A stretch of DNA of 20,336 nt from a virus (taxonomy: Duplodnaviria; Heunggongvirae; Uroviricota; Caudoviricetes). Below are positions 1 to 20,336 of this stretch, piece by piece. The notes beneath the pieces were generated by a model that saw only the letters and a program-made list of their open reading frames with translations, was not told the origin of the DNA and did not search any database. Where the stretch lies: the IMG/VR virus record IMGVR_UViG_2617271085_000008, positions 1-20,336 of that record. The stretch is one strand, 5' to 3'. The position numbers and the translations under genes are program-made. How positions within the stretch are numbered: position 1 is the stretch's first letter; each line of letters begins with the position of its first letter.

Positions 1-240
1 AAATGATTCTTTAAAATACCTGACATGTAATACAGAAAAAACACAAAACCATACCTTAAATAAAAACCTCATCATCAAGCAGATATGCATGGATAAACTA
101 CAAGACGAGATATAAACCACCCTGCATTTAAATAAACAATAAACAACATCAGAAAAATAATTCTGCTCTATGGTTTACAATCAAAAATATCATTTATACT
201 TTTCAGAACATCACCAGCAAGGCATAAACAAGGAAACTAA

Positions 241-576
241 ATGAAGTGGATTGTGATTGATACAGTTATCCAGCCATCATGCGGAATATCTTTTTCAGTC
301 ATATGGAGTAAAATAAAATTAATAATCTGGTATCAATCGGATGCTTTCTTACCTCCTGAAAGTATATTTACACTGACTCACACAGGCATCATGCTCAATA
401 ACAAAGTGCTACCTGTAACCATTTACAACGTAGTACCATTCAATAAAACATTATGGAATTTAATCAAAAACAGCCAGGAATGCCCTACAAATACAGATAA
501 CGTATTGAATGAATGCTTTAATAACCGTTGCACTCTGCAAATATGTCCTTATGGGCTAAAACAACAAAGTCCATAA
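241..576 (+). CDS. Hypothetical protein (111 aa) in AT-rich DNA; may be spurious
   Basis: ORF with AAGGAAA Shine-Dalgarno 5 nt upstream of ATG; very AT-rich and Cys-rich; no recognisable motifs. Confidence 0.2.
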
Positions 577-600
577 GCAGTTTACTCACATCTGACAAAA

Positions 601-856
601 TCAATATAAACAGCCCCTCCGGAGAGGGGCTGGAGAGTGGCGCTATGTGCCATTGCATGGTGCCGGGTGCCTCCCGGTGAATTCAGTACCAGCACCTGAA
701 TCCGCGATTATCCCATATACCTACTCGCTGATTACCCCTCCGCACAGGGGGATTCACCATGCGAAATTTTTTAACAAACTTCCCGCCGGCCAGACAATAA
801 TCGCCAGCCTGAATTATGAGCAACGTGGCATTTTACGGGAAAACTGTTTTCTGCAG
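601..856 (-). repeat. Structured repeat unit 1 of 3 (candidate sRNA) ending in intrinsic terminator
   Basis: Perfect GC hairpin AGCCCCTCCGGAGAGGGGCT (612-631) followed on the minus strand by GTTTATATT; conserved stems CCGGG/CCCGG (663-677) and ATTCAG/CTGAAT (681-701); conserved box GGGGATTCACCATGCGA (~750-765); paralogous to units 2 and 3. Confidence 0.5.
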
Positions 857-1069
857 TAAAAAGGCCCGCCGGAGCGAGCCTGGAAGGATAGCGGTCATGT
901 GATGCCGGTTTCCCGGTAACTCAGCATCGGTATCTGAGTCAACGTTTTCTCTACTGGGTCATTTCCGATACGTTCCGCCTTCCGGCAGACTTTCATCACG
1001 TCAGAAAATATAGCACCCTGAGTAACAGGACAGTACTCAGAATTCAGGAAACTGTGACACATCCTGCAC
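857..1069 (-). repeat. Structured repeat unit 2 of 3 (more divergent copy) ending in intrinsic terminator
   Basis: Hairpin GGCCCGCCGGAGCGAGCC (863-880) followed on the minus strand by TTTTTA; stems CCGG/CCGG (913-924 region) and ACTCAG/CTGAGT (919-939) at equivalent positions to units 1 and 3, with a compensatory base-pair change. Confidence 0.45.
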
Positions 1070-1310
1070 AGAAAAGCCCCTCCGGAGAGGGGCTGAAGTA
1101 TAGCCTAATTTCTGTCTGTCGCATGGTGCCAGGGGCCTCCCGGTAAATTCAGCCTGTCTACTGAATTTGCATGTTCTCTGGATCATACACTTTGCCAGAT
1201 GCCCCGCCGCTGAGGGGGATTCACCATGCGATGTAATTTTTAACAAATTCTCCGGCAGCCAGACAATCATCAAGCTGTGGAATTGTGAGGTATTTAAAAA
1301 TTTCAACGGG
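1070..1310 (-). repeat. Structured repeat unit 3 of 3 ending in intrinsic terminator
   Basis: Hairpin AGCCCCTCCGGAGAGGGGCT (1075-1094), identical to unit 1, followed on the minus strand by TTTTC; stem AAATTCAG/CTGAATTT (1145-1168); box GGGGGATTCACCATGCGATG (~1214-1233). Confidence 0.5.
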
Positions 1311-1465
1311 TAACTGATACCCTGCTAATCGCCTGATGCTTTCTTTTTCAGCAACGGGAAAGCAACAACCACACACCCGCCACCAAAACACCATCAGACA
1401 GCACCGACATTATCCGGCTGCTGAAGTCCACCATCACCACCAGAAACAACAGGAGTGCAACCACA

Positions 1466-1509
1466 GCTGCTTAGAAGGCAATTGCTCTGTCCGGCTGAGC
1501 TAACAACGC
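1466..1509 (-). tRNA. tRNA-Arg(UCU)-like 5' portion; truncated or degenerate (possible pseudo-tRNA)
   Basis: Minus-strand sense GCGTTGT-TA-GCTC-AGCCGGACA-GAGC-A-ATTGC-CTTCTAA-GCAGC gives acceptor 5' strand, D-arm and anticodon arm with anticodon TCT (resembles argU-type tRNA); I could not find a T-arm or a matching 3' acceptor strand downstream. Confidence 0.35.
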
Positions 1510-1522
1510 ATGATGCAGATAA

Positions 1523-1599
1523 TGGACCGCCATCGGGGACTTGAACCCCGCGCAGCCAGCTTCGAAGGCTGGCGCTCTATCCCGATGAGCTAATGGCGG
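1523..1599 (-). tRNA. tRNA-Arg (anticodon UCG)
   Basis: 77-nt cloverleaf on minus strand: acceptor CCGCCAT/ATGGCGG, D-stem GCTC/GAGC, anticodon stem CCAGC/GCTGG with loop CTTCGAA (UCG), T-arm CGGGG-TTCAAGT-CCCCG, discriminator T; CCA is genome-encoded. Confidence 0.8.
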
Positions 1600-1606
1600 T
1601 ATGTGA

Positions 1607-1682
1607 TGGTGGCCCTTGCTGGATTTGAACCAGCGACCTGGCGATTATGAGTCGCTCGCTCTCACCACTGAGCTAAAGGGCC
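1607..1682 (-). tRNA. tRNA with CAU anticodon; Ile2 (lysidine-type, ileX/ileZ-like) or Met
   Basis: 76-nt cloverleaf GGCCCTTTAGCTCAGTGGTGAGAGCGAGCGACTCATAATCGCCAGGTCGCTGGTTCAAATCCAGCAAGGGCCACCA; closely resembles E. coli ileX-type tRNA as recalled from memory; anticodon loop CTCATAA. Confidence 0.8.
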
Positions 1683-1731
1683 GGAAGCAGAATAATAATG
1701 GTGCGTAATTAATTCTGCAATCTCATCCGTT

Positions 1732-2781
1732 TCAAACGATTAAATCCTGAACTTCCCTGACTGTCTGCTCAAAACGTCCGGTCTCCAGTTCAACGCCAAT
1801 CGCACGACGCCCGAGCGCCAGTGCAGCTTTTACCGTTGAACCTGAGCCCATAAAAAAATCTGCAACCAGGTCACCCGGACGACTGCTTGCGCTGATTATC
1901 TGCTGCAGCATTTCTGCCGGTTTTTCGCACGGATGTTTCCCGGGATAGAACTGCACCGGTTTATGTGTCCACACATCCGTGTACGGCACCTGCGCCGTCA
2001 CACCAAAATACCGCCGCAGATGCTTATATTCACTCTGCAGCTCCACATACTGCCGGTTCAGTGACGTATACGTATCCACCAGCTGGTGGTGGGGCTTTTC
2101 CAGTTCACCGCGCTGATGTTTCTCTTCTGCCACCCGGGCAAACAGCGACTGTAATTTCAGATAATCGCTTTCGTTCGGTAGCTGCCACTGACTGGCACTG
2201 AACCAGTGCGACACCATGTTTTTCTTTCCTGTGGCATCTGCAATCTGTTTTGCCGTTATCCCCAGGGCCGCGCGCGCATCACGAAAGTAAGAAATCAGCG
2301 GGGCCATCACATGCTGTTTCAGTGCACTGCCCTTCGCCGCATACCCGGCATCTTTCGGACGATACGGCCCCTGATAATGTTCCGCGAACAGAATGCGCTC
2401 TGTGGCGGGGAAATACGCCCGCAGGCTTTCCTTGTTGCATCCGTTCCAGCGTCCGGACGGCTTCGCCCAGATAATATGGTTCAGCACACTGAAGCGTTCA
2501 CGCATCATGATTTCGATATCAGATGCCAGGCGATGACCACAGAACAGGTAAAGACTTCCGGCAGGTTTCAGCACCCGCCAGAACTGCGCCAGACACTGGT
2601 CCAGCCACTTCAGGTAATCATCGTCGCCCTTCCACTGGTTATCCCAGCCCTCAGGCTTCACTTTAAAGTACGGCGGGTCCGTGACTATCAGGTCAACAGA
2701 ATTTTCGGGTAACGACCGGATAAATTCCAGGCAGTCGGCGTTGATTAACTCACAACTGGATATTTTTACAGTATTAGCCAT
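1732..2781 (-). CDS. DNA methyltransferase, beta-class amino-MTase (N6-adenine or N4-cytosine; DPPY family)
   Basis: 349-aa ORF; motif IV DPPY (LIVTDPPYF) near N-terminus and motif I FFMGSGST near C-terminus, the circularly permuted order typical of beta-class N6A/N4C MTases. Confidence 0.8.
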   Translation of the reverse strand: MANTVKISSCELINADCLEFIRSLPENSVDLIVTDPPYFKVKPEGWDNQWKGDDDYLKWLDQCLAQFWRVLKPAGSLYLFCGHRLASDIEIMMRERFSVLNHIIWAKPSGRWNGCNKESLRAYFPATERILFAEHYQGPYRPKDAGYAAKGSALKQHVMAPLISYFRDARAALGITAKQIADATGKKNMVSHWFSASQWQLPNESDYLKLQSLFARVAEEKHQRGELEKPHHQLVDTYTSLNRQYVELQSEYKHLRRYFGVTAQVPYTDVWTHKPVQFYPGKHPCEKPAEMLQQIISASSRPGDLVADFFMGSGSTVKAALALGRRAIGVELETGRFEQTVREVQDLIV

Positions 2782-2931
2782 AGATCAATAAGCACTTCTC
2801 TGATAGGCTCATACCGCTTTTGCGCAAAGCAGATGGGCCTGAGGTTTGCTTGTGACCCCAACGCATGAGCAGATGGCTGGCAGGTGCCGCTAACACCCAC
2901 CAGCCGCCCATTACCACAAATAAAAAAGCCT

Positions 2932-3129
2932 TCACTGAGGAAGGCGTCTGTAACAACCGAACTGATAATCTGCCAGACCCGCCATAACAAGCTGGGTCAG
3001 TATTAGCTGGCAGCGTTCGCGTGAAAGGTAAGTATTCTGCGCAATTTCCCCGACGGTCGCCGGTTCGGTGACGCTTAATTCATTAAACACCACTCTGGCA
3101 GTTTCGGTCATATCCTGCTGTTTTAGCAT
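2932..3129 (-). CDS. Small hypothetical protein (65 aa), possible DNA-binding protein; start chosen at internal ATG
   Basis: Longer ORF 2932..3366 has no convincing start; internal ATG at 3129 preceded by AAGGGA; product MLKQQDMTETARVVFNELSVTEPATVGEIAQNTYLSRERCQLILTQLV looks helix-turn-helix-like; weak. Confidence 0.3.
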   Translation of the reverse strand: MLKQQDMTETARVVFNELSVTEPATVGEIAQNTYLSRERCQLILTQLVMAGLADYQFGCYRRLPQ

Positions 3130-3252
3130 GTCTTTTTCCCTTTTCTGGTTAACGTGACATACCAATAACTCTTGTCTGAAAAGCCAGCAAGCTGAAAGAC
3201 CGGTATTCGCAACCACCAGCACGTTTAACGTACTGCGCCGTTTTTCGGACAC

Positions 3253-3276
3253 AAAAAACCGCCTGGCGGCGGGTTT
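3253..3276 (-). terminator. Intrinsic terminator-like hairpin (mainly minus-strand, possibly bidirectional)
   Basis: CCGCC-TGGC-GGCGG stem-loop (3259-3272) flanked by AAAAAA (3253-3258) and TTT (3274-3276); on the minus strand the hairpin is followed by TTTTTTGTG. Confidence 0.4.
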
Positions 3277-3321
3277 AAGCTGTGTGGCGTAGTAACCACT
3301 CTTAACACGATATAATATTTT

Positions 3322-3350
3322 TTGCGTACGCGTTATAGTTTTCTTACAAT
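3322..3350 (+). promoter_or_regulatory. Candidate sigma70 promoter for the DUF262-HEPN operon
   Basis: TTGCGT (3322-3327), 17-bp spacer, TACAAT (3345-3350), about 30 nt upstream of the ATG at 3383; a perfect TATAAT also occurs at 3311-3316 without a good -35. Confidence 0.35.
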
Positions 3351-3382
3351 CTATTTCCAACTCCAATTAAAGGAACAGTGAT

Positions 3383-4540
3383 ATGACCACACTCAAAGAA
3401 CTCAAAGAAGAGCTTGCTCAGATTCAAGATGAAAACGCGAAAAATAGAAAAAAAGCTGAAATTGCAGCCTTGGTCACTTCTGCCGACAACGAGATTAGGC
3501 TTGCTCAGAGAAATATTGGATACAACGTACGTGAATGGACCGTTGAATTAATTGTACAAAAGTATGGCAATAATCTTGAAACTGACAAAAACGAACTTTT
3601 TATTCCTGATTATCAACGCGATTACAAATGGGATATCAAAACAGCCTCTCGATTCATCGAAAGTATATTATTAGATTTTCCAATCCCGTACCTCTACATC
3701 TCCGACGTATTTAATGAAGATCCTGAGTTGGATGGTCGTGTAGAAATTATTGACGGTTCACAAAGGATTCGCTCAATTTACTACTTTTGGAACAATCAGT
3801 TTGAATTGAAAGACTTAAAAGAACTCAAAAGTTTAGAGGGCTTCAAATTTTCAGATCTTTTGGCTAGCCGCCAGAGGCGATTTTTAAGGGCATCACTAAG
3901 ATTTATTGAATTGAAAGGTGATGTTGAGGAGCAACATAGAAGAGATTTATTCGAAAGAATAAATTCAGGTGTTAAGAGACTGGAAGCGATGGAGGTTAGA
4001 CATGGTTCAGATGCGGCCACTTCAATTTTCTATAGGGATGTTGTGACTCCTTGCTCAACAAATCCACTTTTCGCTAGTCTAGCTCCATTATCAGACCGGA
4101 AACGTTCGAATGGCGATCATCGTGAGTTAGTTTTGAGATTTTTTGCATACTTAAATGATTTAGAAAATTATAAGGGTTATGTCGCTCCTTTTATTGACAA
4201 TTATCTTAATGTTCAGGCCGAAAGGGTCACACAACAAGATGTAGACAAATTTAAACATGATTTTGAAAGCATGCTTGCTTTTGTAGATGCTCATTTCCCT
4301 ATGGGGTTTAAAAAGACACCAACAAGCAAAACCACCCCCCGTGCTAGATACGAAGCCATAGCAGTGGGAACTGCTCTTGCCTTAAAAGCCAATCCACATC
4401 TACAGGCTCCGGTTATTCCTGTAGGAGACTGGCTGTTTGGGGAGGAATTTGAAACCATAGTTACTGCTGATAGTGCCAACAACACCAGCCAACTCAAAAA
4501 CAGAATATTTTATGTCAAAGATAAATTATTAGGAATGTAA
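3383..4540 (+). CDS. DUF262 / ParB-like (GmrS N-terminal-like) domain protein; candidate defence NTPase/sensor
   Basis: 385-aa ORF with AAAGGAA Shine-Dalgarno; motifs FIPDYQRDYKW and EIIDGSQRIRS match the DUF262 signature (YQR..W and DGxQR); no His-Me/HNH (DUF1524-type) motif seen in the C-terminal half; AT-rich relative to the prophage backbone. Confidence 0.8.
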   Translation: MTTLKELKEELAQIQDENAKNRKKAEIAALVTSADNEIRLAQRNIGYNVREWTVELIVQKYGNNLETDKNELFIPDYQRDYKWDIKTASRFIESILLDFPIPYLYISDVFNEDPELDGRVEIIDGSQRIRSIYYFWNNQFELKDLKELKSLEGFKFSDLLASRQRRFLRASLRFIELKGDVEEQHRRDLFERINSGVKRLEAMEVRHGSDAATSIFYRDVVTPCSTNPLFASLAPLSDRKRSNGDHRELVLRFFAYLNDLENYKGYVAPFIDNYLNVQAERVTQQDVDKFKHDFESMLAFVDAHFPMGFKKTPTSKTTPRARYEAIAVGTALALKANPHLQAPVIPVGDWLFGEEFETIVTADSANNTSQLKNRIFYVKDKLLGM

Positions 4541-4542
4541 CT

Positions 4543-5232
4543 ATGAGTTTGATTGATTTAAGAGATGAATACGAAGAAAGAGCAAGAGATATTATGGAAT
4601 TGCTTTCTCTTGCTTCATCTTTAGAGGCTCAGACTCAGCAGTTAGATCAGCAAACGCATAAAGATGAAATAGAATCAAATACCCTTAGGGTTAACATTTT
4701 AAAATCATCCGTGCACATGATGCTGTACAATCAGGTTGAAAACACTGCCAGAGGATGCATTGAGTCAATTTATGACCATTTGCAAGATAATGAAGTAAAT
4801 TACGCATCACTCAGGGAGAAATTCCAAGTAAATATCTTGCACCGTATCATTTCAGATAATGAATCGGGAAAATCTCTTTATCAAAAAATTGGTTCCGATA
4901 TATCTAAAAGGATCATTTCAGCCTCATTAAACATACGTAAAGAATTCAATGGTAATGTTTGCAAGTCTGTATTGCACAAAATAACACAAGCTTACGGAAT
5001 AACTGTTGCAAACTCACCAGAGTGTAGAAATGGTGTTGACTTAGATTTACTTAAAGATATCAGAAATGAGCTGGCACATGGAAGTACCAGCTTTTCTAAA
5101 AAAGGTCAAATAGACCCTTTAGAAGAAGTCAAATCGAGGTCAGAAAGAATTGATCTATATTTGCGTTTATTAATCAACTCAACAGAAAATTATATTACCT
5201 CTAACGGGTATTTATCCCCTCAACATGTCTGA
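4543..5232 (+). CDS. HEPN-motif protein (putative nuclease/effector partner of the DUF262 protein)
   Basis: 229-aa ORF whose ATG lies 2 nt after the upstream stop (translational coupling), Shine-Dalgarno AGGAA; C-terminal RNELAHG matches the Rx4H HEPN-type motif; assignment is by motif only. Confidence 0.6.
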   Translation: MSLIDLRDEYEERARDIMELLSLASSLEAQTQQLDQQTHKDEIESNTLRVNILKSSVHMMLYNQVENTARGCIESIYDHLQDNEVNYASLREKFQVNILHRIISDNESGKSLYQKIGSDISKRIISASLNIRKEFNGNVCKSVLHKITQAYGITVANSPECRNGVDLDLLKDIRNELAHGSTSFSKKGQIDPLEEVKSRSERIDLYLRLLINSTENYITSNGYLSPQHV

Positions 5233-6241
5233 TAAATGTTTCCCCTATTATCTGACCAATTATAGGGGGAACAGCATTTCCAATCATTGTCCCCAATTTT
5301 TGGAATGAAAAAGGCGTCTCCTTGTCAAGGAATTTATAATCCATTGGAAAGGATTGCAAAATCGCAGCTTCACGCAAAGTTATGGCGCGATTTTGCTCAG
5401 GATGGCCAAATCGTCCATTTCCATATCCATAACACTGGGTAGTTATCGTAGGGCTAGTATCGTCCCAAACCATCCGTCCATAAACGCTTTTATAGGTAGC
5501 ACCTGAATTCTTTTTATGACAGTCTGCTCTAATTTCTTCAGGCCAGTCATCCCACGTACCACCAGGTAAAGAATGCATGATTCGTTTAAGATTGATATCC
5601 ATCAATTTAGGCGAACGATGCAAGGGATCGCTTTCCAGCTTCTCACCTGCCCCTACTTTTGGCAACCTACCAATAGCATCCTTAACAGTAACTTTACGGC
5701 TAACTTTTTTTTGATCAAGGCTGATCGGCCCCAATTGGGAACCAATTAGAATTAATCTACGTCTATTTTGAGGTAAGCCATACTCAGAACATCTTACAAC
5801 GTCGTACCACAAATGATATCCAAGAGTCTTTAATGCACTAACAAACCCTTCAAAAACCTTATGGTTTCTAAGTTGAGGAACATTCTCCATCGTCACAAGC
5901 TCTGGCATGACATCACTTACAAGCCTTTGAAACTCATATAACAAACGCCACTTTGTATCGTCTTTACGGCTATTTGGATTACGATACTTGGAAAACGGTT
6001 GGCAAGGAGCACATCCAGCAAGCAATCTAATATTTCCTTCCTTGAACATAGCAGACACATCGCAGGATTGCAGTTCTGTAACTGACTGATTAATGAACTG
6101 CGTTAAAGGATTATTGCTCTCAATAGCAAAACGGCAGGATTCATCAATATCAATACCATGAGAAACCTCAATCCCGGCTTTTTTTAGCCCAAAAGTTAAG
6201 CCCCCCGCACCACAAAAAATGTCTACTGCCTGAATGTTCAC
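5201..6241 (-). CDS. DNA (cytosine-5)-methyltransferase
   Basis: 346-aa ORF, GTG start with GGAG Shine-Dalgarno; motif I FCGAGG, motif IV GCAPCQPFS (PC catalytic dipeptide), ENV and QNRRR motifs; 3' end overlaps the convergent HEPN gene by 32 bp. Confidence 0.9.
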   Translation of the reverse strand: MNIQAVDIFCGAGGLTFGLKKAGIEVSHGIDIDESCRFAIESNNPLTQFINQSVTELQSCDVSAMFKEGNIRLLAGCAPCQPFSKYRNPNSRKDDTKWRLLYEFQRLVSDVMPELVTMENVPQLRNHKVFEGFVSALKTLGYHLWYDVVRCSEYGLPQNRRRLILIGSQLGPISLDQKKVSRKVTVKDAIGRLPKVGAGEKLESDPLHRSPKLMDINLKRIMHSLPGGTWDDWPEEIRADCHKKNSGATYKSVYGRMVWDDTSPTITTQCYGYGNGRFGHPEQNRAITLREAAILQSFPMDYKFLDKETPFSFQKLGTMIGNAVPPIIGQIIGETFIRHVEGINTR

Positions 6242-6261
6242 AAGATTCTCCGTTACTTTAT

Positions 6262-6300
6262 CCTGGTATTATATACACATAAAAGTTGGGAAAGTAGAAC
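6262..6300 (-). promoter_or_regulatory. Candidate promoter immediately downstream of the Q-like gene (possible late promoter PR'-like, or MTase promoter)
   Basis: Minus-strand TATAAT (complement of 6268-6273) about 30 nt upstream of the MTase GTG start, in the 63-bp gap after the Q-like stop; -35 is weak. Confidence 0.3.
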
Positions 6301-6304
6301 GATT

Positions 6305-6688
6305 TTACATAGAACTTAAGTCATTGTAGTAAATGAAAAATGACAAGCAGCCATCAATAAACCCCATTGCTGTTTGCATCTCTTTCCGTATTGTTCCATC
6401 TGAACATTTCCGTTTTTTAGCAATAGCGCGTAATGAGATACCAATAACAAAGTGAGCAATGATCAACTCATACTCTTCGGGTTTATACTTTCGCAACCGA
6501 GCCACACAACCGTCTATCATGATACCTTCGTCATCATCACACTGGAGACGTGACTTTTTACCGTGTGGTAAAAGCCCCTTGAAGCCTGCTGCTATCGGCT
6601 GCCAGTCCACACCACTGTTATCTGCTGCAGCCCATGCCCCCCAACGTTCAAGAACCATCTGAATATCACGCATCAACTTTCTCCACAA
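6305..6688 (-). CDS. Phage antitermination protein Q-like (short Q family of E. coli prophages)
   Basis: 127-aa ORF with N-terminus MRDIQMVLERWGAWAA, recalled as characteristic of short Q-like antiterminators; position at the end of the replication/nin operon. Confidence 0.7.
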   Translation of the reverse strand: MWRKLMRDIQMVLERWGAWAAADNSGVDWQPIAAGFKGLLPHGKKSRLQCDDDEGIMIDGCVARLRKYKPEEYELIIAHFVIGISLRAIAKKRKCSDGTIRKEMQTAMGFIDGCLSFFIYYNDLSSM

Positions 6689-6690
6689 AA

Positions 6691-7686
6691 TCAGGCCAGC
6701 ACGCCAATTGCCAGCGCACGATCGATAAAACGAAATATCAGCTCCAGTTGGGAACCATACTTCTCTTCAAATGCCACGGTATCCGCATGCAGTTCGTCAT
6801 GGTGTTTTCTGCACAAAGGCAACACAAAAAGGTCATGCGCTTTTGTACCCATTCCACCCTGACCATGACCAATCAGGTGATGAGGATCGTCGGCTGGCTT
6901 ACCACAACATGCACACGGCTGCGTCTTAACCCAGCGCGTGTACTTTTCATTAACCCAGCGGCGACGTTTTGGGCGTAACATAAAAGACTCCGGCGACTCC
7001 GGATCCACTTTCAGCGCCAGCACCTTTTTCGCCTTATCCTGGATGATGCTGGTGGCAGGAACCGAAGGCACAAGGTCACTTTCCCGGGTGACAGACGGCA
7101 CAACAGGCTTCGGTAATCTCAGTGCCTTACGGGCTGCACTTTCCGGTAAGGCATCCGCCAGGTCATTACGAATCAGCCACCAGCACAGTTCCGGCATTGT
7201 CACAACGTGACTGTCATCAAAACCAAGATCACGGCGCACAACAGACAACACCCAGCGGGCACAGTTATCCGTTGCCATTGCTTCCAGCCGTTCCGTGAAC
7301 TGGTCACGGAGAAGATTGTCACAGTGCCAGCACAGACGGATTGCGCCTGGCGCGTGCCGCATTGTGGTCATGTTCTCGCTGTGCCAGTCGGAATGAGGCC
7401 ACTGACAGCCTTTTTCACGAAGTAACCAGCTCTCAAGGCATTCCACGCCACCAGCACGACGGATCACCGCCTCATGGCGGAACACGGCCCGAACGGCAGG
7501 ATCATCCGCCAGCGGTTGTGATGCTGCCGGAACGGCACCACTGGCAAAAGATGAATAACGTTCCGGCTCAGGCTCCAGCAGGACACGCCCCTGCATAAAC
7601 AGGGGCATCAGCTCTGAACCGGGTCTGAACAAGACGATCCCCATACGCGGGGCAATTTCAGGGGTCAGCAGTGCTCTCACGGTCAC
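6691..7686 (-). CDS. Prophage protein with C-terminal Cys/His-rich HNH-like motif (DUF968-like)
   Basis: 331-aa ORF ending 3 nt before the Q-like start; C-terminal CACCGKPADDPHHLIGHG...CRKHHDELH metal-binding-like cluster. Confidence 0.55.
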   Translation of the reverse strand: MTVRALLTPEIAPRMGIVLFRPGSELMPLFMQGRVLLEPEPERYSSFASGAVPAASQPLADDPAVRAVFRHEAVIRRAGGVECLESWLLREKGCQWPHSDWHSENMTTMRHAPGAIRLCWHCDNLLRDQFTERLEAMATDNCARWVLSVVRRDLGFDDSHVVTMPELCWWLIRNDLADALPESAARKALRLPKPVVPSVTRESDLVPSVPATSIIQDKAKKVLALKVDPESPESFMLRPKRRRWVNEKYTRWVKTQPCACCGKPADDPHHLIGHGQGGMGTKAHDLFVLPLCRKHHDELHADTVAFEEKYGSQLELIFRFIDRALAIGVLA

Positions 7687-7732
7687 CTCAGCGAACGGTA
7701 TTGCATGAACGCAGGAGAAAAAAATTCAGCCA

Positions 7733-7990
7733 TCACGCAGTAAACTCCTTCACCAGCGTTTCAAACTGGCTTACCTGTCCTTCCAGTTCCGCCACGCAAT
7801 CCACCAGCTCATCCACCGCCTTTTGTGTGCGGTGTTTTGCCTGCAGCAGATCACGAAGCGCCGGAGTAAGCTGCTTGCGGAGCGTATCTTTTTTCACGCT
7901 CGTTTTTTCCATCTGTTCAGCACAACGAAGCATCTCCTGCGCCTGCCGACGAAGTTGTTCCGGTGAAACAGTGATTGTTCTGTTGTTCAA
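7733..7990 (-). CDS. Hypothetical phage protein (85 aa)
   Basis: ORF in operon orientation whose start overlaps the upstream helicase stop by 4 bp; charged helical product. Confidence 0.55.
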   Translation of the reverse strand: MNNRTITVSPEQLRRQAQEMLRCAEQMEKTSVKKDTLRKQLTPALRDLLQAKHRTQKAVDELVDCVAELEGQVSQFETLVKEFTA

Positions 7991-9387
7991 AATAAACGCT
8001 CCGTTTTACTGCCCGACATGCGGTTATTGCTGTATCTGCGCGGATTGCCCGGCGTCATGGGTGTGGAAAGAACCCGGGCACTCTCCTGGTCCACAGGCAG
8101 AAAATGTCCGTTATGAAAACGCCGGTAAATGGTCCCGAGCGTGCCATTACGCTGTTTCGTGATGTTGATTTCTGCTATGCCTCTGGCCTGAGTTTCCGGG
8201 TTGTATACCTCATCCCTGTAAAGCATCAGAATGATGTCGGCATCCGCCTCGATTTCCCCGGAGTTTTTCAGGTCCGAGTTCATTGGGCGTTTATTGGGTC
8301 TGGATTCCACGCCGCGGGAGAGCTGGCTCAGAGCAATCAGCGGAAAACCGCCGGATTTTGCCAGGCTTTTAAGTCCCTTTGAGATTTCCCCCACCGCAAG
8401 GTCGTGACGCCCCGTGCTGCGGGTTTTAATCAGGCCGAGGTAATCGACCACCACCAGCGCCGTTTCCGGGTGTTTCATCCGGTGGTGCTTCGTGGTTGCA
8501 CATATCTCATCAATGGTCAGGTTTGCCTGGTCCACCATCCAGATATTACGCCCCGTCATTCGTCCCACGCCCTGCGAGAAACGCGCCCAGTCTTCATCTT
8601 CAAAACGGGCAGCAGACTTAAGACGGGATACCGGCATTCCACCGGCAGCAGACACCATACGTTCACCAATCTGGATGTTCGCCATCTCCATGGTGAACAG
8701 AAGCACGCCATGCCCCTGCTCAGTCACCTTGTCGATGATGTCCAGCGCAAGTTCGGTTTTCCCCATCGAAGGACGGGCGGCAATGAATACCAGGTCTCCG
8801 GGCTCCATACCGCCCGTTTTTGCGTCCAGTTCATCAATACCGGTCATCAGCGCCCTGGATTTCTCCAGTCCCTGATTGCGGCATTCAACACGGTCGACCA
8901 CTTCCGGAAGGACATCATCAATGTGAACCGGCTGAATGACGCCCTTTCCGGTCGACAGTGAGGCCATCATGTTCTGCGCATCCTTCAGGGCATCCTCGGC
9001 TGCTTCACAGGTATACGCATCACGTAAATTCTGTAATGCTTCAGTCAGTGTTTTTTCTGCATCGCGCAGTGCGGCATTGCGCCGCAACGCTGCGACATAG
9101 TGCTCCAGTGAAGACTTCACCCAGGTTTTGCGTCCGGTGTCGGTAATCACCGGGGCAAGTTCCGGCATCTCATTGCACAGCAGTACGGGGTCAATGACGC
9201 CGGATATGCGAGCCTGTCTGCAAATCCCCGCGTAAATATCCCGGTACTGACGCACAAAAAATACATCCGCCGGAAGTGTGGCCAGAATATCCATCACTTC
9301 CGGATCGGCCCCACGCAGAAAAAACGCACCGATGACAGCGCCTTCCAGGTCATCGTTACGCCATGCCGGGGTGTTCTGGCTGGTCAT
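7987..9387 (-). CDS. Replicative DNA helicase, DnaB family
   Basis: 466-aa ORF; Walker A AARPSMGKT, Walker B-like VVVDYLGLI, SQLSR motif; overlaps upstream loader gene by 4 bp. Confidence 0.9.
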   Translation of the reverse strand: MTSQNTPAWRNDDLEGAVIGAFFLRGADPEVMDILATLPADVFFVRQYRDIYAGICRQARISGVIDPVLLCNEMPELAPVITDTGRKTWVKSSLEHYVAALRRNAALRDAEKTLTEALQNLRDAYTCEAAEDALKDAQNMMASLSTGKGVIQPVHIDDVLPEVVDRVECRNQGLEKSRALMTGIDELDAKTGGMEPGDLVFIAARPSMGKTELALDIIDKVTEQGHGVLLFTMEMANIQIGERMVSAAGGMPVSRLKSAARFEDEDWARFSQGVGRMTGRNIWMVDQANLTIDEICATTKHHRMKHPETALVVVDYLGLIKTRSTGRHDLAVGEISKGLKSLAKSGGFPLIALSQLSRGVESRPNKRPMNSDLKNSGEIEADADIILMLYRDEVYNPETQARGIAEINITKQRNGTLGTIYRRFHNGHFLPVDQESARVLSTPMTPGNPRRYSNNRMSGSKTERLF

Positions 9388-10292
9388 GCGGCAACACCTC
9401 CGATACGAGAACGGTAGCTGGGCCAGTTAAACGACAACCAGTTGCGCCCGCCATCGGTGATTCTGTCGGCAATCCGGGGACTGATGAACGCCCACAATTC
9501 TTCCGGTGAAAGGTTGCTGATCAGGATAGTTGGCAAAATACCCTCATACCGGGCATTGATAATTTCCTGCAAAATGGCCATTTCAGCCGCACTGCCAAAC
9601 TGAACGCCGACTTCGTCGACAATCAGCAAATCCAGTGACGCATAATGCTCAATGACGTCATCCGCTGTTTTTTCACTGTCATTCCGCCAGCAGTTTTTCA
9701 CAGCCCGGGTAAGGCGCATCACGTCGGTGATCTCCACACTGGCCAGATAGTTACGGATGATGTGTTTTGCCATTGATACCGCCAGATGATTTTTCCCGGT
9801 ACCGCAACTGCCGGTCATAACAAGACTGGTACCGTTCTCCAGCATATCTGGCCAGTTCTCCGCATAGCGGCGACAGGCCGCAAGATTTCTGGCTGCGTCA
9901 GGATTAACCTCCAGATAATTATCAAACTCGCAGTCCCGAAAACGCAGAGCAATTCCGGCGTTATCAGTCAGTTCTTCCGCCTTGAGGGACGACAGTTCCA
10001 TGGTCAAATCACTGGCCTCAGCGATCAAGCAGTCAGGGCAGCATGAAATTTTTTCTCTGTCCTCGCCATTACGATCGATCCACACCAGTATATGCGTACG
10101 ATATTTACCGTGTTTTTCGCAATATCCGCGACCTTCACGCATCAGGCAGGAACGATAAGGCCATGGCTTTTCGCCCTTCTGAGCAAATGCAATCTCTGCC
10201 CGTAACTCATCCATTTCTGCCCGTAACTCATCCATTCGCGCCTGTAGTCTTGTTTGTTTCTCACGTTGGTCAATCGTCATCATCGCTGTCAC
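9384..10292 (-). CDS. DnaC-like helicase loader (IstB-like AAA+ ATPase)
   Basis: 302-aa ORF; Walker A GSCGTGKNHL, Walker B LLIVDEVG; N-terminal Cys cluster; contains a 21-bp tandem duplication encoding MDELRAE twice. Confidence 0.85.
   Translation of the reverse strand: MTAMMTIDQREKQTRLQARMDELRAEMDELRAEIAFAQKGEKPWPYRSCLMREGRGYCEKHGKYRTHILVWIDRNGEDREKISCCPDCLIAEASDLTMELSSLKAEELTDNAGIALRFRDCEFDNYLEVNPDAARNLAACRRYAENWPDMLENGTSLVMTGSCGTGKNHLAVSMAKHIIRNYLASVEITDVMRLTRAVKNCWRNDSEKTADDVIEHYASLDLLIVDEVGVQFGSAAEMAILQEIINARYEGILPTILISNLSPEELWAFISPRIADRITDGGRNWLSFNWPSYRSRIGGVAA
10195..10236. repeat. Perfect 21-bp tandem duplication inside the DnaC-like gene
   Basis: TCTGCCCGTAACTCATCCATT occurs twice in tandem (10195-10215 and 10216-10236), in frame. 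Confidence 0.85.
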
Positions 10293-10293
10293 C

Positions 10294-11286
10294 TCAGAAT
10301 GTCAATTTGTTACTGGATTTACCGAATTTGTCAGACATGGCTCCCAGGCCAGCCAGGACATCGACCTGTCGCTGTCGCCCACCTCCGTGAGCGGCTGGCT
10401 GTTGCCAGTAATCTTCGAAGTGACGATCGGGTCCAAAGAACGTCGCAGCCTGCTTCACGAACTGTGTGCCGGTATTTCCTGTAGCACGTACCCAGGCGGC
10501 ATACCGCTTCACGCCATCAAGCATGGTCTCCGGTTTTATTCCCTCCCTGATACGGGCTTTCCAGGCTTTGAAGGCTGCTGACTTGGAATTGCCACCAGCA
10601 CGTTTGGGATATTCCTGCCAGGCCTGTTCAAATTCCGGTGAATATTCCTGTCGGGCAGAACGCGCTGGCGCAGACGCGTCAGCGGATGCATCAATAGTGT
10701 TTTTAGTCTCCGTTGTAATCTCTGTAGTAATCTCTGTATTTGTATCAACATTCGGCGTATCCCCTGTTCCGTTATGACGTCGGGGGGTGTTCCGTTTTAA
10801 CGTAATAGCTGTATCGCTGATTGCATTATTGCTGTTACTTTCTGGCGAAACAGAAGAAGGTGTGGTGATGGCCGCAATTGCCTGTGGGTTGATCCCGACA
10901 AACAAAATATTGCTGCATTTCACCCCATCGAGCATTTCCACCGTGCGTAAATCCAGAGTAATAAACCCTGTATCGCGCAGACGCTTCAGCGCATCTGCGG
11001 TTTCCCTTTTCCCGAAACCAAACTGCTCAGCAAACGCCTGGTAGCTTCTTTGCAGTTTGTCGCCCTGAAAACGCTTGCGATATCCCAGCAACGCTCCGGT
11101 GTGCTCATCCCTGACCTCTGTCGGGCGGTACCAGTAAACGATCTCTGAAAGCAGAGCGATAGCCGTCGCATCCGGACGCCCACTGGGTAGTCGAATATAT
11201 TTCCACCAGTTCGCAGGTGTAACATTGCCGGAAATATTAATTTGACCAATAGCCATAACTTCCGGTGTGGGGGCGTAACGGCTCAT
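10294..11286 (-). CDS. Replication initiation protein (lambda O-like functional position) with conserved phage C-terminal domain
   Basis: 330-aa ORF immediately upstream of the DnaC/DnaB-like genes; C-terminal EYSPEFEQAWQEYPKR...FVKQAATFFGPDRHFEDYW resembles a conserved phage replication-protein C-terminus; central linker contains direct DNA repeats (TEITTEITTE). Confidence 0.7.
   Translation of the reverse strand: MSRYAPTPEVMAIGQINISGNVTPANWWKYIRLPSGRPDATAIALLSEIVYWYRPTEVRDEHTGALLGYRKRFQGDKLQRSYQAFAEQFGFGKRETADALKRLRDTGFITLDLRTVEMLDGVKCSNILFVGINPQAIAAITTPSSVSPESNSNNAISDTAITLKRNTPRRHNGTGDTPNVDTNTEITTEITTETKNTIDASADASAPARSARQEYSPEFEQAWQEYPKRAGGNSKSAAFKAWKARIREGIKPETMLDGVKRYAAWVRATGNTGTQFVKQAATFFGPDRHFEDYWQQPAAHGGGRQRQVDVLAGLGAMSDKFGKSSNKLTF
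10700..10745. repeat. Iteron-like direct repeats; candidate phage origin of replication inside the initiator gene
   Basis: GTAATCTCTGTA repeated in tandem (10715-10726 and 10727-10738) with degenerate flanking copies, followed by a relatively AT-rich stretch; lambda-type origins lie inside the O gene. Confidence 0.35.
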
Positions 11287-11582
11287 ACAACCTCCTTCCG
11301 CGGCATGAGAATTGTGTAGCCACGCGCAGGTTGTAGTCTGGCTTTTGCATCAATAGTAAGCGTTGCAATTTTTCGGATATGAAGATAACCAGCTCTTTCC
11401 AGTGCCAGGGTTTCCCTGAATATCGCTTGCTTAGAACAACAGCAGAAATCAGCAAGCACCTGATGATCAATAACTCTCTCGCCTTCACCGTCTGAAGAAC
11501 CCGACATCAAAACACGCAACATAACCAGGCGCTGAATCGGGTTATCGAAAGCACATCCGCACACAAACTGAAAACAGTTCAC
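11283..11582 (-). CDS. Hypothetical phage protein (99 aa)
   Basis: ORF overlapping both flanking genes by 4 bp (ATGA junctions) in the early-right operon. Confidence 0.55.
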   Translation of the reverse strand: MNCFQFVCGCAFDNPIQRLVMLRVLMSGSSDGEGERVIDHQVLADFCCCSKQAIFRETLALERAGYLHIRKIATLTIDAKARLQPARGYTILMPRKEVV

Positions 11583-11803
11583 GCCACACCTCCCAGACGC
11601 TTAAACATTTTTCCAGACAGAAATACCGCCAGAGGGTAACTGATGGTGTAGCTACGCCCCTGTAGTTCGCACACGACTTTCTGGCTTTCAGCGTTGACCA
11701 GGCAAACCCGCAGAACGTGACCGTTGCTGGTGGCGAACCACTGCCCCACACGGGGGCAACGGTTGTATCGGTGATACAGGGAATTAACGATGTGGCGGAT
11801 CAT
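11579..11803 (-). CDS. Hypothetical phage protein (74 aa)
   Basis: 4-bp overlaps with both neighbours. Confidence 0.5.
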   Translation of the reverse strand: MIRHIVNSLYHRYNRCPRVGQWFATSNGHVLRVCLVNAESQKVVCELQGRSYTISYPLAVFLSGKMFKRLGGVA

Positions 11804-11994
11804 GGATGCACCTCCGCCGTAGTTACGTATTTAACCGGGCTACCTTTCATTGAGATGGTTTCACACATCTCTGCCGCTTTCAGTTCCGCTGTTTTTCTGG
11901 ATTTATAGCGACGGTGCCAGACAGATACATCCGTGCGAACTGATACATCGTTTCTGTATTCCGTAGTGGAGATGATGATTTCGTAACTAATCAT
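11800..11994 (-). CDS. Hypothetical phage protein (64 aa)
   Basis: 4-bp overlaps with both neighbours. Confidence 0.5.
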   Translation of the reverse strand: MISYEIIISTTEYRNDVSVRTDVSVWHRRYKSRKTAELKAAEMCETISMKGSPVKYVTTAEVHP

Positions 11995-12542
11995 GGGCGA
12001 ACCTCCTTGTCAGAACCATTCAGCCTGGAATCAACAAGTGCAGCGCCAAAAACAGCATCACCAACACGGTCGTACAGTTTGCTAGCCAGCGGAGATTCAA
12101 CGGCCTTAAGCATTGGATAAAGCTGGCTTGTCCAGATTTGATGGATTTCACGCAAATGCAGGTATACGCCTCTGGCGTTTCGTGCGACAGCTGACATATC
12201 AACCGCGTCAGCACCAGATAAATTCTTCTCCATCTGGTTAAAGGCGTTGATGTATGCCTCTTTGAACCGGGCTGCACGTTTGCCAGTAAAGCCCATAGCA
12301 AGGAACGCGAAGCCATCGCGGGTGATTTGATAGCAAGGTAGTTTGCGGCCTGTGCAATCGGTGTAATCACTGGGCTGAAAATTCAGCTCAGTGAATTCAA
12401 CAGAGCACTCAAGCGTCTGGATTTTTTGAATAACGTTTTTGTGCTGCTTGCAGAAATATTCGGCAACGGCCAAAGAAGAGGTAACAGCCTTCCCATGGAT
12501 AACATCAATTTTAGGGTGAGTTTGGGTAGGGGTGGTTGCCAT
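11991..12542 (-). CDS. Rha/antirepressor-like regulatory protein; start reassigned to internal ATG
   Basis: Track ORF runs to 12839, but ATG at 12542 has Shine-Dalgarno GAGGATG and is followed at once by the Rha-like segment KIDVIHGKAVTSSLAVAEYFCKQHKNVIQKIQTL; the upstream 99 codons are low-complexity and coincide with a motif-rich regulatory region. Confidence 0.6.
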   Translation of the reverse strand: MATTPTQTHPKIDVIHGKAVTSSLAVAEYFCKQHKNVIQKIQTLECSVEFTELNFQPSDYTDCTGRKLPCYQITRDGFAFLAMGFTGKRAARFKEAYINAFNQMEKNLSGADAVDMSAVARNARGVYLHLREIHQIWTSQLYPMLKAVESPLASKLYDRVGDAVFGAALVDSRLNGSDKEVRP

Positions 12543-12923
12543 AGTGACATCCTCATGTGCGAATTTTGAAAACTCACCACATGGGACGCCAATCACAGAG
12601 GTGGTGAGACGTACAGGGTTGGCGTAACCGGTCGCACATGACCCCGGCGCATCTTTCGATGCCCCTGCACGCCCCACCATAATTTGGATGTGAGGAAACG
12701 TGCGCAAAAAAACCGCTGAAGCGCGGTTATGCGCATGTGCGAATTTCAGGACGCCAATCCCGGCACCCGCTTTATAAGGTGCGGAGACAGTGTAACGTCC
12801 CGAAATTGCAGAATCAATATTTGGTCTTGGAATGATCATATAGCTGCTGATATCTTTAGAACTGTTCTTGGATGTTTCGGAGCCGTTTTATGCGAAACAG
12901 CTCCCCGTTATTGATGTTGAGTG

Positions 12924-12948
12924 AGCCGGGTTACTCCCGGCTTTTTTT
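12924..12948 (+). terminator. Plus-strand intrinsic terminator (orphan with respect to annotated plus-strand genes)
   Basis: AGCCGGG-TTACT-CCCGGCT hairpin followed by six to seven T; on the minus strand the hairpin is followed by CACTCAAC, so it is unidirectional. Confidence 0.5.
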
Positions 12949-13655
12949 CACCGCTGCCAACCAATAACCTGAAATAACCCCATTTTCGGGTGATACCAGC
13001 GAGTCCCTCGCGGTTCTGCTTCCTCCATAACCCGATAAAAAGCAGCCATAAACGGTTCCACAGCAACAATTGCGCGACGTGACAACAATCCGTCCGGCGT
13101 CATGAACTCATGTGTGTCTGTAGGAATTTGATAGGCGTTCACCAGATTGCGGCATTTATCATCTGACAAACCGGTTTTTGCTTTCAGTTGGCGATATCCG
13201 GCATAGCCCTCACGAATAGTGCCCTTTTTAATTTGCTCGACTGTTTCAGCAACGTGGCTGACTTTTTCTTCCACCTGAGTGATCCGTTTCTGCTGACGAA
13301 CTGCTTCAAGAGCCATCGCGGCAACCATTTCGATTTCGCTCATTGGCTTACGGATCTGTTCTTCCAGTTCGCGCCAGCGATCTACCAGGCGAGCAGTGAA
13401 TTCAGGACAGAGCTGTGCGACGACAATGATGCTGTCGCGCTTACCTTGTTCTCCTTCAAACAGGTAATGCTCATATTGAACTTTAAAACCTAAGTTATTG
13501 ATTCTTTCGGAAACCTCAATTTGAGGAGACCGGACAACGCCACCTTTGGCTAATGTTTCAATAGTGCGTTTCACATTGTCATGACGTTTACCCACCAGCT
13601 CTGCGATCTCAACGCTGGTCATGGATGCTTTGCCGTTAAAAATTGCGGTGTTCAT
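12948..13655 (-). CDS. Phage regulatory protein, Rha family (antirepressor-like)
   Basis: 235-aa ORF; N-terminal MTSVEIAELVGKRHDNVKRTIETL matches the Rha-family signature. Confidence 0.8.
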   Translation of the reverse strand: MNTAIFNGKASMTSVEIAELVGKRHDNVKRTIETLAKGGVVRSPQIEVSERINNLGFKVQYEHYLFEGEQGKRDSIIVVAQLCPEFTARLVDRWRELEEQIRKPMSEIEMVAAMALEAVRQQKRITQVEEKVSHVAETVEQIKKGTIREGYAGYRQLKAKTGLSDDKCRNLVNAYQIPTDTHEFMTPDGLLSRRAIVAVEPFMAAFYRVMEEAEPRGTRWYHPKMGLFQVIGWQR

Positions 13656-13879
13656 TGTTGGTCTCCTGTGGGCTTGTCATCTTCTGTATTCGCTAGACTT
13701 GGGTGTGTATATGGAATGCTCGGATCCAGATGACAAAGAATGGCAACATCCTCCGGAACACCTCGCGTTTTCCACTTTCCAACACCTTGACTGCCACGAG
13801 GCCTTCCTTTCTTTGGGAACCTGCGACCAATAGCGGCATTGGTTTTAAATTGAATTTTTAATATTTCATAAAGGGTCAT
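13652..13879 (-). CDS. Hypothetical small basic protein at the Cro-equivalent position
   Basis: 75-aa ORF, first gene of the minus-strand operon, divergent from the CI-like gene; 4-bp overlap with the Rha gene; no clear HTH recognised. Confidence 0.4.
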   Translation of the reverse strand: MTLYEILKIQFKTNAAIGRRFPKKGRPRGSQGVGKWKTRGVPEDVAILCHLDPSIPYTHPSLANTEDDKPTGDQQ

Positions 13880-13889
13880 TCTTTAGTCT

Positions 13890-13970
13890 CACACCAGATA
13901 CTTTGTTATCCAACGATGTTAACCACAGGAATCCAAAGTATCAAGAAATTCTGTTACTTTAGTATCAACA
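13890..13970. promoter_or_regulatory. Divergent promoter/operator region (OR-like) with repeated GTATCA-core motifs
   Basis: AGATACTTTG (13896-13905, inverted), CCAAAGTATCAAG (13933-13945) and TTTAGTATCAAC (13958-13969) between the divergent CI-like and Cro-position genes. Confidence 0.4.
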
Positions 13971-13990
13971 GCCATGAGAGGAGAAGAAAA

Positions 13991-14647
13991 ATGAAGTCTT
14001 TAGGTGAACGTCTCATCAACGCACGGCAAAAAGCTGGGTTAACACAAGATGCGTTGGCTAAAAAAGCTGGGATCACCAGAGTTGCAATCAGTAAAGCCGA
14101 GCAAGGCCTTACAAAAAGTTTCAACGGTGACACCCTTTTTAAAGTTGCAGCTGCACTGCGGTGTTCACCGCAGTGGCTTCAGAACGGAGATGAAAAAGAT
14201 AAGCATTGGGAAAATAATGTTAAGAGCTGCCCACAGAGAGACACAGCACACTCTTACCCTGTAATTAACTGGGTTCAGGCAGGATTATTCGCAACTTCTG
14301 GTGATGACTACAACATGTATGATCAGGATAATTGGAGGCATTCTGTAAAATACGCTGGTGAGAGGGGGTTCTGGCTGGAAGTGCACGGAGACTCAATGAC
14401 TTCGCCCGTAGGAATAACATTTCCTGAAGGAATGTCGATCCTTGTCAACCCAGATAAAGAAGTTTTTTCAGGGTGTTACGTCATCGCCAGAAAAAAATCC
14501 ACCAATGAAGCAACATTCAAAAAATATATTTCTGACATGGGAAAGGCGTTTCTAAAGCCCCTTAATCCACAATATCCAATCATAGAAATGGACAATGATT
14601 GCGAAATAGTAGGTGTTGTGGTTGATGCCAGGTGGGATATTTTCTGA
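13991..14647 (+). CDS. CI-like prophage repressor (HTH_XRE + S24 LexA-like peptidase)
   Basis: Start at ATG 13991 with AGAGGAGAAG Shine-Dalgarno (track ORF starts at 13916); N-terminal HTH GLTQDALAKKAGITRVAISKAEQG; C-terminal GDSM catalytic Ser motif with downstream Lys. Confidence 0.85.
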   Translation: MKSLGERLINARQKAGLTQDALAKKAGITRVAISKAEQGLTKSFNGDTLFKVAAALRCSPQWLQNGDEKDKHWENNVKSCPQRDTAHSYPVINWVQAGLFATSGDDYNMYDQDNWRHSVKYAGERGFWLEVHGDSMTSPVGITFPEGMSILVNPDKEVFSGCYVIARKKSTNEATFKKYISDMGKAFLKPLNPQYPIIEMDNDCEIVGVVVDARWDIF

Positions 14648-14669
14648 CCAGACACAAAACACAAAAAAG

Positions 14670-14750
14670 AAACCAAAGTATCAAAAATCACTTGCCACAC
14701 CTTGATACCTTAGTTACCATAAAACAAAGTTCGTAACTGAGGTATCATCT
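14670..14750. promoter_or_regulatory. Operator-like repeats downstream of the repressor gene (OL/PL-like region)
   Basis: CCAAAGTATCAA (14671-14682, identical 12-mer to the 13933 site), inverted partner CTTGATACCT (14701-14710), GAGGTATCAT (14739-14748). Confidence 0.35.
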
Positions 14751-14751
14751 C

Positions 14752-15255
14752 ATGATCAATAAAGCTACAACTCTTGACTGTCTCGAAGAACTGAAAAACC
14801 TCGGCAGCCTCATTACACTAATAGCAAAAGCAACACCTGATGCTACGCTCTCTAGCGATATAGAGTCATGCGCAGGACTGGCATGGGATATGACAAATAG
14901 CATATCCAGAAAGCTATCGTCAGCAATGCTTTTACAGAACAAAAATTCTGCAATCAACAACCGTCTTCGCACCCAACGCGAAGCCTGCGGCTTAACAACC
15001 GCCGAACTCGCCAGGCTGCTCGATCTCGATGAAGAAATTATCATCCAGTGGGAGAGCGGAGAGTATGAACCAACTATCAGTATGCTTATCCCACTGGCAA
15101 ATATTCTTGGCTGCGATCCGATGTGGCTGTTAACTGGTGAGGTTACTCCTCCGGAGCAACCAAAAAGTGAGGAGCAGCAACACCATGACGCATCTCAACA
15201 AGTTTGCCCCTTATCTCGCGAAGCTCTTCTACGGAAGAACCAATACCAATGGTGA
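14752..15255 (+). CDS. HTH_XRE-domain protein (167 aa), first gene of the early-left operon
   Basis: Central HTH LRTQREACGLTTAELARLLDLDEEIIIQWESGEYEPTISMLIPLANILG; Shine-Dalgarno GAGG 8 nt upstream; tail overlaps a competing minus-strand ORF (15143..15403). Confidence 0.6.
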   Translation: MINKATTLDCLEELKNLGSLITLIAKATPDATLSSDIESCAGLAWDMTNSISRKLSSAMLLQNKNSAINNRLRTQREACGLTTAELARLLDLDEEIIIQWESGEYEPTISMLIPLANILGCDPMWLLTGEVTPPEQPKSEEQQHHDASQQVCPLSREALLRKNQYQW

Positions 15256-15383
15256 CATAATCGCCGCTTCGCCCCTCAAGGTACATGCGAACATTTTTAT
15301 CAATCATTGCGGAAACAGTCTCAATATGAAAACACTTCTGAGACTCGCTATATAGCAGAACATATAAGTCAGCTGAGGAAACC

Positions 15384-15749
15384 ATGAAAAAGTTCGAAAA
15401 CATAACTGTTCTCCATGTTGATGACTTTGATTATACAAACCCGGAACTTCTCCCGGAGGTTGTAAAGGCAATAGATGTTGCCGATATAGTGATTAGAGAA
15501 AAGAGAATTGTCAAAAACAGGCTCGTATGCACTTCAGGAGCAATGACAGAAACAACCTCACAGCAAGATAATTACGAAGGCATTTGTCTGGAGCCTGATT
15601 CATTTGCGGTAAATGTTTATCATTTATTGCATGCAACACAGGTATTACATATGTCCAGTAATCACGAAACGAAAACACTCGGCAGCGAAATTCTGAGTTT
15701 TGCATGTGAGTATACAAAAACTGCTGCCGAAAAAGAATTAGCGCAATAA
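15384..15749 (+). CDS. Hypothetical protein (121 aa), AT-rich
   Basis: ORF with GAGGAA Shine-Dalgarno; no recognisable motifs. Confidence 0.5.
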   Translation: MKKFENITVLHVDDFDYTNPELLPEVVKAIDVADIVIREKRIVKNRLVCTSGAMTETTSQQDNYEGICLEPDSFAVNVYHLLHATQVLHMSSNHETKTLGSEILSFACEYTKTAAEKELAQ

Positions 15750-15943
15750 CAATAAATATGCCCTGAACGTTTATTGCGGTTTTATCGCCGGGGATTGTTA
15801 CAACCTTAAACCACAGGAGGCTTTATTGTGACTTTTATAAAGAATATGGCATCACACAAGACCGCCTGCCTTATTGCACAATACGGTGAAAATTACATGC
15901 ATATTGCCTGCTTATTTCTGCGTAAAGCATACGGGAGATAATA

Positions 15944-16126
15944 ATGCATCAGAAAACAGCAGAACACGAACAAACCAGAATATTGCTGACCATCAAAAAC
16001 GGGAAAGTAATATTCATTCGCCATGTTCATGACGATGAACTTGTAGGAACTCTTTCAACATTCCTGTTTATTGCAGAAAAGGCAGGATATGACGTTATTG
16101 CACCAGCAGATGAAGATGAGGAATAA
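15944..16126 (+). CDS. Hypothetical small acidic protein (60 aa)
   Basis: ORF ending 5 nt before the next gene; no recognisable motifs. Confidence 0.4.
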   Translation: MHQKTAEHEQTRILLTIKNGKVIFIRHVHDDELVGTLSTFLFIAEKAGYDVIAPADEDEE

Positions 16127-16131
16127 ATATC

Positions 16132-16713
16132 ATGCAATACGATGAATTCCAGGCTGAAGCAACAGCCAATGGTATACGAACTGGCAGTATGACGATTGAT
16201 TATCACGACGCCATACGTCGTCTGGATGCCGGAGAATTCGATACTCCTAATGTGCGAGGTTTACGTATCCTTCAGTGTCTGGCGCAAGCCGACGAAGCAG
16301 GATTACTGGGTAAACTTCCGGTTGAGATGAAGGTTGCTCAGTGGCGATGGTTGTATGTGACGACATTCATCAACGAAGAAGAAGACAAGAACGGCACAAT
16401 TGATATCCTGAATGAACACGGAACAACTGAACACGCCGTGGTATATAACGGGATGTATGGGTTTATGACGATATATCCCGGCCCCATTCGATTTGCCTTA
16501 CAACAGTATATTGAATGGAATTTAATTCAAAAATACGGCGAAACTGAAGGAATGGGAAGAGCGCTGTTTCTTTATCAGAAAATGCTCACTACTTCCCCTG
16601 ATAAAGGTTTCATTCTTTCAGATATGGGTCGAGAAGGGCTTGAAATCCTTCTGGATGAAATTATTAACGAAATGAATACTCATGGCATGCAATCCGAAAC
16701 AGATATTAAGTAA
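16132..16713 (+). CDS. Hypothetical protein (193 aa)
   Basis: ORF in operon orientation; no recognisable motifs. Confidence 0.55.
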   Translation: MQYDEFQAEATANGIRTGSMTIDYHDAIRRLDAGEFDTPNVRGLRILQCLAQADEAGLLGKLPVEMKVAQWRWLYVTTFINEEEDKNGTIDILNEHGTTEHAVVYNGMYGFMTIYPGPIRFALQQYIEWNLIQKYGETEGMGRALFLYQKMLTTSPDKGFILSDMGREGLEILLDEIINEMNTHGMQSETDIK

Positions 16714-16723
16714 AAGGGACCAC

Positions 16724-16876
16724 ATGACCGTTATCGAGTATATCCAGGAAAATCCAGATTGCAGTAGAGAAGATATATCCCTCGCACTTGGAAGAAGCGC
16801 AACTTCTATCAGTAATGAATTATCACGGTTATTGTGGAATGGGTTAATAGTACGAACTGGAGAAAAAACAAAATGA
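16724..16876 (+). CDS. Small hypothetical protein (50 aa), possible winged-helix DNA-binding protein
   Basis: Internal ATG at 16724 with AAGGGA Shine-Dalgarno, downstream of previous stop; product MTVIEYIQENPDCSREDISLALGRSATSISNELSRLLWNGLIV. Confidence 0.4.
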   Translation: MTVIEYIQENPDCSREDISLALGRSATSISNELSRLLWNGLIVRTGEKTK

Positions 16877-16960
16877 TTCTGTACTGCGTAAACAATCTGC
16901 CGTTTGGATACAGCAATCCCCTAAGTGTTATGTTCAACCAGTTACTTAAACAGGTAAGAA

Positions 16961-17278
16961 ATGGCAACTGACTCACAACTAACCATAGAAACGGCCCTGA
17001 ATGTCGGCCTGGCGCTCCTTGGTTATTTTTACATCGTGTTCTGCAGCGGACGGTGGCTGTCGCTGTTGTTCCTGAAAAAATGGAATAAACGCCGTAAGCA
17101 GGATGAACGCCAGAAGGCAATGAATGCGTTTTCCGAAGCCTTCGGAATTGACGGCATGGAACCAGGGGATCCAGCTCGCGCAATCAGCAGAGGGGGTGTA
17201 GTAATCCTTGTATATCGGAGTGAAGAGAAAAATGACGATCACAAAACAACGAGTAGAAAAAATCATATATCGCCATGA
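16961..17278 (+). CDS. Hypothetical small membrane protein (105 aa)
   Basis: N-terminal hydrophobic helix LNVGLALLGYFYIVFCSGRWLSLLFL followed by a basic stretch; competing antisense ORFs exist. Confidence 0.35.
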   Translation: MATDSQLTIETALNVGLALLGYFYIVFCSGRWLSLLFLKKWNKRRKQDERQKAMNAFSEAFGIDGMEPGDPARAISRGGVVILVYRSEEKNDDHKTTSRKNHISP

Positions 17279-17546
17279 AATGGGACTGAACAGCGATGTC
17301 ACTGCCGAAGAGGTTTATGACCTGGCTGTACTGGCGCTGAATTTATCAAATATCGCAAACCTGAAGCGATACGAGCTTGATATGGATGGTTGCGACTCGT
17401 GCGGTCAGGATTGTGGCGCAGATATGACTGAAAATCCTGATGGTGATTATGTCCTGTTTGATGACGTGGTTAAGTTGTTTGAATTTGATACAACCACTCA
17501 AAAGTTAGAAATCCCGGCAAAGGAGGCTGCCAGTGAGCAAGATTGA
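17232..17546 (+). CDS. Hypothetical protein (~104 aa)
   Basis: ATG at 17232 preferred over the TTG at 17208; overlaps the previous ORF; acidic product. Confidence 0.4.
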   Translation: MTITKQRVEKIIYRHEMGLNSDVTAEEVYDLAVLALNLSNIANLKRYELDMDGCDSCGQDCGADMTENPDGDYVLFDDVVKLFEFDTTTQKLEIPAKEAASEQD

Positions 17547-18219
17547 CTATCAGGCACTGCGCGAGGCGGCGGAACAGGCAACGCAAGATGAATGGGTAGC
17601 ATATATTTTGCCGGGTCATAACGGCATTTATCCTGCGCGCACGTCTGAGGGTAGGCATTGCGGATACTTTATTGACTGGCCTGGCGTCTGTCAGGGGCGG
17701 GAGAGCATCAACATGAGCATCAGAACCTACGCAGTGAATTGCAATGACGCATGGCTAAACACCGAAGGTGATGACATCTCCGGCTCATACGTTAAGTACA
17801 AAGACCATCAGGAAGTGGTTGCCGCTCTTGAGGCCAAGTGCGCGGCGCTGGCAGCGGAGAATGCGGGAATAAAGTCTGCAATTCCAGAATCACGGGATAT
17901 TGAAGATGACAATGACAATATGGATGACGTATCTCTCGCGGAAGACTTCGGGTTCAATCATGCAATAGAACGGATGAGGAGACAGATACCTGAAACGCCA
18001 ACCACTGATGCTTTCCTGGCTGAAGTCCGAGCGCAGGGGGTGGATGCTGCTATAGAAGCTGCAAAAAATCTGGTGGCCCAAGAATATGAGTATAAGGATT
18101 TCAAAGCGGCGCAGAGTGATTGCTGTATGTACCCTGGTTCAGACCTGGTAGGGAAGGTTGAAATGACTGAGTGGTTAGTTGACTTTGCTGCCCAGCTTCG
18201 CAAAGGAGGCAACCAGTGA
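17533..18219 (+). CDS. Hypothetical early-left protein (possibly Ea22-like), paralogous N-terminus to the next gene
   Basis: GTG start with AGGAGG Shine-Dalgarno; N-terminus SKIDYQALREAAEQA parallels SEINYQALREVAERA of the downstream gene. Confidence 0.55.
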   Translation: MSKIDYQALREAAEQATQDEWVAYILPGHNGIYPARTSEGRHCGYFIDWPGVCQGRESINMSIRTYAVNCNDAWLNTEGDDISGSYVKYKDHQEVVAALEAKCAALAAENAGIKSAIPESRDIEDDNDNMDDVSLAEDFGFNHAIERMRRQIPETPTTDAFLAEVRAQGVDAAIEAAKNLVAQEYEYKDFKAAQSDCCMYPGSDLVGKVEMTEWLVDFAAQLRKGGNQ

Positions 18220-18701
18220 GCGAAATTAATTACCAGGCACTGCGTGAGGTGGCGGAACGTGCAATTCCAGCAATGGAACGCCTGTTAATGTTGCCAGCTG
18301 ATGATGACTTGTTAAGTGAACAGGAACTTAAAGATTACGGTGTGGATATTGATGCGCTCAACGCCTTCAAATTTCTGACCGGACCAGAAACCGTGCTGGC
18401 ACTGCTGGATGAACGGGAAAGAAACCTGCAATACATCAAAAGCCGCGATCAGGAGAACGAGGATATTGCGCTAACGGTAGGGAAGCTGCGCGTTGAGCTT
18501 GAAGCAGAAAAACAGCGGGCAAAAGTTCTATTTATAGAAAATGCTCGGCTTAAGTCAGGCATAGCCGGTCTGATACACCTCGGTATTCGATATGCAGATG
18601 TTGAGGTCATGAAAATTGCTGGAGATGCCCAGCTTTCTACCCCATGCACTGACAGCATCATAAACAGCATTGCAACAGGCATTCGCATCAAAGGAGAGTG
18701 A
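18216..18701 (+). CDS. Hypothetical early-left protein (possibly Ea22-like)
   Basis: GTG start with AAGGAGG Shine-Dalgarno, 4-bp overlap with upstream gene; coiled-coil-like central region. Confidence 0.55.
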   Translation: MSEINYQALREVAERAIPAMERLLMLPADDDLLSEQELKDYGVDIDALNAFKFLTGPETVLALLDERERNLQYIKSRDQENEDIALTVGKLRVELEAEKQRAKVLFIENARLKSGIAGLIHLGIRYADVEVMKIAGDAQLSTPCTDSIINSIATGIRIKGE

Positions 18702-18702
18702 T

Positions 18703-19218
18703 ATGGCGTTAACACACCACGAACTCTGTCAGATTGCGTACAAGTTCCTTAAGCGCAACGGGTTCAAGGTTTGCTTTCATGACCGCTTTGTTGCTGTAAC
18801 CAGTACCGGAGAACAGCCAGATGCTATGGGATTCAGAAATTCAGCATCATGCCTGATAGAGGCGAAGTGTTCTCGTGCTGACTTGTTGGCAGATAGAAAA
18901 AAGCGTTTCCGTAAAAATCCCTCACTTGGCATGGGCGACTGGCGATTCTTTATTAGTGAGCCGGAAATTATTTCAGTTGAGGATTTACCTCCCGGCTGGG
19001 GATTACTTCACGTTGTTAACGGAAGAGTACGGAAAGTACATGGATGGCCCAGGGGTAATTGCTGTTGGGGTAATCCTGACGATAAGCCATTTACTGGGAA
19101 TAAGCAGGTTGAATGCGATTACATGTTATCTGCATTAAGGCGCATGGAGTTGAGAGGGCACCTTAATGAAATATATGACGGTGTGATTGTTAATAAGAAA
19201 GAAGGAAACGCGGCATGA
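18703..19218 (+). CDS. Putative PD-(D/E)xK-type nuclease-like protein (171 aa)
   Basis: ATG at 18703 with AAAGGAGAG Shine-Dalgarno; segment GEQPDAMGF...CLIEAKCS fits a PD...ExK arrangement; motif-level only. Confidence 0.5.
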   Translation: MALTHHELCQIAYKFLKRNGFKVCFHDRFVAVTSTGEQPDAMGFRNSASCLIEAKCSRADLLADRKKRFRKNPSLGMGDWRFFISEPEIISVEDLPPGWGLLHVVNGRVRKVHGWPRGNCCWGNPDDKPFTGNKQVECDYMLSALRRMELRGHLNEIYDGVIVNKKEGNAA

Positions 19219-19622
19219 TCACTATTACCAAAGGGCGACTGCTGACAATCAAGCAGTGGCGCGAAACATACGGACCGGGTAGCAACGTTGTACTGCCAGC
19301 AGAAGAAGCGGAAGAACTGGCACGAATTGCACTGGTATCGCTGGAAGCAGAGCCGGTGGCAAAGATTATAGCTCATTACCCATTAGGAGTTGACGTAGGC
19401 AAACAAAAGTTCGTACAGGCCATTGGAGAGCTTCCTGACTTTGGCGGATATCTATTTGCCGCCCCGCCAGCGCCGGTAGTGCCGGAAGAAGCAACTCCGG
19501 AAAACGTAGAAATGCTCTCTGGCTATGTTTCCACGTACAAATTAACCGATAGCGAGCGCGATATTGCTGCCGAAATATGGAACGCCTGCCGCGCCGCTAT
19601 GCTTCATGGGAAAGGAGAGTGA
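19215..19622 (+). CDS. Hypothetical protein carrying the [14 protein letters not shown] module
   Basis: ATGA overlap with upstream gene; shares a 31-bp DNA segment with two downstream genes. Confidence 0.55.
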   Translation: MITITKGRLLTIKQWRETYGPGSNVVLPAEEAEELARIALVSLEAEPVAKIIAHYPLGVDVGKQKFVQAIGELPDFGGYLFAAPPAPVVPEEATPENVEMLSGYVSTYKLTDSERDIAAEIWNACRAAMLHGKGE

Positions 19623-19623
19623 T

Positions 19624-19887
19624 ATGGCAACTTTAACAAAAAAAGAACGGGCATGGTTGAACGAATTACAGGACGTTCTTGATCGCTGCCCATCACCGAA
19701 AAAAATTGGTTTTTACACCATTGGCGATAAAAGCATTTACCTGTATGACCTGCGCCGCATGGATGAAATCATGGAGGCTCTTGATAATCGTTCGTCAATG
19801 GATTGGTGTGTTGCTGTCCATGATATGAATGCAGGGTTTGATGAAAAGATTTTGTTCCCCTCATCAGTTGAAAGCACTGCGGGTTAA
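19624..19887 (+). CDS. Hypothetical protein (87 aa)
   Basis: ATG at 19624 preceded by the same AAAGGAGAGTGATATGGC junction found at 18688-18705. Confidence 0.5.
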   Translation: MATLTKKERAWLNELQDVLDRCPSPKKIGFYTIGDKSIYLYDLRRMDEIMEALDNRSSMDWCVAVHDMNAGFDEKILFPSSVESTAG

Positions 19888-19897
19888 GGAGTAACAC

Positions 19898-20065
19898 ATG
19901 ACCACTATTACCAAAGAACGTATTGAATTGTTCATTAAAAATCCGCTTGAAAACGGGCTTACCCGTGGTGAACAAATGGAACTGGCACGGATTGCGCTGG
20001 TATCGCTGGAAGCAGAGCCGGTTGTGTTCTGGTTTGAAAAATATCAAGAAGGGGCTACGGCATGA
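19898..20065 (+). CDS. Small paralog (55 aa) with the [14 protein letters not shown] module
   Basis: AAGGAG Shine-Dalgarno; not in the supplied ORF track (below 60 aa); stop overlaps next ATG (ATGA). Confidence 0.45.
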
Positions 20066-20336
20066 CGACTTTTACCAGAGAGCAGTTAATAGCTCACGCA
20101 GAGGAGACTATTGAAGCACAGAGACTGTGCATACCGGGCACAATCGACCATGACATCATCCGCACATATAAGATGGATATTGCTGTTCTGGAAATCGCAC
20201 TGGTATCGCTGGCAGCAGAGCCAGCCGGTAAATTGCATGAATACAAACCAGTGGGATATCAGCGTCTGGTCGATGAGTTAACCATGCTGGTAAAGCAGTT
20301 AACCTGGCAACTGAGGAAAGCGAAGCCAGACTGCAA
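20062..20336 (+). CDS. Partial paralog (5' portion; runs off window end) with an [10 protein letters not shown] module
   Basis: ATG at 20062; open to the window end; third copy of the shared DNA segment at 20194-20222. Confidence 0.45.

Follow-up and report, generated by a model that had tools for sequence, protein, structure and literature searches.

The window, that is the whole stretch of 20,336 nucleotides that was analysed, carries on the minus strand of positions 601-1310 three head-to-tail units, each closed by a GC hairpin and a U-tract, and it is probable that these are three separate sRNA genes of the STnc100/PasD superfamily which lie in the moron slot and act in trans with distinct specificities. 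Units 1 and 3 are full-length textbook members of STnc100, a family related to PasD and EcOnc27, and unit 2 is a new divergent relative which occurs only inside such arrays. The features of the array are listed below; its promoters, 5' ends and termination are predictions.

602..762, minus strand: unit 1, canonical STnc100-family sRNA gene (Rfam RF02076 match 790..602, 132.5 bits)
767..797, minus strand: predicted promoter-like element of unit 1, -35 TTGTCT (797..792) and extended -10 TGTTAAAAAA (777..768)
633..654, minus strand: variable linker of unit 1, AAUGGCACAUAGCGCCACUCUC, type T1, with its 3' CUCUC fully unpaired
611..632, minus strand: intrinsic terminator of unit 1, then UUUAUAUU
about 855..1001, minus strand: unit 2, strongly diverged STnc100-like sRNA gene (structural homology, below the Rfam threshold)
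1007..1015, minus strand: predicted promoter-like element of unit 2, extended -10 TGCTATATT, kept in both unit-2 variants
883..896, minus strand: variable linker of unit 2, GACCGCUAUCCUUC, CU-rich and anti-Shine-Dalgarno-like, mean unpaired probability 0.97
862..881, minus strand: intrinsic terminator of unit 2, AGGCUCGC-UCCG-GCGGGCCU, then UUUUA, homologous to the hairpins of units 1 and 3
1066..1229, minus strand: unit 3, canonical STnc100-family sRNA gene (Rfam RF02076 match 1259..1066, 138 bits)
1237..1266, minus strand: predicted promoter-like element of unit 3, -35 TTGTCT (1266..1261) and extended -10 TGTTAAAAA (1245..1237)
1096..1120, minus strand: variable linker and putative seed of unit 3, GACAGACAGAAAUUAGGCUAUACUU, type T8, mean unpaired probability 0.83 against 0.35 elsewhere in the RNA
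1075..1094, minus strand: intrinsic terminator hairpin of unit 3, then UUUCU

The Rfam model of STnc100 (RF02076) has a length of 206 positions and a gathering score of 47 bits, and units 1 and 3 match it over model positions 1-206 with about three times that score. Both carry the box GGGGATTCACCATGCGA (748-764 in unit 1, 1215-1231 in unit 3), which the sequence-only reading had rightly described as common to them, and the fold is kept at an identity of just 65%. The minimum free energy (MFE) of unit 1, -69.8 kcal/mol, is lower than the shuffle mean by about 3.4 sd, and unit 3 obtains 79.7 bits with a covariance model seeded from unit 1 with explicit structure. For unit 3 the predicted RNA begins at G1229 and ends in the U-tract near 1070, its 5' end being set by analogy to the mapped 5' end of PasD2, the G of GCAUGGUG (PMC8550237 Table S6). 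The Rfam match of this unit takes in about 30 nt of promoter, and some 30 nt of the STnc100 model are probably promoter. The earlier statement that the units belong to no known sRNA family was therefore wrong, and novelty, which by the same account would be lost if the units matched a known repeat family, cannot be claimed for units 1 and 3. Beyond the catalogue are only unit 2 and the tandem arrangement.

Unit 2 reaches 30 bits with RF02076 (E = 1.8e-4 in a 1-kb search), and because this is below the 47-bit gathering score it is filed as a structural homologue and not as a curated STnc100 member; the model seeded from unit 1 finds it at 39.7 bits (E = 2.8e-7 in 0.9 Mb). The MFE structure of unit 2 follows the P1/P2/P4/P5/linker/terminator layout of units 1 and 3, every helix being preserved via compensatory changes, with GAAA in place of the P5 loop and AAAG as J1/2. 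In a second variant, with 91% identity, P2 is intact and P1 has been repaired by compensatory changes, and the unit-2 variant in other loci scores 30.0-30.1 bits against RF02076. The lineage is present, unannotated, in 673 of the 5426 complete E. coli genomes (about 12%) and is never solitary, 103 of 116 copies having flanking units on both sides. It appears to be undescribed in the accessible literature.

Each of the three units folds alone into a long-range closing helix around hairpins, followed by the terminator hairpin, which is the consensus architecture of STnc100. The scaffold takes up about 105 nt on the 5' side; the extreme 5' end is paired in P1, inside which lie P2, the variable P3 region, P4 and P5. 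When unit 2 is set against units 1 and 3, compensatory changes are found in P1 (GCAUGGUG/CACCAUGC versus ACGUGAUG/CAUCACAU) and P2 (CCCCU/AGGGG versus UCUGCC/GGCGGA), and P4 and the terminator are compensatory as well. The single stem for which a compensatory exchange had first been reported (ATTCAG/CTGAAT versus ACTCAG/CTGAGT) is present as GAATTCAG...CTGAATCC (680-704) and AAATTCAG...CTGAATTT (1146-1169) versus AACTCAG...CTGAGT (917-941), and among wider relatives the covariation proved to be much stronger than was claimed at that time. The alignment was made to fit the structure through the covariance model, and many of its sequences are closely related; in it, 97.6% of cells form pairs among 120 relatives (68 distinct), compared with 35-51% with the partners slid, and 26 of the 35 base pairs show changes on both sides among the 68 distinct relatives; the observed values were reached by none of 500 shuffles. 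All pairs of P4 (8/8) and of the terminator (9/9) are compensatory, and the two unit-2 variants supply additional compensations in P1 and P2. J1/2 (AAUC) is invariant, and P5 is nearly invariant and without covariation, which suggests a sequence-specific scaffold role that the seed model does not explain. No claim is made for a pseudoknot of the P5 loop (GGAG) with the CU-rich 3' end of the linker, a pairing of 3-4 bp with a nearly invariant loop for which covariation is uninformative. MAFFT alignments of the units were not used for structure because they put the P2 and P4 arms out of register.

The promoter-like element is conserved before nearly all canonical units (50 distinct upstream sequences). 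A candidate CRP site lies at -60.5/-61.5. Plus-strand promoter-like matches at 771-798 and 1240-1267 are the reverse complement of the minus-strand -35/-10 and were rejected as independent features. The three best minus-strand terminator-like sites in positions 1-3000 are those of the array (632..611, 881..862 and 1094..1075), and within these 3 kb the scan gave 10 sites, where shuffled sequence yielded 3.1 +/- 1.7. These terminators, repeated with a start-to-start spacing of 250 and 213 nt, have stems of 8-9 bp with 6-7 GC pairs and a UCCG loop; the 20-nt hairpin cores of unit 1 (612-631) and unit 3 (1075-1094) are identical, and the unit 2 hairpin differs from them by two pairs changed on both sides. 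A strong hairpin with U-tract for every unit, identical in units 1 and 3, is what had been noticed at the outset, and all of them were recovered at the same positions. In the U-tracts (UUUAUAUU, UUUUA and UUUCU), which are short or interrupted, no more than 3-5 U follow one another; such tails are ill suited to classical binding of Hfq at the 3' end and may permit read-through. Hfq-dependent trans-acting sRNAs have a Rho-independent terminator with a long 3' U-tail and an accessible seed; the array shows strong hairpins and accessible linkers, yet these short U-tracts.

The pre-terminator linkers are single-stranded segments of 14-25 nt which are wholly different among the three units; their unpaired probability is 0.63-0.97, against about 0.4 for the remaining RNA. 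About 33 linker types can be distinguished among the relatives, T1 being the commonest (37/120). T1 is found unchanged with six different P3 regions, one linker allele remains intact on scaffolds whose P3 regions share only 46% identity, and the linker of unit 2 is the same in both unit-2 variants. From such comparisons of sequences, two variable cassettes, the P3 region and the pre-terminator linker, appear to reassort while the scaffold that carries them is conserved. Arrays with 2-4 units in tandem are found repeatedly, single units being the commonest arrangement (82 of 95 sites), and both the recurrent arrays and the cassette reassortment are apparently undescribed in the accessible literature. 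A scan of genome contigs with the pattern GCATGGTGAATCCNCC returned only chance matches in unrelated phyla and is uninformative, since a pattern with 15 specified bases is not selective enough in 596 Gb.

Many E. coli genomes contain prophage regions with 100% identity to the window, and from their annotation the gene order was read as Q antiterminator, DNA methylase, tRNA-Ile and tRNA-Arg, DUF3927, the array, convergent iraM, a NanS-type (SASA) esterase, and holin and lysis genes. This order places the array in the "moron" slot of a lambdoid E. coli prophage, within its late operon and just ahead of the genes for esterase, holin and lysozyme; in Stx phages, stx holds that slot. Strain NCCP15648 is one that carries the array, and 55989 has an array of linker types T1-T6-T4. 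By the definition of Juhala et al. (2000) a moron has its own promoter and terminator inside the late operon; the position and the terminators of the units fit this, and their promoters are conserved consensus matches only. In PGAP and phage records, CDSs named "hypothetical protein" or "TciB" are placed over the array DNA.

STnc100 is among the most frequently annotated sRNA families, with its function listed as unknown (PMC9029176). Eleven transcribed copies are reported from RNA-seq of EDL933, of which STnc100_4 was confirmed by Northern blot and some bear ribosome footprints (PMC5331693); these copies are at least 27 kb apart, whereas here three units lie within 710 bp. In Stx2 phages a copy is found about 75 nt downstream of stx2B (PMC12370729). 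EcOnc27/sRNA103 of EHEC Sakai and EDL933, likewise downstream of stx2B, overlaps STnc100 and is bound by Hfq (PMC12711010, PMC4104026, PMC7873438), and it was verified by Northern blot and Hfq-CRAC (PMC7873438). STnc100/EcOnc27 have in common with units 1 and 3 the closing helix, the P2, P4 and P5 hairpins, the terminator and the lambdoid late-region position; unit 2 differs in that it misses the family threshold (30 versus 47 bits). None of the canonical STnc100 RNAs has a target shown to be direct.

The second related group, PasD1/PasD2 of EPEC E2348/69 (EcOnc13 in EHEC; Pearl Mizrahi 2021, Zhu 2026), is Hfq-dependent and RIL-seq validated, with the seed UGUGAG in the linker (PMC8550237), and it has been proposed that PasD and STnc100 descend from a common ancestor (bioRxiv 10.64898/2026.05.13.724894). 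PasD sequences, recovered via the coordinates of PMC8550237 Table S6 and the RefSeq record, share the 5' box GCAUGGUGAAUCC, the closing helix and P4 with the array units, and they score 41.4 and 37.7 bits against RF02076, sub-threshold like unit 2. In E2348/69, PasD2 sits in the same slot as the array, immediately behind the DUF3927 ORF and followed by the esterase/holin genes, and the array lies in the place by which PasD is located, from Q/DUF3927 to esterase/holin of a lambdoid prophage. Nevertheless, the global identity of PasD1/PasD2 to any array unit is 45-49%, below BLAST-level similarity, and the model seeded from unit 1 gives them only 23-25 bits. PasD is also without P5 and has a 45-nt linker carrying UGUGAG, a seed absent from all three array linkers (AAUGGCACAUAGCGCCACUCUC, GACCGCUAUCCUUC, GACAGACAGAAAUUAGGCUAUACUU), and PasD copies are reported as single and not tandem (bioRxiv 10.64898/2026.05.13.724894), unlike this array.

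AgvB/AsxR and the moron-site "sRNA dyads" (Tree et al. 2014) use the same insertion slot downstream of P_R', and AgvB/AsxR share with the array units the design principle of a conserved module with a short variable specificity module. In contrast to the units, however, AgvB/AsxR are 51-60 nt long, stand on the opposite strand (convergent) and are unrelated in sequence, and the convergent partner in this window is a protein gene, iraM, unlike in the dyads. The models of AgvB (RF02702) and AsxR (RF02703) gave no match at E <= 10 in positions 500-1500 and none at the gathering score window-wide. HnrS (EcOnc10-12), a multicopy sRNA of 66 nt encoded in the late region of prophages, is a different RNA from the array units. 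Head-to-tail paralogues with their own promoter and terminator and with conserved and divergent segments are known from OmrA/OmrB, PrrF1/PrrF2 and Qrr1-5, but these belong to the core genome and largely share their seeds, whereas the array units are phage-borne, only 50-65% identical and have entirely different linkers and cassettes that reassort.

We infer that the most likely function is that of three separately promoted base-pairing sRNAs of different specificities. Each unit would combine its own predicted sigma-70 promoter with extended -10, the scaffold, an accessible linker and an intrinsic terminator. In a lysogen each would be transcribed from its own promoter and stopped at its own terminator, as RNAs of about 145-165 nt (762..606, 1001..858 and 1229..1070), the base-paired 5' end would stabilise the RNA, and the three RNAs would pair in trans via their differing variable modules, so that a single locus would have three target specificities. 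Once the prophage is induced, RNA polymerase modified by Q would pass all three terminators and continue into the lysis genes. Homologous RNAs are transcribed, about 160-200 nt long and Hfq-binding (PMC5331693, PMC7873438, PMC8550237), and the seed of PasD sits in the linker just upstream of the terminator (PMC8550237).

It is very improbable that the units code for small proteins or have a dual function as RNA and message, with the GGGAGG of the P5 loop as the Shine-Dalgarno sequence of an AUG that lies in the 3' P1 arm, 11 nt downstream. Of 55 relatives, 52 retain both the SD-like GGGAGG and the AUG, ribosome coverage of up to 3.2 is reported for some EDL933 STnc100 copies (PMC5331693), and the "hypothetical protein" and "TciB" annotations would agree with translation. 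Yet in 50 of these 52 relatives the sole SD+AUG frame has no stop before the terminator end, so that a terminated RNA would be a non-stop message and the C-termini would depend entirely on downstream DNA; relative to the terminator, the frame is not constant (36, 11 and 5 over the three frames), three units miss the AUG, differences between related linkers are mostly non-synonymous, and the SD-like sequence and AUG are buried in helices P5 and P1. The overlapping ORFs of the array gave no Pfam or NCBIfam match, and with neither stops nor conservation of frame or sequence the small-ORF/dual-function idea was rejected. The original proposal of an sRNA array selected for RNA structure and not for coding is upheld by the strong covariation, by the promoter-like element and terminator of each unit, by these ORFs without a match, and by the SD+AUG frame that lacks a stop in 50 of 52 relatives. 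There is next to no chance that the units are non-functional repeats, either duplicates in decay or scars left by recombination where modules of mosaic lambdoid phages meet: the slot is indeed a known mosaic junction where units and cassettes reassort between phages, but pairing is held at the level given above with 26 compensatory pairs, promoters and terminators are retained in all units, the fold of units 1 and 3 is intact despite their divergence, and homologues are abundantly expressed.

Two further explanations leave the base-pairing linker out of account. That the array is a cis-acting stack of terminators or insulators, keeping the lysis genes silent in the lysogen and ignored by Q-modified polymerase, with the RNAs as by-products, is unlikely. 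The three terminators do lie between constitutive upstream promoters (P_R' and the tRNA and methylase morons) and the esterase/lysis genes, the weak U-tract at each of them would make stacking functionally sensible, and StxS (PMC7547250) shows that termination products of this operon can exist as by-products of antitermination control. Against insulation, every unit brings a conserved promoter aimed at the lysis genes, the conserved scaffold with its compensatory P1, P2 and P4 is not needed by a terminator alone, single units prevail at the occupied sites, and homologues accumulate as stable Hfq-bound RNAs. We also give little credence to the view that the scaffold and not the linker is functional, as a protein-binding or decoy RNA (for example a ProQ ligand, or a decoy based on the invariant P5 loop GGGAGGCA) or as a sponge of core sRNAs like AgvB/AsxR. 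Constraint at the sequence level in P5 and J1/2 favours it, and so does the high structure of the units with their short U-tails, such RNAs being more typical of ProQ ligands; anti-sRNA sponges also hold the same slot in EHEC phages (PMC4104026). However, the Rfam models of AgvB/AsxR found nothing, unit 2 has a different P5 loop and J1/2 and is nevertheless kept in 12% of genomes, linker alleles are constant over diverged scaffolds, and the seed of PasD is located in the linker. A CsrA sponge was rejected as there is no enrichment of GGA motifs (5, 2 and 4 observed against about 3 expected).

Trans-acting sRNAs remain our preferred reading, and the repeats noted first are largely explained by the known family STnc100. 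What has been added is a divergent STnc100 lineage overlooked by annotation pipelines, recurrent tandem arrays and exchangeable cassettes. More tentatively, and with doubt prevailing, the whole STnc100/PasD superfamily might be regarded as a system of modular recombining cassettes, in which a conserved scaffold bears two specificity modules (P3 and the linker, with about 33 alleles) that reassort independently, with fixed arrays of 2-4 genes, a hidden lineage of unit-2 type which sits only between two canonical units, and functional interdependence of the units. It is the confinement of unit 2 to arrays which points to interdependence; this could consist in co-transcription through weak terminators or in coordinated control of three target sets.

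The divergent lineage, the tandem arrays and the cassettes together correct the view that the superfamily multiplies only by separate prophage acquisitions. The stx2-adjacent STnc100 copy has been statistically linked to the clinical outcome of O157 infection (PMC12711010), and the same three findings provide handles on STnc100 function in the form of segments to mutate, strains to profile and alleles to compare. If the tentative reading of recombining cassettes is true, prophages would carry in the stx slot a compact and evolvable sRNA locus of multiple specificities.

Three head-to-tail units lie on the minus strand of the window at 601-1310 (unit 1, 602..762; unit 2, 855..1001; unit 3, 1066..1229), and the sequence-only reading, in which each of them ended in a GC hairpin and a U-tract, was correct in all details by terminator scan, repeat finder and sequence check. 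The best three terminator-like sites of the first 3 kb (632..611, 881..862 and 1094..1075, minus strand) possess a GC-rich stem of 8-9 bp, a UCCG loop and then a U-rich run, which is short in all three units; 10 such sites were counted in these 3 kb versus 3.1 +/- 1.7 in shuffles. The hairpins group as one repeat family and are spaced 250 and 213 nt apart. Boxes common to units 1 and 3 (GCATGGTGCC..., CCCC..GGGGGATTCACCATGCGA and TTTTTAACAAA...) were recovered by the repeat finder, in agreement with the shared box of that reading, and the identical 20-nt hairpin cores of units 1 and 3 are also present.

The interpretation of the units as sRNAs was supported when the whole window was scanned against Rfam: RF02076 (Gammaproteobacterial sRNA STnc100, gathering score 47) gave full-length matches at 1259..1066 (138 bits, unit 3) and 790..602 (132.5 bits, unit 1). 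Because of these matches, the earlier statement that no known sRNA family is involved was wrong for units 1 and 3, which, judged from their sequence, belong to the STnc100 family. Unit 2 reached only 30 bits (1030..855, E = 1.8e-4) in a sensitive scan of 500-1500, where AgvB and AsxR gave no match and no other credible family was noticed. It is nevertheless a structural homologue of STnc100 RNAs. STnc100 is among the sRNAs annotated most often, with function entered as unknown (PMC9029176). In EDL933 all 11 STnc100 loci are transcribed, STnc100_4 was confirmed by Northern blot, and the loci are at least 27 kb apart and therefore not tandem (PMC5331693). One copy located ~75 nt downstream of stx2B (PMC12370729) overlaps EcOnc27/sRNA103, an Hfq-binding sRNA whose overexpression raises fimZ and espA transcripts (PMC12711010; PMC7873438).

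Diverged relatives are PasD1 and PasD2 of EPEC E2348/69, Hfq-dependent, RIL-seq-validated sRNAs of 172-173 nt with the seed UGUGAG immediately upstream of the terminator (PMC8550237). A common ancestor of PasD and STnc100 was proposed in a 2026 preprint, which stresses that Pas copies are dispersed, not tandem (10.64898/2026.05.13.724894). PasD scores 41.4 and 37.7 bits against RF02076, more than unit 2, with which it shares ~50% pairwise identity. PasD2 has its mapped 5' end at the G of GCAUGGUGAAUCC, a box which opens the closing helix of STnc100; the corresponding starts predicted for the three RNAs are 1229, ~1001 and 762.

Folded singly, the three units have one common layout: P1, P2, a variable P3, P4, P5, a single-stranded linker and the terminator. 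P1 is a long-range helix in which nucleotides 1-8 pair with CACCAUGC; in unit 2, ACGUGAUG is paired with CAUCACAU. P4 is the stem noted previously as ATTCAG/CTGAAT versus ACTCAG/CTGAGT, both forms being present in the sequence, and P5 is CCGGG-AGGCA-CCCGG, replaced in unit 2 by CCGG-GAAA-CCGG. Units 1 and 3 are 65% identical, unit 2 is ~50% identical to either, and the predicted unpaired fraction of the linkers is 0.63, 0.97 and 0.83 (units 1, 2, 3) versus ~0.4 in the remaining RNA. Conserved promoter-like elements accompany the terminators: canonical units, such as units 1 and 3, share TTGTCT at -35 and TGTTAAAA as an extended -10, and the extended -10 of unit 2 is instead TGCTATATT. Further upstream, the CRP core TGTGA-N6-TCACA is matched at 8/10 positions or better in 39/60 distinct upstream regions of related loci versus 4% of shuffles, centred at -60.5 or -61.5, where class I sites classically lie, in 38/60; the right half TCACA is conserved and the left half (TTTTA) is weak. 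Since these 60 sequences are related, the candidate CRP site is a lead, not evidence.

Features of the array and of other parts of the window
241-576, plus strand: iraM, full-length gene for the anti-adaptor IraM (162 bits to NF007393, cutoff 121)
647-772, plus strand: pseudo "hypothetical protein" (PGAP), antisense to unit 1
656-672 and 1122-1139, minus strand: GGGAGG loop and AUG (P5 loop, P1 3' arm), start-like, buried in helices
~812-835, 1045-1070 and 1275-1300, minus strand: candidate CRP sites
1348-1464, minus strand: small DUF3927 ORF preceding the array, annotated length 28 aa, or 38 aa if started at a GTG
1523-1599: tRNA-Arg(TCG), neighbour of the next
1607-1682, minus strand: tRNA with anticodon CAT (tRNA-Met by ARAGORN, tRNA-Ile by RefSeq)
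2781..1732, minus strand: DNA methyltransferase gene (RefSeq annotation)
12597-12684 and 12706-12782, minus strand: C4 antisense RNA (RF01695, 75 bits) and adjoining isrK (RF01394, 62 bits)

Selection on RNA structure, postulated previously from the P4 stem, was borne out in a wider alignment. An IMG/VR scan for the 5' box yielded 120 prophage loci, and a covariance model with unit 1 as its only seed (P1, P2, P4, P5 and terminator) gave 120 matches at E <= 0.005, among them unit 3 at 79.7 bits, unit 2 at 39.7 (E = 2.8e-7) and PasD at 23-25 bits. In 68 distinct sequences, standard pairs occupy 97.6% of cells versus 35-51% with partners slid, and both sides change at 26/35 pairs versus 8.7 +/- 1.9 in shuffles, none of 500 shuffles matching this or any of four other measures, figures which overstate independence because they come from a structure-fitted alignment of related sequences. 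Compensatory pairs were found in P4 (8/8), the terminator (9/9), P1 (5/8) and P2 (4/5), and in none of the five pairs of near-invariant P5. Even with that overstatement, the RNA structure is secure in view of the controls with slid partners and of how many pair types occur. Independent support comes from two unit-2 variants, 91% identical, in which P2 UCUGCC/GGCGGA becomes CCUGUC/GGCAGG and is still paired, and the position of the sole P1 mismatch in the window's unit 2 is Watson-Crick paired in the other variant.

Unit 2 represents a lineage of its own, carried by 673/5426 complete E. coli genomes, in which 341 copies have >=99% identity and 334 have ~91% over the RNA itself; no copy is annotated. 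A unit-2-specific 24-mer found 115 loci in an unbiased IMG/VR scan, and among the 116 copies, the window included, the lineage is never solitary: a canonical unit stands on both sides in 103, nine are cut by a contig end, and four are truncated, with an upstream neighbour only. Spacers are constant (64-67 and 91-92 nt) and partners vary, the linker types being T8-T9-T1 in the window and T1-T6-T4 or T8-T9-T13 elsewhere. Other arrays hold two units (L072) or four (L008, 2266-3350, minus strand; 76.6-131.9 bits, all above the gathering score). The latter, downstream of two tRNAs, is the largest seen, and in two of its units the P1 3' arm has no AUG. In a redundant sample of mostly E. coli prophages, the conserved scaffold bears ~33 linkers and 40 versions of the P3 region; linker T1 is unchanged across six P3 regions with identity down to 46%, and a single P3 region is combined with seven linkers. 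It therefore appears from the sequences that linker and P3 cassettes reassort by recombination inside conserved helices. In the literature searched there was no account of the separate lineage, its non-solitary occurrence, tandem arrays or modular variation.

Window 560-1720 is 100% identical to prophage regions in the chromosomes of many E. coli strains, and at least 80% of it is carried by 624/5426 complete genomes. According to the RefSeq annotation of one identical region, the order on the transcribed strand is RusA, antitermination protein Q, hypothetical protein, DNA methyltransferase, tRNA-Ile(CAT), tRNA-Arg, DUF3927 ORF and array, followed by convergent iraM, a SASA/NanS-type esterase, holin, lysozyme and other lysis genes. 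This places the array at the "moron" insertion site that lies downstream of P_R', where Stx phages carry stx and where Hfq-bound sRNAs were described in at least eight Sakai prophages (Tree et al., PMC4104026). PasD2 has the same slot, with DUF3927 immediately ahead of it and the esterase behind; the DUF3927 ORF, a constant left-hand neighbour of the slot, is 52 aa before PasD1 and PasD2 and shorter in the window. Annotated as tRNA-Ile with anticodon CAT, the first tRNA is therefore ileZ-like and lysidine-dependent, as in Stx phages. The iraM gene stops 35 nt short of the unit 1 terminator, in the position of the convergent anti-sRNA (AsxR or AgvB) of EHEC phages; an RssB anti-adaptor supplied by a prophage could stabilise RpoS in lysogens. 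The C4-isrK pair, also found in the related locus L080 (6553-6740), is a P1/P7-type c4/ant immunity module within a lambdoid prophage.

A coding function is suggested by the near-invariant GGGAGG loop with a conserved AUG 11 nt downstream, which resembles a start site, and by ribosome footprints at some EDL933 STnc100 copies (PMC5331693). It was rejected, as had been presumed from the sequence, on the grounds that ORFs over the units match nothing in Pfam or NCBIfam, that the AUG frame runs through the terminator without a stop in 50/52 relatives, frames varying and C-termini being set by downstream DNA, that three units lack the AUG, and that differences between related linkers are mainly non-synonymous. 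PGAP annotates nothing over the units except the antisense pseudogene; "TciB" CDSs are placed over units in some phage records (public annotations include H19, H23 and H24), and E2348C_RS28255 lies antisense to PasD1. Such CDSs are probably false gene calls over structured, non-coding DNA. A pure terminator stack is contradicted by the promoter-like elements of the individual units and by structural selection on the scaffold; insulation may be a side-effect. A CsrA-type sponge was ruled against, GGA motifs not being enriched.

The array therefore consists of prophage sRNA genes of a known family and one unannotated member that has diverged, in a tandem arrangement which recurs. The three units would be transcribed independently into RNAs that act in trans, each with a specificity of its own, their 5' ends stabilised through sequestration in P1, and after induction Q-modified polymerase would read through them. 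Transcription, size and Hfq association are presumed from homologues, and a seed in the linker from PasD. Short U-tracts, the invariant P5 and the lack of a direct target on record for any canonical STnc100 are weak points of this mechanism. The finding is of modest interest, chiefly as a lead for dissecting the widespread STnc100 family.

Follow-up and report, generated by a model that had tools for sequence, protein, structure and literature searches.

A putative restriction-modification-like DUF262–HEPN–methyltransferase module as cargo between the antiterminator gene Q and its candidate late-promoter unit in a lambdoid prophage

Overview

A DUF262–HEPN gene pair in an E. coli lambdoid (lambda-like) prophage is most probably part of a self-contained, restriction-modification-like defence module, which also includes a convergent C5 cytosine DNA methyltransferase (C5-MTase) and is carried as cargo in a known slot that has the antiterminator gene Q on one side and the cognate late-promoter unit of Q on the other; comparative analysis leads us to assign this reading, as a whole, a probability of about 0.68. 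We infer that the late promoter on which Q acts is located downstream of the defence genes, at ~3334–3253. The window, that is, the whole stretch of 20,336 nucleotides analysed here (IMG/VR record IMGVR_UViG_2617271085_000008), is the junction between the early-right and late regions of the prophage, which has a Stx-phage-like backbone without stx genes. Because a cI-like repressor gene (13916–14647) lies on the plus strand and a cro-like gene (13652–13879) on the minus strand, the minus strand is the early-right and late direction. The G+C content of positions 3308–6350 is 38%, compared with ~53%–55% in the flanking phage genes. The coordinates, strands and families given in the original prediction were all borne out by Pfam profile matches and by ORF and tRNA calls.

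The defence module and its promoters

The module and its putative promoters comprise the following features:

3383–4540, plus strand: DUF262/ParB-like NTPase, GmrSD N-terminal domain (GmrSD_N; PF03235, 1.1e-25)
4543–5232, plus strand: HEPN protein of the MAE_28990 family (PF18737, 3.8e-16; PF18735, 6.7e-08)
5201–6241, minus strand: C5 cytosine DNA methyltransferase (PF00145, 9.5e-54)
3322–3350, plus strand: candidate promoter of DUF262–HEPN, -35 TTGCGT (3322–3327), 17-nt spacer, -10 TACAAT (3345–3350)
6268–6273, minus strand: putative -10 of the C5-MTase's own promoter, consensus TATAAT (read from the sequence; conserved in module copies)

The DUF262 protein matches the PADLOC models NsnA (5.6e-46) and PD-T4-2_A (4.3e-27) and carries the motif DGSQR, a variant of DGQQR. 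The Rx4H motif of the HEPN protein is intact (RNELAH, residues 174–179), as are the FxGxG, PCQ and ENV motifs of the C5-MTase, the gene for which converges on the HEPN gene with a 32-nt overlap. Among 38 loci, 37 have the same arrangement, with DUF262 and HEPN on one strand and the C5-MTase on the other; the remaining one (L290) stops at a contig edge. Identity of the DUF262 proteins among these loci is as low as 53%, and the hosts include Klebsiella and Yersinia prophages as well as non-phage sites, namely, a position in a Photobacterium chromosome with housekeeping genes on either side and, in Pseudomonas, an island adjoining McrBC. Judged from these loci, the DUF262–HEPN module has the C5-MTase as its conserved third gene, whether it resides in a phage or elsewhere. 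The C5-MTase would mark the cell's own DNA, with the DUF262 NTPase presumably sensing DNA status and the HEPN protein as the presumed nuclease effector. To describe the pair as flanked by two methyltransferases in the late orientation, as was done originally, is correct as geometry but misleading: one of the two is a defence-module gene, the other a phage late gene.

The -35 of the candidate DUF262–HEPN promoter sits within a phage palindrome described below. A generic promoter scan did not flag positions 3322–3350; TTGCGT followed, after 16–18 nt, by a TAnnnT-type hexamer is nevertheless present at 29 of 33 distinct cargo junctions that share the Q class of the window, which supports the prediction of a separate promoter for the pair. 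In the phage copies and the Photobacterium copy, TACAAT lies ahead of DUF262. Expression of the pair in the lysogen, also predicted originally, appears probable from this comparative evidence. The -10 assigned to the C5-MTase lies within the 63-nt spacer between Q and the MTase gene and has no good -35. A TATAAT-type -10 occurs ~25–35 nt before the MTase start codon in seven of eight module copies, including the non-phage one from Photobacterium; among the eight, none was found in the Pseudomonas copy (L258).

The candidate late-promoter unit

On the minus strand, the defence genes are followed by a compact set of elements that we assign to the late promoter pR', its Q-binding element (QBE) and the terminator tR':

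6305–6673, or to 6688 from an upstream TTG, minus strand: antiterminator Q, Q21/933W family (PF06530, 1.8e-48)
3322–3334, minus strand: putative QBE of pR', the Q-class-specific element AACGCGTACGCAA with the 8-bp palindrome GCGTACGC (from Q-class pairing)
3307–3312, minus strand: best -10 candidate of pR', TATCGT, register uncertain (conservation across four Q classes)
3295–3305, minus strand: invariant TTAAGAGTGGT, putative start site and sigma-dependent pause element (consensus of 93 distinct elements)
3253–3272, minus strand: intrinsic terminator, putative tR', CCGCC-GCCA-GGCGG followed by UUUUUU (terminator scan)

Alignment of six Q proteins supports placing the Q of the window in the specificity class here called window-type; the Q21 structures 6jnx and 6p18 are distant matches to it. 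Across ~200 related phage loci, palindrome and Q subtype agree without exception (74/74, 50/50, 4/4 and 76/76 loci; zero mixed combinations): all 74 loci with a window-type Q that possess the element carry its palindrome, and at the same position the palindromes of other Q classes differ. The numbers of distinct Q sequences are 51 in class A, 24 in class B and one each in classes C and D, so that the last two add little independent weight. Some of this co-occurrence may be due to linkage, should Q and the element act only as recombination arms.

AACGCGTACGCAA has one exact copy in the window. At the -10 position, every one of the four Q classes keeps a hexamer whose second and sixth letters are A and T, respectively, in the form TAnnnT or, in 14 of 33 class B elements, CAGTAT, with the remaining positions variable. 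TTAAGAGTGGT is invariant across all Q classes and resembles both the phage 21 SDPE, TAAGCTG, and AACGATGGGTTAATTCG just downstream of Q in lambda, which we take to be the pR' initial transcribed region, a role absent from the annotation of the lambda record. The putative tR' has a predicted RNA fold of -18.5 kcal/mol (z -2.25) and ends ~50 nt past the putative start, the phage 21 terminator being at +3 to +50. The pR' candidate has a poor -35 (TAACGC) on its strand and was not called by the generic promoter scan. The -10, start site and pause element have no unambiguous register, there being at least two alternative hexamers. In the PA-2 record a CRP site is annotated over part of the invariant sequence (AGTGGTTACTTCGTCACACAG) and DLP12 has an additional sigmaE-like promoter upstream; the region may thus carry other signals.

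Class A Q genes are associated with more than 35 cargo architectures, and the cargo of the slot is nearly always antisense. Class B phages retain their palindrome even when cargo-free. In a cargo-free relative, L002, the same element begins ~10 nt past the Q stop, and no more than ~90 nt further on comes the terminator. The segment exchanged between the window and L002 extends from inside Q (6566) to just past the -10 (3307), and the DNA-binding part of Q, the cargo and the palindrome therefore move as one cassette. It is the phage 21-like architecture, combined with the exceptionless match between palindrome and Q subtype, that leads us to place pR' beyond the defence genes. Since this unit lies past the pair in the late direction, its transcripts would never cross 3383–5232, which argues against the original view of the pair as antisense to Q-dependent late transcription.

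Genes of the late unit

Beyond the putative tR' lie, in the late direction:

2932–3129, minus strand: 65-aa small ORF, the first gene past tR' (annotated homologues)
2928–2945, minus strand: second intrinsic terminator, between the small ORF and the DPPY methyltransferase (scan; 6-bp stem, then TTTTTTATTT)
1732–2781, minus strand: DPPY N6/N4 amino-methyltransferase, beta-class, 349 aa (PF01555, 2.3e-44)
1607–1682, minus strand: tRNA, anticodon CAT (ARAGORN, Rfam)
1523–1599, minus strand: tRNA Arg-TCG (ARAGORN, Rfam)

The small ORF, which mechanically extends to 3366 but in its homologues starts at the ATG at 3129, is conserved in Stx phages and phiP27; its TrmB-like HTH match (PF01978, 0.0026) is weak and below the Pfam cut-off. 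Two tRNA genes upstream of stx are also the pattern in annotated Stx phages. The DPPY methyltransferase (DPPY at residue 35, FMGSG at 310) is 95% identical to the methyltransferase of phage 1720a-02 and 96% identical to a methylase of a Stx2a phage. The phage 1720a-02 enzyme has been grouped with M.EcoGI/GII and described as very similar to the non-specific adenine methyltransferase M.EcoGII, and M.EcoGI/GII have been reported to be silent in the lysogen (Murray et al., PMC5778455). The DPPY enzyme thus probably belongs to the M.EcoGI/GII family, and it appears to be the sole methyltransferase within the Q-dependent late unit. Because its gene lies behind two intrinsic terminators in that unit, its expression should depend on Q. 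Of the two methyltransferases originally expected to be expressed by late transcription, this one fits; the C5-MTase does not, because it lies upstream of the putative pR', and its apparent own promoter likewise speaks against its being a late gene. Modification of progeny DNA by a late methyltransferase, as had been proposed, is possible for the DPPY enzyme.

Alternative explanations

The original prediction would imply a pR' directly after Q, with late transcription passing through the C5-MTase, antisense through HEPN and DUF262, past the terminator at 3272–3253 and on to the DPPY methyltransferase and the late genes, expressing both methyltransferases and possibly silencing the pair. It is indeed directly after Q that pR' lies in lambda, phage 21, 933W and the Sakai Stx phages, and the Q–MTase spacer holds a perfect TATAAT (6273–6268) followed by a -10-like TAAAGT, the terminator scan revealing no terminator between Q, or that TATAAT, and the C5-MTase. 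Nevertheless, we regard this location as quite improbable. By blastn, similarity to other Q genes ends inside Q, near 6351, the last ~15 codons being cargo-specific; the 130 nt that follow the stop codon of Q contain no conserved sequence among 36 cargo variants of same-Q phages (best 9-mer in 8/36), whereas 9-mers of the element beyond the cargo recur in 35–36 of the 36; and in most relatives the end of the antisense cargo falls between -29 and +52 nt relative to the Q stop, leaving no promoter space there. Neither the palindrome nor the invariant TTAAGAGTGGT was found near Q when the window sequence was searched. The TATAAT, for its part, travels with the MTase into non-phage contexts and hence would belong to the module. 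Moreover, a constitutive pR' beside Q would yield a 3-kb antisense RNA over the defence genes in every lysogen.

The element could also be just a terminator plus a regulatory site (for instance, for CRP) of the divergent cargo promoter, with the Q pairing due to linkage and the true Q site elsewhere. This explanation, which would accommodate the CRP site of the PA-2 record, the use of the class A palindrome as the cargo-promoter -35 and the weak -35 on the pR' strand, strikes us as unlikely, if slightly less so than a pR' beside Q: cargo-free class B phages retain the palindrome, -10 and terminator directly after Q, the sole possible place for a late promoter; the class B cargo promoter uses the palindrome in one of nine cases, yet the palindrome is conserved; the layout is that of the curated phage 21 pR' annotation; and in 434, PA-2 and DLP12 a promoter-like element and terminator lie directly upstream of the holin gene, where pR'–tR' is expected. 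Least likely of all, in our view, is that DUF262–HEPN is a modification-dependent, GmrSD-like Type IV system beside an unrelated orphan anti-restriction phage methyltransferase, even if DUF262 is best known from the modified-DNA sensors GmrSD, BrxU and SspE and orphan methyltransferases are frequent in phages. Pfam searches detected no DUF1524 nuclease domain in the DUF262 protein, nor an HNH domain; the convergent adjacency of the C5-MTase in 37/38 loci, including non-phage sites at 53%–61% identity, is the signature of a cognate partner; and, with an active C5-MTase next to it, a 5mC-dependent effector would turn on its own genome.

Relationship to known systems

The locus is a further example of already known kinds of system. 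The slot is that of the nmpC/lc porin genes of DLP12, PA-2 and 434, between Q and the lysis genes. There, too, a lysogen-expressed gene opposed to Q lies between a PF06530 Q (QuuD) and the same TAnnnT-G-TTAAGAGTGGTTAC-terminator element, ~120–170 nt upstream of the holin gene, but instead of a defence module the cargo is a porin serving lysogenic conversion, the Q class is another, with the palindrome TTTACGTACGTAAA, and the sense-oriented cargo gene found here, that for the C5-MTase, sets the two apart. In the phage 21 record OL657228, where the QBE is credited to Yin et al. (2019; PMID 31455742; see also Shi et al., 2019), a -35, a QBE in the spacer, a -10, the start, the SDPE TAAGCTG at +2 and a terminator at +3 to +50 follow one another. 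The unit found here resembles this cassette in the Pfam family of Q, a (putative) QBE between -35 and -10, a -10-like TAAG right at the start and a terminator end ~50 nt on. It differs in that the phage 21 cassette directly follows Q without cargo, has a consensus -35 (TTGACA) and a QBE consisting of a TGAGCA direct repeat, whereas the QBE proposed here is a palindrome.

The two-gene anti-phage system PD-T4-2 (Vassallo et al., 2022) has the same DUF262 and HEPN domain pairing, and PF18735, listed for PD-T4-2, matches the HEPN protein here. The latter, however, is best matched by PF18737, with no match to the PADLOC PD-T4-2_B model at E ≤ 0.01, and the pair in the window has an obligate C5-MTase partner. 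Exactly this three-gene combination, HEPN (MAE_28990), ParB nuclease and DNA methylase, was predicted computationally as a restriction-modification-like operon by Anantharaman et al. (2013); in the part of that description available to us, neither a prophage location nor a convergent overlap appears. The DPPY methyltransferase shares with the prophage-borne, non-specific adenine methyltransferases M.EcoGI and M.EcoGII a length of 349 aa and the beta-class motif order, DPPY then FxGxG, the comparison with M.EcoGII being made via the phage 1720a-02 enzyme. Tha/Ith of the Staphylococcus aureus phage 80alpha is likewise a prophage HEPN-type defence, tied to the lysis–lysogeny state via overlapping antisense units of a noncontiguous operon, with regulation demonstrated by RNA-seq and mutants (Rostol et al., 2024). 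By contrast, Tha/Ith is located in the cI operon and includes Ith, a protein dedicated to inhibition; in the window, antisense control is a possibility and self-protection would be by methylation.

Proposed transcription programme

Taking the defence module as cargo between Q and pR', the timing of expression can be proposed from the positions of these signals. In the lysogen, the C5-MTase promoter (-10 at 6273–6268) and the DUF262–HEPN promoter (3322–3350) would be active, as would pR', yielding just a terminated RNA of ~50 nt. Upon induction, early transcription from pR would pass through Q and, with no terminator between Q and the C5-MTase, should enter the C5-MTase in the sense direction and then, unless stopped, proceed antisense into HEPN–DUF262; antisense crossing of the pair is possible only from the C5-MTase promoter or by such early read-through past Q. 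Q would load at the element beyond the module and read through tR' and the second terminator (2945–2928), so that Q-modified transcription would reach the small ORF, the probably M.EcoGII-like adenine methyltransferase, the tRNAs and the lysis and late genes. The position of the DPPY methyltransferase gene behind both tR' and the second terminator is a likely reason why M.EcoGI/GII have been reported to be silent in the lysogen.

Prophage backbone and gene content

Hundreds of lambdoid and Stx-converting phages have matches to the window, whose positions 2700-6750 are 100% identical to a prophage of E. coli BEC1-S17-ESBL-09. Gene calls and Pfam searches recovered all of the genes named in the original prediction, each on the predicted strand and in the predicted family, and place them in the following backbone.

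Genes of the prophage stretch (coordinates, strand, description)
1523-1599 and 1607-1682, minus: two tRNAs
1732-2781, minus: DPPY N6/N4 methyltransferase (MTase; PF01555), DPPY and FxGxG motifs intact
3383-4540, plus: DUF262/GmrSD_N protein (PF03235), 385 aa, DGSQR motif
4543-5232, plus: HEPN MAE_28990 protein (PF18737), Rx4H motif intact
5201-6241, minus: C5-MTase (PF00145), FxGxG, PCQ and ENV motifs intact
6305-6673, minus: antiterminator Q (PF06530)
6691-7686, minus: DUF968 protein
7987-9387, minus: DnaB
after the cro-like gene, minus: Rha/Ash-like genes and DnaC-like loader
13652-13879, minus: cro-like gene, divergent from the cI-like repressor gene
13916-14647, plus: cI-like repressor (HTH and S24 peptidase)

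Because the cI-like (plus) and cro-like (minus) genes diverge, and the latter is followed by minus-strand replication genes and Q, the minus strand represents both the early-right and the late direction. Q itself is a distant relative of Q21. The gene order is that annotated in Stx phages with a similar backbone (Q, a small ORF, a 'DNA methylase', tRNAs and stx), without stx, and the G+C content of the cargo segment is 38%, compared with approximately 53-55% in the phage genes on either side.

Additional features were observed around the tRNAs. Directly downstream of them, in the position of stx in Stx phages, lie three minus-strand matches to the Rfam sRNA family STnc100 (602-790, 855-1030 and 1066-1259), two full copies and one partial, scoring 138, 132.5 and 30 bits. 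Strong intrinsic terminators close all three (632-611, 881-862 and 1094-1075), and a near-identical genome contains a single copy. A low-GC (0.32) ORF at 241-576 (plus) corresponds to the anti-adapter IraM as annotated in a near-identical prophage and, being encoded on the other strand from the late genes, is likely a further lysogen-expressed cargo gene. In a locus with a 100% identical cargo region (L001; NZ_AP022298), the counterpart of the DPPY MTase gene (2032-3082) is annotated as frameshifted and three tRNAs are present, as opposed to the intact ORF and two tRNAs of the window.

A putative defence trio conserved beyond phages

The DUF262 gene is followed by the gene for the HEPN protein and by the convergent C5-MTase gene, which overlaps the HEPN gene by 32 nt, and this order was found in every genome first followed through DUF262 homologues. 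The trio resides in Klebsiella and Yersinia prophages, in the Photobacterium damselae chromosome, flanked by an aminotransferase gene and by fis/dusB/prmA, and in a Pseudomonas island adjoining McrBC. Adding a scan of viral contigs to the genome loci brought the total to 38, of which 37, with DUF262 identity down to 53%, display the full arrangement; the remaining viral contig, L290, ends at its edge before the MTase position. The taxa covered include Escherichia, Klebsiella, Enterobacter-type prophages, Yersinia, Photobacterium and Pseudomonas, along with other viral contigs, and at least 107 of the 5426 complete E. coli genomes carry the methylase-DUF262-HEPN module. Given that the arrangement is conserved in phage and non-phage loci alike, the C5-MTase is, as judged from gene order, the modification partner of the defence pair and not a phage late gene that flanks it by chance. 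The combination of an MTase, ParB/DUF262 and MAE_28990 HEPN has been predicted to be restriction-modification (R-M)-like (Anantharaman 2013), and the 37 loci show the three adjacent genes conserved across taxa that mark this system. We accordingly refer to the trio as R-M-like, with self-DNA protection by the MTase and phage restriction both being putative activities.

More distant copies, on viral contigs L284-L290, share 53-56% DUF262 identity with the window; in those with the right flank present (L284 and L286-L289), the trio lacks an adjoining Q and is located at a switch of flanking gene orientation. These copies probably arose by separate insertion at other sites of phage genomes. In another locus (L254), which at first looked independent of the Q-linked copies, Q likewise adjoins the MTase gene. 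The Q-linked copies all have identical junctions and, therefore, provide no independent measure of orientation bias in phages.

Several named defence systems were considered as identities for the trio. The DUF262 protein matches NsnA (5.6e-46) and PD-T4-2_A (4.3e-27) of PADLOC. PD-T4-2, a related DUF262 and HEPN pair listed as an anti-phage system, has the Pfam HEPN family PF18735 in common with the pair, but is not a clean identity, the HEPN protein having no match to PD-T4-2_B at E<=0.01 in PADLOC. In Menshen, NsnA (DUF262) is followed by the NsnB ATPase and the NsnC effector (PMC12065111); here, the neighbours are the HEPN and C5-MTase genes, with no gene for NsnB or NsnC, and this assignment was rejected. 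A GmrSD/BrxU Type IV enzyme, in which DUF262 is combined with an HNH-like DUF1524 nuclease domain, was likewise set aside, since PF03235 is the only Pfam domain in the 385-aa protein and DUF1524 is found neither there nor in the neighbours. Comparison of the DUF262 and HEPN proteins with PDB sequences yielded nothing useful.

A putative late promoter beyond the cargo

The cargo-free relative PPyecE_EH1910 (L002) is homologous to the window at 1754-3307 and 6566-8000, the segment replaced extending from Q, of which it encodes the C-terminal two-thirds, across the cargo to just past a -10-like hexamer. At their left end, the cargo cassettes recombine within the coding sequence of Q: DNA homology among Q genes ends near 6351, and at the 3' end of Q (6305-6350; loci L009-L088) the last 10-15 residues, after a conserved GFIDG, vary by cargo type. 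Past the other boundary, all relatives examined (L002, phiP27, Stx1 and Stx2 phages, 434, PA-2 and DLP12) contain a common block, TAnnnT-G-TTAAGAGTGGTTAC...CACACAGCTTAAACCC, with an intrinsic terminator after it. In L002, the block begins approximately 40 nt past the Q stop codon and, hence, is the sole possible site of the late promoter in that phage, and in 434, PA-2 and DLP12 it precedes the holin gene by approximately 120-170 nt and lies past the antisense porin gene nmpC/lc. The corresponding element occurs once in the window.

Components of the element in the window (coordinates, strand, description)
3334-3322, minus: palindrome
3312-3307, minus: TATCGT, best-conserved -10 candidate
3305-3295, minus: TTAAGAGTGGT, invariant core
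3272-3253, minus: terminator, putative tR' (terminator scan and RNA fold)

Approximately 220 viral contigs encoding this Q family were collected for a comparison of Q class with palindrome. The Q proteins fall into four classes, each with its own palindrome upstream of the -10 at the matching position, and among 204 loci there are zero mixed pairs, the distinct Q sequences numbering 51 in class A (window type), 24 in class B (which includes L002) and one each in classes C and D. The class-specific palindrome, a putative Q-binding element (QBE), lies at -33 to -16 relative to the invariant core in the 204 loci.

Pairing of Q type with palindrome (Q type, palindrome, loci)
Window-type Q: AACGCGTACGCAA, 74 of 74
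L002-type Q: CGCGGTCCGCA, 50 of 50
P27-type Q: TTGCGGAATTCCAA, 4 of 4
QuuD-type Q: TTTACGTACGTAA, 76 of 76

In the window-type class, the element is positioned 655-3781 bp past the Q stop codon, behind more than 35 cargo architectures. Within the first 130 nt past the stop codon no 9-mer is shared by more than 8 of the 36 variants, compared with 35-36 of 36 for the 9-mers of the element, and the antisense cargo typically ends between -29 and +52 nt relative to the Q stop. The putative layout is that of the curated phage 21 record, in which a -35, a QBE in the spacer, a -10 and the start site are followed by the SDPE TAAGCTG at +2 and a terminator at +3 to +50, although the palindrome differs from the Q21 QBE in repeat type. 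The core TTAAGAGTGGT, a putative pause element, is similar to the phage 21 sequence TAAGCTG and to the lambda sequence AACGATGGG. The proposed pR' has a weak -35, and comparison with lambda and phage 21 allows three registers for the -10, start and pause. Collectively, we conclude from these comparisons that the element represents the putative cognate QBE, pR' and tR', which would place the whole trio between Q and pR'.

A further likeness to lambda was noted at AACGATGGGTTAATTCG (789-805 of the lambda locus L259), approximately 80 nt past its Q stop, which resembles AAGAGTGGTTACTACG of the element (window 3303-3288); in most relatives, AAGAGTGGTTACTACG is replaced by AAGAGTGGTTACTTCG. We take the lambda stretch to be the initial transcribed region of pR', carrying the sigma-dependent pause element. 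The Q proteins of lambda and the window belong to unrelated families. Between core and terminator, the putative pR' leader contains a small hairpin, GUGGU-N6-GCCAC (3283-3299, minus), and the PA-2 record J02580 annotates a CRP binding site over the equivalent stretch, which belongs to the invariant sequence. No Rfam family covers the leader, the only matches being STnc100 and the tRNAs, and STnc100 is the Q-proximal RNA in none of the related loci.

Two published systems were compared for pR'. The 258-nt pR'-tR' unit of the Sakai phages (StxS paper) involves a different Q type and is not transferable, and the '-121 to +650' reporter of the K-12 prophage DLP12 (PMC7918800) has a primer-mapped +1, at approximately 5375 of locus L008, that fits a sigmaE-type promoter, not pR'; this construct speaks neither for nor against the pR' assignment. 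The sigmaE-type fit (TGAACT, 16 nt, TCACT and an A six nt on; L008 ~5340-5375) precedes the palindrome/terminator element by approximately 350 nt.

Predicted expression of the two methyltransferases and the defence pair

This placement of pR' bears directly on the proposal that late transcription runs antisense through the defence pair: from a putative start near 3300, Q-dependent transcription would be directed away from 3383-5232, contrary to the original prediction. The companion proposal, that both MTases are late genes, would hold for the DPPY MTase, which is downstream of the element, but not for the C5-MTase, which is located after Q but ahead of the element and its putative pR', and has its own TATAAT in non-phage copies. 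Indeed, a TATAAT-type -10 precedes the MTase start by approximately 25-35 nt in seven of the eight module copies examined, including that of Photobacterium, the Pseudomonas copy being the one without; in the window, it is found at 6273-6268 (minus). The C5-MTase should, on this evidence, be transcribed from its own promoter in the lysogen. The terminator scan found none in the 63 nt past Q, so early pR transcription through Q should continue into the C5-MTase gene on induction. Such early read-through or the C5-MTase's own transcription would be the sole sources of antisense RNA across HEPN-DUF262, within which the terminator scan detected only weak minus-strand hairpins (5092-5069 and 3471-3452).

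Downstream of the element, the minus strand encodes a 65-aa ORF, the DPPY MTase and the tRNAs, which would be the only named features of the Q-dependent unit starting near 3300. The 65-aa ORF (2932-3129, minus), the first gene past the putative tR', is kept in Stx phages and phiP27 and weakly matches a TrmB-like HTH, scoring under the cut-off of Pfam; its own terminator (2945-2928) is the second to precede the DPPY MTase gene. The DPPY MTase is 95% identical to the enzyme of phage 1720a-02 and has the length (349 aa) and beta-class motif order of M.EcoGI/GII. The 1720a-02 enzyme, through which a probable relation to M.EcoGII is drawn, is described as very similar to M.EcoGII and is grouped with the non-specific adenine MTases M.EcoGI/GII, which are reported not to be expressed in the lysogen (Murray et al., PMC5778455). 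The position behind tR' and a second terminator would likely account for this M.EcoGII-type silence in lysogens, and the predicted position behind tR' fits the proposed late modification of progeny DNA.

A cargo slot with a possible shared promoter site

The promoter originally suggested for the DUF262-HEPN pair (plus strand; TTGCGT at 3322-3327, 17 nt, TACAAT at 3345-3350) is supported by a wider pattern: at 29 of 33 distinct cargo junctions in class A, TTGCGT, a 16-18 nt spacer and a -10-like hexamer lead into the first cargo gene. Read on the other strand, TTGCGT falls within the palindrome element, so that pR' and the cargo promoter would be divergent and overlapping, with putative starts approximately 57 bp apart. 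This sharing is not a rule for all classes, being found at 1 of 9 junctions in class B. Since class B dispenses with it and its cargo-free phages still keep the palindrome, the primary role of the palindrome would be with Q.

Nearly every architecture has its slot cargo running antisense to Q; sense exceptions are the C5-MTase of the window, the phiP27 GIY-YIG gene and a few ORFs that are short or found at a single locus. Representative cargo proteins match the PADLOC candidates PDC-S42, PDC-M53A, PDC-S33 and PDC-S20 (KAP/PifA-like). The arrangement in the window is one case of a general cargo slot, of which nmpC/lc is the classical example.

A bolder reading, to which we give roughly one chance in five, is that the class A palindrome GCGTACGC serves both as the Q-loading site of pR' and as the -35 of the cargo promoter. 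Q accumulating on induction would then bind GCGTACGC, turning on the late genes and blocking the promoter of the slot cargo. Converging early transcription from Q and, in the lysogen, cargo transcripts running antisense into Q, as paQ, could act as secondary layers. Tha/Ith of phage 80alpha provides a demonstrated case in which antisense transcription couples prophage defence to the life cycle; the module type (predicted in 2013), the related PD-T4-2 pair and the PA-2/DLP12 slot are likewise already known. What may be new is the separation of Q from its putative promoter by exchangeable antisense cargo, the strict pairing of Q with palindrome and the class A cargo promoter superimposed on a putative Q site.

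Implications

If the dual role of GCGTACGC is true, these phages would possess a built-in, cargo-independent switch that shields them from their own defence genes, and if the palindrome sets Q specificity, exchange of GCGTACGC for GCGGTCCGC would switch it. The corrected wiring of the locus implies that Q would act up to approximately 3.8 kb from its gene, the intervening DNA being predicted lysogen-expressed cargo. This provides a search rule for E. coli and related genera, whereby prophage-borne defence candidates are sought in the interval that a PF06530 Q gene bounds on one side and the palindrome-TAnnnT-TTAAGAGTGGT-terminator element on the other. The compact methylase-DUF262-HEPN module is a tractable case that could show cytosine methylation governing a ParB-like NTPase and a HEPN nuclease. 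Finally, Stx phages that share this backbone express their toxin from the same late unit, and the exact promoter and QBE are, therefore, relevant to toxin regulation.

Follow-up and report, generated by a model that had tools for sequence, protein, structure and literature searches.

The question raised by this locus is whether three adjoining prophage genes, coding for a DUF262 protein (P1), a HEPN protein (P2) and a C5-cytosine DNA methyltransferase (MTase; P3), make up a single defence system, and what part the MTase would play in it. The genes occupy positions 3383–6241 of the window, that is, of the whole 20,336-nucleotide viral sequence that was analysed (IMGVR_UViG_2617271085_000008:1-20336). 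P1 is encoded on the plus strand at 3383–4540 (385 aa), followed on the same strand by P2 at 4543–5232 (229 aa), while P3 (346 aa, GTG start) is read from the minus strand at 5201–6241. The TAA stop of P1 is separated by 2 nt from the ATG of P2, and an AGGA Shine-Dalgarno sequence lies within the 3′ end of P1, in agreement with the translational coupling proposed in a preliminary description of the sequence. The TGA stop of P2 (5230–5232) and the TAG stop of P3 (5201–5203, minus strand) delimit a 32-bp convergent overlap of the two 3′ ends (5201–5232). The three reading frames, this overlap and all the motifs quoted in that description were found again here, and the genes are AT-rich, as it had said: the GC content of the module is 38.5%, against 52–53% in both flanks. 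An exact TATAAT at 3311–3316 (plus strand) is a candidate −10 box for the P1–P2 operon, on which a consensus promoter scan was silent because the −35 region is weak, and an AAGGA Shine-Dalgarno sequence is present upstream of P1 at 3370–3374. A candidate promoter and ribosome binding site for P3 (6248–6273, minus strand) comprises TATAAT at 6273–6268 and GGAG at 6251–6248, ahead of the GTG at 6241; its sequence is conserved between the window, a second E. coli variant and Klebsiella.

The module had been placed between the Q antiterminator gene and a tRNA cluster, at what was taken to be a moron or cargo site. Q was indeed located at 6305–6688 and two tRNA genes at 1523–1682, all on the minus strand, and two types of E. 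coli prophage, as well as Klebsiella, have their moron site between Q and the lysis genes. The locus is a cassette of the class “ParB(DUF262) + MAE_28990-HEPN + DNA methylase”, and in this lambdoid prophage it occupies a moron position flanked by Q and the lysis/tRNA region.

P3 (5201–6241, minus strand), the putative writer of a self mark, matched the Pfam DNA_methylase family (PF00145) with E = 9.5e-54 and the NCBIfam dcm superfamily with 6e-35. It contains motifs I (FCGAGG), IV (PCQ), VI (ENV), VIII (QNRRR), IX and X, and the catalytic set is complete. Orthologs with 48–57% identity accompany the DUF262–HEPN pair across phyla, and among these orthologs conservation reaches 61% in the TRD, against 55% in the catalytic cores. 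The MTases of such three-gene loci (trios) belong mostly to one orthologous lineage, and where the MTase has been replaced or re-oriented, it is always a PF00145 C5-MTase. The prophage also encodes a second MTase, an N6-MTase unrelated to P3, and one locus elsewhere has an added Vsr gene.

P2 (4543–5232, plus strand) is a standalone HEPN protein of the MAE_28990/RiboL-PSP type and a putative RNase effector. It matched HEPN_MAE_28990 (PF18737; E = 3.8e-16) and HEPN_RiboL-PSP (E = 6.7e-8), and the AF2 model, with a pLDDT of 96.3, predicts a HEPN fold of the RNase type. The family comprises 728 cluster representatives of ≈220–250 aa throughout. The Rx4H catalytic motif (R174-N-E-L-A-H179, within RNELAHG; 5062–5079, plus strand) is conserved in homologs: neither R174 nor H179 varies among 50 divergent homologs of P2, and the motif is intact in 28/28 trio loci and in 32 of 33 loci containing the pair only. 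The earlier assignment of the second protein to HEPN is borne out by these matches; an RNase activity of P2, together with its targets, is presumed. RefSeq has family-based names for all three proteins, that of P2 being “MAE_28990/MAE_18760 family HEPN-like nuclease”.

P1 (3383–4540, plus strand) consists of a DUF262/ParB-type NTPase domain (residues ≈45–195) and a C-terminal, all-helical “ParBDB-like” domain (residues ≈203–385), as judged from Pfam, PADLOC, an AF2 model (pLDDT 88) and Foldseek, and is a putative sensor of DNA or of its modification. It matched Pfam GmrSD_N/DUF262 with E = 1e-25, a match which, like those of P2 and P3 to their domain families, far exceeds chance, and its translation includes both signature segments, FIPDYQRDYKW and IIDGSQRIRS. 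The three DUF262 motifs are invariant in 61/61 homologs: motif I (QRxxxW), which is YQRDYKW at residues 77–83 (3611–3631), shows no variation among either trio or pair-only homologs; motif II (DGxQR, as defined in PMC12065111), which forms the NTP-binding centre, is DGSQR at residues 124–128 (3752–3766), likewise invariant; and motif III (FxxxN) is FERIN at residues 190–194 (3950–3964), with N194 invariant and F190 nearly so (all plus strand). In the fold search, BrxU (7p9k, probability 1.0) ranked first, followed by ParB/Noc CTPases and SspE, and these matches cover only the N-terminal and helical parts of P1. In GmrSD, BrxU and SspE, DUF262 is a modification sensor; DUF262/ParB acts as an NTPase switch in the characterised relatives, whose DNase activity is located in DUF1524 (PMC10952713, PMC12065111). 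DUF1524 was absent from P1, P2 and their neighbours in a Pfam profile search (E ≤ 0.1) and in PADLOC, in line with the preliminary description, and the profile search thus returned no complete GmrSD fusion, an alternative raised there. No nuclease domain of either the DUF1524/His-Me or the PD-(D/E)XK fold was found in P1 by profile and fold searches.

We considered the possibility that the locus is a classical type II-like restriction-modification (R-M) system with a fail-safe, along the lines of Anantharaman et al. 2013 (Biol Direct 8:15, PMC3710099), in which P1 would be a restriction DNase (“ParB nuclease”) acting on unmethylated DNA and the HEPN RNase a suicide arm, called upon once restriction had been overwhelmed. 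The paper's Table 1 and its R-M section favour this arrangement, the convergent gene layout resembles that of R and M genes, an MTase of the cognate type is present, and some relatives of P1 match the PADLOC/REBASE-derived “REase_II” model (E = 6e-12 to 9e-7). However, the window P1 itself did not match that model, no DNase fold was recognised in P1 or P2, and the DUF262/ParB part of the characterised relatives is the switch rather than the DNase. A type II-like system is therefore very unlikely.

How far the locus corresponds to known systems was considered next to the earlier statement that it was undescribed. That statement is not supported, since PD-T4-2 also has DUF262 and HEPN proteins and the exact trio appears in Table 1 of PMC3710099. 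The related remark that it is not a named system holds to the extent that the PADLOC v2 models make no call on the window family, although the trio association had been catalogued in 2013. The best PADLOC match of P1 was NsnA (5.6e-46, 155 bits, profile positions 13–301 of 385); PD-T4-2_A scored below this (4.3e-27, 93 bits, positions 52–313 of 363), with no curated cut-off in PADLOC, and both matches are only partial. PD-T4-2_B was unmatched by P2 and four relatives even at E ≤ 10, and among the PADLOC matches listed none of P1, P2 and P3 matched the PD-Lambda-5 models.

The operon in Table 1 of Anantharaman et al. comprises an MAE_28990-family HEPN gene with Rx4H, an adjoining ParB-superfamily gene and a neighbouring DNA methylase, to which correspond, in the window, the PF18737 match of P2, the DUF262/ParB-fold P1 2 nt upstream of it, and the C5-MTase overlapping it by 32 bp. 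In the table and R-M section of that paper, where R-M-linked HEPN RNases were proposed, the operon is a single unnamed line under a generic model of R-M plus HEPN fail-safe; there the MTase type is not analysed, the ParB gene is not identified as a nuclease-less, NTPase-type DUF262 sensor, and neither an ancestral, orthologous C5-MTase nor an MTase-coupled site in P1 is identified. PD-T4-2 from E. coli ECOR65, shown by Vassallo 2022 (PMC9519451) to protect E. coli from T4 in its native setting as well as after cloning, likewise has a DUF262 gene without DUF1524 followed by a small HEPN gene, and its HEPN protein has as best HHpred hits the Pfam families HEPN_RiboL-PSP and HEPN_MAE_28990, both of which P2 matches too. 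It differs in its length (1,540 bp for both genes, compared to 1,850 bp in the window) and in that the validated clone has no MTase; further differences are the PD-T4-2_A score of P1, lower than that on NsnA, and the lack of a PD-T4-2_B match for P2. The window locus belongs to a sister family of PD-T4-2.

Other systems share single parts of the module. NsnA of Menshen (NsnABC; Millman 2022; Li et al. 2025) has the same plan as P1, ParB-DUF262 plus helical “ParBDB”, but the genes for the NsnB ABC-ATPase and the NsnC inPIN-nuclease are not in the window, where HEPN and C5-MTase genes lie downstream instead. GmrSD, BrxU and SspE share the DUF262 NTPase with QRxxxW, DGxQR and FxxxN, and BrxU is the best solved-structure match of P1; their DUF1524 His-Me nuclease is missing from the window, where the effector would be a separate HEPN protein. 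Like Ssp, and unlike type IV enzymes, which stand alone, the window system has a modification writer linked to it. PD-lambda-5 (Vassallo 2022; “ParB/HEPN, methyltransferase”) is also a prophage-borne triad of ParB-like, HEPN-like and DNA MTase functions, referred to in PMC9519451 as a compacted prophage RM+Abi system. In one of its proteins a ParBc domain (PF02195) is joined to a region with a very weak HEPN signal, and its MTase is a Dam-like N6-adenine enzyme of the D12 class, whereas in the window the proteins are separate, the ParB domain is of the DUF262 type and the MTase is a C5 enzyme. PrrC-EcoprrI, in which a HEPN RNase is embedded in and regulated by an R-M module, is the paradigm for the logic proposed below; PrrC, however, is an ABC-ATPase–HEPN fusion restrained by a type I R-M complex, while the window NTPase is of the ParB/DUF262 type and has no recognisable restriction endonuclease beside it. 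Within the literature that could be searched, we found neither experiments nor mechanistic work on the MTase-containing trio. New here are the near-obligate pairing of P1 and P2, the ancestral trio, the orthologous C5-MTase lineage and the MTase-coupled N366, described in the following.

The co-occurrence of the pair, put forward as a check in the preliminary description, was observed across genomes. In all but one of 59 evaluable species-level loci (58/59) the HEPN gene directly follows the DUF262 gene, the gaps ranging from −3 to +10 nt, and the two proteins co-diverge (Mantel rho 0.85), so that the pairing is near-obligate. A linked MTase is kept in 25/58 species-level loci and in 12/15 loci from plasmids and phages, and the trio is present in each of the 56 viral contigs that could be evaluated. 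The MTase gene is usually either tail-to-tail and overlapping with the pair or in a single operon with it; the tail-to-tail HEPN/MTase layout (gap −65 to +11 nt) was found in 22/23 convergent species-level loci. Trios occur in Gammaproteobacteria, Alphaproteobacteria, Betaproteobacteria, Desulfobacterota, Lentisphaerae, Cyanobacteria, Actinomycetota and phages, and they are basal on the DUF262 tree, by which the trio is the ancestral state. The association of the pair with a C5-MTase is shown by these comparisons to be ancestral and recurrent. Its recurrence in species-level, plasmid and viral loci agrees with the earlier suggestion that the MTase belongs to the module, and speaks for it as an integral part of the cassette, not a neighbour by chance.

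The other 33 of the 58 species-level loci have no linked MTase, which counts against the reading of a self mark. Most of these fall in one large cyanobacterial clade, in which the pair is chromosomal and syntenic amid housekeeping genes. Their NTPase and Rx4H motifs are intact and the PD-T4-2 clone is active without an MTase; the pair can thus work, and be tolerated, without a linked methylase. Furthermore, T4 DNA bears glucosyl-hmC, and a modified-DNA (type IV-like) sensor fits the targeting of T4 by PD-T4-2 better than a sensor of unmethylated sites. In an alternative reading, a PD-T4-2-like pair would sense infection independently of methylation, for instance through hypermodified phage DNA or some other phage cue, and the MTase would be an accessory that separately serves the mobile element, for instance by shielding prophage or plasmid DNA from restriction or by epigenetic regulation. 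The promoter-like signals of the MTase gene itself, its transcription in the phage late direction and the unrelated N6-MTase of the same prophage point the same way. Such independence is hard to reconcile with an orthologous MTase that has kept its linkage to the pair in lineages ranging from Proteobacteria to Cyanobacteria and Actinomycetota, with non-orthologous substitutes that are always C5-MTases, with trios in every one of the viral loci, and with the covariation of P1 residues N366 and R322 with the MTase described below. We regard an accessory MTase as unlikely.

Trios are carried by prophages, P2-like phages, plasmids and Tn7-like elements, in settings that include the Q–lysis interval of lambdoid prophages, a P2-phage hotspot, Tn7-like cargo and an integrase island. 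Some loci adjoin McrBC, HicAB or TIR genes; in species-representative genomes the neighbours of the trio are mostly housekeeping genes and not clearly defence islands. R-M systems can act as addiction modules, and HEPN proteins are often toxins of toxin–antitoxin systems. Carriage by plasmids, prophages and transposons would suit a module that stabilises its element by post-segregational killing, in which loss of the cassette dilutes the methylation and unleashes a longer-lived P1–P2 toxin. The large, syntenic, MTase-less chromosomal clade of cyanobacteria and the demonstrated anti-phage activity of the sister system PD-T4-2 argue against addiction as the explanation; we consider it highly improbable as such, while noting that it is compatible with the reading preferred below and does not exclude it.

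Comparison of P1 sequences with and without a linked MTase revealed a site in the C-terminal domain that follows the presence of the MTase. N366, in the motif A-D-S-A-N-N (residues 362–367, consensus S-D-x-x-N; 4466–4483, plus strand), is found in 97/97 MTase-linked and 1/36 MTase-less loci, R322 (4346–4348, plus strand) in 91/97 and 2/36, and, less strictly, W350 (4430–4432, plus strand) in 94/97 and 8/36, counts that are phylogenetically non-independent and reflect ≈4–5 independent loss events. By these alignments, N366 is the P1 residue most tightly coupled to the C5-MTase. Of the 62 columns that are invariant among trios, R322 and N366 alone have changed in each of the three independent lineages that lost the MTase, against an expectation of 0.057. 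There are exceptions in both directions: one locus without an MTase (L051) still has the complete site, and R322F occurs in one MTase-linked viral lineage. MTase remnants adjoin pairs that already bear the substituted site (L064 and L084), and pair-only P1 proteins take on new conserved residues, K322 and S366, rather than decaying. The near-absence of MTase-less loci with an intact site fits a scenario in which loss of the MTase would be tolerated only after the sensor has been re-tuned. The coupling is also consistent with the self-protective role originally suggested for the MTase.

The same coupling could arise if m5C made by P3 were a positive cofactor, as in SspE, a DUF262 protein in which NTPase stimulation needs the host phosphorothioate modification (PMC10952713). 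P1 would then be licensed on methylated self DNA, at parS-like sites, and another infection cue would activate the HEPN protein, so that loss of the MTase would be inactivating rather than lethal. Such loss is evidently survivable, and pair-only lineages could conceivably draw on orphan m5C MTases already resident in the cell, Dcm in K-12 being an example. Mere inactivation, however, predicts that MTase-less intermediates with an intact site should be common, whereas 1/36 was seen; in addition, pair-only proteins have gained conserved K322 and S366 rather than decayed. Licensing by methylation is, in our estimate, distinctly unlikely.

The explanation that we prefer, and to which we would give an even chance, is a defence cassette of three genes, self-contained and horizontally mobile, in which P3 would mark self DNA with m5C and P1 would read this mark and gate P2. 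The anti-phage function is most likely, by analogy with PD-T4-2, and we infer that P1 reads methylation, with unmethylated DNA as the trigger. The self mark would be m5C, placed by P3 at a fixed target motif in the DNA of host and prophage. P1, in which a ParB/DUF262-type NTPase is combined with a basic helical domain for DNA binding, would load on or scan DNA, and its C-terminal site (R322, W350, S-D-x-x-N366) would read the cytosine-5 methylation state. Unmarked DNA of an incoming phage or plasmid would trigger an NTP-dependent switch in P1, by which P2 is released or activated; the co-translated HEPN RNase would then cleave RNA and stop the infection, probably through arrest of growth or abortive infection. 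More tentatively, and with rather more doubt than confidence, we propose that the system is R-M in logic but not in chemistry, with m5C as the mark, P1 as its ParB/DUF262 reader through R322/W350/S-D-x-x-N366, and a HEPN RNase as the output. Pair-only relatives, possibly including PD-T4-2, would then be re-tuned derivatives without the methyl-reading site. If this is true, the cassette would couple epigenetic discrimination between self and non-self to an RNA-targeting effector instead of to DNA cleavage.

The three ORFs of the cassette were confirmed by ORF reading: P1, a DUF262/ParB-type protein of 385 aa (3383–4540, plus strand); P2, a HEPN protein of 229 aa (4543–5232, plus strand); and P3, a C5-cytosine methyltransferase (MTase) of 346 aa with a GTG start (5201–6241, minus strand). 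Every motif quoted in the preliminary description was found in the translations, namely YQRDYKW and DGSQR in P1, RNELAH in P2, and FCGAGG, PCQ, ENV and QNRRR in P3. The P2 ATG lies 2 nt past the P1 TAA stop, with an AGGA Shine-Dalgarno sequence inside the 3' end of P1, and the positions of the P2 and P3 stop codons, which bound the convergent overlap, confirm its length of 32 bp. The GC content of the cassette is 38.5%, versus 52–53% in the flanks. The placement in a phage cargo site was also borne out: on one side lies the gene for the Q antiterminator (6305–6688, minus strand), preceded by a DUF968 gene, and on the other a small ORF with a weak match to the TrmB family (a winged-helix regulator), an N6/N4 MTase gene and two tRNA genes.

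Several features of the flanks were recorded separately. The DUF968 protein (6691–7686, minus strand), encoded directly upstream of Q, has a C-terminal HNHc_6 nuclease-like region; in Klebsiella, as in the two E. coli variants, the cassette comes after a DUF968–Q pair. The N6/N4 enzyme (PF01555, 349 aa, 1732–2781, minus strand) is a second DNA methyltransferase in the window, unrelated to P3, close upstream of two tRNA genes, tRNA-Arg(TCG) and one with anticodon CAT (1523–1682, minus strand). In the otherwise identical prophage of BEC1-S17-ESBL-09, the annotation marks this gene as frameshifted and shows three tRNAs (Arg, Arg, Ile). A strong GC hairpin followed by a T-run (CCGCCGCCAGGCGG TTTTTT) is located in the 3251–3277 region (minus strand, 3272–3259), where, judged by its sequence, it would stop leftward transcripts running antisense through the DUF262 and HEPN genes. 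The hairpin falls within a 144-aa TTG-start ORF (2932–3366, minus strand), the one with the TrmB-family match and no other; in a strain with an identical block the corresponding RefSeq gene is only 198 nt, and thus the real gene is probably shorter. The AT-rich left end of the window (≈32% GC) holds a 111-aa ORF (241–576, plus strand), a putative counterpart of the gene that occupies this position in BEC1-S17-ESBL-09, where it is annotated as anti-adapter protein IraM. An RNA antitoxin, ncRNA or repeat array was rejected as a component, since there was no Rfam match at E ≤ 1 and no meaningful repeat.

The domain calls made earlier for the three proteins were correct. P1 matches Pfam GmrSD_N/DUF262 (E = 1e-25) and, among the PADLOC profiles, NsnA of Menshen (5.6e-46) and PD-T4-2_A (4.3e-27), while matches to SspE, Orf5 and HEC-05/06 were short and confined to the N-terminus. 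The AF2 model of P1 (pLDDT 88) comprises an α/β ParB-like domain and an all-helical C-terminal domain, separated by a predicted flexible hinge at residues 196–201. Its best match among solved structures was BrxU (probability 1.0), followed by ParB/Noc CTPases and SspE. The motifs QRxxxW, DGxQR and FxxxN, together with many arginines, are invariant among P1 homologs. We considered the possibility that P1 is itself the DNase, but neither Pfam nor PADLOC profile searches detected a DUF1524 domain in P1, and a hidden nuclease domain was rejected from these searches and the solved-structure matches; this reading is very unlikely. P2 matches HEPN_MAE_28990 (3.8e-16) and HEPN_RiboL-PSP (6.7e-8). An exhaustive search with P2 yielded 728 cluster representatives, of which the best 150 were all standalone proteins of roughly P2-like size, and R174 and H179 of the HEPN Rx4H motif, together with Y62, N63 and E66, were invariant across 50 divergent members. 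P3 is a canonical C5-MTase of the dcm superfamily (PF00145, 9.5e-54) for which no close solved or characterised homologue was found. RefSeq names the three products “DUF262 domain-containing protein”, “MAE_28990/MAE_18760 family HEPN-like nuclease” and “DNA cytosine methyltransferase”.

The cassette had been put forward as undescribed, which did not hold. Table 1 of Anantharaman et al. 2013 (PMC3710099) lists an operon of MAE_28990 HEPN, ParB and DNA methylase, and the same authors proposed that HEPN RNases linked to R-M systems act as a second defence line. By its sequence, the window locus is a member of this computationally described class, because it has all three defining features. PD-T4-2 (“DUF262, HEPN”) of ECOR65 (RCO39066.1; QOYX01000002:338334–339873) was validated in its native strain and as a clone (Vassallo et al. 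2022, PMC9519451), and its component B matches HEPN_RiboL-PSP and HEPN_MAE_28990. It shares the DUF262+HEPN architecture of the cassette. As compared through profile scores and published HHpred tables, membership of the cassette in PD-T4-2 by sequence is at best tentative: P1 scores 93 bits against the PD-T4-2_A profile, and neither P2 nor its relatives match PD-T4-2_B. Three other loci, those of the P2-like phage P24B2, an IncF plasmid and phage vB_EcoM-689R6, were rejected as PD-T4-2 by PADLOC score. Although NsnA was the best PADLOC match of P1, Menshen was rejected because the cassette lacks NsnB and NsnC, and GmrSD, BrxU and SspE were rejected because it lacks DUF1524. PD-lambda-5 was rejected as a fused homologue because the domain families differ, with a ParBc fusion and a Dam-like MTase in place of DUF262, HEPN and a C5-MTase. 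PADLOC v2 makes no call on the family, and our literature search found the MTase-containing trio studied nowhere beyond the 2013 table. The cassette is real and its domains correctly called; the novelty lies in the ancestry of the MTase and in a site in P1.

The 3-kb block is present in 107 of 5,426 complete E. coli genomes (≈2%), in two sequence classes of ≥99% and about 87% identity. In the one example inspected per class, a lambdoid prophage carries it between DUF968–Q and the lysis genes. Divergent P1 homologs in Pseudoalteromonas, Vibrio, Pseudomonas and Klebsiella prophages share the DUF262→HEPN←C5-MTase layout, adjoining Tn7-like tnsCDE in Pseudoalteromonas and McrBC in Pseudomonas, and lying within an integrase/AlpA/VapE island in Vibrio. 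In two K. pneumoniae prophages, the cassette sits between Q and a HicAB toxin–antitoxin pair, and a BsuBI/PstI-type R-M system is found further upstream in one versus a reverse transcriptase (RVT_1) gene in the other; each prophage therefore carries several defence-type cargo genes.

For a species-level survey, 79 loci (one genome per species) were annotated with custom HMMs, using DUF262 as the anchor because HEPN is too divergent for pattern-based anchoring. The check for co-occurrence of the pair, proposed earlier, came out positive, with a HEPN gene immediately 3' of DUF262 in 58 of 59 evaluable full-length loci. An adjacent C5-MTase was found in 25 of the 58 pairs (23 convergent, mostly overlapping the HEPN gene, and two upstream and co-directional), and the remaining 33 were pair-only. 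Trios also occur on plasmids of Klebsiella, Roseomonas, Polaromonas, Azospirillum, Sinorhizobium, Phaeobacter, Rhizobium and Rhodococcus, in a P2-like phage hotspot and in Moraxella phages, and all 56 evaluable viral loci in IMG/VR were trios. In several plasmid and phage trios, all three genes run in one direction as one DUF262→HEPN→MTase operon, among them those of Rhizobium tumorigenes pTi932, followed by a gene for Vsr very-short-patch repair endonuclease, and Rhodococcus qingshengii pDJL2, adjoining a TIR-domain gene. Vsr is the usual companion of m5C MTases. A fourth conserved component was rejected, as neighbours are heterogeneous at both trio and pair-only loci.

Two phage loci deviated from the common pattern. 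Peduovirus P24B2 (LR595873.1, 29078–31979), a P2-like phage, carries the full trio in a hotspot beside the replication gene, and its P1 retains the R/W/D/N site described below; its orthologous MTase is broken by a single frameshift at a PGG codon run, which may stem from a sequencing error or from recent inactivation. In Escherichia phage vB_EcoM-689R6 (ON470584.1, 35567–37278), a DUF262 gene beside the integrase at the icd attachment site is followed by that of an unrelated 216-aa protein without Pfam or PADLOC match, which may be another effector swap on a DUF262 chassis.

The C5-MTase is an ancestral, integral component of the cassette. The DUF262 tree has the trio as its basal state and contains one large clade of pair-only loci, in Cyanobacteria, besides further sporadic losses. 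The convergent MTases form one orthologous lineage with 48–57% identity to P3 even in Cyanobacteria, above P1 (41–47%) and P2 (24–30%), and their target-recognition region has a mean pairwise identity of 61%, versus 55% for the catalytic cores. At two pair-only loci, remnants of the MTase C-terminus are left on the convergent strand. Pair-only loci are surrounded by housekeeping genes, with no substitute methylase among the neighbours. In cyanobacteria, these neighbourhoods are syntenic (Nostocales L041, L043, L054, L055, L062, L070, L076 and L079; also L034 and L036), with aconitase B immediately upstream of the pair in eight loci and ClpB in others, which suggests a “domesticated” DUF262–HEPN pair under long vertical inheritance. 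The MTase might instead be an independent accessory to the pair, which is consistent with the retention of the NTPase motifs in 33/33 and of Rx4H in 32/33 pair-only relatives (an apparent loss of the HEPN motif at five of these loci was a regex artefact, Rx4H being intact in four), but we consider this unlikely.

P1 proteins with and without a linked MTase have identical NTPase motifs and differ at few C-terminal positions. We examined all 62 trio-invariant P1 columns in the three lineages that lost the MTase independently (L057, L078 and the large cyanobacterial clade). Only R322 and N366 were substituted in all three, against a chance expectation of 0.057, and in L057 three of the four changed columns fell within the R322/N366 cluster. 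Among plasmid and phage loci outside this sample, R322, D363 and N366 were kept in all 12 MTase-linked loci, whatever the MTase orientation or lineage; the site was intact in none of three MTase-less loci, all lacking D363 and N366 and one keeping R322. W350, D363 and N366 were kept in 56/56 viral trios, with R322F in one lineage of six loci. Over all sets, in MTase-linked versus MTase-less loci, N366 was present in 97/97 versus 1/36, R322 in 91/97 versus 2/36 and W350 in 94/97 versus 8/36, counts that are phylogenetically non-independent and reflect ≈4–5 independent loss events. The sole MTase-less locus with N366 (L051) is a 4.9-kb MAG contig. K at position 322 and S at position 366 are states found in pair-only lineages. 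This MTase-coupled site is new here, and from the convergent substitutions and their blind replication we argue for a functional link between the C-terminal domain of P1 and cytosine-5 methylation. This coupling persists with non-orthologous MTases (L010, L024 and L031, 27–30% identity, and L100 among the plasmid/phage loci; L031 was detected with a custom C5-MTase profile, the others being PF00145 enzymes by Pfam), from which we infer a relation of the site to the m5C mark and not to one particular MTase protein.

Most likely, the system marks self by m5C, which is read by P1, with P2 as the output. P3 would write the mark, and P1, acting as an NTP-dependent ParB-like DNA sensor, would read the methylation state through its C-terminal site; DNA without the mark would trigger P1, which would then activate or release the HEPN RNase P2. 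Sensing by P1 and RNase activity of P2 are proposed roles for this family. Loci that lack an MTase hardly ever keep the P1 site intact, and the MTase remnants adjoin pairs in which the site is already substituted, a pattern that fits re-tuning of the sensor as a precondition for tolerating MTase loss. However, pair-only relatives persist and PD-T4-2 functions without a linked MTase, and the target of PD-T4-2 is T4, a glucosyl-hmC phage. That m5C instead serves P1 as a positive cofactor, in an SspE-like manner, would also couple P1 to methylation, but seems distinctly improbable, and an addiction module is more improbable still.

DUF262–HEPN systems such as PD-T4-2 are validated. The locus in this E. 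coli prophage is one member of a large and ancient family, the ancestral form of which has a dedicated C5-methyltransferase; this form predominates on phages, plasmids and transposons. Current defence catalogues have a gap here, with the family missed by PADLOC v2 despite its presence in ≈2% of complete E. coli genomes. The ancestral MTase and the coupled P1 site lead to a specific, testable model of self-marking which, if true, would make this an R-M-like system with an RNase as effector.

Follow-up and report, generated by a model that had tools for sequence, protein, structure and literature searches.

In phage P1 the C4 RNA acts as a repressor, and the phage-specific sequences of loops and targets are the basis of the heteroimmunity between P1 and P7. 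The P1 promoter P51b has been defined experimentally. In P22 the ant gene is controlled by an RNA that is made from the opposite strand. The arrangement of c4, icd and ant1/2 in the immI region of P1 and P7 is that of Citron & Schuster 1990. Published summaries of C4 RNAs report processing by RNase P at a GGW site, occlusion of the ribosome-binding site (RBS) by the b' sequence and a specificity that comes from a' (PMC5320573, PMC8198154). The rule for RNase P cleavage, a GGU/GGW site combined with a CCA-like determinant at the 3' end, is given in PMC5320573, citing Hartmann 1995. The mechanism of IsrK, STnc1160 and anrP has been described together with an analogy to P4 CI, and the Gifsy-1 model combines activation by IsrK with translational coupling from the small orf45 inside the C4 region (PMC4825925).

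Here, the region between two Rha-like genes was analyzed in a phage sequence of 20,336 nt, the whole of which is referred to as the window. Positions 12817-12543 of the minus strand very probably constitute a self-contained riboregulatory cassette of the P1 c4/Gifsy-1 isrK type, located in front of a Rha-family antirepressor-like gene. The motif-rich 240 bp, read from the minus strand, represent a known RNA module that had been left unannotated. Its repeated motifs serve as pairing sites in a phage riboregulator of a known type, composed of an IsrK-like leader and a C4-type antisense RNA. This type of module is already known, and nothing about it is new in kind. The features are listed in Table 1.

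Table 1. Coordinates of the features in and around the RNA module, given as positions in the window
Feature	Position	Strand	Basis or remark
Upstream Roi/Rha-like gene, 235 aa	12948..13655	-	Pfam Phage_pRha, E 5e-10
Plus-strand intrinsic terminator, GAGCCGGG-TTACT-CCCGGCT + T7	12923..12948	+	One-directional
Candidate plus-strand sRNA gene	12827..12904	+	Promoter-like element, motif and hairpin B; sequence inference only
Sigma-70 promoter of the RNA module	12789..12817	-	Scan at 8/12 or better, and alignment
IsrK-like leader sRNA	12706..12782	-	Rfam RF01394
Leader hairpin 1	12782-12763	-	Compensatory changes at 6/6 pairs, 100% paired (20 loci)
a1 site, TTGGCGT	12757-12751	-	Loop of hairpin 2
b1 site, TCGCACATG	12742-12734	-	In leader
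Leader intrinsic terminator, AACCGCGC-TTCA-GCGGTT + U7	12728-12706	-	Hairpin 12728-12711 and U-tract
C4-type antisense RNA	12597..12684	-	Rfam RF01695
Predicted RNase P site, GGU	12678-12676	-	Sequence motif only
b' loop, UCAUGUGCGA	12641-12632	-	In C4
a', ACGCCAA	12625-12619	-	In C4
Regulated 5'UTR	12543..12596	-	Complementarity to a'/b'
a2 site, TTGGCGT	12592-12586	-	Pairs with a' over 7 nt
b2 site, UCGCACAUGA	12562-12553	-	Pairs with b' over 10 nt
CATGTGCGA, copy in b2	12554-12562	+	b2
CATGTGCGA, copy in b1	12734-12742	+	b1
CATGTGCGA, copy in b'	12632-12640	-	b', as complement
Cargo gene, 183-aa Rha-family (Phage_pRha) protein	11991..12542	-	Pfam PF09669, E 9.7e-33

The initial annotation had listed several repeated motifs in this region, and a repeat search recovered them at their positions. 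The exact 9-mer CATGTGCGA was found three times in the 20-kb window, with all copies inside the motif region, compared with 0.40 copies expected by chance; none of 100 shuffles reached three copies. ATCCTCATGTGCGAATTT (12549-12566) forms a direct repeat with 12729-12746 (89% match), and GGACGCCAATC is an exact direct repeat of 11 nt at 12584-12594 and 12749-12759. The inverted partner is GGGTTGGCGT at 12616-12625. One of the listed copies, CCACATGG at 12577-12584, turned out to match the repeated motif only in part, over 6 nt. This segment lies within a predicted 5'UTR hairpin in which it pairs with the b2/Shine-Dalgarno (SD) segment, and it is therefore not a copy of the C4 target.

The promoter of the module consists of a -35 element TTGATT (12817-12812), a spacer of 17 nt and a -10 element TACACT (12794-12789), with a predicted transcription start at ~12782. 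It aligns column by column with the annotated -35 and -10 elements of P1c4 (formerly P51b) of phage P1, and the promoter columns T26, A50, A52 and T54 were invariant in 20/20 loci. The leader matched the Rfam isrK family over its full length (model positions 1-77 of 77) with 62.3 bits, at a gathering score of 50. The two 5' hairpins and the Rho-independent terminator typical of isrK are present; the Gifsy-1 RNA is also characterized by binding to Hfq and by trans-activation of translation. Compared with the Rfam family c4-a1b1 (RF03163), the leader scored 23.9 bits, which is below the gathering score of 46.7. The a1 and b1 sites in the leader would act as decoys.

The C4 RNA gave an Rfam match of 75.1 bits (gathering score 45, E 2.4e-13) over model positions 1-87 of 87. 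Its minimum free energy fold has -46.5 kcal/mol (z -5.1), and none of 200 shuffles was equally stable. The closing stem of 17 bp and the two hairpins were 100% paired in the 20 loci, and compensatory changes are present in them. The b' sequence is exposed in the loop of the second hairpin, and a' is single-stranded 3' of that hairpin. A CCACC motif near the 3' end of C4 (within 12606-12600) was invariant in 20/20 loci.

The covariation analysis used an alignment of 20 loci, comprising this locus and 19 others with P1 and Gifsy-1 included and SW-37 left out. The order isrK, C4 and SD-ATG was found in 18 of the 19 other phage and prophage loci that were fetched, and also in P1. SW-37 gave a C4 match without an isrK match; in P1, isrK was below threshold (35.1 bits) and c4-a1b1 was above threshold. 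Exact matches proved too crude a score for loop and target complementarity, and duplex energies and counts of pairs by column were used instead. Compensatory changes were observed in 6/7 pairs of a1-a', 8/9 of b1-b', 5/5 of a'-a2 and 8/10 of b'-b2. Overall, 93% of the cells were paired, compared with 38-43% and 30-46% when the partners were slid by 1-3 columns, and 0/500 shuffles attained the observed value in any of the measures. Across the loci, the b' loop occurred in 17 distinct versions and the a' loop in 8. The b'-b2 duplex had a mean energy of -16.3 kcal/mol for cognate pairs versus -9.4 for non-cognate pairs. Between phages, the complementarity of the motifs is kept though their sequences vary. 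G.U pairs were tolerated on the minus strand (for example columns 110/240, with UA in 7 and UG in 6 loci). Since a G.U pair on the minus strand would be an A.C mismatch on the other strand, the functional RNAs are assigned to the minus strand. Because the motifs covary as complementary pairs and tolerate G.U, they are RNA pairing sites and not operators.

In the regulated 5'UTR, b2 overlaps the SD sequence GAGGA (12554-12550) of the ATG at 12542. The predicted hairpin that sequesters this SD includes CCAUGUGG (12584-12577). A fold of this kind was predicted in most loci, with a probability of the SD being paired of 0.42-1.0 in the 19 loci in which an SD was located. The order b2-SD-N7-9-ATG is kept in most of the 20 aligned loci, which supports the view that the cargo gene truly begins at ATG 12542, as had been assumed initially for the second Rha-like gene.

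These features can be arranged into a model for the regulation. A sigma-70 promoter that looks constitutive would initiate transcription at ~12782. The majority of transcripts would stop at 12728-12706 and yield an IsrK-like RNA of ~77 nt that displays a1 and b1. Transcripts that read through would carry the C4-like RNA, and its excision by RNase P at GGU 12678 is predicted by analogy with P1. The b' (UCAUGUGCGA) and a' (ACGCCAA) sequences are complementary to b2 and a2 of the 5'UTR, and their pairing would cause repression. As b2 overlaps the SD of ATG 12542, pairing with b' should block ribosome binding. As in P1 and P4, a further effect of pairing could be that transcription ends prematurely, ahead of the small ORFs and replication genes that lie downstream. 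The unpaired UTR is itself predicted to sequester the SD. Since the IsrK-like leader offers the same targets in a1 and b1, it could turn translation on by titrating C4 or by remodeling the long transcript; this release step is modeled on Gifsy-1. Loop and target sequences would provide a phage-specific "immunity specificity". The direction of regulation is tentatively deduced by analogy; C4 represses in P1, and the Gifsy-1 model stresses activation by IsrK.

The plus-strand terminator reported by the initial annotation is real and unidirectional, as no U-tract lies 3' of the hairpin on the minus strand. It was the only plus-strand terminator found and abuts the TGA stop codon (12950-12948) of the upstream Roi/Rha gene. 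Homologues of this gene are annotated as Roi, and that of the P1-like phage D6, which is located after icd, is annotated as "anti-repressor Ant". Distant Roi/Rha homologues (phage D6, Klebsiella P12620-1 and Stx2_499) are found in different contexts. The terminator had been linked to the motifs. It is not connected with them. It lies upstream of the module promoter, ~380 nt from the regulated RBS; it is separate from the C4 module and belongs to the 3' end of Roi/Rha, with which it travels. Among spacers of three sequence types, 19 distinct ones keep both the terminator and the A7-8 run. In the phiP27 type a different hairpin of the same orientation takes the place of the terminator, and in type E Roi/Rha homologues it is entirely absent.

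We see an even chance that no RNA gene goes with the terminator and that it is an insulator or remnant at the 3' side of the mosaic Roi/Rha module, where it would keep stray antisense transcription out of rha-cro-PR. It accompanies the rha 3' end across mosaic joints; in E. coli 88-3493 and phiP27, which continue with a BRO-N gene, the joint lies at about position 12919 of the window. The type E homologues do without it. However, a promoter-like element, a 10-mer and a structure-conserved hairpin in the gap of ~100 nt between terminator and C4 promoter are left unexplained by this reading.

Because the promoter-like element is conserved 70 nt upstream, the terminator could end a plus-strand sRNA of ~86 nt. 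That it ends such an independent sRNA, extending over ~12863-12948 from a promoter at 12827-12856, is possible, with a chance that we put below even. The candidate promoter has a -35 element TTGGAA (12827-12832), an 18-nt spacer and an extended -10 element TGaTATCTT (12848-12856), followed by the conserved GTTCTTGGAT (12864-12873) and hairpin B (12879-12904). Placed back-to-back with the C4-module promoter, it would, equally tentatively, be divergent from this promoter and, relative to the Roi/Rha gene, convergent. The sRNA could act in trans via the conserved motif GUUCUUGGAU, or in cis on read-through PR transcripts, its location being comparable to that of lambda oop. Falling entirely within the spacer that separates the module promoter from the Roi/Rha stop codon, it would be antisense to neither Rha-like coding sequence. 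This spacer is present in at least 214 complete E. coli genomes. The consensus TTGAAA-18-TGnTAT(C/T)TT is conserved over three spacer types that are only ~69% identical, and the terminator, its T-run and the 10-nt motif just past the predicted start are conserved as well. The structure of hairpin B is retained although its sequence differs, and z values of -3.3 to -4.7 were obtained for the folds in the three spacer types. The A7-8 run that follows the stop codon does not vary, although it is non-coding. The phiP27 type shows a plus-sense hairpin with a U-rich tail at the same place, and TTGATT-18-TGaTATTGT ~50 nt upstream would give an RNA antisense to the BRO-N RBS, in a sar-like layout.

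Several results speak against this sRNA. The -35 element, TTGAAA in all other spacer variants, is weakened to TTGGAA in this window. No Rfam family matched; a search of the terminator region in E-value mode returned only a sub-threshold match to sroD that was driven by the hairpin. The G.U asymmetry was split, since, as read from the alignment of hairpins A and B, three substitutions favour minus-sense and two plus-sense pairing. RNAalifold gave no convincing consensus for 12 spacer variants, a poorly aligned set in which MAFFT had misaligned hairpin B. The complement of the conserved GTTCTTGGAT motif was not enriched in the window (7 matches versus 7.3 expected), and the promoter-like conservation could reflect upstream elements of the C4-module promoter. 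A literature search gave no match for the terminator sequence or to the EHEC sRNAs (Esr41, Pas sRNAs), and the Pas paper does not contain this locus. That the terminator marks an undescribed prophage sRNA of ~86 nt (~12863-12948) with the 5' motif GUUCUUGGAU, either oop-like or trans-acting, is a tentative proposal from sequence features. If true, the sRNA would sit between early regulators and replication genes in Eru7-type lambdoid/Stx prophages.

It is improbable that the region codes for protein, with the 282-aa ORF from ATG 12839 being real and an "Ash" domain fused to the Rha domain. This long ORF is annotated by PGAP and matches Pfam Phage_ASH (PF10554) at aa 16-110 with 53.8 bits, compared with a cut-off of 26. 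Upstream of ATG 12542 the reading frame stays open over more than 300 nt in 11 of the 20 loci, and over 264 nt in one further locus. One of the indels between loci measures 3 nt, and translation of Gifsy-1 orf45, within the C4 region, has been reported (PMC4825925). The Phage_ASH match corresponds to nt 12794-12510, a segment made up of the -10 element of the promoter, the RNA module in full and ~11 codons at the start of the Rha-family gene. However, the N-terminal extension of the ORF would have to hold its own conserved promoter, an intrinsic terminator with U7 and both Rfam RNAs. Unlike coding sequence, the extension showed no excess of variation at third positions: variable columns were spread evenly over the codon positions (51/53/46 of 80), with a mean pairwise difference of 0.313/0.301/0.283. 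The variation instead tracks RNA complementarity, the frame is closed in 8/20 loci, P1 and Gifsy-1 among them, and the SD-ATG at 12542 is conserved. The annotated ORF from 12839 is most likely an over-extension, and its "Ash" N-terminus is the translation of the RNA module. The Pfam name "Ash" of this spurious translation refers to P4.

Neither Icd nor Ant1/2 was found here; the downstream gene encodes the 183-aa Phage_pRha protein. This cargo protein is unrelated to AnrP (BLASTP E 3.8) and also to Icd/Ant. Among the loci the cargo types are Rha, ORF6N, Bro-N, P22_AR_C and Icd. As the cargo differs among loci, control of icd-ant defines P1 immI, not the C4 RNA family. An antirepressor activity of the cargo protein is suggested by its domain family and position. 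The AUG equivalent to that of orf45 (12680) is in frame with the cargo gene with no stop codon between them, and a longer protein may be made from 12680.

A plus-strand cis-antisense RNA that runs across the motifs, ends at 12948 and regulates the Rha-like genes in the manner of P22 sar is very improbable, even with a strong terminator at 12923-12948 and the P22 ant precedent. Promoter prediction on the plus strand gave no site of at least 8/12 between 12400 and 12654. The sole candidates in the motif region (12654/12656-12683) use the conserved 5' end of C4 as -10 element and have their -35 element in a covarying hairpin. The position of the terminator, distant from the regulated RBS and upstream of the module promoter, argues against such an RNA too, as do the covariation and G.U tolerance that place the functional RNAs on the minus strand, and the C4 architecture fully accounts for the motifs. 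In the end this RNA was rejected because no credible promoter was found. The initial annotation had proposed antisense RNA control of an antirepressor-type gene; control at the RNA level stands, and the strand had to be corrected, since the regulator is on the minus strand and co-transcribed with its target. A better precedent than the P22-like antisense RNA it invoked is provided by P1/P7 c4, Gifsy-1 isrK and P4 CI (PMC4825925). The other initial proposal, an array of operators for a DNA-binding protein (Rha, Cro or CI), could point to short direct and inverted repeats adjoining regulatory genes but has practically no chance of being correct and was rejected, because the repeats covary as complementary RNA pairs: 17 b' variants, wholly different in sequence between phages, keep complementarity and tolerate G.U, whereas the DNA operators of one protein family would conserve sequence, not complementarity, and the sites lie inside the transcript, downstream of the promoter.

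The IsrK/C4 module is widespread. A megablast search with a 701-nt query centred on the module gave matches in 1188 of 5426 complete E. coli genomes, many Stx prophages included; most matches cover the isrK/C4 part. In all nine annotated loci that were inspected, the module figures as a protein, either an "ash family protein" or a "Rha family phage regulatory protein" of excessive length, and never as ncRNA. Similarly, a 2022 survey of Stx-phage replication regions treats the "Ash domain" as a protein domain of unknown function (PMC8951638). With the riboswitch-like IsrK/C4 reading, the start codon assigned to the Rha-family gene is corrected. The reading further suggests that these prophages have an RNA-based, phage-specific layer of immunity between PR and the replication genes, which would be relevant to prophage induction and Shiga-toxin release.

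Compared with the known systems, the locus shares with P22 sar the control, predicted in the present case, of an antirepressor-type gene by RNA pairing at its RBS. In P22 this is achieved by a cis-antisense RNA from the opposite strand that covers the ant RBS, whereas pairing here involves short loops of an RNA from the same strand; a sar-type pair that brackets the RBS, with an opposite-strand promoter at or close to the 5' end of the gene and a terminator no more than ~70 nt away, was not found. The likeness to P4 CI/seqA/seqC follows the published analogy (PMC4825925) and is one of logic. In both cases a small RNA that is processed, here by prediction, from the leader of its own target operon pairs with repeated sites up- and downstream, and replication genes follow downstream, but the documented outcome in P4 is transcription termination and not RBS occlusion.

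With P1 (NC_005856) the locus shares the annotated order of a1, b1, c4 (a', b'), a2, b2 and RBS. The promoter aligns with P51b, the C4 fold, the GGU motif and CCACC are conserved, and b2 abuts the SD. As in P1 and P7, loop and target sequences are phage-specific. In contrast to P1, icd and Ant1/2 are absent and no C1 operator is expected here. The leader scores as a complete isrK, with 62 bits versus 35 bits in P1, and has a strong terminator, and the host element is a lambdoid prophage instead of a plasmid prophage.

Gifsy-1 differs in its cargo, which is the ORF6N protein AnrP there and a Rha-domain protein without similarity to it here. There, orf45 ends at the cargo start and contains a second AUG; here, its equivalent is fused in frame to the cargo and the second AUG is absent. 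Downstream of the Gifsy-1 module lies isrJ, for which no match was obtained in this window, and upstream antQ is replaced by Roi/Rha. The module is part of the nin/Q region in Gifsy-1 and of the early-right operon, before the replication genes, in this phage, and the b' specificity is not the same. Nevertheless, both loci have on one strand the order of promoter, IsrK with terminator, C4-like RNA (STnc1160), pairing site with SD and antirepressor-type gene. Both Rfam families match in Gifsy-1 with the same spacing of ~25 nt as here, the two sequences align along the entire module, and an AUG at the 5' end of the C4 region is conserved between them.

Two Rfam families matched the minus strand between the two Rha-like genes: C4 antisense RNA at 12684-12597 (75.1 bits, gathering score 45) and isrK at 12782-12706 (62.3 bits, gathering score 50). 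The C4 fold had a z of -5.1. Every sequence feature listed in the initial annotation was present. All three copies of CATGTGCGA in the 20 kb fall within this region (two direct, one inverted), against 0.4 copies expected by chance; 0 of 100 shuffles reached three. GGACGCCAATC is repeated exactly (11 nt) in direct orientation and has an inverted partner at 12616-12625. Read on the minus strand, these motifs are the canonical P1 c4 sites, which the P1 GenBank record annotates in this very order (P1c4/P51b promoter, a1, b1, c4, a2, b2, then icd). This unannotated element belongs to the known C4/IsrK family and has a loop specificity of its own; its cargo gene is of the Rha family. Membership, structure and complementarity of the module were shown by this analysis, as were its covariation and its promoter and terminator signals.

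Sites of the RNA module and surrounding genes in the window
Feature	Position	Strand	Location
a1 UUGGCGU	12757-12751	-	leader
b1 UCGCACAUG	12742-12734	-	leader
loop b' UCAUGUGCGA	12641-12632	-	C4
a' ACGCCAA	12625-12619	-	C4
a2	12592-12586	-	5'UTR
b2 UCGCACAUGA	12562-12553	-	5'UTR
SD GAGGA of ATG 12542	12554-12550	-	overlapped by site b2
CI-like repressor (HTH, S24 peptidase domains)	13916-14647	+	
small ORF at Cro position	13879-13652	-	
Roi/Rha-like gene	13655-12948	-	
Rha-family gene	ends 11991	-	region studied lies between this and Roi/Rha-like gene
three small ORFs		-	after Rha-family gene
gene at position annotated replication protein O in related phages		-	after the three small ORFs
DnaC-like ATP-binding protein, then DnaB-type replicative helicase		-	after gene at replication protein O position

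For comparison, 19 further loci were fetched (Gifsy-1, SfV, ST64B, SW-37, cdtI, phiP27, phiV10, ZX5, a P2-like Citrobacter phage, a Yersinia phage, several Stx phages and an E. coli O145 prophage). C4 followed by SD-ATG was found in all 19, and isrK lay about 25 nt upstream of C4 in 18; SW-37 has C4 without isrK and was omitted from the 20-sequence alignment. P1, fetched separately, contains C4, with c4-a1b1 above and isrK below threshold. In the alignment, the promoter hexamers TTGATT-17-TACACT (12817-12789) include invariant positions and align with the annotated -35/-10 of P1. The four intermolecular helices covary strongly, with compensatory changes in 6/7 pairs of a1-a', 8/9 of b1-b', 5/5 of a'-a2 and 8/10 of b'-b2. 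Standard pairs filled 93% of cells, whereas sliding the partners by 1-3 columns gave 38-43% and 30-46%, and 0 of 500 shuffles reached the observed covariation values. The set holds 17 distinct b' and 8 distinct a' loops. Cognate b'-b2 duplexes were much more stable than non-cognate ones (mean -16.3 versus -9.4 kcal/mol). The initial annotation had suggested a plus-strand antisense RNA. However, G.U pairs are frequent on the minus strand, and on the plus strand they would be A.C mismatches, so the functional strand is minus. The idea of antisense RNA control was right, but its strand, its P22-like model and its use of the terminator were not.

According to the summaries of Citron & Schuster (1990) in PMC5320573 and PMC8198154, C4 of P1 is excised from the leader by RNase P at a conserved GGU; its b' loop blocks the RBS and a' contributes specificity. 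In Gifsy-1, the short terminated IsrK bears the same target sequences and lifts the block, the long transcript being translationally silent by default (PMC4825925). By analogy with P1, RNase P would cut the C4 of the window at the conserved GGU, and its b' loop would occlude the RBS with a' adding specificity. As in Gifsy-1, a terminated IsrK-like RNA with the same target sequences would relieve this block, and the long transcript would be silent by default. Consistent with this mechanism, an SD-sequestering hairpin is predicted for the isolated 5'UTR in most loci (P(SD paired) 0.42-1.0 in predicted folds of the 19 loci with a located SD). That of the window employs CCAUGUGG (12584-12577), the fourth motif of the initial annotation. 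Because the RNA cassette is preceded by PR-cro-roi and followed by the replication genes, repression of translation could also impose polarity on those genes, as with P4 CI.

The 3' strand of the C4 closing stem, CUCACCAC (12608-12601, minus strand), can alternatively pair with GUGGUGAG (12580-12573). This helix (12573-12608) puts a2 in a loop, is 95.6% paired across 20 loci (compensatory changes in 4/8 pairs), and competes with the SD-sequestering hairpin, which suggests a possible conformational switch.

PGAP annotates a 282-aa ORF starting at 12839, upstream of the module promoter. Its residues 16-110 (nt 12794-12510, minus strand) match Pfam Phage_ASH (PF10554) and correspond to the RNA module. 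Of 20 loci, 11 have the Ash frame open over more than 300 nt and one more has it open over 264 nt; in these twelve, variable columns are even across codon positions (51/53/46 of 80), with no coding periodicity. It is closed in the other eight, P1 and Gifsy-1 among them. Our conclusion is that the gene begins at 12542 and that 'Ash' in this case is non-coding RNA read as protein. At the C4 5' end a conserved AUG (12680), which corresponds to the orf45 start of Gifsy-1, reads into the cargo gene in the same frame without a stop, so a 229-aa form is possible from the sequence. The PGAP name 'ash family protein' also covers the isrK-C4-a2/b2 module in four other loci (L002, L018, L023, L024) and in E. 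coli matches, and none of 9 annotated records inspected carried an ncRNA annotation at this position. Of 5426 complete E. coli genomes, 1188 had a megablast match to a 701-nt module-centred query, and most matches fell on isrK/C4. The Phage_ASH family may be largely spurious, although the frame is open in the twelve loci above. In the Stx2a phage Stx2_499 (L107, 1411-2102), an IS629 copy interrupts the annotated Ash/Rha ORF about 300 nt from its start, inside the RNA module or immediately behind it; this would uncouple cargo and replication genes from the module.

The plus-strand terminator of the initial annotation (12923-12948) has the classic form of a hairpin followed by a T7 tract; the opposite orientation has no U-tract. 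It is not part of the motif system. It lies outside the C4 module and keeps with the Roi/Rha 3' end, even before a BRO-N gene (E. coli 88-3493, phiP27). Between rha stop and module promoter, 80 IMG/VR loci and E. coli loci gave 19 distinct spacers of three sequence types (about 69% identity between extremes). All retained the terminator with its A/T run, a plus-strand promoter-like element TTGAAA-18-TGnTAT(C/T)TT, the 10-nt motif GTTCTTGGAT directly after the predicted start, and a central hairpin whose structure is kept while its sequence changes. The -35 of the window (12827-12832) is TTGGAA, a single substitution that weakens the hexamer; the other 18 variants have TTGAAA. These features fit a candidate plus-strand sRNA of about 86 nt (12863-12948), the sole potentially new item. 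The terminator is no less likely to be a simple insulator or a relic. Strand-diagnostic G.U substitutions in the spacer split 3:2, Rfam gave no family for the candidate region, no literature match was found for the terminator sequence, and no enriched target of GTTCTTGGAT was found within the window. In the phiP27 type (L022 1440-1560, L014 30-200), a plus-sense promoter-like TTGATT-18-TGaTATTGT lies between Roi/Rha stop and BRO-N gene, with its predicted start at the BRO-N GTG and a plus-sense terminator about 50 nt on. This would give an RNA of about 70 nt antisense to the BRO-N ribosome-binding site, a layout like P22 sar.

Mosaic joints at ~12759, ~12819 and ~12919 flank functional units. 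Phage ASU11 has 12759-13100 in common (98.8%), yet a different C4 specificity; Lys8385Vzw shares 12400-12820 (99.1%) with a different upstream gene, and E. coli 88-3493 shares sequence only from 12919 on. The loop/target 'specificity' block is swapped in one piece. Cargo varies between phages (Rha in the window, ORF6N AnrP in Gifsy-1, Bro-N in phiV10, ORF6N+P22_AR_C in 1717 and phi315, Icd in P1), so the module is a portable controller of antirepressor-type genes. The window is part of a lambdoid prophage whose identity over the region is 99.9% with E. coli AR_0013 and 99.3% with phage PhiR49_2. Two tandem STnc100 sRNA copies (602-790 and 1066-1259, minus strand; 132 and 138 bits) adjoin two tRNA genes (1526-1599 and 1610-1682, minus strand); STnc100 is discussed as a relative of the PasD prophage sRNAs (bioRxiv 10.64898/2026.05.13.724894). 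In the P1-like phage D6 (L105, 456-1387), a 76% identical homologue of the upstream Roi/Rha protein, annotated 'anti-repressor Ant', lies directly 3' of icd; thus both Rha-like genes of the window are protein types found elsewhere after icd or a C4 module. The gene order agrees with the 'Rha, then Rha/Ash' layout of Eru-type Stx phages (PMC8951638).
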